Assembly: GCA_037190965.1 (NCBI GenBank)
Contig: JBBCKI010000015.1
Location: 26,264 to 90,263 of the forward strand
Direction of reading: 5' to 3'
DNA length: 64,000 nt
Source: Chthoniobacteraceae bacterium
Lineage (GTDB): Bacteria > Verrucomicrobiota > Verrucomicrobiia > Chthoniobacterales > Chthoniobacteraceae
The first letter of the stretch is position 1. Every line of letters starts with the position of its first letter. The translations under genes and the position numbers were made by a program. The notes beneath the pieces were generated by a model, which was not told the origin of the DNA, searched no databases, and worked only from the letters and a program-made list of their open reading frames with translations. Shown in pieces: positions 1-64,000 of the stretch.

Positions 1-2615
1 AGACCGGGCCTCGCCGTGGCAGGCTGAAGATTTTTTTCGGCATGTGCCCCGGCGTGGGGAAAACCTACGCAATGCTGGAGGCGGCGCGCCAGCAGCAGGC
101 CAAGGGGGTGGAGGTGGTGGCGGGAATCGTGGAAACCCACGGCCGCCCGGAAACCGCCCGGCTGCTCGAAGGAATTCCCATCGTGCCGCGCGCGCAGATC
201 TCTTACCGGGGGATCACCCTGGAAGAGATGGATCTCGACGCGCTGCTCGTCTGGCATCCCGATCTGGTGCTCGTCGATGAGCTCGCCCATACCAACGTCC
301 CCGGCAGCCGCCATCTCAAACGATTCCAGGATGTTCTGGAACTGCTCGACGCCGGGATCGACGTCTACACGACGCTCAATGTCCAGCATATCGAAAGCCG
401 CAAGGACACCGTGCGGCAGATCACCGGCGTCGAAGTGCGCGAGACGGTGCCTGACTCGATGCTCGACCTGGCAGATGAAATCACCCTCATCGATCTCTCC
501 CCGGATCAACTCCGTACGCGCCTCTCCGAAGGGAAGGTCTATTTCCAGGATCGGGCCGCCACTGCCGCCGACAACTTCTTCCGCGCGAGCAACCTCGTGG
601 CGCTGCGCGAGATGTCGCTGCGACTCACCGCCGAGCATGTCGACCGCGACCTGCGCCAGATCAAGGGAGCCACGGGCGAGCCGTGGAAAGCCGGGGACCG
701 GTTGATGGTGGCGATCAGCGGCAGCCCCACTTCGGAGAAACTGATCCGCTGGACTCGCCGCGCCGCAGCCTCGATGGAAGCGAGCTGGATCGCCGTACAC
801 GTGGAAACCCCGGAGTTGTCGTCCTCGCCTCTCAACGAAGTGCGCCTCGGGCTGAATCTCGCCCTGGCGCGGCAGCTTGGCGCGGAAGTCGTGATGGTGG
901 ACGGAAGCAACATTGCCGCCACGCTGTTGCGTGTCGCCAGGCAGCATAATGTCTCTCAGATCATCGTCGGCAAACCGGGGCCGCGTACATTCGGCACGCT
1001 TTTCAGAAGATCGCCGGTGGACTGGTTGGTTCGCCATAGCGGGGAGATCGACATCCAGCTCGTCAAAGGAGAAGAGGAGCCCTCGGGACGTCCTCCCGCC
1101 ACCTCGCTGGCATCGCCGATCCCCAGCAAGCCGCTTTGGCATGACTATGCAATCAGCCTTGCCGTGGTTGCCGGGGTCACGCTTCTTGGGACGCTTATGG
1201 AACCGGTCACCGGTTACTGGGCGATCGCGTTGATTTACCTGCTCGCCGTGATCGCCTGTTCGCTGCGGTTGCGGCGGTGGCCCACGCTTCTTCTTGCCGC
1301 GCTGAGCGCCATCCTTTGGGACCTCCTGTTCATCCCGCCCCGACTGACGCTCAACATTAGCGAAGTGCACGACTTCATGATGTTCGGCATGTACTTCGCG
1401 GTGGCCCTCATTGTCGGTCATCTGACTTCCCGCCTCCGGGAACGTGAAGAGGCCGAACGCCGGGGCGAAGCGCGCGCCACCGCGCTCTACCGGCTCTCGC
1501 GCGCGTTGGCCGCCAGCCGTGAGGCTGCCGAGACCGCCGCCATCGCCGTTCGGCAGATTCGCGAAACCTTCGGCGCGGAAAGCGCCCTGCTGGTGCGCGA
1601 CGAAACCGGTTATTTTTCCGGCGCGGCGCACCCGGCAAGCTCGTTTCTTCCCACTGCCAAGGAGGAAAGCGTGGCAGCCTGGGTCTTTCAGCATCGACAG
1701 GCTGCCGGACAGTTTACCAATACGCTGCCCGACTCCGAAGCGTTCCACCTGCCGCTCATCACGGGGGGCGGCACGGAAGGCGTGCTGGCCATCAAATTCC
1801 CCTCCAAAACGCCGCTCTCCATGCGCCGCAGAGAGTTGCTGGAAGCGTTTGCGGCGCAGATTGCCGTCACCCTCGAAAAGGACCGGCTTGCTTCAGCCAG
1901 CCGAAAAGCCCAGGTGGCGGCGCAATCCGAAAAGCTCCAGCGCACGCTTTTTGACACCGTCTCTCACGAGTTGAAAACCCCGCTCGCCGCGATTGTTGCC
2001 GGGTTGGAACAAGCCGATGAGACGGGTAAACCCGTGCCGGTTGAAACCAGGCAAGCCGTGACGCGCCTGACGCAAGTCGTCAATCATTTGCTCGACATGA
2101 CGCGCCTCGAGTCCGGCTTGCTAAAGCCGCACATGGAATGGGTCGACCCGGGCGAACTTGTCAATGAAGCCTTGGAGGGGATGAGGGCGCAGACGCAGTC
2201 ACACCGACTGACCGTCAAGATCGACTCGGAACTCCCCCCCATCCGGGTGGACCCTGGCCTCATTGAACAAGCGCTGGCGATTCTCGTCTCCAACGCCACC
2301 ATTTATTCCGCGGCAGAGAGCGAGATAGAGATTTCTGTCACGCTTCGCGAAGCCTCGCTGCAACTGGCCGTGGCGGATCGTGGGCCAGGGCTGAAACCGG
2401 GCGACGAAGAGAAGGTTTTCCAACGATTTTACCGGAGCGACGGGAGCCGCGCCGGGGGAATCGGGCTTGGACTCTCCATCGCGCAGCGTCTTGTGGAGGC
2501 GCACAATGGGCGCATCAGCGCGGCCAACCGCCCCGGCGGTGGCGCACTATTCCTTATCGAACTCCCTGCGACGGAACCGCTGCGCCTGCCCGAAGAACCG
2601 TCAAACCTATCATGA
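1..2615 (+). CDS. kdpD: Sensor histidine kinase KdpD (N-terminus lies before the window)
   Basis: Frame is open from base 3: RGRLKIFFGMCPGVGKTYAML (KdpD Walker-A region), DELAHTN, USP-like domain, four TM helices, GAF region, H-box TVSHELKTPL and G-boxes DRGPG/GIGLGLSI. ATGA overlap with kdpE. Confidence 0.96.
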   Translation, partial: TGPRRGRLKIFFGMCPGVGKTYAMLEAARQQQAKGVEVVAGIVETHGRPETARLLEGIPIVPRAQISYRGITLEEMDLDALLVWHPDLVLVDELAHTNVPGSRHLKRFQDVLELLDAGIDVYTTLNVQHIESRKDTVRQITGVEVRETVPDSMLDLADEITLIDLSPDQLRTRLSEGKVYFQDRAATAADNFFRASNLVALREMSLRLTAEHVDRDLRQIKGATGEPWKAGDRLMVAISGSPTSEKLIRWTRRAAASMEASWIAVHVETPELSSSPLNEVRLGLNLALARQLGAEVVMVDGSNIAATLLRVARQHNVSQIIVGKPGPRTFGTLFRRSPVDWLVRHSGEIDIQLVKGEEEPSGRPPATSLASPIPSKPLWHDYAISLAVVAGVTLLGTLMEPVTGYWAIALIYLLAVIACSLRLRRWPTLLLAALSAILWDLLFIPPRLTLNISEVHDFMMFGMYFAVALIVGHLTSRLREREEAERRGEARATALYRLSRALAASREAAETAAIAVRQIRETFGAESALLVRDETGYFSGAAHPASSFLPTAKEESVAAWVFQHRQAAGQFTNTLPDSEAFHLPLITGGGTEGVLAIKFPSKTPLSMRRRELLEAFAAQIAVTLEKDRLASASRKAQVAAQSEKLQRTLFDTVSHELKTPLAAIVAGLEQADETGKPVPVETRQAVTRLTQVVNHLLDMTRLESGLLKPHMEWVDPGELVNEALEGMRAQTQSHRLTVKIDSELPPIRVDPGLIEQALAILVSNATIYSAAESEIEISVTLREASLQLAVADRGPGLKPGDEEKVFQRFYRSDGSRAGGIGLGLSIAQRLVEAHNGRISAANRPGGGALFLIELPATEPLRLPEEPSNLS

Positions 2616-3289
2616 AACCAACCGCCTTGATCGTGGATGACGAAGTGGCGATCCGCCGCCTATTGCGAATTGCGCTCGAAGCCAACGACTACGCCGTGCA
2701 TGAAGCGTGCTTTGGCCAGCAAGGGCTTGCCGAAGCGGCCTGCCGCCGTCCCGATGTGATCCTGCTCGATCTTGGTCTTCCCGATCTCGACGGGGCGGAA
2801 GTGCTCAGGCGATTGCGCGAATGGAGCGAAATTCCCGTTTTGATCCTCTCCGTGCGCGACGCCGAAGAGCAGAAGATCGCCGCGCTCGACGCGGGAGCGG
2901 ACGACTATGTCACCAAGCCTTTCAGCACGGCGGAACTGCTCGCTCGCCTGCGTGTGGCACAGCGACGCGCGAAACCGGCCGAAAGCGGAGCGATCTTTGC
3001 AAGCAACGGCTTGCAGATCGACTTCGTCAGAAGGATCGTCACCGTGGAAGGTCACGAAGTCAGACTCACCGCCACTGAGTACGCTCTACTGCGCCTCTTC
3101 GCCCGGCACGCCGGGCGCGTTCTGACCCATCGGCAAATCTTGCGCGAAGTCTGGGGGCCAAACGCCGAGGAGCACCGTCAGTACCTTCGCGTTTACGTGA
3201 CCCACCTCCGCCGCAAGATCGAACGCAACCCGACAAAGCCCGTTCATATCAAAACCGAATCGGGCATCGGGTATCGATTGATGATGTGA
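2612..3289 (+). CDS. kdpE: OmpR-family response regulator KdpE
   Basis: Receiver motifs LIVDDE, LLDLGLPD, GADDYVTKPF; winged helix with YLRVYVTHLRRKIE and TESGIGYRL; coupled to kdpD. Confidence 0.95.
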   Translation: MKPTALIVDDEVAIRRLLRIALEANDYAVHEACFGQQGLAEAACRRPDVILLDLGLPDLDGAEVLRRLREWSEIPVLILSVRDAEEQKIAALDAGADDYVTKPFSTAELLARLRVAQRRAKPAESGAIFASNGLQIDFVRRIVTVEGHEVRLTATEYALLRLFARHAGRVLTHRQILREVWGPNAEEHRQYLRVYVTHLRRKIERNPTKPVHIKTESGIGYRLMM

Positions 3290-3343
3290 TATCGACGGAT
3301 TTCGGGTTAATTCATTGGGAAACGCCCCGCAGTCACGAGTTTC

Positions 3344-3496
3344 CCTCGTTCCCAAACTCTGTTTGGGAACGCCCGTGTCTTCGAAACTCCAGTTTCGCAA
3401 CCCTTGTCCATTCCGCCACCCTGCACGAGATGACAAAGCTTTCGAATCAGAGATTCGGGGACAATGGCATTGCCAATCTGGAGATTGGTAACGAGG
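3344..3496. repeat. REP/REPIN-like multi-hairpin element, copy 1
   Basis: Ends are inverted (CCTCGTT...AACGAGG). Four internal hairpins at 3348-3370, 3382-3397, 3443-3457 and 3470-3491. Closely similar inverted copy at 57751-57902. Sits between convergent genes. Confidence 0.9.
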
Positions 3497-3541
3497 AAAC
3501 ACTAGCCAAATACTCACGATGGCCGATCAGATCGACGACCT

Positions 3542-4372
3542 CTAACTATCATCGAAAGCATCAGTGGACTCTTCCATCTCAAACTCTTCCGGTTTCTCCT
3601 TCGGCTTGCTTCCCGGTCGGACTGAGCGGTCGAACCAATTCTTCCCGTCGGACAAAAGAGCGGCCCTGAGTTCTTCGGGAATTCGTTCCACGAAGCCGTC
3701 ATACCGTTTCTTGGCCTCCTTGCGGACCTTGACGGGCAGATAGATCACCCGGCCATCATCCTCCGGCAGGCGGTCGGCGCTGATCGCGCATTCGCGTGCC
3801 AGGACAAAGAAGAAGACGTCCTCCGCCAGTGCGGCTTCGCCGATGGTCTCCTTTGGGTTTCGGCGCGCAATCCGCCCCACGGTGGAGTTCTCCAAGAGCC
3901 AATGGGCCAGCTTGACGGCCTTTTGGTTCATCCGGCGGTCGGTGATTTTGGCGAGCAGTGAAGGATAGCCTTCCTTCGCGCAAATCAACAGCAGATCCCG
4001 GGCGGTAGGGCCGTAGCCACCGCTCCCGGCAATGAAGTCGCTCTCCGGAAGGGCTGCGCACTCTTTGACAAGATCGATCGCCAGCTTGCTGATCGCCTTG
4101 ATTCCAGCCGTGCGCAATTGCGCCAGCCACGCCTCGGGGTCCACGGCTCCGGCCGTGGAATGATGCAAACCAAGGCTCAAAATGCCGATGGTGGTGTTGA
4201 GCCCCTTGCGGACGGTTTCCGTGGTGAGCGAACCGTAAAACTTTCGCGAGACCTCGACGACCATCCTGGTCATCTCCTCCTCCCATTGCGGCAGGCGGGG
4301 GTCGCCCTCCCGCTTGGCGAGAGAAAGGGCGACGCTCAAGGCGGGCCGTTTGTCGATGACTTGAATTTCCAC
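3542..4372 (-). CDS. Hypothetical protein, AtcC-like (last gene of the J-domain operon)
   Basis: 276-aa ORF with GTG start, 17 bp downstream of the previous gene. N-terminus IDKRPALSVAL...ILSLGL recalls the AtcC pattern as I remember it (not aligned). Acidic tail. Confidence 0.65.
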   Translation of the reverse strand: MEIQVIDKRPALSVALSLAKREGDPRLPQWEEEMTRMVVEVSRKFYGSLTTETVRKGLNTTIGILSLGLHHSTAGAVDPEAWLAQLRTAGIKAISKLAIDLVKECAALPESDFIAGSGGYGPTARDLLLICAKEGYPSLLAKITDRRMNQKAVKLAHWLLENSTVGRIARRNPKETIGEAALAEDVFFFVLARECAISADRLPEDDGRVIYLPVKVRKEAKKRYDGFVERIPEELRAALLSDGKNWFDRSVRPGSKPKEKPEEFEMEESTDAFDDS

Positions 4373-4389
4373 TGTGCTGTTTTCTTAAA

Positions 4390-5073
4390 CTAGATATCGA
4401 TGAACTCCTCCGTGGCGGTCTCTTCCGGCGTCTGGTGGCTGGCGGCTTCATCGTGAAGGGCACTCAAGACGGAGAAAGCAAACTCGTGCACCGCCTCCTC
4501 GCCGGAACCGTAGACATCCAGCGCCATGGCGGCGATCTCATGAAATTTCTCGGGACGGTTTTCGTAGGTCAGCGCCAGCAACTCCTGGTGCGTTCCGGTC
4601 GAGAAAGGATAGCCATGCGGGCGTTCGAGAAGAGCAAGGGTTTCCTTATGGTTGAGCGCCATGAAGAAGAGAACGTCGGCTCCCAGCTCATGATCGAGCA
4701 AGACCGAGAGCATCTCGATGCGTCGCGCCGGTTCTTCCGAGGTGAGAATCATCGGGCAGAGGAAATCCTCCACGTCTCGCTGGAACGAAACGAAATCCAT
4801 GGTCGGGGAAGGCTGCACCTCTCCCCACCGCGCACCAAGGCGGCTGAAGGCAGCGATGAACTGCTCCGGAGAGATAAAGGCGTGGGCCAGCGACGGCTTG
4901 GTCATATCGGCATCGCTGACCATGACGGCGATCTCGGCGGGTTTGAACTCCGCCACGACCTCCGCCAGCTGGTTATCTCCAGCGTTCCCGGCAATCCGGG
5001 CGAGTTGGTTTTCGGCGGCCCCGGCCCCGGATTGCAGCGCTTCGCGAACGGAAAGGGTATTATTCGTTGTCAT
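4390..5073 (-). CDS. Hypothetical protein, AtcB-like
   Basis: Probable start is ATG 5073 (MTTNNTL, 227 aa), overlapping the upstream stop. Segment AENQLARIAGNAGDNQLAEVVAEFKPAEIAVMVSDADMTKPSLAHAFISPEQF recalls AtcB (from memory). Confidence 0.7.
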   Translation of the reverse strand: MTTNNTLSVREALQSGAGAAENQLARIAGNAGDNQLAEVVAEFKPAEIAVMVSDADMTKPSLAHAFISPEQFIAAFSRLGARWGEVQPSPTMDFVSFQRDVEDFLCPMILTSEEPARRIEMLSVLLDHELGADVLFFMALNHKETLALLERPHGYPFSTGTHQELLALTYENRPEKFHEIAAMALDVYGSGEEAVHEFAFSVLSALHDEAASHQTPEETATEEFIDI

Positions 5074-5536
5074 CGGAAAGGTCGTCTTCTTCGTCGTAAC
5101 CGTCGTAGTCTTCGTCCTCGTCGTCATCCTGTACAGGAGCCGAGGCACGCTTCGGTGCGTGTGAGTTGAGCTGGATCGCGCCCCAGAGGGCGCTTTGATC
5201 GTTTTGGAGCAGGAAATCCCACCCTGCCTTTGCGGAGGCGGCAATCTTGAGCGCCTTCTTTTCGCGAACCTTGGCAATCGCCTCTTCGGCGGGAGTCCGG
5301 TTGGATGCGAGCTGGTCAATCAGCTTGCGGTCGCCGACCTGCATCTTGCCATAAAACGCCATGGCGCCGTAGGCCGGATACTCTGCGAGCAGAGGGAGCA
5401 TCTGCGGAAGCTGTTCCAGCATTTCGTTGCAATGCTTGATGAGTTGTTTTTCGCCTTCGGCCTTGGACTTCGCCCGATCAAAAAACAAGCTAATCTGTTC
5501 GTCGAATTCGGCCTGAATGTTGGGTGTTATTTGCAT
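5060..5536 (-). CDS. Hypothetical protein with acidic C-terminal tail, AtcA-like
   Basis: 158-aa ORF starting 10 bp after the J-domain stop; tail DDDEDEDYDGYDEEDDLSDDNE; second position in the operon. Confidence 0.65.
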   Translation of the reverse strand: MQITPNIQAEFDEQISLFFDRAKSKAEGEKQLIKHCNEMLEQLPQMLPLLAEYPAYGAMAFYGKMQVGDRKLIDQLASNRTPAEEAIAKVREKKALKIAASAKAGWDFLLQNDQSALWGAIQLNSHAPKRASAPVQDDDEDEDYDGYDEEDDLSDDNE

Positions 5537-5546
5537 CTAAAAGAGA

Positions 5547-5807
5547 TCAGCATTGCTGGAAATACTCGGCGACAGCCTGCCGCGCGACTTCGGGCAACGA
5601 TTCCACGGGTTGATTACGAAGGGCTTCGTCGTAGGCCCGGCGCTTCGCTGGGTCACCGAGCACCTCGGCAGCCTCCTGGGCGGCTTTGAACAGCATCGGG
5701 TCTCCACCCGCGTCAGGGTGATGAAGCCGGGCAAGCCTCCGGTGCGCCGCCTTGATCTCGGCAGCATCGGCATTCGGGGCAACCCCGAGTGTCTGGTAGT
5801 GGTTCAT
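5547..5807 (-). CDS. Minimal J-domain (DnaJ) co-chaperone, AtcJ-like, 86 aa
   Basis: MNHYQTLGV...EIKAAHRRLARLHHPD...AEVLGDPAKRRAYD is a complete J-domain with HPD, followed only by a ~25-aa tail. Start taken at ATG 5807. Confidence 0.9.
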   Translation of the reverse strand: MNHYQTLGVAPNADAAEIKAAHRRLARLHHPDAGGDPMLFKAAQEAAEVLGDPAKRRAYDEALRNQPVESLPEVARQAVAEYFQQC

Positions 5808-5951
5808 TCGGGCCGAGCATATACGCACGTTTCCCGTCCGAGAAAGCTCTGTTTTGATATTCCCCGATAGCTCCGTAATCATCCTCACGCGAGGCTTCAT
5901 CCAGCGCACCGGAAGGAGCCGATGATCCGACCTCGCACATCAAAATGGCGC

Positions 5952-8900
5952 CTAGTGGCCGTGAAGAGCTGGAACGCCGTCAGCCCTCTTTGATGACTGC
6001 CCTTTGGCGATGCTCTCAAGCCATGCCATGCATTGCGGGTATTCGAGTTCATTCTTCGAATACTTTGCAAAAACACCAAGAGGCTCAGCTGCTTCCTCAT
6101 GTCTGCCAAGATGATAAAGGGCTGCTCCTTTGTACCAGTAGAGTTGATACAACGTGGGAAATCTGGGAATTGCTTCAGTTGTGGCCTGAAGAAGCCGATT
6201 CCAGTCTTCGTGCAAGGCCGCATCGCTAACACGGAGAGAGTCCCGAACCCGCTGCCCCCCAAGTCGAGACGTGACATTCTCAAACCAGGCTTTTGGGACG
6301 ACCGATGCATCAGACATCGCCAATGGGAGATCGTAAGCATCTTGGCATTCCTTGGGGTCCAATGTTGCCCAAGCCTTCAAGATTGCATGATAGCTTGCCT
6401 TTGTAGCCGCGCGTCTCGCCAGCGCGAACTCCTCACTCATTCCCGCAAGCTCGAAGGCTCGAAGGGATAACGCGAGGAGCCTTTCCGATAGAAGATCACT
6501 GGCCTCATACGCGTCGATCGCTTTGCGAATAAGAGAAGCATCCTTTCTCTGAAGATAAAAACTCAACCTGAAATAGTTTGCAACATTGTCTGAATTTGGC
6601 CCGCGCAGTGTAGACAAAGAGCGCTCCAGCTCCATCATCTCTCCTTTGCGCCATTTGGATTGCACTTCAAACATCCGGATCATCTGGGATGAAGCCGGAA
6701 ACTGCTCCGCATCACGAAACGGTTTAACCAAAGAAACCATCGCTTCGTTCACCTTGGGATCATCCAGATCCATGAGAAAACAAAAACTCATGATAATCAT
6801 CGCCTTCTCAGCATCCCCGGGGAGGCGCTGAAGGGCGGCCGAAGCGAGGTCCAGAGTCAACCTCGATCTGGCTTCCGTGGGATCCCAGTCTCTTATGAAC
6901 TCTTTCCAAAACTCGATATTCGTCAGATCGACCTGTCTGGTTGCGATCTGGTAAAGGCGCGCTTTGGTGGCGGCTGCCTCACTGAGAAAACCGAGGCGTA
7001 GCGGATCACTCAGGGTTCCATAAAATTCCGGCTCCGCCGTTTGCGATTCCGGAAAATGGTGAAGAACAATATCTCGCATCGCATTGACCGCCGGCCGCCA
7101 TAGCTTGAAATGGTTCAGCGATTTAAGGCATCCCATCTGAAGGGAAATCAGGCTTGAATCGTTGGGCATCGTCGCACTGACCTCTGTCAGTTTTTTATAC
7201 ACCTGATCAGCAAGATCGATCTGGTCCATTTCCAGCAATCGCAAGAAACACCGCTTCAACTCTTCGTGCTTGAGAGGAGTAAGCTCACCCTCAAGGAGAT
7301 TGATACAAAAGCTATTGATCGCTTTGCCGGATGACCGGTCAACAGCCAGAGCCTCGCGGCGAAAGTCTGCGATGGCCCGACCGTTTTCACTGAACTTCGC
7401 GTTCAGCGGATGCTTCCGGAGTTTATCAAAATGGACGGCGTCTTCCTCCTTGGAAGCGTTCATCAAAGCAATCCAAAGCAGTCCGATTCTTGTTTGTTCC
7501 GGGAGATCCTGATTATCAATCTCCGGTTCAATCAGGCTCCTTGCCTCCTCTTTTGTATGGGCATAGCTCGATAGTCTCTTCAAAGCTTCTACGAATGCCA
7601 CGTCCCATCGCCCGAAGGGCTGCTCGGGATCGCACGCAACAAGGAGGGTCAATTTGATGATCTCCGGATCGGCAAAATTTCCACCGGTCTCGAAAACCTG
7701 ATCCAGGTTTGAGAGGCGGGGATCGCCGAGGGATTTCGGCTCGGCAAAGTCAAACCAGGCCGGTTTGTTCTTCGCCAGCCAGCGCTCCACGGCCTTCACC
7801 CTCCGTTTCGAATCGATCACGGCGTCAGTAAGCTGCGAATAGCGCTCTGTCAGCGTTTTCAGATCGGCTGCAGCGGCTTTGATCTCGGGATGATCCAATT
7901 CTTGCTTAAGGAGTTCTTCCTCATCGGCAGCCCGTCCCGATTCCCTGTAAAGATCCGCGAGGAACGTGACGCTCAATGCTCGATATTCCAGCTTTTTCGG
8001 ATGTTTGAGCATCGCTTCCAAGGCGGCAATGGCGGGAGGCATCTCACTTTTCACACGGCGTGCCATCATCGCCCAAAGGCGGGACATCACTTCCGAACAG
8101 CGATCCTCTGGTTTGGCCTTCCGATGATAGGCGTGAATCAACTCCAAGGCTCGATCATTGAGGTTGCTATCGATGCATCCAATCGTCGCATGCATCTGAA
8201 TTTCCGGCGCAATCTTGAGATCATCAGATTCGAAATTCTCATAAATTGCCAGGGTCAATTGCCGCATTTCATTGGCGGCGTCGCCAGCCAGGGTCGGCCC
8301 TTGGTAGGCCAGGAAGCGAGTTAATACAGGGAGCAGGGAAGATTGCCACCGCGCCCCATGGGCAAGAAATCGCAGTTTTGTAAACAGTTCAACTGAGTCT
8401 TTTCTGCTCAAGGCGGACTCCATCTCCTGGCAAAAACCGCTGAGATTGGCGAATATCGGAATGACTTTTTCATCGCCAAGCGGGGCCAATCCCAGTTTCT
8501 GCTCCAACTTTAGCCAATCGGCCCACCATTTTTCGCTTCCACTCCAATACTTTTCCGCAGAAGTCTCATCTCCAGTTAAGGCAATCATCTGCTCAATCTG
8601 CCATGCTGTTTTCGCTTCGCGAATGTTGGCAATATTCTCGGAACGGAGAAGAGAAAGTATCCGCAGCGATTCGCTTCTATTCCCCAGTTCAAGGTTTAAG
8701 AGCGCCGCACGAAGGAGATCGTCTTTGACGCTGATATACACCAGTTGGGTTTCAATCTTGCGGTAGATCTCCAAAGCCTTTGCGTAAAGATGCAAGGCTT
8801 CGAAATTCCCGGCAAGCCGTCGGAGCGCGGTGACACGAAAGGCCGCCGGCAAGGAGGGTTCCTCTAGAATATTCTCATGGAGCTTCTTTGCCCCCTCAAT

Positions 8901-10100
8901 ATCTCCCCTTCGATCCGCGACTTTGGCTCGAAGGAAGCGTCCCTCGAGGTAACTTTCATTTTCATGAGGCAGGAGATCGCACAGATCGAGCAAAAGAGGC
9001 AACAACGGCTCAGGTTCATTGCAGTGGCGCTCTTTCCAGTCTGCCATGTTGGCTGCTCTCCACAATGCGGCGGGAAACTCCGCCTCGGGCTCGAAACGGA
9101 GCAGATATTCAAGACTACAAGCAAAGGCGAGGTTGGAGCTTCTCTCCCCCTCAGCTTGAGCGATAGCGCTCGCAAAGTCGGCTTTATTCTCCAATTTGGT
9201 GCCATCGAGGACCGGGCTGGACCGTGGGTTTTCTTTGAGGAAACCGGCCAGTCTGGCCTTGATCTCTCGGGATGCCGTTACTGCGCGGATGAGGTTCCGC
9301 GAAGATTTCAGAGCTTCCCTAAAGCCTTCTCCTGGATCCACGGATTTTTCCGTCTCGATCAATTGCAATATCAGCTCCTCTCTCGTTTCGGCGCGGGAAT
9401 CCGGCAGAAGGGTTCCAACGGACTCCGCGAGTTGCATGAGCAAAGCGTCACGGGATTCAGGTTGCCTTCCCATTACCTTTTGGATCTCTGATCGGACCTC
9501 CGCCATTTGCCCTTCGAGAGCGAGAAGCTTGACGAGAAGCGTAAATACGTGAGGGCTCGCCTCAGTATCAAGAGGAAGTATATTACGCAGGACCTTGATT
9601 GCCTCCATTCCTGATCTCGATTCGAGGAGAACCGCGAGATCATAACCAGCCCAGGACCGTCTATAATCCGAGAGTTGTTTGTCTTCGCTCAATCGCTTAA
9701 GGATGCGCTCGGCTTCCGGGGGCTCAGAATCGGTAATCAACTGAGCCAAAAGGTACTCTCCCCATGCGAAGTACTCGGCAGAAACATTCTCACGATACGT
9801 CGCCAGAAGATGGCGAATCTCAGAAATGCTCTCCTTGCCATCATTTTCGCCCCGTTTCATCCAGGCAAGCTTGGTTCCCGCCAAAAACAGAGTCGTTTTA
9901 TCAAACGGGAAATACTGAATGGTTTTCAGCAGGGCCTCCCGGCGGAGAATGGGATCTCCCTTGCCCGGAAAGCGCTTATCGACGAGTTCCAACTGCCCCT
10001 CTCCCGTGGCCAACATAGGAAAGTCATCCAACGTCAAGGGGCTTTCAGACAAAACTGCCAGTGGGAGCGGAGAGCCCCAGGGAACGATCGAGCCATGCAT
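5952..10100 (-). CDS. Large helical/TPR-rich protein; probably the C-terminal part of a frameshifted gene shared with 10045-12033
   Basis: 1382-aa open frame with TPR-like repeats (e.g. YWYKGAALYHLGRHEEAAEPL). No signal peptide; overlaps the upstream ORF by 56 bp. Confidence 0.75.
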   Translation of the reverse strand: MHGSIVPWGSPLPLAVLSESPLTLDDFPMLATGEGQLELVDKRFPGKGDPILRREALLKTIQYFPFDKTTLFLAGTKLAWMKRGENDGKESISEIRHLLATYRENVSAEYFAWGEYLLAQLITDSEPPEAERILKRLSEDKQLSDYRRSWAGYDLAVLLESRSGMEAIKVLRNILPLDTEASPHVFTLLVKLLALEGQMAEVRSEIQKVMGRQPESRDALLMQLAESVGTLLPDSRAETREELILQLIETEKSVDPGEGFREALKSSRNLIRAVTASREIKARLAGFLKENPRSSPVLDGTKLENKADFASAIAQAEGERSSNLAFACSLEYLLRFEPEAEFPAALWRAANMADWKERHCNEPEPLLPLLLDLCDLLPHENESYLEGRFLRAKVADRRGDIEGAKKLHENILEEPSLPAAFRVTALRRLAGNFEALHLYAKALEIYRKIETQLVYISVKDDLLRAALLNLELGNRSESLRILSLLRSENIANIREAKTAWQIEQMIALTGDETSAEKYWSGSEKWWADWLKLEQKLGLAPLGDEKVIPIFANLSGFCQEMESALSRKDSVELFTKLRFLAHGARWQSSLLPVLTRFLAYQGPTLAGDAANEMRQLTLAIYENFESDDLKIAPEIQMHATIGCIDSNLNDRALELIHAYHRKAKPEDRCSEVMSRLWAMMARRVKSEMPPAIAALEAMLKHPKKLEYRALSVTFLADLYRESGRAADEEELLKQELDHPEIKAAAADLKTLTERYSQLTDAVIDSKRRVKAVERWLAKNKPAWFDFAEPKSLGDPRLSNLDQVFETGGNFADPEIIKLTLLVACDPEQPFGRWDVAFVEALKRLSSYAHTKEEARSLIEPEIDNQDLPEQTRIGLLWIALMNASKEEDAVHFDKLRKHPLNAKFSENGRAIADFRREALAVDRSSGKAINSFCINLLEGELTPLKHEELKRCFLRLLEMDQIDLADQVYKKLTEVSATMPNDSSLISLQMGCLKSLNHFKLWRPAVNAMRDIVLHHFPESQTAEPEFYGTLSDPLRLGFLSEAAATKARLYQIATRQVDLTNIEFWKEFIRDWDPTEARSRLTLDLASAALQRLPGDAEKAMIIMSFCFLMDLDDPKVNEAMVSLVKPFRDAEQFPASSQMIRMFEVQSKWRKGEMMELERSLSTLRGPNSDNVANYFRLSFYLQRKDASLIRKAIDAYEASDLLSERLLALSLRAFELAGMSEEFALARRAATKASYHAILKAWATLDPKECQDAYDLPLAMSDASVVPKAWFENVTSRLGGQRVRDSLRVSDAALHEDWNRLLQATTEAIPRFPTLYQLYWYKGAALYHLGRHEEAAEPLGVFAKYSKNELEYPQCMAWLESIAKGQSSKRADGVPALHGH

Positions 10101-12033
10101 GCAAAGAGAGGTGGGAATTGAAGAGAGCCTGGAACTTGTCCGGCGATATAAAAGACTCCTTCACACGTAACTCGAGCCTGGCGATACATTGATGATCAAG
10201 GAATTCCCAGCTGGCTGTAATATCGAACACTTCGGACCGTATCTGAAGAAGACGAGGGAGCTCGATTGGCTGTAAACCCTCGGGAAGGCTGATTCGCGCA
10301 ATGACCTTTACGGTATCAGGCCAGAGGTGGAATGATGTCTGGCGACGCTTGTCGGAACCTAGATCATTGAACAGAAGGCTGGCTTGTGGAAACGAAACGC
10401 GATGCTCCCGTCGGGAGTGATCATTGGCGGACGGAACAATAAAATAAGTTTTCAACTGATGCCTGCCATCCCAATTCTCAAGAGAACTTTTAGTGACGTC
10501 GATGATCTCTGCACCTTTGAAGAATGCCTGTATCAAATCGTTCGCCCTTGATCGGAGCCCATCGTTGTCAAGACGAGCGAAGACATGAGCGTTGACGGCA
10601 CCGTAGTATCCGCCGCTGTTCTTGGTCATCCACCCTGAAAGTTCGCCGCTGGATGAAAGCTTCATGTCGAACTCGTAAGAAAACTCCCCTGCGCTTTGCG
10701 CGGGGGTTCGAACCCATTCCGCTCCTTTGCTGCCAATAAGCAAGCCATCACGATCAGCATCTCCCGGAGAGATCAGCCCAGCTTTGGCATAGGCGATCGT
10801 TGGATCGCAAAAAATGGGGCGGCCGGGTTCGAGATACACGGCAAGAATGGCGTGATCGAACTGACGATAATCGGGACTCCTCCGTTCGATTCGCCCCACG
10901 TTCTCCGTGTTCAACAGGACGAGGGAAGCGTCGATTCCTTTATGCCGCAACATCGCACGAAGCAGGGTCGCTTTATCCTTGCAATCGCCGTACTGATTCG
11001 CCCAGACCGCACTGCAATCATAAGGTTGTATATCGGCCGTTCCGAATGCGAGACTGAGATAACGGACCTCCCTCGCTACCTTGGTGGTGAGGATATCCAA
11101 CACCTCGGCCCGGTTCTTTGCATCCTTTGTCCATTCATCGACCTCTCGGGCAAGAGTCTCTGAAATCATGGACCGCTCTTCCACGAGCGGATAATACCAT
11201 TTCACAAAGGCATCCCAGTCGGGAAGAGTCGTCAGGTAGAGCACTGGGCCAACCTGATCTGTGGGCGGGGAAGAAATTTCATTGGGACGCGCTGGGATGT
11301 CTTTTCCACTCCAGATCAATCGAACGCGATCTCCGGCCAGATTTTTCTTCTGCGGCTCTGGGATATTCCCGCCCACTGGGGTGATCTTGAGGCGATCAGC
11401 CATCGGAGCGGGCATCTCGATCACGTACCGAAGAGTTTGGATGGGCCACCCCCAGGCAAACCACTTCCCCGCAGTGAACTCCCCGGGAATCCGGAATTCG
11501 CTCTCACTGATAACGACGATCGATTCCGTTATGGAGCCCGGTTTGACGTTGGGAAAAACCAACCGAAGCTCACCGGATCCGCTGTAGACTGAGTTATCAG
11601 CTTGACGCTGAGGACTTTGAAGAATGGAGGCGTTTGGAGCAACCGGTAATCTTTTCCCGTCAGGAAGAATTGTCTGAGCTTGAACCAGGCAGATCTTCTG
11701 ATTCGCTTTGCGGTATCCCCACGTATCCTCCGCGATTGCCTTGGCACCGGCGTCAGTCAAAGCTTTGCTGACATAATGATGGACCGTATAGCGATTTCCC
11801 TTCGCATCAAAAAATTGAACTTCTTCGTTCAGAAGAACGATGCAGTCGGAAGCCGAGCCCACCGTCACCTGTGAAGGCGATTTCAAAACCTCGTCAACAG
11901 GGGTAAGCAGCGGCAAGACGGCTTCCGTGAAAATCGACGGTGCCTGCCGCGAAACTTCCTCCCCAACAGCCGTGCAAAAAGGAATCGGAATAACGATCGC
12001 AGCAACGATCCTTGTGATACGCCACAGTAACAT
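10045..12033 (-). CDS. Secreted DUF3857 + transglutaminase-like domain protein
   Basis: Signal-like N-terminus; DUF3857-type motif LVFPNVKPGS; Cys-His-Asp triad YGDCKDKATLL / QFDHAIL / FCDPT. Confidence 0.88.
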   Translation of the reverse strand: MLLWRITRIVAAIVIPIPFCTAVGEEVSRQAPSIFTEAVLPLLTPVDEVLKSPSQVTVGSASDCIVLLNEEVQFFDAKGNRYTVHHYVSKALTDAGAKAIAEDTWGYRKANQKICLVQAQTILPDGKRLPVAPNASILQSPQRQADNSVYSGSGELRLVFPNVKPGSITESIVVISESEFRIPGEFTAGKWFAWGWPIQTLRYVIEMPAPMADRLKITPVGGNIPEPQKKNLAGDRVRLIWSGKDIPARPNEISSPPTDQVGPVLYLTTLPDWDAFVKWYYPLVEERSMISETLAREVDEWTKDAKNRAEVLDILTTKVAREVRYLSLAFGTADIQPYDCSAVWANQYGDCKDKATLLRAMLRHKGIDASLVLLNTENVGRIERRSPDYRQFDHAILAVYLEPGRPIFCDPTIAYAKAGLISPGDADRDGLLIGSKGAEWVRTPAQSAGEFSYEFDMKLSSSGELSGWMTKNSGGYYGAVNAHVFARLDNDGLRSRANDLIQAFFKGAEIIDVTKSSLENWDGRHQLKTYFIVPSANDHSRREHRVSFPQASLLFNDLGSDKRRQTSFHLWPDTVKVIARISLPEGLQPIELPRLLQIRSEVFDITASWEFLDHQCIARLELRVKESFISPDKFQALFNSHLSLHAWLDRSLGLSAPTGSFV

Positions 12034-12184
12034 ACACCCGTTCTGCCGATTCCTGGTGAAATCCGCAAGGAGTAAGACAGATGCAACAGCGCTACAACCG
12101 TTCCTTTAACAGAGCTTGAAGTATGACTCAGTCGTCATGAGGCGGGGCTTTCTTTCTTCACGAAAAGTTGATTAAATCAATGAT

Positions 12185-12604
12185 ATGATCGCTCAGACAA
12201 AATCGTTCGAGATTGCCACCTCCGGGAAGGGGACTTACGATATCACCTCTCAGGTTGCGGAGATTGTTCGCGCGAGTCAGGTCACAACCGGAATAGTAAC
12301 GGTCTTCATCCAGCATACGAGCGCCAGCCTCATTGTCTTCGAAAACGCGGACCGCTCGGCTCGGGTCGATCTCGAGGCCTACTTCGAACGTCTCGTTCCT
12401 GAAGACAGCGACTACTTCATCCATACTGCCGAAGGAGCTGATGATTCGACTTCGCACATCCGGATGGTCCTCAGCCGCAGCAGCGAGAGCGTCCCCGTGG
12501 CAAATGGGCGGATGCAGCTCGGCACTTGGCAGGGCATCTTTGTCTTCGAACACCGCCGGGCGGCACATCGGCGCAGACTTTCGGTTTCAGTGTTGGGTGT
12601 CTGA
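12185..12604 (+). CDS. yjbQ: YjbQ/UPF0047 family protein (secondary thiamine-phosphate synthase)
   Basis: QHTSASL, HTAEGADDSTSHIR and LGTWQGIFVFEH signatures; 139 aa. Confidence 0.93.
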   Translation: MIAQTKSFEIATSGKGTYDITSQVAEIVRASQVTTGIVTVFIQHTSASLIVFENADRSARVDLEAYFERLVPEDSDYFIHTAEGADDSTSHIRMVLSRSSESVPVANGRMQLGTWQGIFVFEHRRAAHRRRLSVSVLGV

Positions 12605-12772
12605 TTTTTGGTTAGTTCCTTCCATAATCTTGAAAGGGGACAGGATGAACGGATGTGAGAAAGGGGACGGTTGTCATAAAGATCGAACTCAACGAGACTG
12701 AAGAGGACTTTCTTCGGCTCTGACGTTCCGGAACTACATAGCACCCATATTCTGTAGCACGAGGAATGAAAG

Positions 12773-13493
12773 CTAAACCGCCCACCTCCCTTGCCGTATC
12801 GATAAAATGGAGCAATTCAGAATGCCGGTTCCTGGGAAGCCAGGCCGCGCAGTAGCGATACTTGGGCGGGGGATGAATGAAACGCCTGCGGTCGCTGTCT
12901 GACGAAATTGTGCAGGAAGAATAGTGACGCCCAGACCTGCGGCCACATAGTTCAGGACAGTCACCGTCTGCCCGGCCTCTTGAACGGCGCGCGGCTGGAA
13001 ACCGGCCTGATGGCAAAGCACCAACAGCCACGGGTTGTAGAGGGGCGCTCCCTTCCTTTCCGCCAACAGGAAATTCGCATTCGCCAAAGCCGACAGCGGC
13101 AGGCTCTTCACTTTCCGCCGATCCTGCACCGTCAAGGGGTGTCCCTGCGGGAGGACCGCATGAGTTGTTCTTCGGCAACCGTCGCCAACTGCAAATCGGA
13201 GGTCTCCGCCGTCAGGCCGAACCCGATCACGCCGAGGTCGATCGGGCGGGCATTGAGTGCTTCTCGATCAAACGAAGCTCCACCTCGGAAAAGCGTCTGC
13301 GTAGGCCCGCAAAATTCTGGGAAGGAGGTTGTGGCCCAACGAGGCAGGAAACCCAACAGCTCCTGCTCGAGAGCGCGGACCAGGGCACTCAGGGACGGCT
13401 GGGTCAGGTGAAGCCGCTCGGCAGCGCGGCAGCGCGGCGAAAATTCAACTCTTCGGCGACGGCGACAAAGTAACGAAGGTGGCGCAACTCCAT
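12773..13493 (-). pseudogene. Degraded LysR-family regulator, divergent from prpB
   Basis: ATG 13493 gives [22 protein letters not shown]. An 8-bp tandem duplication (13422-13437) shifts the frame away from ERLHLTQPSLS. The linker region is missing (EQEL joined to LGFLP), there is a further frameshift near 13135, and a C-terminal fragment CHQAGFQPR...VAAGLGVTILP remains. Confidence 0.9.
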
Positions 13494-13507
13494 AAAGACG
13501 AATGCGA

Positions 13508-13526
13508 TGATAGGTTTAGCCTATCA
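13508..13526. promoter_or_regulatory. LysR-type recognition site
   Basis: Perfect inverted repeat TGATAGG-TTTAG-CCTATCA containing T-N11-A (ATAG-N7-CTAT), between the LysR pseudogene and prpB. Confidence 0.8.
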
Positions 13527-13581
13527 CAGTGAAAAAATCAAAGTCATTCTCTTCGGGGCATTCGTCGATGAAACTACCGTC

Positions 13582-14481
13582 ATGTCGAATCTCTCACCCG
13601 GCGCACGGTTGCGCGAAGCCCAAGCCACTGCAGCCGAGCGCCCCCTTCAGATTGCGGGAGCCGTCAACGCATTCACCGCCATGCTGGCGGAAAGGGCCGG
13701 GTTTCGAGCCCTCTACCTTTCGGGCGCAGGCGTGGCCAACGCTTCCTTCGGACTTGCCGATCTGGGGATCACCACGCTCAACGATGTTTGCGAAGATATT
13801 CGCCGCATCACGGGCGCGAGTCCCCTCCCCCTTCTTGCGGATGCCGACACGGGCTGGGGTGGCGCGTTGATGATCGCCCGCACCATCAAGGAAATGTCCC
13901 GCGCGGGAGCCGCCGGGTGCCATCTGGAAGACCAGGTACAGGCAAAGCGATGCGGGCATCGGCCCGGCAAGGAACTGGTGAGCACGTCGGAGATGTGCGA
14001 CCGGATCAAGGCCGCCACCGACGCGCGCTTCGATGAGAGCTTCGTCATCATGGCGCGCACCGACTCCCATGCCAACGAAGGACTTGCCGCCGCCATACAG
14101 CGGGCGCAGGCTTACGCCGCCGCCGGCGCGGACATGATCTTTGCGGAGGCGCTGGAAACCCTCGACGAATACCGGGCCTTCACCAGTGCCCTCGGCCCTG
14201 TGCCGGTGCTCGCCAATTGCACCGAATTTGGCAAGACCCCTCTCTTCACCGTTTCCGAACTGGGCGCGGCAGGCGTGCGGCTCGTCCTTTATCCCTTAAG
14301 CGCCTTCCGCGCGATGAGTCAGGCTGCCCTTGCCGTCTACGAAACGATCAGGCGTGAGGGAACCCAAAAGGGCATCCTGCACCAAATGCAAACCCGCGAG
14401 GAACTCTACGACGTCCTCGGCTATCACGCCCACGAAGAGAAACTCAACGCCCTTTTCGCGAAGGATAAGCCAAAGCAGTAA
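13582..14481 (+). CDS. prpB: 2-methylisocitrate lyase
   Basis: [41 protein letters not shown]. Start moved to ATG 13582 ([11 protein letters not shown]). Confidence 0.96.
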
Positions 14482-14487
14482 CCAGCC

Positions 14488-15645
14488 ATGAGTGACACCA
14501 CTACTCCCCTCCCCTTCAAACCGAAAAAGTCGGTCGCTCTCTCCGGCATCCCGGCGGGAAATACCGCGCTCTGCTCCGTCGGCCGGAGCGGCAACGATCT
14601 TCACTACCTCGGCTACGATATTCTCGACCTCGCCGCACACTGCGAGTTCGAGGAGATCGCGCATCTTCTGGTGCATGGCAAGCTCCCGAATATTACGGAA
14701 CTTGCCGCCTATAAACAGAAACTCCGCGGGCTTCGGGGGCTCCCGGTCGCGCTCCGGCGGATCCTGGAGTCACTCCCGGCTGCGGCGCACCCGATGGATG
14801 TGCTTCGCACCGGCGTCTCCGCTCTGGGATGCCTCCTTCCGGAGCAGGAAAGCCACGACTCGGCGGGAGCCCGCGAGATTACGGACCGTCTCCTGGCTTC
14901 CCTCAACTCGATGCTTCTCTACTGGTATCATTTCGCATTCAACGGGCGGCGGATCGAGGTCGAGACCGACGATGATTCCATCGGCGGCCACTTTCTGCGC
15001 CTGCTGCACGGCACGCCGCCTCCCCCTTCCTGGGTCGCGGCAATGCACACTTCGCTGATCCTGTACGCAGAACACGAGTTCAACGCCTCCACCTTCACCA
15101 CCCGGGTGATCGCCGGGACCGGCTCGGATATCTATTCTTCGATCACCGGCGGCATCGGCGCTCTGCGCGGCCCGAAACACGGCGGAGCGAACGAGTTCGC
15201 CTTCGAAGTCCAAAAACGCTATGCATCTCCCGATGAGGCGGAAGCGGACATCGTCCGCCGCGTGGCCGCGCGGGAGGTGATCATCGGCTTTGGACATCCG
15301 GTTTATACCATCTCCGATCCCCGCAACGAGGTCATCAAGAGGACCGCCCGCACTCTTTCGGAAGAAGCGAGCGACCTGCGGATGTACGCCATTGCAGAGA
15401 GGATCGAAAGCGTCATGGCGCGGGAGAAGAAGATGTTCCCGAACCTCGACTGGTTCAGCGCCGTTTCGTACCACCAGATGCGCGTGCCGACCTCCATGTT
15501 CACGCCGCTCTTCGTCATCGCGCGCACCTCCGGCTGGGGTGCCCATATTATCGAACAACGGATCGACAACAAGATCATCCGCCCTAGCGCGAACTACACA
15601 GGGCCGGAAAACCGTCCCTTCATCCCGCTGCGCGACCGCCCCTGA
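14488..15645 (+). CDS. prpC: 2-methylcitrate synthase
   Basis: [43 protein letters not shown]; lies between prpB and prpD. Confidence 0.96.
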
Positions 15646-15681
15646 AAATCGCCAAAGATCGCCTACAGAACCCCACTCCTC

Positions 15682-17139
15682 ATGTCACATCACGATCTCA
15701 CCAACGCCGCCCGGCCCGAGCCGGACGCCCTCCTTCAGGCGATTGCCGACTACGTCCTGGCCCCGGAGAAAGTCACCAGCGCGGAGGCAATCGACACCGC
15801 CCGTCTCTGCCTCATGGACACGCTGGGCTGCGGGTTGCTCGCGCTCAACTACCCGGCCTGCACGAAGTTGCTCGGACCAGTGGTTCCCGGTGCGGTGCTG
15901 CCGTTGCGCGGCGCGCGCGTCCCCGGCACCTCGTATGAACTCGAGCCGGTGCAGGCCGCCTTCAACATCGGCGCGATGGTCCGCTGGCTCGACTTCAATG
16001 ATACCTGGCTCGCGGCGGAATGGGGTCACCCCTCCGACAATCTGGGCGGCATCCTCGCCGTGGCAGACTATTTGTCCCGACAGGCCGTGGCTCAAGGCGA
16101 GCCTTCATTGACCCTCCACGACGTGCTCATCGCCATGATCCAGGCGCACGAGATCCAGGGTGTTCTGGCGCTGGAGAATGGATTCAACCGGGTCGGGCTC
16201 GACCACGTGCTACTGGTCCGCATCGCCTCCACGGCCGTTGTCACGCGCCTCCTTGGCGGCAATCGCGAAGACATCATCAACGCGCTCTCCAATGCCTTCA
16301 TCGACGGCGGCGCTCTCCGCACCTACCGCCACGCGCCGAACACCGGTTCCCGCAAAAGCTGGGCGGCGGGCGACGCGACGAGCCGTGCCGTCAGGCACGC
16401 CCTGTTTGCGCTCAAAGGAGAGATGGGTTACCCCAGCGCATTGACCGCGAAGGGGTGGGGCTTTCAGGATGTCCTCTTCAAGGGGCAACCCGTCAGGCTT
16501 CCTGCGCAGGGCTTCGGAAGTTATGTGATGGAGAACGTTCTCTTCAAGATCTCCTTCCCGGCGGAGTTCCACGCGCAAACGGCGGTCGAAGCCGCCATCA
16601 CCCTCCACCCGCAGGTGGCGGAACGACTGGATGAAATCGATAAAATCGTCATCGAAACCCAGGAGAGCGGTAAACGGATCATCGACAAAACCGGCCCGCT
16701 CGACAACCCGGCGGATCGCGATCATTGCATTCAATACATGGTCGCCATCCCGTTCCTCAAAGGCTCGCTCACGGCGGAGGATTACGAAGACAGCGTTGCC
16801 TCCGACGAAAGGATCGACGCCCTCCGCGCGAAAATGGAGGTGGTGGAAAATGCCGCCTTCACCCGAGACTATCTCGACCCCTCGAAGCGCTCCATCGGCA
16901 ATGCCGTCCAAGTCTTCTTCCGCGATGGAAGCAGCACGGAACGTATCGCCGTGGAATACCCGATCGGCCACAGGAGACGACGGGCGGAAGGGATTCCCGT
17001 GCTTCTCGAAAAATTCGAAAAGGCGTTGCGTGGACGAATTCCGGCCCGGCAAGCCGACGCGATCCTGGCGTTGAGCGCCGATCCTGCAAAGCTGGCTACA
17101 GCACCCGTCGATCGGTGGATGAGTCTTTTCGTGGTTTAA
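15682..17139 (+). CDS. prpD: 2-methylcitrate dehydratase
   Basis: [60 protein letters not shown]. Confidence 0.97.
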
Positions 17140-17321
17140 GAATGGTGCGGCAGCACCGATGGCACGCTCGCGCCGTCGAGCGCGGTATCGGCCCTCGTCG
17201 CTTCATGAGGGCTGCATCCCAATACGAGCAGCCCATCCTGCGGGATGTACGTCAAACGTGGCTCTTCATCGATGCCCGCGTTCGACGGCGCGAACGGACT
17301 ATCTTGCCGCTCTTCCCGTCA

Positions 17322-17687
17322 CTACCGCACAACCCCTCTTCGGCGAAGCCGCTGGCGGACCCTTAGCGCAAACCAGAGACCAGCCCCGCCTCCCAACCAC
17401 GCGGCAGCCATCGGCTCCGGAGTCGCAGCAAGGGTCACACTGGAAGAAACAGCAGGCGGGACGATGTCCAACGGGAGTATTGGCAACACCATCCCGGGTG
17501 CCGCTCCCTTGGCTGCGTAGAAGAGGAGCGTGCTCCCGGCTAAAGATTTCACAGGCTCCGCCGTTTCAACCCAGTCGCGAGGGTCGATCGGCATCTCTGC
17601 GAGCGCAGAGCCTGCCTCCACAAAAAAGGAGGCGGAGATGCAAAATAAAAACAAGGAAAGCCGGACAAAGGTTCGCTGTAAAATCAC
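17322..17687 (-). CDS. Small PEP-CTERM protein
   Basis: Signal peptide (…GSALA) and C-terminal TPEP + hydrophobic helix + RVRQRLRRR. Confidence 0.7.
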   Translation of the reverse strand: MILQRTFVRLSLFLFCISASFFVEAGSALAEMPIDPRDWVETAEPVKSLAGSTLLFYAAKGAAPGMVLPILPLDIVPPAVSSSVTLAATPEPMAAAWLGGGAGLWFALRVRQRLRRRGVVR

Positions 17688-17821
17688 TTAAATCAGTTTT
17701 GCAACGGGGAGAGAGACCTGCGCACGTCCTTCTTTACGAAACGGGCAGGAAATTTGACAGATCAGGCACCGGGGCACAAACGCGGCTTTGCGTGCGCCGG
17801 GGGAAAGCTTAAGAATGCGGC

Positions 17822-18997
17822 ATGAGTGCGGCAGCATCCCCCGCGCCGGAGCTGAATCCGGCCCGCGACAGAACCGACGGAGACGCGATCTCCGCCGGTC
17901 TGTCGGACCGGGCCCTGATACCGGACTTAAAGAAAACCGACAACAGTTGCCCTCGTTGGCGGAAGCGCCTTTTCTGGAAGTTGCAAACTGCCGGTTGGGG
18001 ATGCGCGTCGCTGATGGCGATGTTCTTTTCCATCCTCGAGTATTTCCCCGTGTATGAGACGGTACTCCTGGGCACCTTCCGCATCGGGTTCGGTTTTGCG
18101 GTAACCTGCGGGTTGCGATACCCCTACCGGCGCATGCAGCCAAGGCCGGGAAATCTCTGGAGGCCGGCAATTATCGTCTTCATGATCTCCGGCGCTGCGG
18201 GGCTTGCCGATGGAATCGGGACCGCGATTCTCGCGCAGGCAATCGGAATGAATCTGGCGGATCCGTCGCTCGGCCAGTTCCTGGTCACCAGCGTTTTCAT
18301 GCGATGGATGCTCTTCTGGCTTTGGAGCCTCCTCTATTTTGGAATCAGATACTGGCTCGACACCGAGCAGGCTCGGCTGCGGTTGGCGCAGGCGGAGGCA
18401 GCCGCCCGTTCCAGCGAATTGCAACTGCTGCGGGCCCAGGTCAACCCACATTTTCTTTTCAACGCGTTGAACTCCATTCTTGCCGAGTCGGATAACCCGC
18501 CCTCCGTGCGCGCGCTCACGCTGGCTCTTTCCGAATATTTGCGCTTCTCCCTTCAGCAACCGGGCGATCTCCAGCCTCTTGGGGTCGAGCTTGACGCCAT
18601 GGAGAACTACCTACGGGTGGAGAAAGTCCGCTTTGAGGAAAAGCTGGAATACCGCATCGACGCCGATGCAACGGCCCGGCAGATTTTCTCTCCCGTCGCG
18701 CTGGTTCAGCCATTGGTCGACAATGCCATCAAATATGGCCAACGCTCCTCCATTCGCCCGCTGACGGTTACTGTTTCCGCAGTCGTGCATGGCCAGTTTC
18801 TTTCCATCGCCGTGATCAATTCCGGTGATTGGATCATCCCCGGTACGGTCCCCTCCACCGGCACCGGGCTGGCCAATCTGCAACGCCGGTTGCAGCTTCT
18901 CTACGAAGATGAAGCATCCCTCACCACAGAGAAAAATCCGGGTCAGGTGCGCGTATCGGTGCGCCTCCCGCTTCGGAAAGAGGTTGAAACACGATGA
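17822..18997 (+). CDS. LytS/YehU-family sensor histidine kinase
   Basis: Several N-terminal TM helices; LRAQVNPHFLFNALNSI; QPLVDNAIKYG; TGTGLANLQRRL. Exact start uncertain. Confidence 0.92.
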   Translation: MSAAASPAPELNPARDRTDGDAISAGLSDRALIPDLKKTDNSCPRWRKRLFWKLQTAGWGCASLMAMFFSILEYFPVYETVLLGTFRIGFGFAVTCGLRYPYRRMQPRPGNLWRPAIIVFMISGAAGLADGIGTAILAQAIGMNLADPSLGQFLVTSVFMRWMLFWLWSLLYFGIRYWLDTEQARLRLAQAEAAARSSELQLLRAQVNPHFLFNALNSILAESDNPPSVRALTLALSEYLRFSLQQPGDLQPLGVELDAMENYLRVEKVRFEEKLEYRIDADATARQIFSPVALVQPLVDNAIKYGQRSSIRPLTVTVSAVVHGQFLSIAVINSGDWIIPGTVPSTGTGLANLQRRLQLLYEDEASLTTEKNPGQVRVSVRLPLRKEVETR

Positions 18998-19728
18998 ATC
19001 TCCCCCTACGCGCCCTGCTGGCCGACGACGAGCGACTTGCGCGGAAACGATTGAGCCAAATGCTCCTCGCGCACCCGGAGATCCAGGTAATCGGCGAAAC
19101 CGACGATGTAAACTCCACCATCGCTTTCGCCGAACAGGAAGCGCCCGACGTCATTTTCCTCGATGTACAAATGCCGCCCGGCTGCGGCTTTGACGTATTG
19201 CCGTCGCTCAGTCCCCTCCCCAGGATCGTTTTTGTCACGGCTTACGACACTTTTGCCGTCAGGGCCTTCGATGCCCAAGCTTTCGATTACCTCCTCAAGC
19301 CAGTCCACCCCGATCGCCTTGAAGAAACTGTGCGACGACTGCGCGCCAACCCGGCAGCCTCGCTTCAACAGAAGAGTGTACCGGTCGAAAAGCTGCAATT
19401 GGACGACCTCGTCACCCTGCGCGACAAAGGAACCATTCGCATCCTGCCCGCCGGCACGATTGCGGCGATCGAAGCCGAAGCCGCCTACTCACGCGTCACG
19501 CCCTCCGGCCAAAGCGGCATCGTCGTGCTCGGGCCGATTTGCGACTGGGAGGACCGGCTCCCCTCACCCCCGTTTATCCGGCTGGATCGATCATTGATCA
19601 TCAACCTGAACCTGGTGCGGGAGGTGAATGTCCTGAACCGCGACGAAACGCGGCTCAGCCTCAAGGGTGTGAGCGATCCGCTGATCCTTGGTCGAGCGGC
19701 TTCGATCAGACTGCGAAAGCTGTTTTAG
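18994..19728 (+). CDS. LytTR-family response regulator
   Basis: ADDE, FLDVQMP, FVTAYD, DYLLKP; LytTR-type C-terminus FIRLDRSLIINL; ATGA overlap with the kinase. Confidence 0.93.
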   Translation: MNLPLRALLADDERLARKRLSQMLLAHPEIQVIGETDDVNSTIAFAEQEAPDVIFLDVQMPPGCGFDVLPSLSPLPRIVFVTAYDTFAVRAFDAQAFDYLLKPVHPDRLEETVRRLRANPAASLQQKSVPVEKLQLDDLVTLRDKGTIRILPAGTIAAIEAEAAYSRVTPSGQSGIVVLGPICDWEDRLPSPPFIRLDRSLIINLNLVREVNVLNRDETRLSLKGVSDPLILGRAASIRLRKLF

Positions 19729-19743
19729 CCTGCCTACTTGGCC

Positions 19744-20736
19744 CTACTTGGCCGTCCCCGGCTTCAGCCAGGCGGCGTCCTCCTCGATCACTCGATGGAT
19801 CGCATCCCGACATTCATCCGTCAGCGGGTATCCGAGGAAGCCCGCCGTTGAGGAAAACACTCCAAGCTTCACGAGGCTGTATTTAAGGCCGGTCAACCAG
19901 CAGGCGATCTTTTCACCCCCGTAAACGGAGAAAAGCATCCGTTTTGTCCGCTCGTCGATCTGCGTCGCCTTCTCCAGATCACCCGCGACCAACGCTGCGT
20001 CCATCGCCTTGATGTAAGCCGTGCTCAGGATCGCCCCACCGGTCATCAATCCGTTATACCCGGCGACCAGGTAGTCCAGCCCCGCAAACTCATCCCCATC
20101 CAACAAGACAAGCTCGGGGCGTTGCGCCCTCGCGGCCAGCGCCACCTCCCGATGATCCGCCGCCGCCGAACTATCCTTGACGAGGCGAACCGCCGGGTGC
20201 GCATAGATCTCGGTCAGGATCTCCGAAGTCAACGGAAAGCCCGGCTTATTGCCACGGTCATAGAAACAGACCGGCTTGGGAGAACGATCAAAAATCTCCG
20301 TATAGTATCGGATCACCCGCTCCGGAGTTGCATTCATGAACATGGCGGGTTGAGCCACCACGACGTAATCGCATGCCTCCAGACAAAGCGCTTCGATCTG
20401 GCCAAGCACCCGGGAGGAAGAGTTATCGGTCACCTGCACGGCGAGTTGCATCCTGCCCTGATTTGCCTCCACGGCCCGCCGCACCAACTCGCGCGTCTGC
20501 TCCTGCGTCATCCACGGCCCTTCGCCGCAGGTCCCCGCCAGGAAGAGGCCGTCCGTACCCAGAGCCGCGTGATGATCGATCATCCGCACGATCGACTCGC
20601 GATCCAGAGCCATTGAATCGAGAAATGGCGTCGGAGTGGCTGACCATACCAACGCAGCGCGATTCGGGCGGGCGTTTGCGCCGCCAGGTAGCACCTGTGA
20701 TCCGGAATTTGTGGAAACAGCCTGGGTCGAACTCAT
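19744..20736 (-). CDS. DapA/NAL-family class I aldolase or lyase
   Basis: ATPTPF, GTCGEG, FYDR and Schiff-base Lys in VKDSS. Too divergent to call it DapA itself. Confidence 0.85.
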   Translation of the reverse strand: MSSTQAVSTNSGSQVLPGGANARPNRAALVWSATPTPFLDSMALDRESIVRMIDHHAALGTDGLFLAGTCGEGPWMTQEQTRELVRRAVEANQGRMQLAVQVTDNSSSRVLGQIEALCLEACDYVVVAQPAMFMNATPERVIRYYTEIFDRSPKPVCFYDRGNKPGFPLTSEILTEIYAHPAVRLVKDSSAAADHREVALAARAQRPELVLLDGDEFAGLDYLVAGYNGLMTGGAILSTAYIKAMDAALVAGDLEKATQIDERTKRMLFSVYGGEKIACWLTGLKYSLVKLGVFSSTAGFLGYPLTDECRDAIHRVIEEDAAWLKPGTAK

Positions 20737-20846
20737 ACTTGCCTTGGTTTCTTGAATGGTTGATCTGGATAATCTGACTTTGCGCGATTGAGCACTGATT
20801 GCGGCAAACTACCGCAGGCCTTCGGGAAATAACATCGAGACAATCC

Positions 20847-20863
20847 TGGAAAAACTTTTTCCA
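20847..20863. promoter_or_regulatory. Candidate operator
   Basis: Perfect inverted repeat TGGAAAAA-C-TTTTTCCA in the divergent intergenic region between the aldolase and its regulator. Confidence 0.5.
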
Positions 20864-20880
20864 CCTTTGTAAAAGAAGCC

Positions 20881-21978
20881 ATGGCCGATCCCCTTCGAAC
20901 CTTCCGGCGCTCATCCGTCATCGAACAGACTGCGGAGGTCCTCACCGAAGCCATCCAGCGCGGAGAGATGACCAACCCGCTCCCGAGCGAATTGCAACTC
21001 GCGGAAAAGCTCAAGGTCAGCCGCCCCACGTTGAGGCGGGCTCTTGCAATCCTTGCCAAGCGCAACCTGGTCGCCACCGCCAAGGGCAAACGAACACGGC
21101 TTGTCGCCCGAGACGAAACCGAAGAGGCCCCCCGGCCCCAAAATCGCGCGGGTTCGGTCTGCTTCGTAGTCTCCGCGTCGTATCACCCGACTACCTTGTT
21201 GATGAATCCCATCTTCACTGAGATGAAGTTCCAACTGACCGCCGAGGGGATCGCATGGGATGCCATCTATGAATCGAAATTGGGAGGAAGAAAGACCACG
21301 GCCCGGCTGGCGGAGATTGTTTCCGGTCGCAGGGATACCTGCTATGTCCTCTTCAGCCCGGCAAAGCCCCTGCAACGATGGTTCATGGAATCCGGGTTGC
21401 CGGTCCTGATTCTCGGCTCGTGCTACGAGGGGGTAGACCTCCCTTCCATCGACATCGACTATCGCGCCGTCGGCTGGCATGCCGCAGGGCAACTCATCAA
21501 GAACGGCCACAAGCGAATCCTTCTGGTCAAACCTTCCTGGGCTCACCCCATGGGAAATACGACCACGGAAAAGGCCCTCAGAGATTATCTCGAACAGACG
21601 GAAAACGCTCGACTCCAAGTTCTGCAAGTCGCGCCCGATCCCAACGAGTTCCTTCCCTCCCTGGAGCGCGCCCTCCGCGGCCCCAAGGCACCCACGGCCA
21701 TCATCGCCTGCCGCGTCGAGATCGCACTGTCTCTTTTGGGATCGGTGCAACTTTTCGGCAAAAGCATCCCCAAAGATGTCTCCCTGATTTCCAGGGATCA
21801 TTACCCCATCCTCGAAGCCATGACCCCCCAGGTGACCCGTTACGCGTCCAACCTCCCCTCTTTCGCGCGCAAGGCCGTCCGCTTTATCCACGCTCTGCTT
21901 CAGGGAAACGTCCCTCGACGCAAAACCGTCCTGATCTCCCCGGAATTCGTCCCCGGCCAGACCCTTCGGCCGATTTGA
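20881..21978 (+). CDS. GntR-HTH / LacI-type sensor-domain transcriptional regulator
   Basis: LPSELQLAEKLKVSRPTLRRAL HTH; periplasmic-binding-protein-like C-terminus (PSIDIDY, GHKRI, PTAII, IPKDVSLIS). Confidence 0.9.
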   Translation: MADPLRTFRRSSVIEQTAEVLTEAIQRGEMTNPLPSELQLAEKLKVSRPTLRRALAILAKRNLVATAKGKRTRLVARDETEEAPRPQNRAGSVCFVVSASYHPTTLLMNPIFTEMKFQLTAEGIAWDAIYESKLGGRKTTARLAEIVSGRRDTCYVLFSPAKPLQRWFMESGLPVLILGSCYEGVDLPSIDIDYRAVGWHAAGQLIKNGHKRILLVKPSWAHPMGNTTTEKALRDYLEQTENARLQVLQVAPDPNEFLPSLERALRGPKAPTAIIACRVEIALSLLGSVQLFGKSIPKDVSLISRDHYPILEAMTPQVTRYASNLPSFARKAVRFIHALLQGNVPRRKTVLISPEFVPGQTLRPI

Positions 21979-22054
21979 TCGGCTCCCCCCGATTTTCCGA
22001 TCTTTCTCCTTGCCGTAGCCGAAAAAACAACGATACTCCCCTCCTCTGTCAACA

Positions 22055-22146
22055 GGAAGGGTGGCTGAGTCCGGTTTAAGGCACTCGACTCGAAATCGAA
22101 CGTGGCAGAAATGTCACCGCGGGTTCGAATCCCGCCCCTTCCGCCA
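22055..22146 (+). tRNA. tRNA-Ser (CGA)
   Basis: Acceptor GGAAGGG/CCCTTCC, discriminator G, encoded CCA; anticodon loop CT-CGA-AA; long variable arm; T-arm GCGGG-TTCGAAT-CCCGC. Promoter-like TTGCCG-N16-GATACT at 22010-22037. Confidence 0.96.
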
Positions 22147-22322
22147 ATGCATCATAAAGGCTGTAAAGACTTTAGATTTCCGCAATGTCGCACAAACCTG
22201 GCGTTTCGGTTTGGGAAGACTGTCGGCATGAGCCTTATTTCAATCAGCTTCGCACGGCGGGCGCTTTTGGCGGATGCCATAGCATCATTCAGCTTTTCTG
22301 TTTATCTCGGGTTCAAGTTATC

Positions 22323-22355
22323 AAACAAAGGAGCCCGGCGATGCATCGCCGGGCT
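22323..22355 (-). terminator. Probable intrinsic terminator
   Basis: 24-bp perfect palindrome AGCCCGGCGATGCATCGCCGGGCT (22332-22355) followed on the minus strand by CCTTTGTTT; downstream of the two small minus-strand genes. Confidence 0.65.
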
Positions 22356-22458
22356 ATATTCATCTACCCCTTTCCTAAAAGGAATGAAGGGCCGCGGTTC
22401 TTGACAAGAAGCCGTTGATTGACCCGTTGGGGTAGCTTGACGTTCACCGCATTGTTCC

Positions 22459-22644
22459 CTAATAGGAGCTGACGCTGCGCGTTTGCGTGGTAGTGGTCGC
22501 ATTAACGGGCCGGTGCAATGTGCTTTCCTCCGTCGTCGTGGTCGTACTGTGGTACGATGGATCCTTTTTCTCCACCACAGTAGTACAGGCAGATAATGCC
22601 ACAAGAGCGGCGGCGACAAGGCATGGGAGAATGATCTTTTTCAT
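22459..22644 (-). CDS. Small Thr-rich lipoprotein (61 aa)
   Basis: MKKIILPCLVAAALVALSAC with lipobox LSAC; Thr-rich mature part. Confidence 0.75.
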   Translation of the reverse strand: MKKIILPCLVAAALVALSACTTVVEKKDPSYHSTTTTTEESTLHRPVNATTTTQTRSVSSY

Positions 22645-22667
22645 AGATGGAATGACTATTTGCATTG

Positions 22668-23081
22668 CTACTCGTCGACGGTGGTGGTCGTCGTCGTACT
22701 GGTTTTCTTTTCCTCAATCACGGCAGGCGGGGGCGCTGTTGCGACCGTCTTTCTTACGATGACTTTTGAAGCCACCATCTTATTCCCTTCCTTGGCGTAG
22801 AACACGGTCACGGGAACACCGGACCTCACAACCGCCATCGAGACCGGCGTGCCGGCTTCATCGACGTAAGTCGTTGTTTTTGTGTATGTATAGCGAACCG
22901 GTTCGGGCGACGTTTCAGTTTTAATGACAATCGTCTCCGGACTGAACTCGCTAATGATTCCAACAGATGGAACCATCGTTGTTGTTTCAACGGCCGTCTG
23001 TGCTTCAAGGGTTGATTGAGCGGTGATCAGCAACACCCCTAGATAGGTGAAGCTGCCAATGTTTCGGATAATTTTTTTCAT
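22668..23081 (-). CDS. Secreted Thr/Val-rich hypothetical protein
   Basis: MKKII signal peptide, beta-rich core, poly-Thr tail; 23 bp upstream of the lipoprotein gene. Confidence 0.75.
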   Translation of the reverse strand: MKKIIRNIGSFTYLGVLLITAQSTLEAQTAVETTTMVPSVGIISEFSPETIVIKTETSPEPVRYTYTKTTTYVDEAGTPVSMAVVRSGVPVTVFYAKEGNKMVASKVIVRKTVATAPPPAVIEEKKTSTTTTTTVDE

Positions 23082-23683
23082 TGTATACCAGAGACTACGC
23101 CATCAATGGCTCGGTCGGTCGTATGAACGCGAGCGCGAGGCCAGCCCAAGGACCGAATCCTTCATGTGCGCCGGTCTGGCGATCGATTCGCGCCAATCAG
23201 ATAGAGAAGAACAACGCCTCTGCAGAACCATTGTTTTTGTACAGCAGAAGGCAGGCCATGGTTTCTGCAAACGCTATACTCACAGCAACGGCATTCGAAT
23301 GTTCAACGGCATTAACTTCACCGAGAGGTCAGATTAAACAAAGTTGATTTGTTTCGCGATGTCAGATGCCGACCTTAACATTACCAACGAACTGCGCAGT
23401 TGCGAAACGGCAGTTTATTTCCGTCTATTTTGAAGGTTTCCGGCATTAGGGGAACGCTGATTGAATGATTTTGTCACAGAAGCCTACCGTTTTCGGGTCT
23501 CCTGTCATAGATGGCCTGGAATCGTCCACTTTCCTTCCGGCACCAGCGTCCGCTTTACCCATGTAGGCCGCCTTCATGATGCAATGGTGAAGACCGGACT
23601 CTGTTCACCGGTCTGAACCGGCCAATCTTTTTTACCACCCTCCGGCGTATTGCTTCAGGAAGAAGGAAAGATAGCGTGACCCC

Positions 23684-24805
23684 ATGGTCGAAAAAACCTC
23701 ATTAGCTGACTACCGCTGTGCGCACCACAATGTTCTCTATCGCAATCCCAAGCCTCATGTGAGGAGCGTTCACGCGTACTTTCCATCGGTGATTGCTTTC
23801 GACCGTCAACATTTGGGCGCGACCGTGGTGCTCGGTGAGGCATTTGAAGCGCCAAACCTCCACCTCGCATACTTTGAATCGACGGATGGCGGTGCAAGCT
23901 GGAGCCGCAAATCGACGGTCACAGAGCCGACACCCGACCTGAGTTCCTCGACAGTAGGACGCTTGAGCCTTCTACCGGACGGCACTCTGTCGGCCATTGT
24001 GGTTCGTCACGAACGATCCGCTGATGACGAAGGAATTACTGAGGGAAGGACTATCGGGATGATGCCGATGCGAATCGAGCAGTATCGCTCCAGCGATCGC
24101 GGCGCGAGTTGGTCAGCACCAGAAGTCGTGACGCCACCGCTCGCGGATACTTCTTTTGAAATTTGTTCGAATTTCACCATCCTTGAAGATGGAACGTTTC
24201 TTTGGCCCACCTCCACTTGGCCTGTTGCAGGGCAAGAAGTGCGGTCGGACAAATTTAGGACGGGCGCTTTCATTTCGAAGGACCAAGGCAAAAAATGGCC
24301 TGCATGGATGACGGTGTTTCCCAACGACCGGTATATCTACTGGGAATCCAAGATCGTCCCGTTGGCCGACGAACGTTTACTGGCAGTTGCCTGGGTTCAT
24401 GATCTGGAGAGTGGCAAGGACTTACCCAATCACTATGCAGTTGGGTGCAAGGACGGCTCGCGGTGGAGCGCACCGCAATCGATGGGAATTCTTGGCCAGA
24501 CCCTCAGCAGCACCGTTCTACCGGACGGTAATATTCTCAGTGTTTATCGTCGAGTCGATCAGCCGGGGCTCTGGGGAACGATATCCAGCCTGGAGGGAGA
24601 GACCTGGTTCAACCACGGCCATGAACTTCTCTGGGGCGGCCCTAGCGCCTCGTCAAATACCGACAATATTCGCCAACATTTTGCGACATTGAAGTTTGGG
24701 GCCCCTTCGATCCTGAGACTGCCGAATGACGATATCTTTATTGCATTCTGGGCAGTGATTGATAGCGTTTCCCAGATCAACACAATTACCCTGTCCAAAG
24801 TATGA
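23684..24805 (+). CDS. BNR/Asp-box (sialidase-fold) beta-propeller protein
   Basis: Asp-boxes STDGGASWS, SSDRGASWS, SKDQGKKWP, CKDGSRWS; no signal peptide. Confidence 0.85.
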   Translation: MVEKTSLADYRCAHHNVLYRNPKPHVRSVHAYFPSVIAFDRQHLGATVVLGEAFEAPNLHLAYFESTDGGASWSRKSTVTEPTPDLSSSTVGRLSLLPDGTLSAIVVRHERSADDEGITEGRTIGMMPMRIEQYRSSDRGASWSAPEVVTPPLADTSFEICSNFTILEDGTFLWPTSTWPVAGQEVRSDKFRTGAFISKDQGKKWPAWMTVFPNDRYIYWESKIVPLADERLLAVAWVHDLESGKDLPNHYAVGCKDGSRWSAPQSMGILGQTLSSTVLPDGNILSVYRRVDQPGLWGTISSLEGETWFNHGHELLWGGPSASSNTDNIRQHFATLKFGAPSILRLPNDDIFIAFWAVIDSVSQINTITLSKV

Positions 24806-25473
24806 CGCCCGTGCTTTCCAGCCGTGAACGAATTGCCCATCAACTAGCCGGCAACTTCCCTATCAAATGGATCTTTACAGGAGATAGCATTACTCACGGA
24901 GCTCATCATACATTTGGTTATCGAGACTACCCCGAGCACTTCGCCGAACGGGTGCGTTGGGAAAAAGGGCGTGGGCGAGATAGCATTATTACAACGGGTG
25001 TCAGCGGATGGAGGATCACTCATATCGCCGAAGACCTGGAATGGAACGTGTTGCAGTATTCTCCTCAAACCGTGTCTCTCAACGTCGGCATGAATGACTG
25101 TGTGGCAGGAGCGGAAGGTGTTGCCCCTTTTGGCGCTGTTTATCGACAGGTATTGGATCTCATTAGAAAGGAGACTGATGCGGCATTGATTCTCCATACC
25201 CCTAACACGATTCTTGATACGCCCCAGCGGCTCCGTGCAAATCTCGCTCTCTATTCCGGAGAGATCCGCAAAATCGCCAAAGAATATGACACCGTTTTAG
25301 TTGACCACGAAAGAGTTTGGCTCGACGCGGAAAGGCGACAAGCCTTGATGTATTGGTTATCCGACGAAATCCACCCGAATGAGTATGGCCATCGCGCCAT
25401 GGCGCATACCCTTCTTCGCGAGTTGGATCTATTCGATCCGGAGAGCTTCGTCTGTCGTCTGCTGGTTCCTTAA
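24802..25473 (+). CDS. SGNH/GDSL hydrolase
   Basis: Blocks GDSIT, GVSG, GMND and DEIHPN; ATGA overlap with the propeller gene. Confidence 0.92.
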   Translation: MTPVLSSRERIAHQLAGNFPIKWIFTGDSITHGAHHTFGYRDYPEHFAERVRWEKGRGRDSIITTGVSGWRITHIAEDLEWNVLQYSPQTVSLNVGMNDCVAGAEGVAPFGAVYRQVLDLIRKETDAALILHTPNTILDTPQRLRANLALYSGEIRKIAKEYDTVLVDHERVWLDAERRQALMYWLSDEIHPNEYGHRAMAHTLLRELDLFDPESFVCRLLVP

Positions 25474-25660
25474 GCCTAACCTGACAGGCGGCATGCAGTT
25501 AGGAGAGAAGCAGATCCGCTATCTTCAGACGAAAGAGCTGTCCCAATACGCGGTGGAGCGCTAATTTGTTCGCGCCACCGCCAGTCCTCTTTGACCTGAT
25601 TCCGAGGTTGCGCGCCGCGGTCCTTCACAATTGAGTTTCGCCCAATACTGGGATTCAAGA

Positions 25661-26701
25661 TCAACCACCCGAGCCTGCACAGGGGCCAATCGACTCTCCG
25701 GGGTGGAACTGCGGAATCAACCGCCGTGCAATGGGAGTATGGGGAGGAGAGGCGACAAGGCGGGTCAACAGGCGGAGATAGACAGGCTCGCTTACCGAAT
25801 AAGAGGCAATCCTCGGATAGTGAAAATCGAGGTAAAGAGCCGAGTCGCGCGATAGGATCGAAAGCTGATCGGGAATGCGAATTCCCTCGTTTAAGGCGAA
25901 CGAAGCGGCGGTAATGGAGAGACAAGCGTGGCAAATGAAAAGTGCCGTGGGCGGATTCTTCGCCAACAAAATCCTTCGAAGATTTCGCGTTACCTCGCGG
26001 ACTTCGGGCCACGTCCGAATAACCATCGGCGTAGCATTCGATGTCGCGCTGTTATTAAAGCCCTCCAAAAAACCCTTTTCAGTTTCAACATCTCCCGCGC
26101 GTACGGGCTCCACCAGGATACAAGCAATCTTCCGATGCCCAAGCCGCAAAAGCTTTCCCACAGCATGCCGCGCCGTCGCCCTGCCGTCGATGTCGACCGA
26201 TGAGAGATTCACACCGGGATAAACTGAACCGGATACAATCGCCGGGTATGGCTGCCCGCAAAACCAGCGTTGGGTCGATTCAGGAACCGAAACGAGCACC
26301 GATACTACTTTCGGCGAGAAGAACCCCATTTTCTTTAAGGAATGCACGGCCAAATGAGATCGAATCTCGACCTCCATCCCCTTTCGTTCCAGCGAGGCAG
26401 CTATTGCAGCGGCTAAAGTGTTGGCACCTACGAGAGGATGGTCCCCACCCACTAGAACCAATACTTTTTCCTTTATGCGTAAAGCTTTGCTGGGAAGCAC
26501 AATCTTTCGGGAACGGTTCGGTTCGCAAACGAGTCTTCCATTCTGCTCCAGATACTTCAACGCATCGCGCAGAACAGGCCGACTCACCCCCATCTCGAGG
26601 CTCAACATCCGTTCGCCAGGCAATACCTCGTCCCACTCTCCCTGATCAATTGCTTCAGCGATCCGGGCAGCAACCCGCTGAGCTAGTGATATGCGCGTCA
26701 T
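25661..26701 (-). CDS. GntR-HTH / LacI-type sensor-domain transcriptional regulator
   Basis: LPGERMLSLEMGVSRPVLRDAL HTH; SSVDID, GHRKIA, PPTALF, IPDQLSILS. Start placed at ATG 26701 (uncertain). Confidence 0.88.
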   Translation of the reverse strand: MTRISLAQRVAARIAEAIDQGEWDEVLPGERMLSLEMGVSRPVLRDALKYLEQNGRLVCEPNRSRKIVLPSKALRIKEKVLVLVGGDHPLVGANTLAAAIAASLERKGMEVEIRSHLAVHSLKKMGFFSPKVVSVLVSVPESTQRWFCGQPYPAIVSGSVYPGVNLSSVDIDGRATARHAVGKLLRLGHRKIACILVEPVRAGDVETEKGFLEGFNNSATSNATPMVIRTWPEVREVTRNLRRILLAKNPPTALFICHACLSITAASFALNEGIRIPDQLSILSRDSALYLDFHYPRIASYSVSEPVYLRLLTRLVASPPHTPIARRLIPQFHPGESIGPCAGSGG

Positions 26702-26987
26702 TCGAGGAAGCACGGGTGCAATCGATGACAGAGCCTTATTGATCCGGTCAACTATTTTTACCAATTGGGGCACAATTCCCAATCGACTTCGCGCGAATGT
26801 CAGGCTTACCTCATCGGTAAGCGATGGATGGTTTTCCGTCACGCGACAAGACAAAAGGAGACTGCACGCAAGCCATCTCGAGGCACCGTGGCCGGGGAAC
26901 CGCGCCAACTTTAGGACACAAGGTTCACAAAAACGTTACGCTGGCGTCACGGGGTTGCCATACGGAACGGGTGAATTCCCGGTTCGT

Positions 26988-29030
26988 ATGCGCCACACAT
27001 TATCGTTCGCACTCTGTTCCGCGGTCCTCCTTGCAGGGCCGGTTTCCACCGCTTCCGCCCAGTTCGTCATCAGCGGCAGTACCAGCTCCGCCCAGACCCT
27101 TTCCTCCGGGACGGGCTCGGTGACCTCCACGGGGATTATCAGCATCAACTCCGGCGGCAACGTCGGCGTTACATTGAGCGGCAGCGGGGTCAAGCTGATC
27201 AATGACGGGCAGATTCTTCAGAAGGGCTCCGGCCGTGCCGTGCGCATCATGCCGGGCGGCGACGCGATCGAGATCCAGAATAACGGCGTTATCCGCTCCA
27301 CGGCCGACGATGCGGTCCAGAGCAACCCCGCCAATCCTTCGATCAAGCTGATCAACACGGGGACGATCGAATCAACCGGCGGACAGGCGGTCGATTTCAA
27401 CAACATTACCACCGGTTCCAATACGGTCATCAACTCGGGCCTGATTCGCGGCAACGCCGATGACGCCGTTCGGCCCGGCGTTAATGGAACCGTCATCAAC
27501 ACCGGCACGATCCAGGCGATCCCCACACTCACCGGCACCAGCTATTCCGGCAGTGACGGCGTGGACGGCCAGACCAATTCGGGCTTCAGCGTCACCAACT
27601 CCGGGTATATTACAGGGCGGCACGGGATCACCGGGGGCAACGGTGCCAATTCGTACACCGTCACGGTGACCAACGAAGAAGGAGGCGTCATCGCCGCCGT
27701 CAACGGTTCCGCGATCAATATCGATGGCAAAGGCTCCTTTGGGACCATCGTTAACCACGGCACGATGACGGGAACTTACGACGCGGTGAGAGGCCCCGCG
27801 AGCGGCGACGGGGATGGGGTGGACGTGGACGGCACTGTCCACCTCACCAACTACGGGATCATCCGGGGGCTGGGGGGTAACGGTATCGGCAGCGACGGCG
27901 GGACGAATACGGTGGAAGGCCTCGCCATCGGCGGCGGCACCGTCATCAACCACGCCGGCGCGGAAATTTCCGGCAACAATACGGCGGGGAACACGGCGGT
28001 GGCCAATGGTATCCTTGTCGACGACAGCTCCAATGGAGCGGCCCACGCGGCCACGACGATCACCAACGCCGGGCTAATCCGCGGCTACGCGGGGTATGGC
28101 ATCAAGATTGTCGGTGGGTGGGACAACACGATTACCAACGAGGAAGGCGGCGTGATCCGGGGGACGGAGAACGTGATCACCACCGGCACCGGCAACGATA
28201 CGCTCGTCAACCGCGGCTCGATCGTGGGCGACAACGGGGCCAAGGCGATCGACCTCGGCGGTGGCAACAACACCCTCCGAATCGAGGGCGGAGCCGCCTC
28301 CGTCACCGGAGATATTGATGGCGGCGCGGGTGGCAGCAACACCTTCCACCTCGCCCCCGGCGCGGGGAATGAGTTTGCCTACTCGGGCGTCATCTCCCGC
28401 TTTGCGAACGTGATCGTCGAGAGCGGCACGGTCGCCCTCTCCGGTGCCAGCATCTATACAGGGACCACCACCATCGAGGCCGGAGCGGCGCTCGTCGCCT
28501 CCAACAGCACGGGTAGCGCCACCGGGAGCGGCGATGTCGACGTGCAGGGCCGCCTCGTCGGCGGGGGACGGATCGGCGGCAATGTCTTCGTGGCGGAAAG
28601 CGGCCTCATCGCCCCTGGCGAAGGGAGCGGCGCGCTGGTGATCGACGGGAACCTGACGCTCTCCAACGGAGCGCGCTTTGTCTTCACACTGGGTGAAAGC
28701 GCCGCCGCCTCCAGGTCGATCTTCCTGGGCGGTTCGCTCGCCTTTGAGGAAGGCGCCGTCGCCTTGATCGAGCTGGCCGACAATGGCCTCGCGCTGGGCG
28801 ATTACACGCTGATCACATTCGGTAGCGAGAGCATCCTTTCTCTCGAAAACTTCACCTTGGGCCTGGCCCCCTATGGATTCGGTTCCACCCTGGAGGTGAC
28901 AGGCGACTCGCTGGTCCTCCACGTCACCACCGTGCCGGAACCGTCCAGCGTCTTGCTCTTCGGCACCGCCGCGCTCTTTGGCAGCGGACTGCTCCGGCGC
29001 GTTCGGAGGAAGCAAGCTGCCCGGGCTTGA
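26988..29030 (+). CDS. Gly/Asn/Thr-rich beta-helical surface protein with PEP-CTERM sorting signal
   Basis: Signal peptide from ATG 26988 (…ASA|Q); many xxNxGxI repeats; one autotransporter-associated beta-strand-like repeat (GTVALSGASIYTGTTTIEAG); VPEPSS + TM + RRVRRK. Confidence 0.9.
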   Translation: MRHTLSFALCSAVLLAGPVSTASAQFVISGSTSSAQTLSSGTGSVTSTGIISINSGGNVGVTLSGSGVKLINDGQILQKGSGRAVRIMPGGDAIEIQNNGVIRSTADDAVQSNPANPSIKLINTGTIESTGGQAVDFNNITTGSNTVINSGLIRGNADDAVRPGVNGTVINTGTIQAIPTLTGTSYSGSDGVDGQTNSGFSVTNSGYITGRHGITGGNGANSYTVTVTNEEGGVIAAVNGSAINIDGKGSFGTIVNHGTMTGTYDAVRGPASGDGDGVDVDGTVHLTNYGIIRGLGGNGIGSDGGTNTVEGLAIGGGTVINHAGAEISGNNTAGNTAVANGILVDDSSNGAAHAATTITNAGLIRGYAGYGIKIVGGWDNTITNEEGGVIRGTENVITTGTGNDTLVNRGSIVGDNGAKAIDLGGGNNTLRIEGGAASVTGDIDGGAGGSNTFHLAPGAGNEFAYSGVISRFANVIVESGTVALSGASIYTGTTTIEAGAALVASNSTGSATGSGDVDVQGRLVGGGRIGGNVFVAESGLIAPGEGSGALVIDGNLTLSNGARFVFTLGESAAASRSIFLGGSLAFEEGAVALIELADNGLALGDYTLITFGSESILSLENFTLGLAPYGFGSTLEVTGDSLVLHVTTVPEPSSVLLFGTAALFGSGLLRRVRRKQAARA

Positions 29031-29315
29031 TCAATACGCAAGTTCGAGTCAACGGTATCGAGTACCGGCCAGGCACTTGTCTTCATCCGGCACACCGAGG
29101 GGGCCTGATTGTGTGTTTTGAACCATTGATGACCGTCTTGAAATTTCCCTTTGCAAAAAAACGATTAACTGTTCCACTTGCATTCACTATTGTGAAACAC
29201 CCCATGGAAGATCATCCGTTGTTTTCGAACAACTTACGACTCGGCGGGCAAAATCCCGCCTCTCTCGCCAGTTCTGAGAGACAAACGGAACATTAGTGAA
29301 AAGCCGCCTGTTTCT

Positions 29316-29579
29316 ATGAGATTACTCCTTGCTCTCGTTCTTATCGCCGGCGCGGGGGCCTATTTGGATCACCGGTCCCCGCCCAAGCCCACCTCTGGTT
29401 CGGTGATTGCATTGGAAGCCCCAACGCCGCCCACGCAAGAGTTTCTCAATCAGCTGGCAGCGAAAGAAGAGGCCAGATTGAGAGCCCGTGGCGGGTGTAT
29501 GAAGCACGCGAAAATCACAGTGACAGTAGAACCGGTGGAGACCACTCGCCGCACCGGAGTCAGCTCCCGCGGCCCGTGA
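29316..29579 (+). CDS. Small hypothetical protein with N-terminal hydrophobic segment
   Basis: 87-aa ORF with MRLLLALVLIAGAGA start in an otherwise empty gap; no family recognised. Confidence 0.45.
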   Translation: MRLLLALVLIAGAGAYLDHRSPPKPTSGSVIALEAPTPPTQEFLNQLAAKEEARLRARGGCMKHAKITVTVEPVETTRRTGVSSRGP

Positions 29580-29613
29580 GATATTATCCTGTCCCTGCCG
29601 CTTCGTTCATCGT

Positions 29614-30255
29614 CTATCTCCCTGCATGATCTCTGACGTCGGCGCGTGCCGTCGTATCGTCGAAGGAACCGGTCCGCAAAGGTCCGCCGGGTCTGTAGGT
29701 GCTGATGATGACGCCCGAGGACGCAGCCTTCGTGCTGACGAGCGCGAACTCGCGCGGTGGGACTCCATCCGAAAAGAAGCGTTTGCCTGCACCCAACAGG
29801 ATCGGATAGACGAGCAGCAAGACCTCATCCGCAAGCCCGTGTTCGAGCAGCACCGGCGTCAGCGTCGAGCTGCCCCAGACGATCAGGTCCGGACCGTCCT
29901 TCGCCTTGATACCGCGAAGGCCCTCGACGATGTCCGGTCCAAGATCCTCGACCGGCCCCCATCCAAGACTCTCTGGCCTGTGGGTCGCGACATATTTCGT
30001 CGCCGCGTTCAGGCTCTCCGCCATCGGACTCTTGTCGGCTTTCGGCCAATAGGCACTCCAGATATCGTAGGTTCGGCGCCCCAGCAGCAAATCGAAAGCT
30101 TCGCCGTGCCCCGCTTTGATGGCTTCTCCAACCTCCGGGTCGGAATGCGGCACTGCCCATCCGCCGTAGGGGTAATCGCCATCTTCCTTCGGCCCGCCGG
30201 GGGCCTGAATCACACCGTCCAGCGAGATGTGTTCGATGATCCTGATCTTTCTCAT
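29614..30255 (-). CDS. Dihydrofolate reductase / RibD C-terminal family protein
   Basis: ISLDGVIQAPGG, LLLGRRTY, VWGSSTL, DEVLLLVYPILLGAGKRFF; AAAGGAG RBS ahead of ATG 30255. Confidence 0.9.
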   Translation of the reverse strand: MRKIRIIEHISLDGVIQAPGGPKEDGDYPYGGWAVPHSDPEVGEAIKAGHGEAFDLLLGRRTYDIWSAYWPKADKSPMAESLNAATKYVATHRPESLGWGPVEDLGPDIVEGLRGIKAKDGPDLIVWGSSTLTPVLLEHGLADEVLLLVYPILLGAGKRFFSDGVPPREFALVSTKAASSGVIISTYRPGGPLRTGSFDDTTARADVRDHAGR

Positions 30256-30457
30256 AGCGTCTCCTTTCACGCGGGTCTGCGCTCGCTTGCGGCAGGCGCG
30301 ATAAACAGCATTTCGATGTAGCAGCGACTATGTCAAGACAGCCGTGAAAGGACTAAATCCCGCTTCTCTCTTTTGAAGGACCGGAACTGTCTCGCACAAA
30401 GAGCGAAAGATGAACCCCAGAATACGGCGGAAAACAGAGCTTATCCGATTATAAGCG

Positions 30458-31576
30458 GTGCAAAACCCTTGTGATTTCCTCCCGAAAGTCCTCCCGTGGC
30501 TCCGTTCGGAACCGCGATGGAGCTTCGGCTTCTGGACGTCCCTTTTGCTCATCCTTGTTTTCATCAATCCAGTTCAAGCCAAAGAGATAGAAACGATCGA
30601 GACTCAAAACATTTATACCACAAAACTGGAAAGCCCATGGGAATTCAGACTGGCGATTCCAATCTGGCTTGCCGGTGTTTCGGGAGAAGTAGGGGTACAC
30701 GGGAGAACGTCGGACATTGACGTCGGTGTTGGCACTATCCTCCGAAAGCTCAACTTCACGGCCTCCTTTAGCGTCGAGGCAAGAAAGGGACGCTTCGGCG
30801 TTTATGGGGATTTTCTCTATCTCAGTGACCAGACGGGAGTAACCAGGAACAGGCTTATCTCCAGAATTGACCTTCGGGTGGACGAGTATTTGACGGATTT
30901 CGACCTGAACTGGAGGTTTTTAAGCAATCCCCGAGGGTGGCTGGATCTCCTCGCCGGTTTCCGTTATATCAATTTATACAACAGACTCGGGCTGGATGCG
31001 GGAGAGGGCGCAATCCAGGCCGCGAGCGAAAGACTTGTGAATGTTGCGAGCGATCAAATCAAGCGATTACTCGAAAAGGAGCTTGGCGACGCCCTGCATT
31101 TAAGAAACCCACCCCTGCCGGTTGCTCCGCTTGCGGCAGAGCTGGAGCAGAAATTGTTAAAACAGATTCAGAAAGCTCGGAAAGATCCCGAACTCGCGGC
31201 AGCCGTTGAATCGGGCGATCAGGCCAGGATCGATCAGGCCAAAAGAAAGGTAGAGCGCAAAATCGCCAAGATTCTGAGCAAAAATCTCAACCGTAGTTTC
31301 TCGTTGAGCGAAGATTGGATCGATCCCTACATTGGGCTCCGCGCACGTTATAACCTGGCAGAGGCATTCTATCTTACCGCAAAGGCCGATGTGGGCGGGT
31401 TTAGCGTCGGATCGCGATTGAGCAGCCAGGTCTACGGGGCGATTGGTTGTCAGATCACCAGGAATTTCTATTCCGAAGCCGGGTACAGATTTCTTTACGT
31501 CGACTATCGAAATGGCGGTTTTACCTATAAGATCTCCACCAGTGGAGCGGAGATCACTCTGGGGCTCTTGTTTTGA
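30458..31576 (+). CDS. Probable outer-membrane beta-barrel protein with a helical insertion
   Basis: Signal-like segment, amphipathic strands (WIDPYIGLRARY, ADVGGF, AGYRFLYVDY), C-terminal Phe. Start uncertain. Confidence 0.7.
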   Translation: MQNPCDFLPKVLPWLRSEPRWSFGFWTSLLLILVFINPVQAKEIETIETQNIYTTKLESPWEFRLAIPIWLAGVSGEVGVHGRTSDIDVGVGTILRKLNFTASFSVEARKGRFGVYGDFLYLSDQTGVTRNRLISRIDLRVDEYLTDFDLNWRFLSNPRGWLDLLAGFRYINLYNRLGLDAGEGAIQAASERLVNVASDQIKRLLEKELGDALHLRNPPLPVAPLAAELEQKLLKQIQKARKDPELAAAVESGDQARIDQAKRKVERKIAKILSKNLNRSFSLSEDWIDPYIGLRARYNLAEAFYLTAKADVGGFSVGSRLSSQVYGAIGCQITRNFYSEAGYRFLYVDYRNGGFTYKISTSGAEITLGLLF

Positions 31577-31913
31577 GAATCTGCCGTACCAACTGGCTTC
31601 ACTTCTGGATCGGGGTCTTGATACTTATGGAAAACATCATGGATTGATTGATGCGTTTCCTGATCGCCGATCGAGTTTGTATCGGTCGTTCAATGCGGCA
31701 GTTTGTGGAGCGTTCTCAAAAAGCTTGGGCACCACGCCACCATCCACGGAAGAAACCTCCCCCCGGTTCACGGCAGCCGCTCATTTTCGCAGGAAGGCAG
31801 CCGTTGGAACCTAGACAAGCGAACTTCTTCCACGATTTTCAGATCGAGGGATGAGAAACATCAGCCGGAAAGCCAGTAGGGAAACGATGAAAAGACCTTT
31901 GTTGCGATAACCG

Positions 31914-32203
31914 ATGAAAATCATCCCCAAGTCCCTTGCGGCGCTGATGATCATTCTCGCTGGTCTCACCACCAGCCAAGCCCAGGACCCCCTTCCCTCG
32001 TGGAATGACGGCCCGGCGAAACAGGCGATCATTGACTTCGTGAAAGAAACCACGGAGAAGGATGGTCCAAAATTCATTCCTCCTGAAGAACGCATCGCAA
32101 CATTCGATCAGGATGGAACGTCTATGACGAGGCGAAGAAGAATGACTGGACGGTGATCAGCATGAAAAACGATTGGAAGCGCATTTTCGCCTTCGAGCCT
32201 TGA
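31914..32203 (+). pseudogene. Internally deleted secreted HAD-family phosphatase
   Basis: Signal + DPLPSWNDG...RIATFDQDGT (HAD motif I), joined out of frame at ~32120 to the family C-terminus YDEAKKNDWTVISMKNDWKRIFAFEP*. Confidence 0.85.
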
Positions 32204-32271
32204 TCTTCGAGCAACAGATTGTCCTGCACCACGAACAACCGGCCCTCCCTCAGTTCCACCGCTGCCGGTGC

Positions 32272-33141
32272 CTATCCTTTGACAGCACCTGCGCTCAGCC
32301 CACGAATGAATAACTTCATGGTGAAAAGAAAAATCAAAATGAGGGGAAGGCTTGCGATGACGAAGGCCGCCATGATCCGTCCCCATTGCTTGACATATTC
32401 TCCGTCAAGATAGATCAGCCCGACGCCGATGGTGAAAAGCTCCGGGTCGCGGAGAACGATGAGCGGCATCAGGAAATCATTCCACGTGTTCAGGAAGTTG
32501 AGAATCGCCAACGTCCCGATGATGGATCCGCTCATCGGGAGAACGACGTTCCGGATCTGCTGGAAGTGGGATGCTCCGTCGATCTCCGCCGCTTCAAACA
32601 GATCCTTCGGAATCTCTTCAATGAAATTGCGCAAGACATAGATGGAAAACACAAGGCCTCCCGCAATGCCCAGGACGATCAGTGCCCACAGCGTGTTGAG
32701 CAGGTTGAGCTCTTTAAGGATGGAAAAGAGCGGGACAATATTGGCCACGCTTGGCATCAGCATCAGCAGCAGAAACCCCGCCCAGAGCACGCCACCGAAG
32801 GGCATCTTGTAACGCGCAAAAAAGTAGGCACCACATACGGACACCGCCAGGCACCCCAACGTCGCGCTGACGGAAACGACGACTGAGTTTGCCACATAGG
32901 GGATCACCAGCTTGATGGCGTAGAGAAAATTCTGCCATTGCCAGGTGTCCGGCATTCCCGGAGCCCAGGCGTTCGCGAAGAAAAGATCGTTATCCTTCAG
33001 GCTGACCTGGATCATCATGTAGAACGGAAACAGGCTGATCCCGAGCAATAGCAGCAAGACGAGGTGTTTGGGCCAGTCAGAGCCTCGATGGCTGCCAACG
33101 GCGTCCAGTTTCGCGGGAGATGATGTGATCGAGTTACTCAT
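32272..33141 (-). CDS. Carbohydrate ABC transporter permease (MalG-like)
   Basis: EAA loop IPKDLFEAAEIDGAS; WNDFLMP; six TM helices. Confidence 0.94.
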   Translation of the reverse strand: MSNSITSSPAKLDAVGSHRGSDWPKHLVLLLLLGISLFPFYMMIQVSLKDNDLFFANAWAPGMPDTWQWQNFLYAIKLVIPYVANSVVVSVSATLGCLAVSVCGAYFFARYKMPFGGVLWAGFLLLMLMPSVANIVPLFSILKELNLLNTLWALIVLGIAGGLVFSIYVLRNFIEEIPKDLFEAAEIDGASHFQQIRNVVLPMSGSIIGTLAILNFLNTWNDFLMPLIVLRDPELFTIGVGLIYLDGEYVKQWGRIMAAFVIASLPLILIFLFTMKLFIRGLSAGAVKG

Positions 33142-34085
33142 TTATCGACACGTACATAACGGTTATTGATCCAGGTCAGCCCCAGGATGAAGGCGAAGAG
33201 GAAGATGCCCAGAGAGCAGGCGTAGCCAAACTCTCCTGCAAGGAAGGCCCGGTTGAACATCCAGAGGCCCGGGACCATGCCACGCCCTCCCGCGCCTCCA
33301 TCCTGCCCGAGGAGAAGCAGTTGAAGCCCAAACCCCTGAAGCGTGGCAATGATCAGCATCACAAGGCTCAGGCGCACCTGCGTCATGATGAGTGGAAACT
33401 CGACGTAGCGAAACTTCTGCCATGATCCTGCGCCGTCGAGTTCCGCGGCTTCGTAGACCTCCGAGCCAATCGACTGGAGCCCGGCCAGGTAGATCAGCAC
33501 GCCGACCGCGCCGATCCACGGGAAGCCCCAGATGATCAGGGAAGGAATGATCAGCCCGGGCTCCGAAAGCCAGGCGATGGGGATGCCTTCGTGAAAGACG
33601 CCCCAACCGAAGAGACGATCCATACCGACCAACGCCGACTTCAGCCCCGTTGCATCGAGGAACCCATTGAGCGCACCCTGCGTCGGGTCGAAGAAAAACT
33701 TCCAGATAAAGAGGGTTACCAGGCCCGGCACAATCATCGGGAGTACGACCCCGATCCGGTAGAGATATTGCCAGCGGTCGCTCTTAAGCCGGTGAATGAG
33801 CACCGCCATTAGGATGGAGGGGATCAGCTTGAAGAGATTGCTGACGACCAGGATTGCCATCACCCAGAACGAACCAATGAACACCGTGTCGCCCATGGCG
33901 TCATAGAAGTTCTTAAGCCCGATGAACTCCTTGTTGTCGCCACCGCTCCAGCGGAAGAAGCTATGGTATATGGCACTCAGCGCAGGGAGATAGCAGAAGG
34001 TGACGACGAGGACGATAGACGGGACAATGAAAAGGTAGAGCCTCCATTCGAGAAGCGCCTTGCGATTACTGATGGGCGTAGACAT
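33138..34085 (-). CDS. Carbohydrate ABC transporter permease (MalF-like)
   Basis: FIGLKNF; YLAGLQSIGSEVYEAAELDGAG; FGYACS. Confidence 0.94.
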   Translation of the reverse strand: MSTPISNRKALLEWRLYLFIVPSIVLVVTFCYLPALSAIYHSFFRWSGGDNKEFIGLKNFYDAMGDTVFIGSFWVMAILVVSNLFKLIPSILMAVLIHRLKSDRWQYLYRIGVVLPMIVPGLVTLFIWKFFFDPTQGALNGFLDATGLKSALVGMDRLFGWGVFHEGIPIAWLSEPGLIIPSLIIWGFPWIGAVGVLIYLAGLQSIGSEVYEAAELDGAGSWQKFRYVEFPLIMTQVRLSLVMLIIATLQGFGLQLLLLGQDGGAGGRGMVPGLWMFNRAFLAGEFGYACSLGIFLFAFILGLTWINNRYVRVDK

Positions 34086-34088
34086 GGG

Positions 34089-35678
34089 CTATTGCGTGGG
34101 TTGACCGGCCTTTTCGAGAGTCAACCTCGCGCGGTAATATTGCCTTTGGTTTGCGGAGTCCGCCTGAAGAAAGATATCGAGACGGTGGGCCGCTTCTTTC
34201 TTCTCTCGAGCGATCCATCCAAGGGCAGCCAACTGGGTATCTCCGCGCTGGATCAGGTCGACATTGGCGCGCAGGTTTCGCCGCAGATCGCTGATGAGAG
34301 TGTCCGGATATCTGTTCTTAACGGTCTGGATAAACGAATCAACGCTGCCCATGGGGTTCACGAGAAGATGTAGCGATGTATTGAAGAGGCGGGTGGTGTC
34401 GGGTCCATTCCCGACCGAGGGGTTCAACCCGGCAAGATAGCCGTCGGAAACAGGCAGAAAGGGCTGAACCTCGGAGCTCGGCCGGGTACCGACTATCGCG
34501 GGAATCCAGCCGCTGACGTCCGTCCAGATCTGGCTGGCTTGGCGGCTGGCCAGGAACAGTAGAAAATCCCGTGCGACTTCCGCGTTTGGTGCCTTCCGGG
34601 TCAACCCAAACGAGACGGCAGCATTGGTGCCCGCCTCGGACAGCGCCCCCAAGGTAAACTTGGCATACTTGGGATTTTCGGCCGATGGATATGGAATTGG
34701 TGTGACCCCGACGCGAAACCGAACCTGATGACGGATACTGGTTGCGTCCCAGCTCCCCGTGCAGATAATCACGGCGCGCCTTTGGACGAAGAGAAGCGTC
34801 GCGTCGTCCCTCATCATCTGGATGAAGCCGGGCTGCATGTACTGGCCGGTTTCACGCATCAGGGTGAGGCCAGAGCGGACAGCCTCCGTCTCAAAACTCC
34901 AGCGCCCCTCCAGCCAATCGGATATCCGACCGATCGGGTCATCGGCGAGCGTTCCGAGATCGCTGAGTTGCTCCGATAGTCTCTGGGTCTGGCTGGAGAA
35001 CAGCCCTTTCATTAGAAAAGGGGCATTGTAACTCGAGCCGGCGATGGGAACCAGCGGCAGCCTTTCCGCCTTTGCGTACCGGGCGATCTCTTCACACAAG
35101 GCGACAAATTCCTCGTAGGTAGCGGGCAACTGACGACTGCCGGTGATCTCTTCGAGCAGGTCGAGGTTGTAGAAGAGCCGCACCGAGGATGCGGACACCG
35201 GGACCCAGTAGTATTCCAAAAGCAACGGATGATAGCCTCCTTCCATCCCGTCAAAGAATGTCTGCCGGAGCGGAACCGCCTCCAGGTCCGTCCCCTTGTT
35301 GTAAGGATTCGGTTTATCAACGAGTTCGGAAAGCGGAACGAAGAAGCGCGTCAGCGTATTATCCCACGTCCGGACTTGAATAATGTCTGGAGCCGTTTCA
35401 CCGATGAGCTGCGTCAACGCCCAGTTGGGATAGATTTTTTCCGGAATCGGAAGCGGCTCCACCTTTACGCCGGGATGGAGGTGCATGTACTCCTGCGCGA
35501 TCTTGTCGAACGCCTCCTTCGGGCCATTCTCCAACTGCCAGTGCGCGATGCGGACTGTCACTTGCCTTTGCCCTTCGTGACTGAAACCAAGTTTCATCAC
35601 TACAATCCGCCCAAGCGCCACGACGAAGCAGACCGCAAGCAATCCGAATCCGATTCCATTGAGAATCTTCTCCCGCAT
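34089..35678 (-). CDS. Carbohydrate ABC transporter substrate-binding protein
   Basis: N-terminal anchor; APDII, LFYNLDLL, TGSWD, ARDFLLFL family-1 SBP motifs; directly upstream of the permeases. Confidence 0.88.
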   Translation of the reverse strand: MREKILNGIGFGLLAVCFVVALGRIVVMKLGFSHEGQRQVTVRIAHWQLENGPKEAFDKIAQEYMHLHPGVKVEPLPIPEKIYPNWALTQLIGETAPDIIQVRTWDNTLTRFFVPLSELVDKPNPYNKGTDLEAVPLRQTFFDGMEGGYHPLLLEYYWVPVSASSVRLFYNLDLLEEITGSRQLPATYEEFVALCEEIARYAKAERLPLVPIAGSSYNAPFLMKGLFSSQTQRLSEQLSDLGTLADDPIGRISDWLEGRWSFETEAVRSGLTLMRETGQYMQPGFIQMMRDDATLLFVQRRAVIICTGSWDATSIRHQVRFRVGVTPIPYPSAENPKYAKFTLGALSEAGTNAAVSFGLTRKAPNAEVARDFLLFLASRQASQIWTDVSGWIPAIVGTRPSSEVQPFLPVSDGYLAGLNPSVGNGPDTTRLFNTSLHLLVNPMGSVDSFIQTVKNRYPDTLISDLRRNLRANVDLIQRGDTQLAALGWIAREKKEAAHRLDIFLQADSANQRQYYRARLTLEKAGQPTQ

Positions 35679-35684
35679 AATGCG

Positions 35685-36581
35685 TCAATCTCCCGAACTG
35701 AGGGCTTCCAGCCTCTTTTTGATGGTGTAGTGGCGATTGTCGCGCGGGTACTTTGCGAGGAATTTTTTGTAATACTCCGCCGCCAGTTCATTGCGGCCTT
35801 CGACCCGAGCGAGTTCGCCGATGGAAACCCAGGTTGCCGCTTCAGTTTGCCAACGAGTAATCCCCTCCTTTTCCGCCGTGAGAAGATGGAAGATCGCCCT
35901 CGCGCGGCTCCGTTCCATTTCAGAGAACTGAATATAGGCGTTCCCTAGGTTAAGGTGGTAATCGCGCTTTCCTGAAGGAGATTGAAGTCGAGGAGCCAGG
36001 GACTCCAGAGCCGCAAATCGTCTCGCCCGCTCCTCGCTCGAAATGTTTTCGTAGAGATCAATCAAAACCAGCGAGGAGGCGCTTCGATCAGCAATGGGAT
36101 TACCCGGATATTCTTCGAGCAGCCGATGATAAAGCGTCCGGGCGTCCTTCAGCCTGGGCGGCTGGGCGTGCATCTCATGCAAGCGCGCGAGAAAATAGGT
36201 GGCGAATATCGCGATTTCGCCATTGTCCCGGTTGCCGGATAATCTTTCGAGTTTGATCCGGGCCTTTTCGATATTGCCGCGCGTGCGAGGCTGGACGTTA
36301 AGCAAAGTAACGGCATCGCCCAATTCCCGTTCGAGTTCGTCGGTTCCCATGAGCCCTTTGGCCGCCACAAAACGCCGATTGGCCTCGCTGACGAGGAAAC
36401 TCGAGGCTTCGAGCCATGCCGCGTCGAGTTCGGCCCTTTCCGCCTTGTAGCTCTCCCCGGCATGCGCGGCGCCGATCATCAGAACGGTGCATACGATCAC
36501 GCTGGCAGCCATTTGCCCGGCAATAAATTCAGTCGCACGGCTAATCCTCAATAGCCCCATATGCCTCTCATTTCGTTTCAT
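35685..36581 (-). CDS. TPR-like helical secreted protein
   Basis: TPR/BamD-like segments (YHRLLEEYPGNP, AAEYYKKFLAKYP); signal-like VIVCTVLMIGAAHA. True start may be downstream. Confidence 0.7.
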   Translation of the reverse strand: MKRNERHMGLLRISRATEFIAGQMAASVIVCTVLMIGAAHAGESYKAERAELDAAWLEASSFLVSEANRRFVAAKGLMGTDELERELGDAVTLLNVQPRTRGNIEKARIKLERLSGNRDNGEIAIFATYFLARLHEMHAQPPRLKDARTLYHRLLEEYPGNPIADRSASSLVLIDLYENISSEERARRFAALESLAPRLQSPSGKRDYHLNLGNAYIQFSEMERSRARAIFHLLTAEKEGITRWQTEAATWVSIGELARVEGRNELAAEYYKKFLAKYPRDNRHYTIKKRLEALSSGD

Positions 36582-39500
36582 GGCTATTCTTCGAAATTCG
36601 CAGACTAATCAAAAAATACGGAGTAAACCGGATTTCTTCAACGGTCACTGCTTCTTCCCGCTTCTCGGAAAGATCAGTTATAGATGCGGCGTATCCCTCA
36701 GCCAGACGCAGCTTGGCGCTGCCGCGGCGACCCATCGTTTCATGAAGGCGCAGAATCCACCCCCGGCCATCTTCGGCAGGTTTCGCCCAGGAAGGGACAA
36801 GGGTCTCGCCCCCTTCCAGACCAAGGAAACCCGCCTGTACCGCTTCTCCACGGTAACGCACCGGTTCCGTAAACAGCGTCTCAGCCAAAGCAGCGCCCAG
36901 GTGCTCTCGCGAAGCATCGGGGGATTGGAAATAGAGCGCCATCCGAATGGTGTGGTGCCCGAGGTCGGAGTAAACCGAACGCCCTCCCCCATGCCTTAGC
37001 GAAGCCGGAAAAATCGAACCGTGCCCCCGGTCCTCACCTGTTACGCGAGGCGAACGGAGCAGCGAGACACCCAGCACCCCATTCCATGCGGAGAAGCCGT
37101 ATTTCGCTTCCGTCACGACACCCAGCCCTTCCGTCTCGCCGTCGTCTCCGATGACCGCCCAGCGGCTGGCGGGGCCTTCAAACATCGCCTCTTCTCTCGA
37201 ATTGCCGGGCTGCTGCCCCCGGAGCACGCTCCCAAACGGTGTCCCAAAACGGGCATTGCGCCCGGAATATGCGGTCGGGAAAAGGAGACGCAGGAGCGCT
37301 TGCTCATCACGCCAGTCGACCTCAATTTCAACGCGAAGCACGGGGTTGAATGCATCGAGCCGGTAGCGAATGACGGCCTCGCTACGCTCCGATAACCTCC
37401 GCCGGAATTCCACCACCCCTTCCTCGCGCGAGCAGACCGCCACGAAGGCCTCCGCTGTGGAATCAACGACACGGCCCAGACTCAAATTCTGACGATCGAT
37501 ATCCCACGCCTCGAATTCGGCGGGAAAATCGGGATAAATTGTCAATGCTCCCAGCGCCCCGGAAAGTGCGACTTCCTTTCCACCAAATGAAAGAGCGGCA
37601 ATTTGTCCCATCGAGTCAAAAGCGACCCTGACATGATCACTGGCCATCTCGAGAGGTGTGGCCTCCACCGCCCCTGCCTCTCCCGGCACGGGCAAACTAT
37701 GAATCGGAGCACCCGAGAGCGGAGGCAGCGTAACAGCCCGCCTCCGATGATTCTCGATCGGCACCACCGTCGTGCGAGCGAGAGGGAGCGGGTTAAAAAG
37801 GGCATCGTCGCCGCCGATCCCTGCATTACCCAATTCGAGCACTGCCGCCTCCAGCGCCTTCTTTGAAATCGCCGCCAGTTCCGGAAGTCCCTCCTCATAA
37901 ACCTCCCAGATTGAGGAGCCCGGGATGTAATCGTGGAACTGCGCAAAAACAAGCCGCCTCCACGGTCCATCGTCAAGGACGCCGCCTCCGGTTACAGAAC
38001 GGACCGCCTCCCATGTCTGAAGCGCCCGTTCACATTCACGAAAACGCGCTTTCAGGTCACCGTGCGTCGTAAACACACCCCGGTGATATTCCAAGTACAG
38101 TTCCCCCTGGTACACCGGCAGCTTGGCGCGGACCTGGTTCAGGCGGTCGAAAAAACTCGTCACACTCCCCCACTGCACCTCCGGCATCCCGCCCAGCGAA
38201 CGATAGCGTCGCGCACGCTCGCATATCTCCTCCGTTACCCCGCCACCGCCATCGCCAAACCCGGTCGGGGCGAGAAACTCATCATGCACGTCAGACTGAC
38301 GATAGGCCTGTGCGCCCCTCCTGAGTTCTTCAGCAGAGGCCAGCTGATTATAGCCATTCTCCTGCGTCACATGCACAAGCACTTCCGAACCGTCGATTCC
38401 ACGCCAGACGAAACTGCTGTACGGGAAGAGATGAATATTCGACCACGTCAGCTTTGTGGTGAAGAAATATTCCACTCCCGTCTGATTCATGATCTGCGGC
38501 AGGCACCCGGCATAACCGAAAACGTCAGGGATCCAGAGCACGCGGGAAGAACTCCCGGACAGCCGCTCGAATCCCTTCTGCCCCAAAAGGAAGCTACGCG
38601 CCAAGGCCTCGCCGCACGCCATTTGTGTATCGGACTCCACCTCCGTCGCCCCGATGGCTTCCCAACGGCCGCTCGCCATTCGCTCTCTGACGGCCTCCAT
38701 CAACTTCGGGCTTCTTTTCTCCACCGCCGAGTAACTTGCCGGTTGGCTATACCCGAATACCAGTTCCGGATAGCTGTCCATCAACCGGTTCATCGTCGAA
38801 AACGTATGCACCGCCTTGTACTCCCCCGTTCTCTCCGGCCAAAGCCAGACGAGGTCGATATGGGCATGGCCTGTCAATACAGCCCTAATCCGTTGATGCT
38901 GCCCTGAGAGCCGCGAATAGACTTCCGAAATCACCTCCTTCGCCGCCCCAAGGCCGCCACGGTTGAAGGCATTGAAAATATCGTCGAGGCCGCGCAAAAG
39001 CCGCCGATAAAGTACCGGCACGACATTCACCGGCTCCTGATAACCGACGCCCAGGATTTTGAGTGATTTCCCCGACGGGGCCGCCTTGGCCTCCTCGACG
39101 GTCAACTGATAGAGCGCCTCCACATCATGATAGACTTCCCAAGCGAGTTCATTCCGCCGGAAGAGCCCCGCCTTCGAAAGAGTGCTCCCAGTTGAATTTA
39201 GCCCCTTTGCCTCGGGATGCCAGATCGCGCTCTGCAAGCAAAGCCCCTCGACAAATAACTCACGGGTGCCCTTCGGAATCCTGCAAAAGCGATGAGCCAC
39301 GTCAAAGCCGTAAAACGGCACGCCATCGCGATACACCGTTCCCTCTCCCTGATCGTGCCAATGGAGGTACAATTCCCCGGAGTGCTCCGGCAAAAGAATA
39401 CGAAACCACGCCTGCTCAAACAGCTTTCCCCAGAAGAACGGCAGCTCCACCATTTCGAAAGAAAGCCTAGACGCCTCTTCAACTCGCATCGGCTCCACAA

Positions 39501-39621
39501 AGGAACCGCCGAAAGCAACCTCGACATCGCCAGCAGAGCTCCAGATCAACGCCTGGAGACGTCCAAGCACCGATGCGGCGCGTGGAAGAACAAGCTGAAG
39601 AAAAGGATTATCTGGAAGCAT
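36568..39621 (-). CDS. GH38 alpha-mannosidase
   Basis: GHAHIDLVWLW, nucleophile region WIPDVFG, GDGGGG, GELYLEYHRG, QFHDYIPGSS. Confidence 0.94.
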   Translation of the reverse strand: MLPDNPFLQLVLPRAASVLGRLQALIWSSAGDVEVAFGGSFVEPMRVEEASRLSFEMVELPFFWGKLFEQAWFRILLPEHSGELYLHWHDQGEGTVYRDGVPFYGFDVAHRFCRIPKGTRELFVEGLCLQSAIWHPEAKGLNSTGSTLSKAGLFRRNELAWEVYHDVEALYQLTVEEAKAAPSGKSLKILGVGYQEPVNVVPVLYRRLLRGLDDIFNAFNRGGLGAAKEVISEVYSRLSGQHQRIRAVLTGHAHIDLVWLWPERTGEYKAVHTFSTMNRLMDSYPELVFGYSQPASYSAVEKRSPKLMEAVRERMASGRWEAIGATEVESDTQMACGEALARSFLLGQKGFERLSGSSSRVLWIPDVFGYAGCLPQIMNQTGVEYFFTTKLTWSNIHLFPYSSFVWRGIDGSEVLVHVTQENGYNQLASAEELRRGAQAYRQSDVHDEFLAPTGFGDGGGGVTEEICERARRYRSLGGMPEVQWGSVTSFFDRLNQVRAKLPVYQGELYLEYHRGVFTTHGDLKARFRECERALQTWEAVRSVTGGGVLDDGPWRRLVFAQFHDYIPGSSIWEVYEEGLPELAAISKKALEAAVLELGNAGIGGDDALFNPLPLARTTVVPIENHRRRAVTLPPLSGAPIHSLPVPGEAGAVEATPLEMASDHVRVAFDSMGQIAALSFGGKEVALSGALGALTIYPDFPAEFEAWDIDRQNLSLGRVVDSTAEAFVAVCSREEGVVEFRRRLSERSEAVIRYRLDAFNPVLRVEIEVDWRDEQALLRLLFPTAYSGRNARFGTPFGSVLRGQQPGNSREEAMFEGPASRWAVIGDDGETEGLGVVTEAKYGFSAWNGVLGVSLLRSPRVTGEDRGHGSIFPASLRHGGGRSVYSDLGHHTIRMALYFQSPDASREHLGAALAETLFTEPVRYRGEAVQAGFLGLEGGETLVPSWAKPAEDGRGWILRLHETMGRRGSAKLRLAEGYAASITDLSEKREEAVTVEEIRFTPYFLISLRISKNSHETK

Positions 39622-39737
39622 ATCGAGGCTTAAACAATAAACTTTGGAAGCGCTCTCGATGAGCGGTTCTCAAGACGATGAAAAAATGATGATCCACTGC
39701 GAGAAGGACTTTCATCCTCTCCCGCAATTCCGAGCCC

Positions 39738-40436
39738 TTAATGCCGAATATATTCACCCCTCCAACCGCGAATCGAACGATTTAATTCCTTCACCAATCG
39801 ATCGGGCAAGACCAACGGCCCCTGGCTAAGCGGCTTATAACTATAGGTGATATGATGATCACCGGCCACAAAGAGAATTGGCAACCGCGTCGATGCATCC
39901 AGCCACGCCGCCAGGCTCCCGTTCTTATACATCAGGCACGGCACCCCCTGCCGTGTCTCGCGGCCTTGGAAGGCCTCCCGGCTTACCCAGCCAAGTTCCT
40001 CGAAATCGGCCACTTCCTTCGCAGGGCCCGTGTCATCCGAATCCTGACGCATCTCTGGCGTCGAAACCATCACGATTCCCGGATTGGTAGAGTCCTCGAA
40101 AAAAGTAACTCGCCCGGAACGCCATACCTCCGCCGTTTTCCCAGTGGAATACCGGCGGTTCTCCTTTCTGATCTCTCCCGATTTCAATACCTCCACCTTA
40201 AGCAGGCGGGGCGACATTTGCTCCAAAAACTCCTTGGCAGCCTTTTCCTTGGGCGTTTGGTTGGGATCTTCGGGGGTCGGCTTATAAACAAAGGTTTTCA
40301 TTAACGCAATACTATGCGGCAGATCACGCATCTGCGGATCCTGCGGAGCCTCCTTCTCTGAGTCCGCCGCCCGGGCGAGAACCAAAGCCCCCATCAAAGG
40401 AATCACCAACCCAAAAGCGATAAGTTTCTTGATCAT
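39738..40436 (-). CDS. Secreted hypothetical protein coupled to the pseudopilin cassette
   Basis: Signal peptide (…LARA); ATGA overlap with the 1176-aa gene. Confidence 0.75.
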   Translation of the reverse strand: MIKKLIAFGLVIPLMGALVLARAADSEKEAPQDPQMRDLPHSIALMKTFVYKPTPEDPNQTPKEKAAKEFLEQMSPRLLKVEVLKSGEIRKENRRYSTGKTAEVWRSGRVTFFEDSTNPGIVMVSTPEMRQDSDDTGPAKEVADFEELGWVSREAFQGRETRQGVPCLMYKNGSLAAWLDASTRLPILFVAGDHHITYSYKPLSQGPLVLPDRLVKELNRSIRGWRGEYIRH

Positions 40437-43400
40437 TCTCTCACCAGTTCAAGTTGTTGATCGATAACCTCTCCCGTAAACCGGTCGATTGCGACATGGA
40501 ACCAATAATGCTTCTCACCTTCCACTGTGAACTTGTTCAAATCTGTTCCCGCGTTCGGTGCATACCGGCCGCTCTGAGCAATCACATCAATGAGCAAATT
40601 CCATGTCCGGGTGCTGCTGCTATCCGCCAAAGCCCGCACCAAAGCCTCCCTCTTCCATTTGACACCAGGATACATGTTATTATCCTTCGAAGCATCCTGC
40701 GGAAAGAGGCCCGGAATATTGGCGAGGTTCACCAAGGGCGTCGTCCTGATCTTTGTCGCGATATCGGCTGCAATCAACTGACTATCGCTTGCGCTGACCA
40801 CATTCGCCGTCCCCGCCGTCGTCAGCGTCTGGTCGGCATTTGGCTGATAATCGCGAAGGGCATTGGCGATCAACGCCTTCAAGACCGGGATCGATGCGCC
40901 GTTGATGTCGACCTTTCCCGCAACTACCGAAGGAGGAGGCAACGCTCCGTTTCCCGCAGCCCCGACACAAAAGAGATCGAGCAACGCCGAATCGGCGCTA
41001 TTGGCCGAGATCAGGTTCAAGGTCCTCCACGGGGTATCGCGAAATACGAAACCGAGTTCACCCACGCTACGGAAAGGCCGATTCAACATTACATTTCGAT
41101 TCGCCAGGCTCCCGGCCGTCAACGGGTTATCCGCCGCAGCCGTATACCAACCCGCAAGGTCCCCCACGCGCGGCACAAAGTCCCGATCGGTATAACGATT
41201 TCCTGCGGTATTATTGACGGTGTAGGCAAAATCCGTCACTCCAGTATACCAAGGCCCCACCGTAGGCCCGGAGGGGGACTTCCCGTTGATCGCACTAAGG
41301 GCGAGTTTCAGATTGTTAGGGTTGTTTCCCTGCCAGCGCGTCACGTTGAAACGAAGACTCCGGGGATCCAGAATCGCATAGATACAATTATCTTGATCCA
41401 CAGTCAGCCGGGTGTATTGCGAAGCAACGCTCGAATTCCAAGTCGACGCATTCTGAATCCACCCGGGATCTGCCGGCTCGAAATAGGGATCACCCGCCGT
41501 ATCCTGACCGTGCACGAACGAGCTGATAATCTGATAGGTCCGCCAGTCGCTCTCACTGTTGGCATTCCCTCCCTCCCGCAGGTATTGCAGCTCAAATGTC
41601 GGGGGTGGAGAAAGATCACGTTTCGCCGTGTTAAAATATGGCGCAATTGTATTCCCCAACGGTGCGCTAAGCGGAACCTTTTCCTTACAGTCTACCGCAC
41701 TGGAGCTGCCCAGGTAGATGCCAGCCCGGCTAAACTTCGAAGGTGTCTCGAATCTTCCATTGGGGTTCGATGTCTCGGAGAACGCATAATTCAAGGCAGT
41801 GGGCTCAGAAAAGCCGTTGTAGTCGCCAATGTTAAACCGGATCCAGGAGGGAGTGGACCTCGTAAACTGCTGAATTTTTTGATCCGCTGTCGCCAGATTT
41901 TGAAGCCTTGGTGCCACCATCCCGTCCACCGCCGCGATCCGAAAGATGGTCGGCCTTTTTGCCGCCGCAACCTTCGCATTCCGATGGGGATTCCAGAGCG
42001 AGAATGTCAACCATTGATGCACCCGGGTTTGCCACTCATCCTGCAACAATGTCCCCCCATCTCCCGTCGTCACCCCGAGCACTGGCCTGAGAACCGTTGT
42101 TGCCATCGCGTTGATGTAAGGCAAGTTCTCAACCCCGGTAAATGGCTGACCATTGAGGACGACTTCTGTGGGATAATCGTCTTCATCAAACTGGTCAATG
42201 ATGCTGGCTCCAATCTGCATCACCTGATATTTTTCTTGAGCGGCGACCACCTTTCCATCCACGTCTGTTCGGACGACATTGCTTCCGTTATTTCCACTCG
42301 GCACTCTGAGAGGGCCGCCGGCGCGATAGAATTCTCCCCCTTTCGCAACGTCTCCGCTGAAAGCGGGATCACCGCTTACCAGCCCCATGCTCCCCTTGAG
42401 GATTCCCGCCTGAAGCAACTCAAAGAAATCGGGTTCGCGCTTCTGCGCCGCGACCTCCTCCAATGTATTGATCCGGGCTCCGTTGCCCGGTGCTCCATGA
42501 TTATAAATCCATGCACCGGAGCTTTCCCTCGTGAGGCCAAAGTAATTCATCACATCGGCCGCAGTCACTCCACTAGGCAAGGTGCCATCATAGCGGATCC
42601 ATGACAGCCGATTAAGGTCAAACCGCTGCTTGACCAATGGCTCACCGACCACGGCCGTTGAACCGTCCACGCGGTCGAAGGAATCCGTGACCCGAACGTT
42701 GGCGATGCGCCTGTTAAATGCGTCGGCAGCATCCGCCTTTTTGTAGTAGGCATATTCGTCCGTAATGACAGCACCGCTGGTGATGTTAACCCCGTTGTTC
42801 TGCCCCCCTAAATCGCTTGCATTGAGGAGGGGCGACCAACTCGGGGCATTTTTCTCCCGCGAAAATGTCCCTAGATACTGAAGGACGTTCTGGCTGATTC
42901 CGGCATCGCGGGAGAATTTAAGGAAAGCCTGGCGGCTCGTGAACACCTGATCCGTCTGGCCGGATGATGGCGATGAAGAAGGCGTGGCAACGGAAAGAAA
43001 GCCGTTCGTCGCGCTTACGACGGTGTCAAAATAACGTGCCGCGGCTGGGTCATCGAAAGTATAGCCTCCTTTGAAGGTTCCGCCGGGCTGCGCGCTTGCG
43101 TAGTTACGCCAGCCGACAAGACGGTCAACCAGAGTCTGGGAGAGCGTCCCGGACGTGATGGTGGGCAACTGGGTCAGATCGGCGAATGCGACCCCGCCTT
43201 TGCGGGCATACCCCCATTCCAGCAAGCTCAGCGGATTCGGAGATGGATGGGGCATGTCCCCGGCGGGAAGTTTGGAGGGATACCCGGCGACATTGACATC
43301 GAGGAGAGCGCCTTCGTTATAGATGGCATAGGCATAACGGCCGATGACGGAGTTCGTCGGCGAAGTGATTACCGCGGGCCCGTTAGCCGTCACCATCACC

Positions 43401-43963
43401 CAGTCCGGCGGCGTGAATCCGCTGGCCCCCGAGATCGGCGTGAAATCGATCGTATCGCTGGTGTCGCTCCGTGGAATCAGGTAATGCGCGTTCCAGCGGG
43501 CGAGCTTGATGCTTCGGTTATTGGCGGACGTCCCGGAAGAGGAGAGATTGGAAGCAACCCCGGTTAGGCCGGGAATGCCCGTGGCGTTTACCATGCTGCG
43601 CCGCACAAGATTCGGAATCGGGTTCGAGCCCGAAACGATCGGAGGCGCTCCGCTGCGGGTGGGCAGCATGTTCGCTGCACTCTTTGGTTGATAGATTGAA
43701 ATGCCGTTGACAGTGGCGATATCGGAGCCCAGCACGATTTCCTGTTTGAGATCGCCAACGATGACATCCAGGGCACTGCGGGCAAGGATGTCCGACTTTG
43801 TATCGCTCAAGTTGCTGTTGGAAACCTGCCTTTCTGTCACGACACGGACAAAGAAAGCGATGACCAGCCCGCTCAACAGGACCAGGAACGCGAGGACGAT
43901 CACCAAGGCCACCCCCCGCCTAGGATGACATTGTGAATAAGAAAAGAGCGAAGAAGATTGCAT
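40433..43963 (-). CDS. Verru_Chthon cassette protein A-like (large PilX/GspK-type pseudopilin)
   Basis: RRG|VALVIVLAFLVLL class III signal without Glu5; 1176 aa; NRPFRSVGELGFVFR and GKVDIN in the C-terminal part. Confidence 0.82.
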   Translation of the reverse strand: MQSSSLFSYSQCHPRRGVALVIVLAFLVLLSGLVIAFFVRVVTERQVSNSNLSDTKSDILARSALDVIVGDLKQEIVLGSDIATVNGISIYQPKSAANMLPTRSGAPPIVSGSNPIPNLVRRSMVNATGIPGLTGVASNLSSSGTSANNRSIKLARWNAHYLIPRSDTSDTIDFTPISGASGFTPPDWVMVTANGPAVITSPTNSVIGRYAYAIYNEGALLDVNVAGYPSKLPAGDMPHPSPNPLSLLEWGYARKGGVAFADLTQLPTITSGTLSQTLVDRLVGWRNYASAQPGGTFKGGYTFDDPAAARYFDTVVSATNGFLSVATPSSSPSSGQTDQVFTSRQAFLKFSRDAGISQNVLQYLGTFSREKNAPSWSPLLNASDLGGQNNGVNITSGAVITDEYAYYKKADAADAFNRRIANVRVTDSFDRVDGSTAVVGEPLVKQRFDLNRLSWIRYDGTLPSGVTAADVMNYFGLTRESSGAWIYNHGAPGNGARINTLEEVAAQKREPDFFELLQAGILKGSMGLVSGDPAFSGDVAKGGEFYRAGGPLRVPSGNNGSNVVRTDVDGKVVAAQEKYQVMQIGASIIDQFDEDDYPTEVVLNGQPFTGVENLPYINAMATTVLRPVLGVTTGDGGTLLQDEWQTRVHQWLTFSLWNPHRNAKVAAAKRPTIFRIAAVDGMVAPRLQNLATADQKIQQFTRSTPSWIRFNIGDYNGFSEPTALNYAFSETSNPNGRFETPSKFSRAGIYLGSSSAVDCKEKVPLSAPLGNTIAPYFNTAKRDLSPPPTFELQYLREGGNANSESDWRTYQIISSFVHGQDTAGDPYFEPADPGWIQNASTWNSSVASQYTRLTVDQDNCIYAILDPRSLRFNVTRWQGNNPNNLKLALSAINGKSPSGPTVGPWYTGVTDFAYTVNNTAGNRYTDRDFVPRVGDLAGWYTAAADNPLTAGSLANRNVMLNRPFRSVGELGFVFRDTPWRTLNLISANSADSALLDLFCVGAAGNGALPPPSVVAGKVDINGASIPVLKALIANALRDYQPNADQTLTTAGTANVVSASDSQLIAADIATKIRTTPLVNLANIPGLFPQDASKDNNMYPGVKWKREALVRALADSSSTRTWNLLIDVIAQSGRYAPNAGTDLNKFTVEGEKHYWFHVAIDRFTGEVIDQQLELVRE

Positions 43964-43975
43964 GGGAGGCGCCCT

Positions 43976-44899
43976 TTATTTGCCGTTCAAATAGAAACAA
44001 CGCTGATACACCCGCACCGCCGAAGCGGCGGCCTGTGGGATTCTTGCGGTGGCAGCAAAGCCGGGAGAATTAATGGCCGAGACCCATGATGCCATGACCT
44101 CCGAACCCTCCGCAGCATCGGGCAAGGCACTAGCCAGCGCCGTATTGGACACATCGACAATCACCTGGCTGGTGGGGTCGAGGATGGCGAGAGTCACGAC
44201 AATCCCAGCGACGTCCTTAAATCCGTTGATGGAGGTGTGGGGAGCATTCCATGGCGTCAGTGAAAGGCGGCCGTCCGTTGGATTTGCGGGATCGCTCGTG
44301 CTTGGTTTGAGCAGGTAGCTGTATTCGATACGGAAGACTTGGTCGCCCACCGTCGTATAGTCAGCGTCGTCGACGAAAAGATTCGGCCAGAGTTCCATCA
44401 GCCTCACCGGAAGATAAGCCATGCTGCGCCAGGTGCCCCCCGTGTCCGGATCCCAGCCCAACGCCTTGCTCAAGCGCTGGAGCCCCATCCTTCCGGTGAA
44501 GGCATCCCTAAGCACCGCGTACGATACCAAGGAAACCGTCGCCCGGTCATTGCCGGAGAACTTCGACGGATCGCCGGAGTAATAGCCCACCCCCTCCGAA
44601 TAGAAGGCAAATCGATCATTGCCGGACTGCGGATTGTTAGAGGACTTGAACGTGGAATAATCCACATCGACGCGTTTCACCATGCCGGCAAAATCGAGCG
44701 CCATACGGCTAAAAATCATGCGGGCCTGAGAGTCCGCATCCATATGCTTACGGCTGTGGCTCACGGTTGAAGTGGCGCTGTTGGTCAATTGAGCCGTCAG
44801 CATGACCAGCAGCGTCAACACCGCAATCGCAACCAACATCTCCACCAATGTGAAGGCGTGAGAGGACTGCTTCCGCATCTGGAGAAAGAATCGATTCAT
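43976..44899 (-). CDS. Prepilin-type protein, Verru_Chthon cassette C-like (PilW/GspJ-type)
   Basis: HA|FTLVEMLVAIAVL N-terminal methylation motif. Confidence 0.85.
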   Translation of the reverse strand: MNRFFLQMRKQSSHAFTLVEMLVAIAVLTLLVMLTAQLTNSATSTVSHSRKHMDADSQARMIFSRMALDFAGMVKRVDVDYSTFKSSNNPQSGNDRFAFYSEGVGYYSGDPSKFSGNDRATVSLVSYAVLRDAFTGRMGLQRLSKALGWDPDTGGTWRSMAYLPVRLMELWPNLFVDDADYTTVGDQVFRIEYSYLLKPSTSDPANPTDGRLSLTPWNAPHTSINGFKDVAGIVVTLAILDPTSQVIVDVSNTALASALPDAAEGSEVMASWVSAINSPGFAATARIPQAAASAVRVYQRCFYLNGK

Positions 44900-44901
44900 C
44901 G

Positions 44902-45351
44902 CTAGTTTCGATCGAGGCCAACAAACGTAGAAACCAGCCCGGCAGCCTTCGTGGAATCCACGGCGGCGGGCCAGCTTACCGTGATCCCAACTTTCGTCAC
45001 CGTTCGCCCCCCGCTCGAAGTCGGGGCCACGGTGGTCGAAACGCGATAGCGTGCAGACGCCGGGGCGGGAGTGCGGCCACCGCTTTCATCGAGATAGAAA
45101 GTCGAAGTAGCCGTCGAAGGAACGTTCAGGGCGATGCCGAACCTGGGCGATTGGGCATCTCCCGTTCGCAAGTCAGCGGAAATCTCCGTCAGGATATTGG
45201 CGATCGCAGTTTGATTGATCGCCGCCTGGTTGCTATTGAGACCAATGGGAAGCAGCCCGAAGATGCCGATCAGCGCAAAGGCCGCCACACCAAGGCTCAA
45301 AGCCACTTCGACAAGTGAGAAGGCCAACACCGCTGAATTGTTCTTTTTCAT
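44902..45351 (-). CDS. Prepilin-type protein, Verru_Chthon cassette B-like (PilV/GspI-type)
   Basis: Start ATG 45351 (ATGA overlap); A|FSLVEVALSLGVAAFALIGIFGLLPIGL; FYLDESG; VSWPA. Confidence 0.87.
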   Translation of the reverse strand: MKKNNSAVLAFSLVEVALSLGVAAFALIGIFGLLPIGLNSNQAAINQTAIANILTEISADLRTGDAQSPRFGIALNVPSTATSTFYLDESGGRTPAPASARYRVSTTVAPTSSGGRTVTKVGITVSWPAAVDSTKAAGLVSTFVGLDRN

Positions 45352-46244
45352 AGTCGGATGATTCCAACACGCCCGGTGATTCCCTCGATCATGACGGCGG
45401 CGTTCGCTTTCATGGTTCCCTTGTAAAGGGGGTCGACGGCATTTCCGTGCGTTGGTTGAAGCCCGATCTCGATCCATTTCTGCGGGCCATTGATGATGTT
45501 ATCGACGATCTTGCTGGCCGATCCCTGTGGGTTGAATTCCACGATTTTTAAGAAGGTGTATTGCGCGGTGTTGCCGCTGAGAGGATATTTGAAGGTGGTC
45601 GGATTCGAAACCGGGGCTCCGCCACTGCTTGACATATGTTTGGCAAAAGCAGGATCGCCCACCTGGTAGTCGGCCGCAACCGGGGGACGGGGAGGATTAT
45701 TGTTGCTGGAGTTCGCCAAGCCGTCGTTCAGACTGCCGAGATGAACATTCTCCAGCTTGATCAGCTTATTGATCTGCACCAGCTTCGTCTGATTCTTTGA
45801 AGTGGGCGACAGGTTTGCGCCGAAAGCGGGCGGATCCGATGCGGTTACGGAGCTGTCGCTGTAGCGAGATCCATCCGCCGATGCCACGATGGAAATGATC
45901 ACCCGCCCCCCCGGATCGCTGGTTCCCGCGACGGGTGTGGACGGCGTGGGCTTTGAGGCGTCCTCTTCGACAAATCCCACCCAGACGTAGGTATTATTGG
46001 CCATGGCATAAGCGCGTGCCTGTTCCAGCGCTCCGGCGATTTCGTACGCCGCCTTGGTATTCGAGCTGGCGCCTGAGAGCGCGTTGAAGGCGGGAACCGC
46101 CGCCGCCACCATGAGAATCATGATCACCATGACCGCGAGCAATTCCACCAATGTGAACGCGGCACGGGTGAACTTCGGGATTAAAACCGGAAACCGGTTT
46201 GATACAAACGGCGAATGAGAAGTACTGTGGGGGGAGCAGTCCAT
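45348..46244 (-). CDS. Prepilin-type protein, Verru_Chthon cassette D-like (FimT/GspH-type)
   Basis: AA|FTLVELLAVMVIM; LEQARAYAMANNTYVWVGF; EFNPQGSA; GITGRV. Start at ATG 46244. Confidence 0.85.
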   Translation of the reverse strand: MDCSPHSTSHSPFVSNRFPVLIPKFTRAAFTLVELLAVMVIMILMVAAAVPAFNALSGASSNTKAAYEIAGALEQARAYAMANNTYVWVGFVEEDASKPTPSTPVAGTSDPGGRVIISIVASADGSRYSDSSVTASDPPAFGANLSPTSKNQTKLVQINKLIKLENVHLGSLNDGLANSSNNNPPRPPVAADYQVGDPAFAKHMSSSGGAPVSNPTTFKYPLSGNTAQYTFLKIVEFNPQGSASKIVDNIINGPQKWIEIGLQPTHGNAVDPLYKGTMKANAAVMIEGITGRVGIIRL

Positions 46245-46258
46245 CGAACGGTAAATAC

Positions 46259-46286
46259 GTTGTATTCCAAATTGAAGCAAAGTCAA
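46259..46286 (-). promoter_or_regulatory. Possible sigma70-type promoter of the pseudopilin cassette
   Basis: TTGACT-N16-TACAAC on the minus strand, 14 bp before ATG 46244, in an AT-rich gap. Confidence 0.4.
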
Positions 46287-46362
46287 CACAAAAGACCCTG
46301 CATTAAAACAGAAAAAAACATTCGAGCCAGACAAGAACAGACATCGTCGCTCGATGCCGCTG

Positions 46363-47421
46363 CTATCTCCTCCTCTCCATTTCAGCCGCAATCAGATCCG
46401 TGGCCTCCACCGGCAGCGTACTCATCAAGACCCACGCACCCTTTTGCCAGAGAGCCAAATTTCCAGGTGACTCCCTTTGCGGGCCAAAGGGAGGCTGCTT
46501 TCCCTGCCACCCCGACCCGCTCGTGGATAGCCCTGCGGCCATCGCAATCTTCGGAGCTGCCGAACTGGCATCTTTCTCCGACGGGAACCGCGCCATCCAA
46601 AGCGTATTGCCATAGGCCCGTCGGTGAAGCCCTGCAGAATAGTGATCGAACGCTTTCTTTGCCCCCGCGCCATCCCAGACGCCAGGCTGGTGATATTTGA
46701 CTCGCCAGATTTCCTCGGGAGCAATCCCCGCATCGGCCAGCACCCCCCGGTATTCCTCCTCCGCGGCCTGCGTCACCGCAAGGCGCGTCCATTTCCCCGC
46801 CACCGCAGGAACCACCGGTATCGGGCTGTTCCATTGGAGCGGAGACCTCTCCAACAAGGCGCCTTCCCCTCTCCGCCAACCGGAACCGGCGACCACGCCA
46901 TTGACTAACCCTTTTTCCGTGAAAAACTTTGCGGCCAACCGCACGGAGGCCGGGGTGATACCCGTTACCGTTACCACCGCTGCCTCAAACGGCGTTTGCT
47001 TGATGTTACTGGCATGCAGGAAAGGGTTCCGGTCGCTTTCAATGTAGCCGATCTCCCCCAGCAAATGCCCAAACCCGAAAACATACAGTCCGCCGTCTCT
47101 GAGCGCCGCCTCATGCTGCCAGACCTGCTTCACCATCGGGTCGTCCGGCATGCCGACGACCACCAGATGGCTATAAGCCCGTTCTTCAAACGGTCCTGCC
47201 GCCAATGCCTTCGAGTCGCTCACTTCGACCGGTGCGGTTCCCTCCCCCACCATCGCTCGCAACACTGCCGAGCGCTTCACATTGGCCAGGATCTCATGGG
47301 CAGCCTGCCTGACCTCTGCGGGCGCAGAAGAATCGACGACAATCTTCAGCGTCCGCTCAGCCGCATGCGCCCCATTCACAATGAGCGTCCACGCAAAAAT
47401 GGATAATAGCAACGGCTTCAT
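46363..47421 (-). CDS. Secreted hypothetical protein
   Basis: Signal peptide (…GAHA); ATGA overlap with the upstream gene; no family recognised. Confidence 0.78.
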   Translation of the reverse strand: MKPLLLSIFAWTLIVNGAHAAERTLKIVVDSSAPAEVRQAAHEILANVKRSAVLRAMVGEGTAPVEVSDSKALAAGPFEERAYSHLVVVGMPDDPMVKQVWQHEAALRDGGLYVFGFGHLLGEIGYIESDRNPFLHASNIKQTPFEAAVVTVTGITPASVRLAAKFFTEKGLVNGVVAGSGWRRGEGALLERSPLQWNSPIPVVPAVAGKWTRLAVTQAAEEEYRGVLADAGIAPEEIWRVKYHQPGVWDGAGAKKAFDHYSAGLHRRAYGNTLWMARFPSEKDASSAAPKIAMAAGLSTSGSGWQGKQPPFGPQRESPGNLALWQKGAWVLMSTLPVEATDLIAAEMERRR

Positions 47422-50400
47422 TTTACTTCCTCCAAACAGATCAACTCCGCATCGCCCGGGCGCAAGGGGATTTCAATCGCCCACTCCCCACCTTCGCGTG
47501 ACACCTTCAATGGCGCGTGCTCATTGACCGATGCCGCCCGAAGCTCCTTCACTCCCGCCTTTGCTTTCAGGGTGACCGTCACAGTCCGGCCCTCTTCCCG
47601 CCAATCTTCCACAACAATGAAGGAGCGCCCGTTGGAACGGAAACCGTAACCTGCCGTTCCCGACGGAAAGCGCAGCGGGAGATCGAGATGCGCCTTCAGA
47701 ATCGGTGCAAGCTCCTCGCCCTCACGTTCTGTCAATGGCAGGCGCTGGAGCGGAACAAAAAGCATCGTCCCGTTGAGCGTCACGTCCTGCCCCGCGAAGG
47801 TTCCCACCTTTCTTCCGGCCACCGGCTTGCCAGCGGCATTCACCCCGAAGACGTTTGCCACTTCCACAGGAAGTCCCTTTGCCACATGGGCGAAAGCCAC
47901 GATCCTTCCGCCCCTGGCCGCATATACGCGGAGCGCCGTCAGTTCTGCGGCGCTAAAGCGCTCTGCATTGGCCAACACCAGCGGTGCATCCCTGCGCCAT
48001 TGGGAGAGCATTCCGGCATTTCCGGAGAACGGAAGGGAGATCCCATTTTCATGTAATCGTCGCACAAAGGAGGCGACCATCATGGTTTCTTCATCCGCGC
48101 TGTTTCCGCCGGGACCGCCTCCGCTGATCCGCAGCGATTCCATTTTTTCCAGATAAGCCGTGCTGAAGATCAGGCCCGCGCCAAGGGGCGCTTCGGGAGT
48201 CAATAGTGACTGTCGCTCCTCCACGCGCTGCCATTCGTTGAAGTCATTTTCATTCAGGGTGAACGCCGCTCCTCCGTTGAAGTTGTAGCCGTAGGTGTTC
48301 ATCGGACGGTAACTTCCGTCGGGACGAATCACTCCACGGAACGCTCGATTATAAATATGGCGTCGTGACGGCTCAGTCGTCCCGACCGGCCCGCGCCATT
48401 GAATGTTGTTCAAGACGCTTTCATCCCACCCCCAGGAACCGAGCGCCGTCATGGCCAGGAAAGGGTTGAACGCCAGGACCCCCATTTGCCGACCGGTGGT
48501 GAGCGGAATGCTGCTTTCGGCCATTCCCCAGGTGTTATCGTCATTCATCCCACGCACGATGTCCGAAATCACCTCCGCCTCTTTCAACGGAACCAGGGGC
48601 GCGCCTTGTGCCTGGATCACCACCTTTTTCCCTTCGGCTGCAAACTGGGTACGGAAGTTCCGGAGATCGCGCTCATATTCCTGCAATTGCCAGGCGTTGA
48701 ACTGCCCGCTGTAATTGCTGTTCACCTCCCGAACCAATTCATCCCGCGTCTTCCCTGTAAGACCGGCGCCACCCTTGCTCCTCAAATGCCGATGGAATGC
48801 CTCCAGATCCATCCAGGAATAAGCAAGATTGACGGTGGGGCCGGTATCCCAGCGATCGCTGAACCCGAGATGAACTCTCCCGGCATCCTTCCAGCCGCGG
48901 TCCTCCTTCGCCCGTTCCACCAAAAGCGGCAGGGCGACGTCCCAGAACCGTTCGCCATTATAAAAAGAACGCCACGGCGTCGAATAATGCCGCATATCGT
49001 TATCGGAAACATAAAGGCGATCCGCCCGCATCCGGGTGTTGGCCGCATTCTGCTTCAACCCTCGGGAGTAGGCCCAGACAAGATCGTCAGGTTGTCCCCA
49101 CCCTTCCAGAATCTCCTGCGTTCCAACGCCAATATTGAAAATATTCCGAAATCCACGGGTCACGATGAATCCCATGCTGACATCCGTGGGTGACGCTACC
49201 TCCTCAATCGGGCGGAATGACCGCGCCCCATTCACCGCCAGAACCGGGATCGTGCTTATCGTCCCGCCAAAAGACGCCTCCAGGCGGTAAGGCGTCGCAT
49301 CGGAGCCCTCCGGCAATACAACCTTGAATGGCCGCACCACCCGCCCGAGCGAAGGAACCTCCTCCACCCGATCCGTCAATGTTCGCACTTCATTGGTCAA
49401 CGCATTGCGCCATTGCAGCAAAAGGCGATCCTTCACTTCCGGCGCCTCCGTTTCTATGGCCCCTTCAATGCCAATCTCCGCAAGGCGCGGAGGCACTCCC
49501 AACTCTCCAAGGCGTACCTTGACTGTCTTCGCCTTCGTCGCGGGAAACTCCAGCCGCAGCACCCCGTTCCCTTGGGGAATCCGCCATTCTGCCCGCTCTT
49601 CACGCGCCACCTCCACGCCGTCTGCTTCAATGACTACCCGCTTTGGGTTATGGCGCATGTGATTGCGATAACGATCCGCCGCGCCATAGAGCGTCACCGC
49701 AGTCACGGTCGCCTCCTTCGGAAACTCGAACAGAAGCACCTGCTCCCGCCCTCCCTTCCCTTCATAAAATCCCCACGCATCGAGGGCATACCAGTCCGGG
49801 CGTGACTCGGCCCGGGATGACTCATCCGTCAGTGCAGCCAGCGATGGATTTTCTGGGTAGGCTTCATCGGTGACTTTCGCAAGCGCGGCGATATTCCTTA
49901 CCCCATTGGAAATCACCACCGATCCCTCCACCGTCGCTCCTTGCTGATAGGCGTAGGAATGGATCGGCAATCCGGAGCGCGCTTCCTTCCCGATCGCCGG
50001 AGCGTGAAACGGGCGTTTCCTTCCCCTCTCTTCCGTGGTCACAACCTGAACCGAAACGGCGGGCCGAAGGTCTGCTACCCAAACCTTCTCCGCCAAAAGC
50101 CTCTCCCCGTTGGCGGAAAGCAGGCCGACACGCGCCTTGTATTCATCCCGCGTCGCCAATGCCTGGTAGGAAGTTGCCGAGGCCTTTTCCGGCAAGGGCA
50201 TCGTGACGGAAACAGTCGCTCCCGCAGGAATCGTCACCTGCTTTTGAACATCCCCCACGATCGCCTCTTCCCATGTCAGCAAGCGGCCCAGGAGCACCCC
50301 ATCCACGGACGTTCCTCCGTGGTTTGTCAACTTCACCTCGAGTTCCCGCTTCTTCAACGGGACTCCCGGTTCGTAAACGAACTCCATCGCCACCGCAGCA

Positions 50401-51221
50401 TCTCCGGCCATCCCCGGGGCATGCTCGTCTTTCCGCAGCCACGTGACGACCGCGTTCCAGAAAGGAATCTCCCGATCAACATTCTCAAAGTTCGACGCGA
50501 ATACCGCGACTTTTCCCGCCCCGTAACGCCCGGTGATGAGAAGCGGCGTCTGGGCATAGTCATTGCAGCGTGCCCGCACCGTCCAATCACGATTGATCAA
50601 CGGCCGCGTCCACCAAAAACTCCCCTTGGGCAGAAGATTCGCCACATCATTGGCGGTGGGGTTTGCCGTCCCAAAATCCTTGTACGGCAACGGCCGAAGA
50701 TAGCGATCGTAGCGCGCCTGCCCCCTCTCCACGGCATGCCAGGGACGGATTTCGTAGTGAAAGCGAACCGAAAAATCCTTCACCGCATCAGGGTTCGGAA
50801 AGAAAGCAGGATCGGGCTCGATCAACCTCGCCTCTCCTCGCCGTTCCTGCGCGTATCTCGAATGCCACGCCATGGTGGGGAGCATGAATCCCAGGCGCTG
50901 AATTCCGATCCCGGCCCCTTCGTCAAAACCGACAAGGAGACTTCCCCCCTGTTGCACAAAGCGTCCAAGTCCCTCGGCTATCTCGTCGGTGATGACCCCA
51001 CGCGCCTGAAGAATCACAAGATCTCCCTCAAAAGTTCCACCCTGAGGATTTCCTTTTAGCGGAGCAAACCCAGAACCATCCAGTGCCGCCTGCACCGCCG
51101 CCGGTTCTACGTTGATGCAGATCGCGTTCTGCGCAGAGAGGGGCGCCCCCATGCATAAAATGCCAAACGACAAGAGCGCTCCCACTCCCCACCGATGACG
51201 GACATTCACAGTCATTGTCAT
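47418..51221 (-). CDS. Large secreted multidomain protein, possible unclassified glycoside hydrolase
   Basis: Start at ATG 51221 or 51215; signal …APLSA|Q; class I GATase-like N-region (RFVQQGGSLLV, GRYGAGKVAVF); discoidin/CBM-like segment; aromatic-rich C-terminal half. Confidence 0.72.
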   Translation of the reverse strand: MTMTVNVRHRWGVGALLSFGILCMGAPLSAQNAICINVEPAAVQAALDGSGFAPLKGNPQGGTFEGDLVILQARGVITDEIAEGLGRFVQQGGSLLVGFDEGAGIGIQRLGFMLPTMAWHSRYAQERRGEARLIEPDPAFFPNPDAVKDFSVRFHYEIRPWHAVERGQARYDRYLRPLPYKDFGTANPTANDVANLLPKGSFWWTRPLINRDWTVRARCNDYAQTPLLITGRYGAGKVAVFASNFENVDREIPFWNAVVTWLRKDEHAPGMAGDAAVAMEFVYEPGVPLKKRELEVKLTNHGGTSVDGVLLGRLLTWEEAIVGDVQKQVTIPAGATVSVTMPLPEKASATSYQALATRDEYKARVGLLSANGERLLAEKVWVADLRPAVSVQVVTTEERGRKRPFHAPAIGKEARSGLPIHSYAYQQGATVEGSVVISNGVRNIAALAKVTDEAYPENPSLAALTDESSRAESRPDWYALDAWGFYEGKGGREQVLLFEFPKEATVTAVTLYGAADRYRNHMRHNPKRVVIEADGVEVAREERAEWRIPQGNGVLRLEFPATKAKTVKVRLGELGVPPRLAEIGIEGAIETEAPEVKDRLLLQWRNALTNEVRTLTDRVEEVPSLGRVVRPFKVVLPEGSDATPYRLEASFGGTISTIPVLAVNGARSFRPIEEVASPTDVSMGFIVTRGFRNIFNIGVGTQEILEGWGQPDDLVWAYSRGLKQNAANTRMRADRLYVSDNDMRHYSTPWRSFYNGERFWDVALPLLVERAKEDRGWKDAGRVHLGFSDRWDTGPTVNLAYSWMDLEAFHRHLRSKGGAGLTGKTRDELVREVNSNYSGQFNAWQLQEYERDLRNFRTQFAAEGKKVVIQAQGAPLVPLKEAEVISDIVRGMNDDNTWGMAESSIPLTTGRQMGVLAFNPFLAMTALGSWGWDESVLNNIQWRGPVGTTEPSRRHIYNRAFRGVIRPDGSYRPMNTYGYNFNGGAAFTLNENDFNEWQRVEERQSLLTPEAPLGAGLIFSTAYLEKMESLRISGGGPGGNSADEETMMVASFVRRLHENGISLPFSGNAGMLSQWRRDAPLVLANAERFSAAELTALRVYAARGGRIVAFAHVAKGLPVEVANVFGVNAAGKPVAGRKVGTFAGQDVTLNGTMLFVPLQRLPLTEREGEELAPILKAHLDLPLRFPSGTAGYGFRSNGRSFIVVEDWREEGRTVTVTLKAKAGVKELRAASVNEHAPLKVSREGGEWAIEIPLRPGDAELICLEEVK

Positions 51222-51228
51222 GGTCCGG

Positions 51229-54200
51229 TTACTTGGCCGCTCTTTCCGGCTTTTCGAATCCGAACTCCAGTTCGTTTGACCAGTGCGATTGCCAGTCGTT
51301 GTGGAACGTGATGCTATTCGCCTTCGAGACACTCCGCGCCGTGGCCAATTCATACGAAGGGCCCCCGTTATCGTTGACCCGGAAGGTGAACTTAATGCGC
51401 CCACCGGCATCAAGGCGCTCCTTCACCTTGGGAATTTCGCTCCACGGCAGTGCCGCTTCGACAATTCGCATATTCCCTTCCCGCACCATGACCAGCTTGC
51501 CGTTTTTTACGGGGCCATCGAAAACCGACTTCGGCTGGCGCGGATAAAAGTGCTTTCTCGGCATTCCCGGCACCTGCAAACGCCAGATCTCCGTACCGCC
51601 GCCATGCTTGGGAGCGACCGCGTTCAGACCGTATTCATAGTCGCTATCCCAATACGACATCCAGCGCGGCGGCGTTCCCGCAGGGCTTTCAATCCACGGC
51701 TTTTCATCCGGCGGAAGCACGTTGAAGGCAATTTGCACGTTGTCATGGCTTTGCGGCCCTCCGCCGGGAAGATCGGGCCGCTTCCGATAGGAAAACCGAC
51801 GCACACCCTCCGGCCACCTCATCTCGATCTTCTTGATTTCATCGGAAAACACCAGCATTGCATCGGATGGGAGCACTTCCATCGTCCCGGCAACAAGGTG
51901 ACCGTCGGCACCATAAGTGCCTTTCCAGTCGCCCCGTGTCCGCTCATCGATCCCGACAAACTCGACGCTGGCTTTCCCGAGTCTTTTCCCTTCCTTGGCA
52001 GGATCAAGGAAGACTCCGCTGGCAACGCCCTTCAACCAGTTGTTGCTGGAAATCCGGATCCGTACCTTGCCTGAAATATTATAGATCGCATACTTTCCAT
52101 CACCGAACTTGTTGACCACCTGCCGATTCAGAATCTTCCAGGTCTGACGGTCGATCATCTCGATGCTCACGTTGTGGCGCCCCAGTGGATCGCCGCTCAG
52201 AAAATAGAGCGCCACCTGCCGCTGCTCGGTCTCGGGCAAATCGAGATCCATTGCAAGAGAGGTGGAAAGACTCTCCCACACTCCCTTGCTCCGCCCGTTC
52301 CCTTCCGGGAGTTCCAGAAACTCCTTATCCAACACCGGATTCTCGATCACCTTGTCGAGTTTCACCATCGTCGCCCCTTCGTCATACCGATAGGCGACTT
52401 CGGGATAGAAATAGTCATCGTCGTTGCGCGTTTCGAACCGAACCATCCCATCATCCGGCGTGGAATCCGAAATCCGGGCCGCGAAATAGAAATGATCGTC
52501 GTCGTAAGCGAGATAGCCCGTCGCCAATCCCTGCGTTACCGAGTCGTCAAACTTGGCAAACGGTAGCCACGCCTTCTCCGTCATATTCGCCCCGATTCCC
52601 GCCGCGCCGAGCGTCTGGGGGATCACATCCGTCCAGTCGTCCAGCTTCCCATCGACGGAGATCGAGCGGGGAGAAATCACGTTGGCATGAATCTTCTCCT
52701 CGCAAAAAACAACACCATCCCTCCCTGCATCGAACTTCACCTCCAGCGGATAGACGTTATCGGGCGTCGTGACCACTCCGCTGACCTTGACCTCGTGCAC
52801 TCGCGTCTCGTGCGGCTTCAACGAAACGGTTTCGGTTACCGGCGTCAGATCATGACCGTTCATCCGCACGGAGAGCGTACCCGTCACGGAGCGGTTCAGC
52901 ACATTCGTCATCTTCAACCGGAGCTTTGGTTCCGAGGCCACGCGCTCCGTCAGATCGTGCGGGATGATCTCCACCGGCTCGTAACCCGCAATTTCTCCCG
53001 CGCGCAAGGCGTCAAGAAGCTGCGGGAACGAACCTTTCTCCCCGTTGGTCCGCAAATAATAGCCATTCCCGTCCAGTGGGACCGAAATCTTCCCGCCCTT
53101 GGAGGGAACGGGATTTCCGTAAAAATCCATCAGTGCAAATTTCCCTCCGCCGTCGGAGATCGTCATGCTTCCGCCTTCCAGCACCTCGGCTGCTTCCAAC
53201 TGCGCCTGCAGCGCCTTCCGCTCCGCTTCGAGCGCTCCCGTCGGGAGCATCTCCAGTTTCTTCTGCAGAGCGCGCACCTGCTCCTGGTTCTTCAACCCAT
53301 GGACCGTCCGGAACAAAAGCAGGTTCCGGGAGTAGGCTCCCCCAAGGTCTCCACACACGACGACCGTTCCGTCATCTTCGCTTTTTCCGGGGCGTCCCTC
53401 AAAAACGAAGACCGAAGGCAGGCCATTCTGAAAAAGCAGCTCACGGAATGGACGCTGCCCCACAAATTTGGTGCTCGCCGCCACAGCAGCCGCCGTCGAC
53501 CATGCCTGCACCACCGTTGTGCGCTTCCCGCCTTCAAGCACGATATTCTGTGGTTCGTAAACGTTCCCGGCGTATATCCCCATCGCCCGTTCCTGCCCCA
53601 TGGCATGCATCGAGGCCACGACCAAACCGACACGGTCTTCCGAATTCGCAATCCAGCTTTCCGTATCCCAGACCCGCACCGGACCATAAGGGCTCTTTCG
53701 ACCGAGGAAATCACGCATCAACGCCGGAGTCGCCGCCATGGCCTGGTAATGAATGCTACAGAAATCGAGCCACTTCAAAAACGTGTCGGAGCCGTCGGAA
53801 AAAAACTTGTCGACCGTGTTGCTCGAAGACCCCGTCCCGCCCATCAGGACATCGGTACCGTCTTCCTTCCGCGCCTCCTCCACACCTCGTGCCATGGCGC
53901 TGTAAATCTCACGATAACGCAGCATGTCGGCCCCCCACCCCGAAATCGAGATTCCCTCCCACGGTTCATTCCAAAGCTCGATGGCGTTGATCGGCCCCTT
54001 CGGCCATCCAAATGTTCCGCAGAGTTTCCGCACCCAACTTTGGAAGTCGCCATCGGCCGAGGGCAGCCAAGCGAGATCGCGCTTGGTCTCCTGAAATGTC
54101 GCTTCATCATCGAGATGCGGCCGACCCGTTTCGAGCGGAAGCGGAAACGTTCCCGATGCGGTCGTTACCATGAGCGTCACCTCATTCTCCTGCAACGCCC

Positions 54201-54900
54201 GGCTCCAGTTGACGATGTTGCTCCACTTCTTCTCATAGTCCTTGTCATCGGACGCAAAGACGTTGATCTCCGCCCGCGCTCCCTTCACCCCAAGGCGCTT
54301 GAAAAAGCGTGCCGCCTCTTCACTCGTGCCATTCAAATCCAGCGCATAGGCGGGAAAGCGCTCAGCCCCTCCATCGGGCTCGATCACGCGCACTAGCGAT
54401 GCCGCAAATGCCTTTCCATGGCCCTCCAGTTCGGCCACAAGGACATAACCGCCAAAGGTTGCGGGGACCTTTGGAGTGACTGTAATCTCCGTCTCCCCCT
54501 TTGCCTTCAGATCGACGGCGAATGGAATCGAATCGACCACTCCGTTGGAGAAGAAAAGTGGCTCCCAGATGTCCCCCGGCTTTCCTCGGGTCCCGTAATG
54601 AATCACCTCAACCCTCCCCGTCGCCTTCAACGGCGCGGAGGTCTGATTGGTGACGCGAAACCTCAGCGTCGCCTGTTCGCCGGGCCAAAGAACGTTGGCG
54701 GGCAAGTCGCAGCTCAACTGCTGGATGGTATAGTCCCTCGCCTTGTGATCACGATCAAGCTTCAGAAGTTTCGCCTCTCCGATCACCCTCGTCCCGGGAA
54801 CCATTTGGGCAAACCCTTTTTCTCCGGCAAAACCAAACAGGGAGAGAGACAAACACGCAAACCATGCCCGAGCAGAAGGAAGTAAACCTGGGGGGATCAT
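51229..54900 (-). CDS. Large secreted clan GH-A-like glycoside hydrolase with CBM9-like domain
   Basis: Acid/base motif IELWNEPW, FCSIHY, nucleophile motif VWDTESW; CBM9-like ISVDGKLDDW...YLAYDDDHFYFAARISD. Confidence 0.78.
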   Translation of the reverse strand: MIPPGLLPSARAWFACLSLSLFGFAGEKGFAQMVPGTRVIGEAKLLKLDRDHKARDYTIQQLSCDLPANVLWPGEQATLRFRVTNQTSAPLKATGRVEVIHYGTRGKPGDIWEPLFFSNGVVDSIPFAVDLKAKGETEITVTPKVPATFGGYVLVAELEGHGKAFAASLVRVIEPDGGAERFPAYALDLNGTSEEAARFFKRLGVKGARAEINVFASDDKDYEKKWSNIVNWSRALQENEVTLMVTTASGTFPLPLETGRPHLDDEATFQETKRDLAWLPSADGDFQSWVRKLCGTFGWPKGPINAIELWNEPWEGISISGWGADMLRYREIYSAMARGVEEARKEDGTDVLMGGTGSSSNTVDKFFSDGSDTFLKWLDFCSIHYQAMAATPALMRDFLGRKSPYGPVRVWDTESWIANSEDRVGLVVASMHAMGQERAMGIYAGNVYEPQNIVLEGGKRTTVVQAWSTAAAVAASTKFVGQRPFRELLFQNGLPSVFVFEGRPGKSEDDGTVVVCGDLGGAYSRNLLLFRTVHGLKNQEQVRALQKKLEMLPTGALEAERKALQAQLEAAEVLEGGSMTISDGGGKFALMDFYGNPVPSKGGKISVPLDGNGYYLRTNGEKGSFPQLLDALRAGEIAGYEPVEIIPHDLTERVASEPKLRLKMTNVLNRSVTGTLSVRMNGHDLTPVTETVSLKPHETRVHEVKVSGVVTTPDNVYPLEVKFDAGRDGVVFCEEKIHANVISPRSISVDGKLDDWTDVIPQTLGAAGIGANMTEKAWLPFAKFDDSVTQGLATGYLAYDDDHFYFAARISDSTPDDGMVRFETRNDDDYFYPEVAYRYDEGATMVKLDKVIENPVLDKEFLELPEGNGRSKGVWESLSTSLAMDLDLPETEQRQVALYFLSGDPLGRHNVSIEMIDRQTWKILNRQVVNKFGDGKYAIYNISGKVRIRISSNNWLKGVASGVFLDPAKEGKRLGKASVEFVGIDERTRGDWKGTYGADGHLVAGTMEVLPSDAMLVFSDEIKKIEMRWPEGVRRFSYRKRPDLPGGGPQSHDNVQIAFNVLPPDEKPWIESPAGTPPRWMSYWDSDYEYGLNAVAPKHGGGTEIWRLQVPGMPRKHFYPRQPKSVFDGPVKNGKLVMVREGNMRIVEAALPWSEIPKVKERLDAGGRIKFTFRVNDNGGPSYELATARSVSKANSITFHNDWQSHWSNELEFGFEKPERAAK

Positions 54901-55203
54901 GCTTAATACCAAATAGAACCTTAAATACCGTAGTCAAACCTCTTTTCCGCTTCCTCCTCCGGAAGGCGAGCGTCGAGGCGCTTACCCTTTCACACAACTC
55001 ACTCATTAAGAACATCTTAACGATAGATACCCATCTCTGAAATTTTAGGTTCCGATTCTTTCAAAAAGGAAACCAATTTTCTAAAGATCGAATCTCCAAT
55101 ATTTCTTCCAGCCGAAAAAAAGATACACAAAAAGACCAAACATTCTAAAAAATACGTGACTCATCTCTCATTTGAAGTATGAAAAGAGGTGTCGTAACGA
55201 GTT

Positions 55204-56967
55204 ATGAACATTCCCCCCCGCCGAATTTCTCACCGCCTTTTTACCCTTTCAACCCCTTGCGCCCTCGCGCTGAGCGCTTTTTTCCCGGGAAACTGCGTCT
55301 ACGCCGATGTCCGCCTCCCTGCGATATTCGGCGATCATATGGTTCTTCAACGCGACGGGGTTGTCCCCGTCTGGGGATGGGCTGATCCCGGTGAAAAAGT
55401 CACCGTCCAGGCCGGGAACGATAAGGGTGAAACGATGGCCGACGCCGACGGAAAGTGGCAAGTCAAACTAGCCAACTTGGCCGCTTCCAAAGACCCGATT
55501 GAGGTCACTGTCATCGGAAAAAACAAAATAACCTTCACCGACGTTCTCGTAGGCGACGTCTGGGTCTGCTCCGGGCAATCCAACATGGAATTTGGGGTAG
55601 GAGCCGTAATGCCTCGCGAAGAGATTGCCAAGTCCGACCACCCCGGCATCCGCCTTTTCACGGTTCCAAAATGGGTTTCACCGGCTCCGGCCGATGAGAT
55701 CGCACCGGCTCCCCAGAATGCGCCGATGCTTGGGAAATGGCACGTCTGCACTCCGGATACTGTCGCCAAGAACGGGGAATGGTCCGGTTTCTCCGCAGTC
55801 GCCTTCCTCTTCGGACGCGAGATCCAGCAATTCACAGGAAGTCCCGTTGGCCTGATCTCCACCAACTGGGGAGGCACCCGCATTCACTCCTGGATCAGCC
55901 TCAAGACGCTCGAAACGATGCCCCAAAAAGTGAGTGCCGCGCGCAAGGCCGCAGAATTCCGGGATCACTATGCCGACATCAAGTCCAACTGGGAGACCAA
56001 AGTCTGGCCTGAATACCAGGCAACCCTTGCGAAATGGAAGGAAGAGAACCAGGATGCGATCGCCGCGCACGCCCAGGCTGAAAAGGAATGGAGAGAACTC
56101 TCAAGGCTGGCCACCGCGGAAAAACGTCCCGCTCCTCCCCGCCCGAAGGCTCCCCAGCAACCCCGTGAACCGCGCAACCCGCTGACCGACAACCAGACCT
56201 CCTGCGCCCTCTTCAATGGCATGATCAACCCGATAGTCCCTTACGGAATCAAAGGGGCCATCTGGTACCAGGGTGAGTCCAACGCAACCGAACCGCTTGT
56301 CTACAAGGCCGAGATGCCAGCCTTGATCAATGACTGGCGCACCCAGTGGGCACAGGGCGATTTCCCGTTCCTCATCGTCCAGTTGCCTAACTTCGGCCAG
56401 CGTCAGAAAGAGCCGCAAGAGAGCCCATGGGCCGCCACCCGCGAAGCGCAGGCAGGCACCCTTACCCTTCCTAGTACCGGCTACGCCGTAACGCTCGACA
56501 TTGGAGACGCCCACGACATCCATCCGCGCGATAAACAGGACGTCGCCATCCGGCTCGGACTGATCGCACGCAAAGTCGCCTACGGCCAGACCGAGGGTGT
56601 TTTCTCCGGCCCGACCTTCAAGAGCGCAACCCCGGAGGGAAGCAAGATCCGCGTCTCCTTCGACAGCATCGGCGGCGGTCTCACCATCGGGCGCGCCCCC
56701 GACCAATTCTTCATCAGCCAGAAGCAACCGATCCCGACAACCACCGCGACGGAGCTGGAAGGGTTTGCCATCGCCGGAGCGGACCAAAAGTTTGTCTGGG
56801 CAAAAGCCACCATTGATGGCGACACCATTGTGGTCGAAAGTGATGCCGTCCCGAACCCGATCGCTGTGCGTTATGGCTGGGCCGACAATCCCGCCTGCAA
56901 CCTTTACAACAAGGAAGGGCTTCCCGCAGCCCCCTTCCGCACCGACAGTTTTGCATTTGGAAAATAA
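55204..56967 (+). CDS. Sialate O-acetylesterase (SASA) family protein
   Basis: LPAIFGDHMVLQR, GDVWVCSGQSNM, WGGT, IWYQGESN, DIHPRDK, NLYNKEGLPAAPFRTD. Confidence 0.93.
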   Translation: MNIPPRRISHRLFTLSTPCALALSAFFPGNCVYADVRLPAIFGDHMVLQRDGVVPVWGWADPGEKVTVQAGNDKGETMADADGKWQVKLANLAASKDPIEVTVIGKNKITFTDVLVGDVWVCSGQSNMEFGVGAVMPREEIAKSDHPGIRLFTVPKWVSPAPADEIAPAPQNAPMLGKWHVCTPDTVAKNGEWSGFSAVAFLFGREIQQFTGSPVGLISTNWGGTRIHSWISLKTLETMPQKVSAARKAAEFRDHYADIKSNWETKVWPEYQATLAKWKEENQDAIAAHAQAEKEWRELSRLATAEKRPAPPRPKAPQQPREPRNPLTDNQTSCALFNGMINPIVPYGIKGAIWYQGESNATEPLVYKAEMPALINDWRTQWAQGDFPFLIVQLPNFGQRQKEPQESPWAATREAQAGTLTLPSTGYAVTLDIGDAHDIHPRDKQDVAIRLGLIARKVAYGQTEGVFSGPTFKSATPEGSKIRVSFDSIGGGLTIGRAPDQFFISQKQPIPTTTATELEGFAIAGADQKFVWAKATIDGDTIVVESDAVPNPIAVRYGWADNPACNLYNKEGLPAAPFRTDSFAFGK

Positions 56968-56982
56968 TCCGGCTATTTCACT

Positions 56983-57714
56983 ATGAAGCCCCCCATCAAA
57001 TCACTTTCCTTCGCTATCCTGGCCATTGCCGCCCTCTCTCCCCTCCCGGCCTGCGCCGCGGAAGAAGAAACGTACATCAAGTTGGAGTTGGACACTGCTG
57101 AACCCGGCAGCCCGCCGCCGCTGGCTCCATTCATGGCGGGCTCGGTCGGCCACTCGCTCGACACGCTGACCGCTACCGAGGCCAACCGGGTCGTCGTCGC
57201 CAAAGATCTGCCCGATTTTCCAGGAAAATCGCTGCACTTCATCAAGGAATCATCGGAGCCCCGCACGCCTCGCGCCGTCTTTGCAAGCAGTCACGGCCTT
57301 GTCACCTCGGGCAAAGTCCGGTTCACATGGGATGCAGCCCTCGAGTCGTTCTCAGCCAGTGAGCTTTTCCCCGGTTTCGAAGCGCTCCTCACCTTTGGGC
57401 TGATGGATAACGTGGGAACGCCATTCTTCAACTTTTACTACCTTGTCGGCAAAGAACAGACCTCCGGCGTCTTCGGATGCCTCGGAGAAAAGGTGGGTGA
57501 ATGGAGGGCTGGCAACAAGCAACACTTCGACCTCCTCCTCGATTTTGACGCCGGCGCTGCCACAATCACTATTGATGGCAAGGAGGCGGGTGTCGTGAAG
57601 TTCAAGGCCCCTGAAGCACTCCGGGTCGTCCAATTCAGCGACGGCACGGGTCTCGCTTTCTATGGCAGCCAATATAAGGCCGTTATCAGCAATTTTACGA
57701 TGACGCGACCTTAA
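56983..57714 (+). CDS. Secreted beta-sandwich-like hypothetical protein
   Basis: Signal peptide; beta-rich sequence; 15 bp after the esterase gene. Confidence 0.75.
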   Translation: MKPPIKSLSFAILAIAALSPLPACAAEEETYIKLELDTAEPGSPPPLAPFMAGSVGHSLDTLTATEANRVVVAKDLPDFPGKSLHFIKESSEPRTPRAVFASSHGLVTSGKVRFTWDAALESFSASELFPGFEALLTFGLMDNVGTPFFNFYYLVGKEQTSGVFGCLGEKVGEWRAGNKQHFDLLLDFDAGAATITIDGKEAGVVKFKAPEALRVVQFSDGTGLAFYGSQYKAVISNFTMTRP

Positions 57715-57750
57715 ACCCGAAATCCGAAATTGGAGCGAATGGATTCGTTT

Positions 57751-62946
<5,196 letters not shown>

Positions 62947-62957
<11 letters not shown>

Positions 62958-63756
62958 CGCCGCCCTGGGAAATCCGTTCTTTCCGCTCGCCCATCAAATG
63001 CACCACCCCATTGGCTCCGGGAGAGCGATGCGGGTTCCCTTGCAAAATAGGAGACCAATTGGACGACAGGAAATACCGTTCCAGCGAGTCCGTAGCCGCC
63101 TTCGGATGTTCCAGGCGAATGAAATTGGCTTTGAGTTGCATCGGTCGAAAACGGGATTCGCCCAATCGCCGCAGGATAGTGGAGGGAATCGCGATCTCCG
63201 CAATCCACCCCTTCTTCCCTTTGTGAGAAAACCGTCCCGTCGCCGTTTGAAGTCCTTCAAGGTTCCAGGTGTCGAAAGACCAGCAATCACGTTTCAGGAT
63301 CTCCGGCAAGAACCGCCCGTTTTCGTCATATCGCGGCTCCCCGGTACAAAGATAGAGGACGTCTCGCACGCCGTTGTTCGGGCTCACCTGCAACTCGATA
63401 TAAGCCTTTCCATCTCCGGTGGGATCGATAAACACTTCGACAGCCTCTTCCCGGTGATACTCGGTATCATGCCCGGATAGCGTCGCGACGACCTCTTTCG
63501 CTTCACAAACGAAGCGAATATAGAAGTTCGTCTCATCCCAGAGCAACCGCACCTCCGTCTGCTGCGGCGTCAGTGAGGGAATGCTTTCCAATGATGGGGT
63601 CAGTTTTTCAATGATTCCCGCCTGTTCCCAGACACCCTCTCCCCATTCCGCCCTCAGCGTGGGCTTCTGCGTGGCATAAGGCACTGAAACTTCCGGCACC
63701 CCGCACAAAGCGCTGCCCGCCAGAGACAGCGACAAGGTCAGCGCAAGAAGATTCAT
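62947..63756 (-). CDS. CBM9-like (DOMON-like) secreted carbohydrate-binding protein
   Basis: Signal peptide; TEVRLLWDETNFYIRF, EAVEVFIDP, YIELQVSP, WIAEIAIP. Confidence 0.85.
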
Positions 63757-63766
63757 GGAAAGAATA

Positions 63767-63808
63767 GAGAGTCGCCTTCAGACCGATAAGCGGTTGAAGG
63801 CGACTCTC
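63767..63808. repeat. Long intergenic hairpin (REP-like or terminator)
   Basis: GAGAGTCGCCTTCA(G)ACCG-ATAAG-CGGTTGAAGGCGACTCTC, an 18-bp stem with one bulge, filling most of the gap between two co-oriented genes. Confidence 0.7.
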
Positions 63809-63821
63809 CTCAGATTTTAGA

Positions 63822-64000
63822 CTAGCTCTTTCGACGGCGCATCCGCTGCACCAGGCCGAACACTCCCGCTCCGGCAATCAACATCGCCCAGGTTCCGGGC
63901 TCCGGAATGGTTTCCAACGCCGTCAGGGTATTGCTGGTCGTTCCGTAGCTCAGGCGGAAGTATTGTGCAAATCCGTCACCGGCAACTTCGAACACCGAAT
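63822..64000 (-). CDS. C-terminus of a PEP-CTERM protein (continues beyond the window; not in the ORF track)
   Basis: Manual translation: …YFRLSYGTTSNTLTALETIPEPGTWAMLIAGAGVFGLVQRMRRRKS*. Confidence 0.88.
   Translation of the reverse strand, partial: SVFEVAGDGFAQYFRLSYGTTSNTLTALETIPEPGTWAMLIAGAGVFGLVQRMRRRKS

Follow-up and report, generated by a model that had tools for sequence, protein, structure and literature searches.

A divergent atcJABC-like operon that probably couples Hsp70 to RNA polymerase in a Chthoniobacteraceae genome

Described Atc systems and the new locus

The atcJABC operon was defined in Shewanella oneidensis MR-1, where it comprises SO_1850, SO_1849, SO_1848 and SO_1846 (accessible text of PMC6715715). 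A later survey covered 294 UniProt reference proteomes, mainly of beta- and gammaproteobacteria, according to the accessible text of the preprint (bioRxiv 10.64898/2026.09.07.749886). The same work reports Atc in Verrucomicrobiota, namely in Verrucomicrobium sp. GAS474, which is listed among the non-canonical systems (bioRxiv 10.64898/2026.09.07.749886); its main text, as far as accessible, names no Chthoniobacterales clade, and the accessible part of PMC10939069 adds nothing further on the range of Atc. The families are represented by the NCBIfam models NF050028, NF047888, NF047889 and NF047890 and, in Pfam 38.1, by AtcB_N (PF27486) and AtcB_C (PF27450).

We analyzed a stretch of 64,000 nt from a Chthoniobacteraceae genome (the window, to which all positions refer) and found a block of four genes that we interpret, with a probability of roughly 0.8, as a complete, non-canonical atcJABC operon coupling Hsp70 to RNA polymerase (RNAP). 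As Atc in Verrucomicrobiota is already published, the locus itself is largely ordinary. With the S. oneidensis system it has in common the gene order, the overlap of atcA and atcB, the acidic AtcA tail, a short J-protein with a tail of ~21 residues, two AtcB aspartates 23 residues apart and an AtcC of nearly 300 amino acids. It differs in that the P-X7-W motif of AtcJ is replaced by L-X7-V, the J-domain has no counterpart of the 9 residues inserted after HPD, and atcJ and atcA are separated by 10 bp instead of 120 bp. Identity to Aeromonas-type proteins, used as stand-ins for those of S. oneidensis, is about 20–30%, and unlike S. oneidensis-type Atc proteins, those of the locus score far under the NCBIfam cut-offs. 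The GAS474 system is closer in kind, sharing the phylum, the order atcJ-A-B-C, an AtcJ without PX7W and the two AtcB aspartates. Most AtcA proteins possess an acidic disordered tail (bioRxiv 10.64898/2026.09.07.749886); the AtcA of the locus has one, whereas that of GAS474 does not (bioRxiv 10.64898/2026.09.07.749886).

Gene arrangement and extent of the operon

The four genes lie co-oriented on the minus strand and encode proteins of 86, 158, 227 and 276 amino acids. Going from atcJ to atcC, 10 bp lie between the first two genes, the second and third overlap by 14 bp, and 17 bp separate the third from the fourth, so that the tight packing noted in the preliminary description of this DNA was reproduced in every detail of ORFs, strands and spacing. 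The first gene, atcJ (5547..5807), encodes a stand-alone J-domain protein that ends in a short helical tail, identified by Pfam DnaJ and a profile match to canonical AtcJ. It is followed by atcA (5060..5536), assigned by hhalign and a decoy search, whose product consists of a globular N-terminal part and a tail rich in Asp and Glu, visible in the sequence at residues 137–158 (5063..5128). The third gene, atcB (4390..5073), encodes an acidic, all-helical protein predicted to bind RNAP β′; its assignment draws on NCBIfam, profiles, the ESM Atlas and structure models. The last gene, atcC (3542..4372), begins with GTG and encodes a helical protein that can be aligned with canonical AtcC over its N-terminal ~110 residues, as judged by hhalign, profiles and a structure model.

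On sequence grounds, these four ORFs are genuine genes and not chance ORFs. Homologs in other genomes show 35–72% identity with matching starts, and GC3 ranges from 0.68 to 0.74. The GC content of the block is 0.55–0.64 compared to a genome mean of 0.59. Longer in-frame starts (GTG at 5909 for atcJ, TTG at 5319 for atcB) were dropped because the homologs start at the chosen codons. A scan for promoters and terminators gave chance-level numbers (1 versus an expected 1.0 and 3 versus an expected 3.8), and the operon strand showed no promoter-like site.

Upstream of the block, at a distance of 144 bp, lies a gene for a 1382-aa protein without Pfam match, and kdpDE is convergent on the other side. 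The upstream genes for the 1382-aa and a 662-aa protein as well as downstream kdpDE were considered as parts of the system and rejected, as they do not occur in the flanks listed for six other loci. The flanking genes differ among the six loci for which flanks were listed, and we therefore regard the four genes as the unit. Clear matches occur in 22 other genomes, and 21 of them were compared for synteny; the one left out, G713, has the gene split over two contig ends. The complete order J-A-B-C was found in 20 of these 21; in the remaining one, G459, the contig breaks off within atcA. The linkage of the four genes is thus conserved, and the proposal of a dedicated system made in the preliminary description stands.

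Homology of the four proteins to AtcJ, AtcA, AtcB and AtcC

Remote homology to Atc had been proposed from gene order and sequence motifs. As canonical reference we used an operon from an Aeromonas caviae record (L016), all four proteins of which score above the NCBIfam Atc cut-offs, supplemented by 29 related loci. A 4 × 4 profile–profile comparison with hhalign yielded matches along the diagonal for all four genes, with E-values of 1.7e-17 for J (82 aligned columns, tail included), 6.5e-4 for A (52 columns), 2.9e-5 for B and 1.6e-3 for C; the best of the 12 off-diagonal gene pairs reached 0.034. The similarity expected for each ORF was accordingly found against these Aeromonas-type references, strong for J and B and weak for A and C.

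The J-domain reported earlier for the first gene was recovered by Pfam DnaJ at E=9.6e-18 (64.5 bits, cut-off 27.8), and the NCBIfam AtcJ model NF050028 matched with 34.6 bits, under its cut-off of 150. The other three proteins had been described as lacking an obvious domain, and indeed none scored above a Pfam or NCBIfam cut-off. For AtcB, NF047889 gave E=7.4e-4 (19.1 bits, cut-off 440). A single-protein search of representatives at 50% identity yielded 69 relatives of this AtcB, 53 of which, together with the query, form the 54-row alignment A1; the profile built from A1 reaches canonical AtcB at E~1e-20. When 61 of the 69 relatives were scanned with NF047889, omitting eight that were short or of odd length, 34 matched at E≤0.01 and none above the cut-off. 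The top ESM Atlas cluster was AtcB_N/AtcB_C (0.96, with a recognition value under the reliable range), and a relative with 47% identity carries a precomputed Pfam AtcB_N annotation.

We also mixed the canonical proteins with 29,106 frames taken from the genome as decoys. Profiles built only from verrucomicrobial sequences then ranked a canonical counterpart first among non-self matches, with E-values of 0.0046 for A, 6.9e-10 for B and 0.0019 for C. Conversely, the canonical B profile placed the AtcB of the locus first among the genome frames (E=4.7e-4), the A protein was absent from the top eight matches of the canonical A profile, and the canonical C profiles gave non-significant E-values of 11 and 4.7 for the C protein. 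The verrucomicrobial-only C profile recognized five out of five canonical AtcC proteins at 8.3–20.7 bits, compared with at most 3.7 bits in 100 shuffles. With the A profile, a single shuffled sequence out of 460 scored 9.4 bits, a value within the range of true canonical AtcA (5.4–11.2). The NCBIfam AtcA and AtcC models matched nothing in the genome at E≤10, and the ESM Atlas returned no usable match for the C protein. A further AtcC profile search, in which four canonical rows were part of the alignment, was circular and was not counted.

Taken by gene, this evidence makes the sequence-based assignment of AtcB firm and that of AtcC probable, and the assignment of AtcA is based on a weak likeness together with position and acidic tail. 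The four genes thus appear to be homologs of AtcJ, A, B and C in canonical order. None of the four proteins reached the NCBIfam equivalog cut-offs, which the L016 control passed for all four. The locus is a member of Atc in the broad sense, outside the canonical PX7W subfamily covered by the NCBIfam models. The motifs that the preliminary description quoted for the third and fourth genes are present in the sequence. The third-gene motif, GD..L..V...P...D..K.S...ISPEQF, fits the divergent clade better than Aeromonas-type AtcB, where only its core is shared.

One could still suppose an undescribed J-protein system that is unrelated to Atc and resembles it by chance, as the matches of A and C are individually weak and the curated models fail. 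Four positional matches in one order, the AtcB link at E~1e-20, the Atlas AtcB cluster and the AtcB_N annotation on the 47%-identical relative speak against this, and we consider the possibility largely refuted and very improbable.

AtcJ tail, Hsp70 candidates and AtcB aspartates

The HPD motif, the Hsp70-activating signature, is located at residues 30–32 of AtcJ (5712..5720) and is invariant in 15 of 15 aligned AtcJ sequences. The AtcJ tail aligns without gaps to the canonical tail in an alignment with three canonical AtcJ proteins and by hhalign. L71 and V79 occupy the P and W positions; hence PX7W is not kept and a degenerate candidate AtcC-binding motif, L71-X7-V79 (5571..5597), is found instead. 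PX7W is dispensable for Atc membership (bioRxiv 10.64898/2026.09.07.749886), and AtcJ tails lacking the Trp or the motif still bind AtcC in Janthinobacterium, according to genetic evidence, and in Solidesulfovibrio, according to two-hybrid assays (bioRxiv 10.64898/2026.09.07.749886). DnaK-class Hsp70 genes are present in the genome; because it encodes three full-length Hsp70 paralogs, the partner of AtcJ is not fixed.

The alignment places AtcB D33 (4975..4977) and D56 (4906..4908) as the equivalents of S. oneidensis D37 and D60. Each is Asp in 53 of the 54 rows of A1 and in all 22 verrucomicrobial AtcB sequences, and their spacing of 23 residues equals that of D37/D60 in Shewanella and of the pairs D28/D51 and D33/D56 (bioRxiv 10.64898/2026.09.07.749886). 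On the side of RNAP, residues 217–222 of the host β′ read KKLAKR, compared to KKLTKR at 215–220 in E. coli. This basic helix was kept in all 26 RpoC proteins compared, with or without atc, and is hence permissive and not diagnostic.

Predicted docking of AtcB on the β′ clamp

AlphaFold2 predicted an all-helical AtcB (pLDDT 94) with a pI of 4.5; the AtcC model had a pLDDT of 88. We modeled AtcB residues 1–215 together with residues 101–250 of its own β′, a 150-residue fragment of that subunit. The complex scored 0.65 versus 0.00 for the best of three controls. In calibration, 116 of 157 solved complexes and 2 of 215 mismatched pairs attained the score mark, counts that apply only approximately here as our own alignments were used. 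The runs shared at least 87% of contacts, with a partner pLDDT of at least 87. D33 contacted β′ 211–214 and D56 contacted β′ 132–133, and neither Asp had been specified beforehand. Of the basic helix, the deletion of which abolishes binding in E. coli, the model touches only residues 217–218. The interface includes β′ R134, I215 and K218, corresponding to E. coli R133, K213 and K216, which are among the clamp residues contacting downstream DNA (accessible text of PMC7822876). The model supports rather than demonstrates binding of AtcB to its own β′ clamp, and would place it on the side of the clamp in contact with downstream DNA.

Since Foldseek found no solved AtcB-like chain (no match to the AtcB model at E≤0.001), it is unlikely that the prediction reproduces an already solved complex. 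VIA-align comparison of the AtcB model with known structures gave a best Z of 7.2. Four of the top six rows were the cytoplasmic N-domain fold of MgtE (PDB 8gpv, 8gps, 2yvx and 2oux), the best of them with Z 7.2, rmsd 3.4 and 122 aligned residues, and identities were 9–20%; this Z is under the tool's meaningful level for helical proteins, it has no counterpart among Foldseek matches, and it may serve as a lead on the fold only. For the AtcC model the best Z was 4.1, with residues 8–143 alone well tested. Neither model search would justify speaking of a new fold.

On this basis, acidic AtcB may dock onto the β′ clamp of its own RNAP, with D33 at the start of the helix 210–222 and D56 at 132–133. 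As the docking face corresponds to the surface holding downstream DNA in E. coli, bound AtcB would be expected to hinder DNA loading or open-complex stability. The remaining steps are taken from experiments in Shewanella, Collimonas, Janthinobacterium and Solidesulfovibrio. By analogy with these four genera, AtcC would link AtcB with the tail of AtcJ, here a hydrophobic helix without Trp; AtcJ would recruit DnaK, which would limit or release the AtcB-RNAP complex, and AtcA would be accessory. A role in the cold may likewise be carried over from Shewanella.

An Atc homolog might also retain the chain of J, C, B and DnaK and act away from RNAP or serve a stress other than cold. Such a change of target or trigger would fit the residue adjoining the second AtcB aspartate, which differs between clades: K59 in all 22 verrucomicrobial AtcB proteins versus Phe or Ile in five of five canonical or Oleispira-type rows. 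We nevertheless consider it unlikely, given that both RNAP-binding aspartates are invariant among verrucomicrobial AtcB, the β′ helix is kept and the model docks the aspartates there.

A possible host-specificity code between AtcB and β′

The verrucomicrobial AtcB studied in the preprint neither co-purified with E. coli RNAP nor was toxic in this host (bioRxiv 10.64898/2026.09.07.749886), and toxicity of the AtcB described here in E. coli is for this reason likely negative. E. coli differs at several of the positions contacted in our model, having P131-L132-D134 in place of S132-S133-Q135 and N209-E211-T212-K213 in place of R211-K213-Q214-I215. We put forward the model-based hypothesis that these differences underlie the lack of binding between verrucomicrobial AtcB and the E. 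coli enzyme.

More specifically, AtcB of the Trp-less clade could act as a plug that sits on the downstream-DNA face of the β′ clamp and is released by DnaK, with host specificity set by a small co-varying code; we offer this tentatively, at somewhat less than even odds. The candidate pair is AtcB position 25, which carries a small or apolar residue in this clade and Glu in canonical proteins, opposite β′ I215, which is Lys213 in E. coli and Aeromonas. Position 25 touches I215 in the model; among the 22 verrucomicrobial sequences most have Ala, Leu or Thr at this site, compared to Glu in five of five canonical or Oleispira-type rows, which are not independent of each other. Two further β′ segments might belong to the code, S132-S133-R134-Q135 (E. 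coli P131-L132-R133-D134) and R211-S212-K213-Q214 (E. coli N209-S210-E211-T212). If true, the code would explain the failure of verrucomicrobial AtcB on E. coli RNAP, and it offers residue-level predictions for a point left open in the preprint, why some AtcB proteins do not bind that enzyme. The β′ surface is nearly identical across Chthoniobacterales, so that such a code would also explain movement of the operon between families.

Distribution and inheritance of the operon

With A1 as query, 11 of 151 genomes of the family gave a match, as did 20 of 401 sampled genomes of the order, spread across four families, and 3 of 401 sampled genomes of the phylum, one of these being a weak partial match; each count includes the genome analyzed here, and many genomes are incomplete. 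The distribution of the atcB gene is patchy, and a clade present in four Chthoniobacterales families is missed by the curated models.

For 19 genomes with both markers, we compared trees of concatenated Atc proteins and of RpoC. A g1 trio, a g15 pair, f13 and f16 were recovered alike on both, and among the 18 members of the order, patristic distances correlated at 0.63 (Pearson) and 0.43 (Spearman). Two genomes departed from this pattern. G006 was placed differently on the two trees. The RpoC of G672, a member of family f8, is 94–96% identical to that of the other two f8 genomes (over 323 residues only), whereas its Atc proteins show 32–33% identity to theirs and 46% to those of the locus, and group with g1 at 100% bootstrap support. 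For the Atc tree, a monophyletic f8 was rejected (p-AU 9.5e-6; quick tree, group picked after the tree had been seen). These comparisons suggest lateral transfer; the placement of G672 could result from such a transfer, from hidden paralogy or from mis-binning of the contig. Because the deep branches of an 81-row AtcB tree are unresolved, we claim no donor. The patchiness and at least one apparent transfer qualify the published picture of vertical Atc inheritance.

The same observations bear on another reading, in which the cassette is a mobile, conditionally toxic module akin to toxin–antitoxin or defense systems: AtcB would poison RNAP unless restrained by AtcC, AtcJ and DnaK, and toxicity rather than cold would drive spread and loss. 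This is a claim about the role and is compatible with the Atc mechanism. Besides the scattered occurrence, the differing flanks and the rejection of f8 as one clade, it can draw on the finding in three species that AtcB alone is toxic and is rescued by J plus C (bioRxiv 10.64898/2026.09.07.749886). Against it stand the genus-level groups that are alike on both trees, a block GC close to the genome mean and the Shewanella atcB deletion, which itself impairs growth in the cold (accessible text of PMC6715715). A search of viral contigs with one Oleispira-type AtcB as the single query gave a match in 0 of 35 candidates, and the sole "plasmid" match is a 4.9-Mb record also carrying rpoC. Altogether, we regard a mobile toxic module as quite unlikely and favor the non-canonical atcJABC operon coupling Hsp70 to RNAP. 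The closest AtcB in named records is from Chthoniobacteraceae (62%), in support of the verrucomicrobial origin suggested in the preliminary description, and among 30 relatives checked for their taxon, one cluster is assigned to Candidatus Paceibacterota.

Genes flanking the atc operon

Downstream, the atcJABC operon (window 3542–5807, minus strand) is convergent with kdpD-kdpE two-component genes (42–3289, plus strand), an ordinary neighborhood. Just upstream of atcJ lies a pair of overlapping genes on the minus strand (5952–12033), one encoding a 662-aa protein with DUF3857 and transglutaminase-like domains, the other a 1382-aa protein for which the Pfam search returned no match. Both have a GC content of 0.52–0.53 and a GC3 of 0.57, below the genome GC of 0.59; given this low GC, the pair resembles an acquired block.

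Further relatives of AtcB

A more distant verrucomicrobial atc operon was found in genome G209 (L014:728–3206). Its AtcB is 31% identical to the query AtcB and, in the AtcB tree, was placed among unassigned metagenomic proteins and not with those of Chthoniobacterales; two or more Atc lineages may therefore exist in the phylum. The operon of the query locus is also present in two records titled Akkermansia muciniphila (L009 and L012). Their AtcB proteins are 46–50% identical to the query, comparable to those of Chthoniobacteraceae-titled loci, and the Akkermansia titles may be wrong. In one relative of 2505 aa (P0056), 15 stretches match AtcB residues 2–98 (E = 2.5e-12, 24% identity), hinting at the N-terminal helical unit being a repeat in large proteins. 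This repeat-like match agrees with the weak MgtE-N fold likeness of AtcB.

Additional Hsp70 genes and reference records

The host genome encodes a second Hsp70 (606-aa frame; contig C68, 41306–43852, minus strand), which directly follows a gene whose J-domain match is weak and under the cut-off (E = 6e-5). Contig C6 carries a third; both loci are possibly specialized Hsp70 systems.

In two same-family genomes, G008 and G032, the rpoC matches (L080–L083) are split by an internal TGA, likely reflecting assembly frameshifts. The Aeromonas caviae reference record NZ_AP026896.1 (L016/L084) is labeled a plasmid; at 4.9 Mb and holding both rpoC and atcJABC, it is therefore probably a chromosome.
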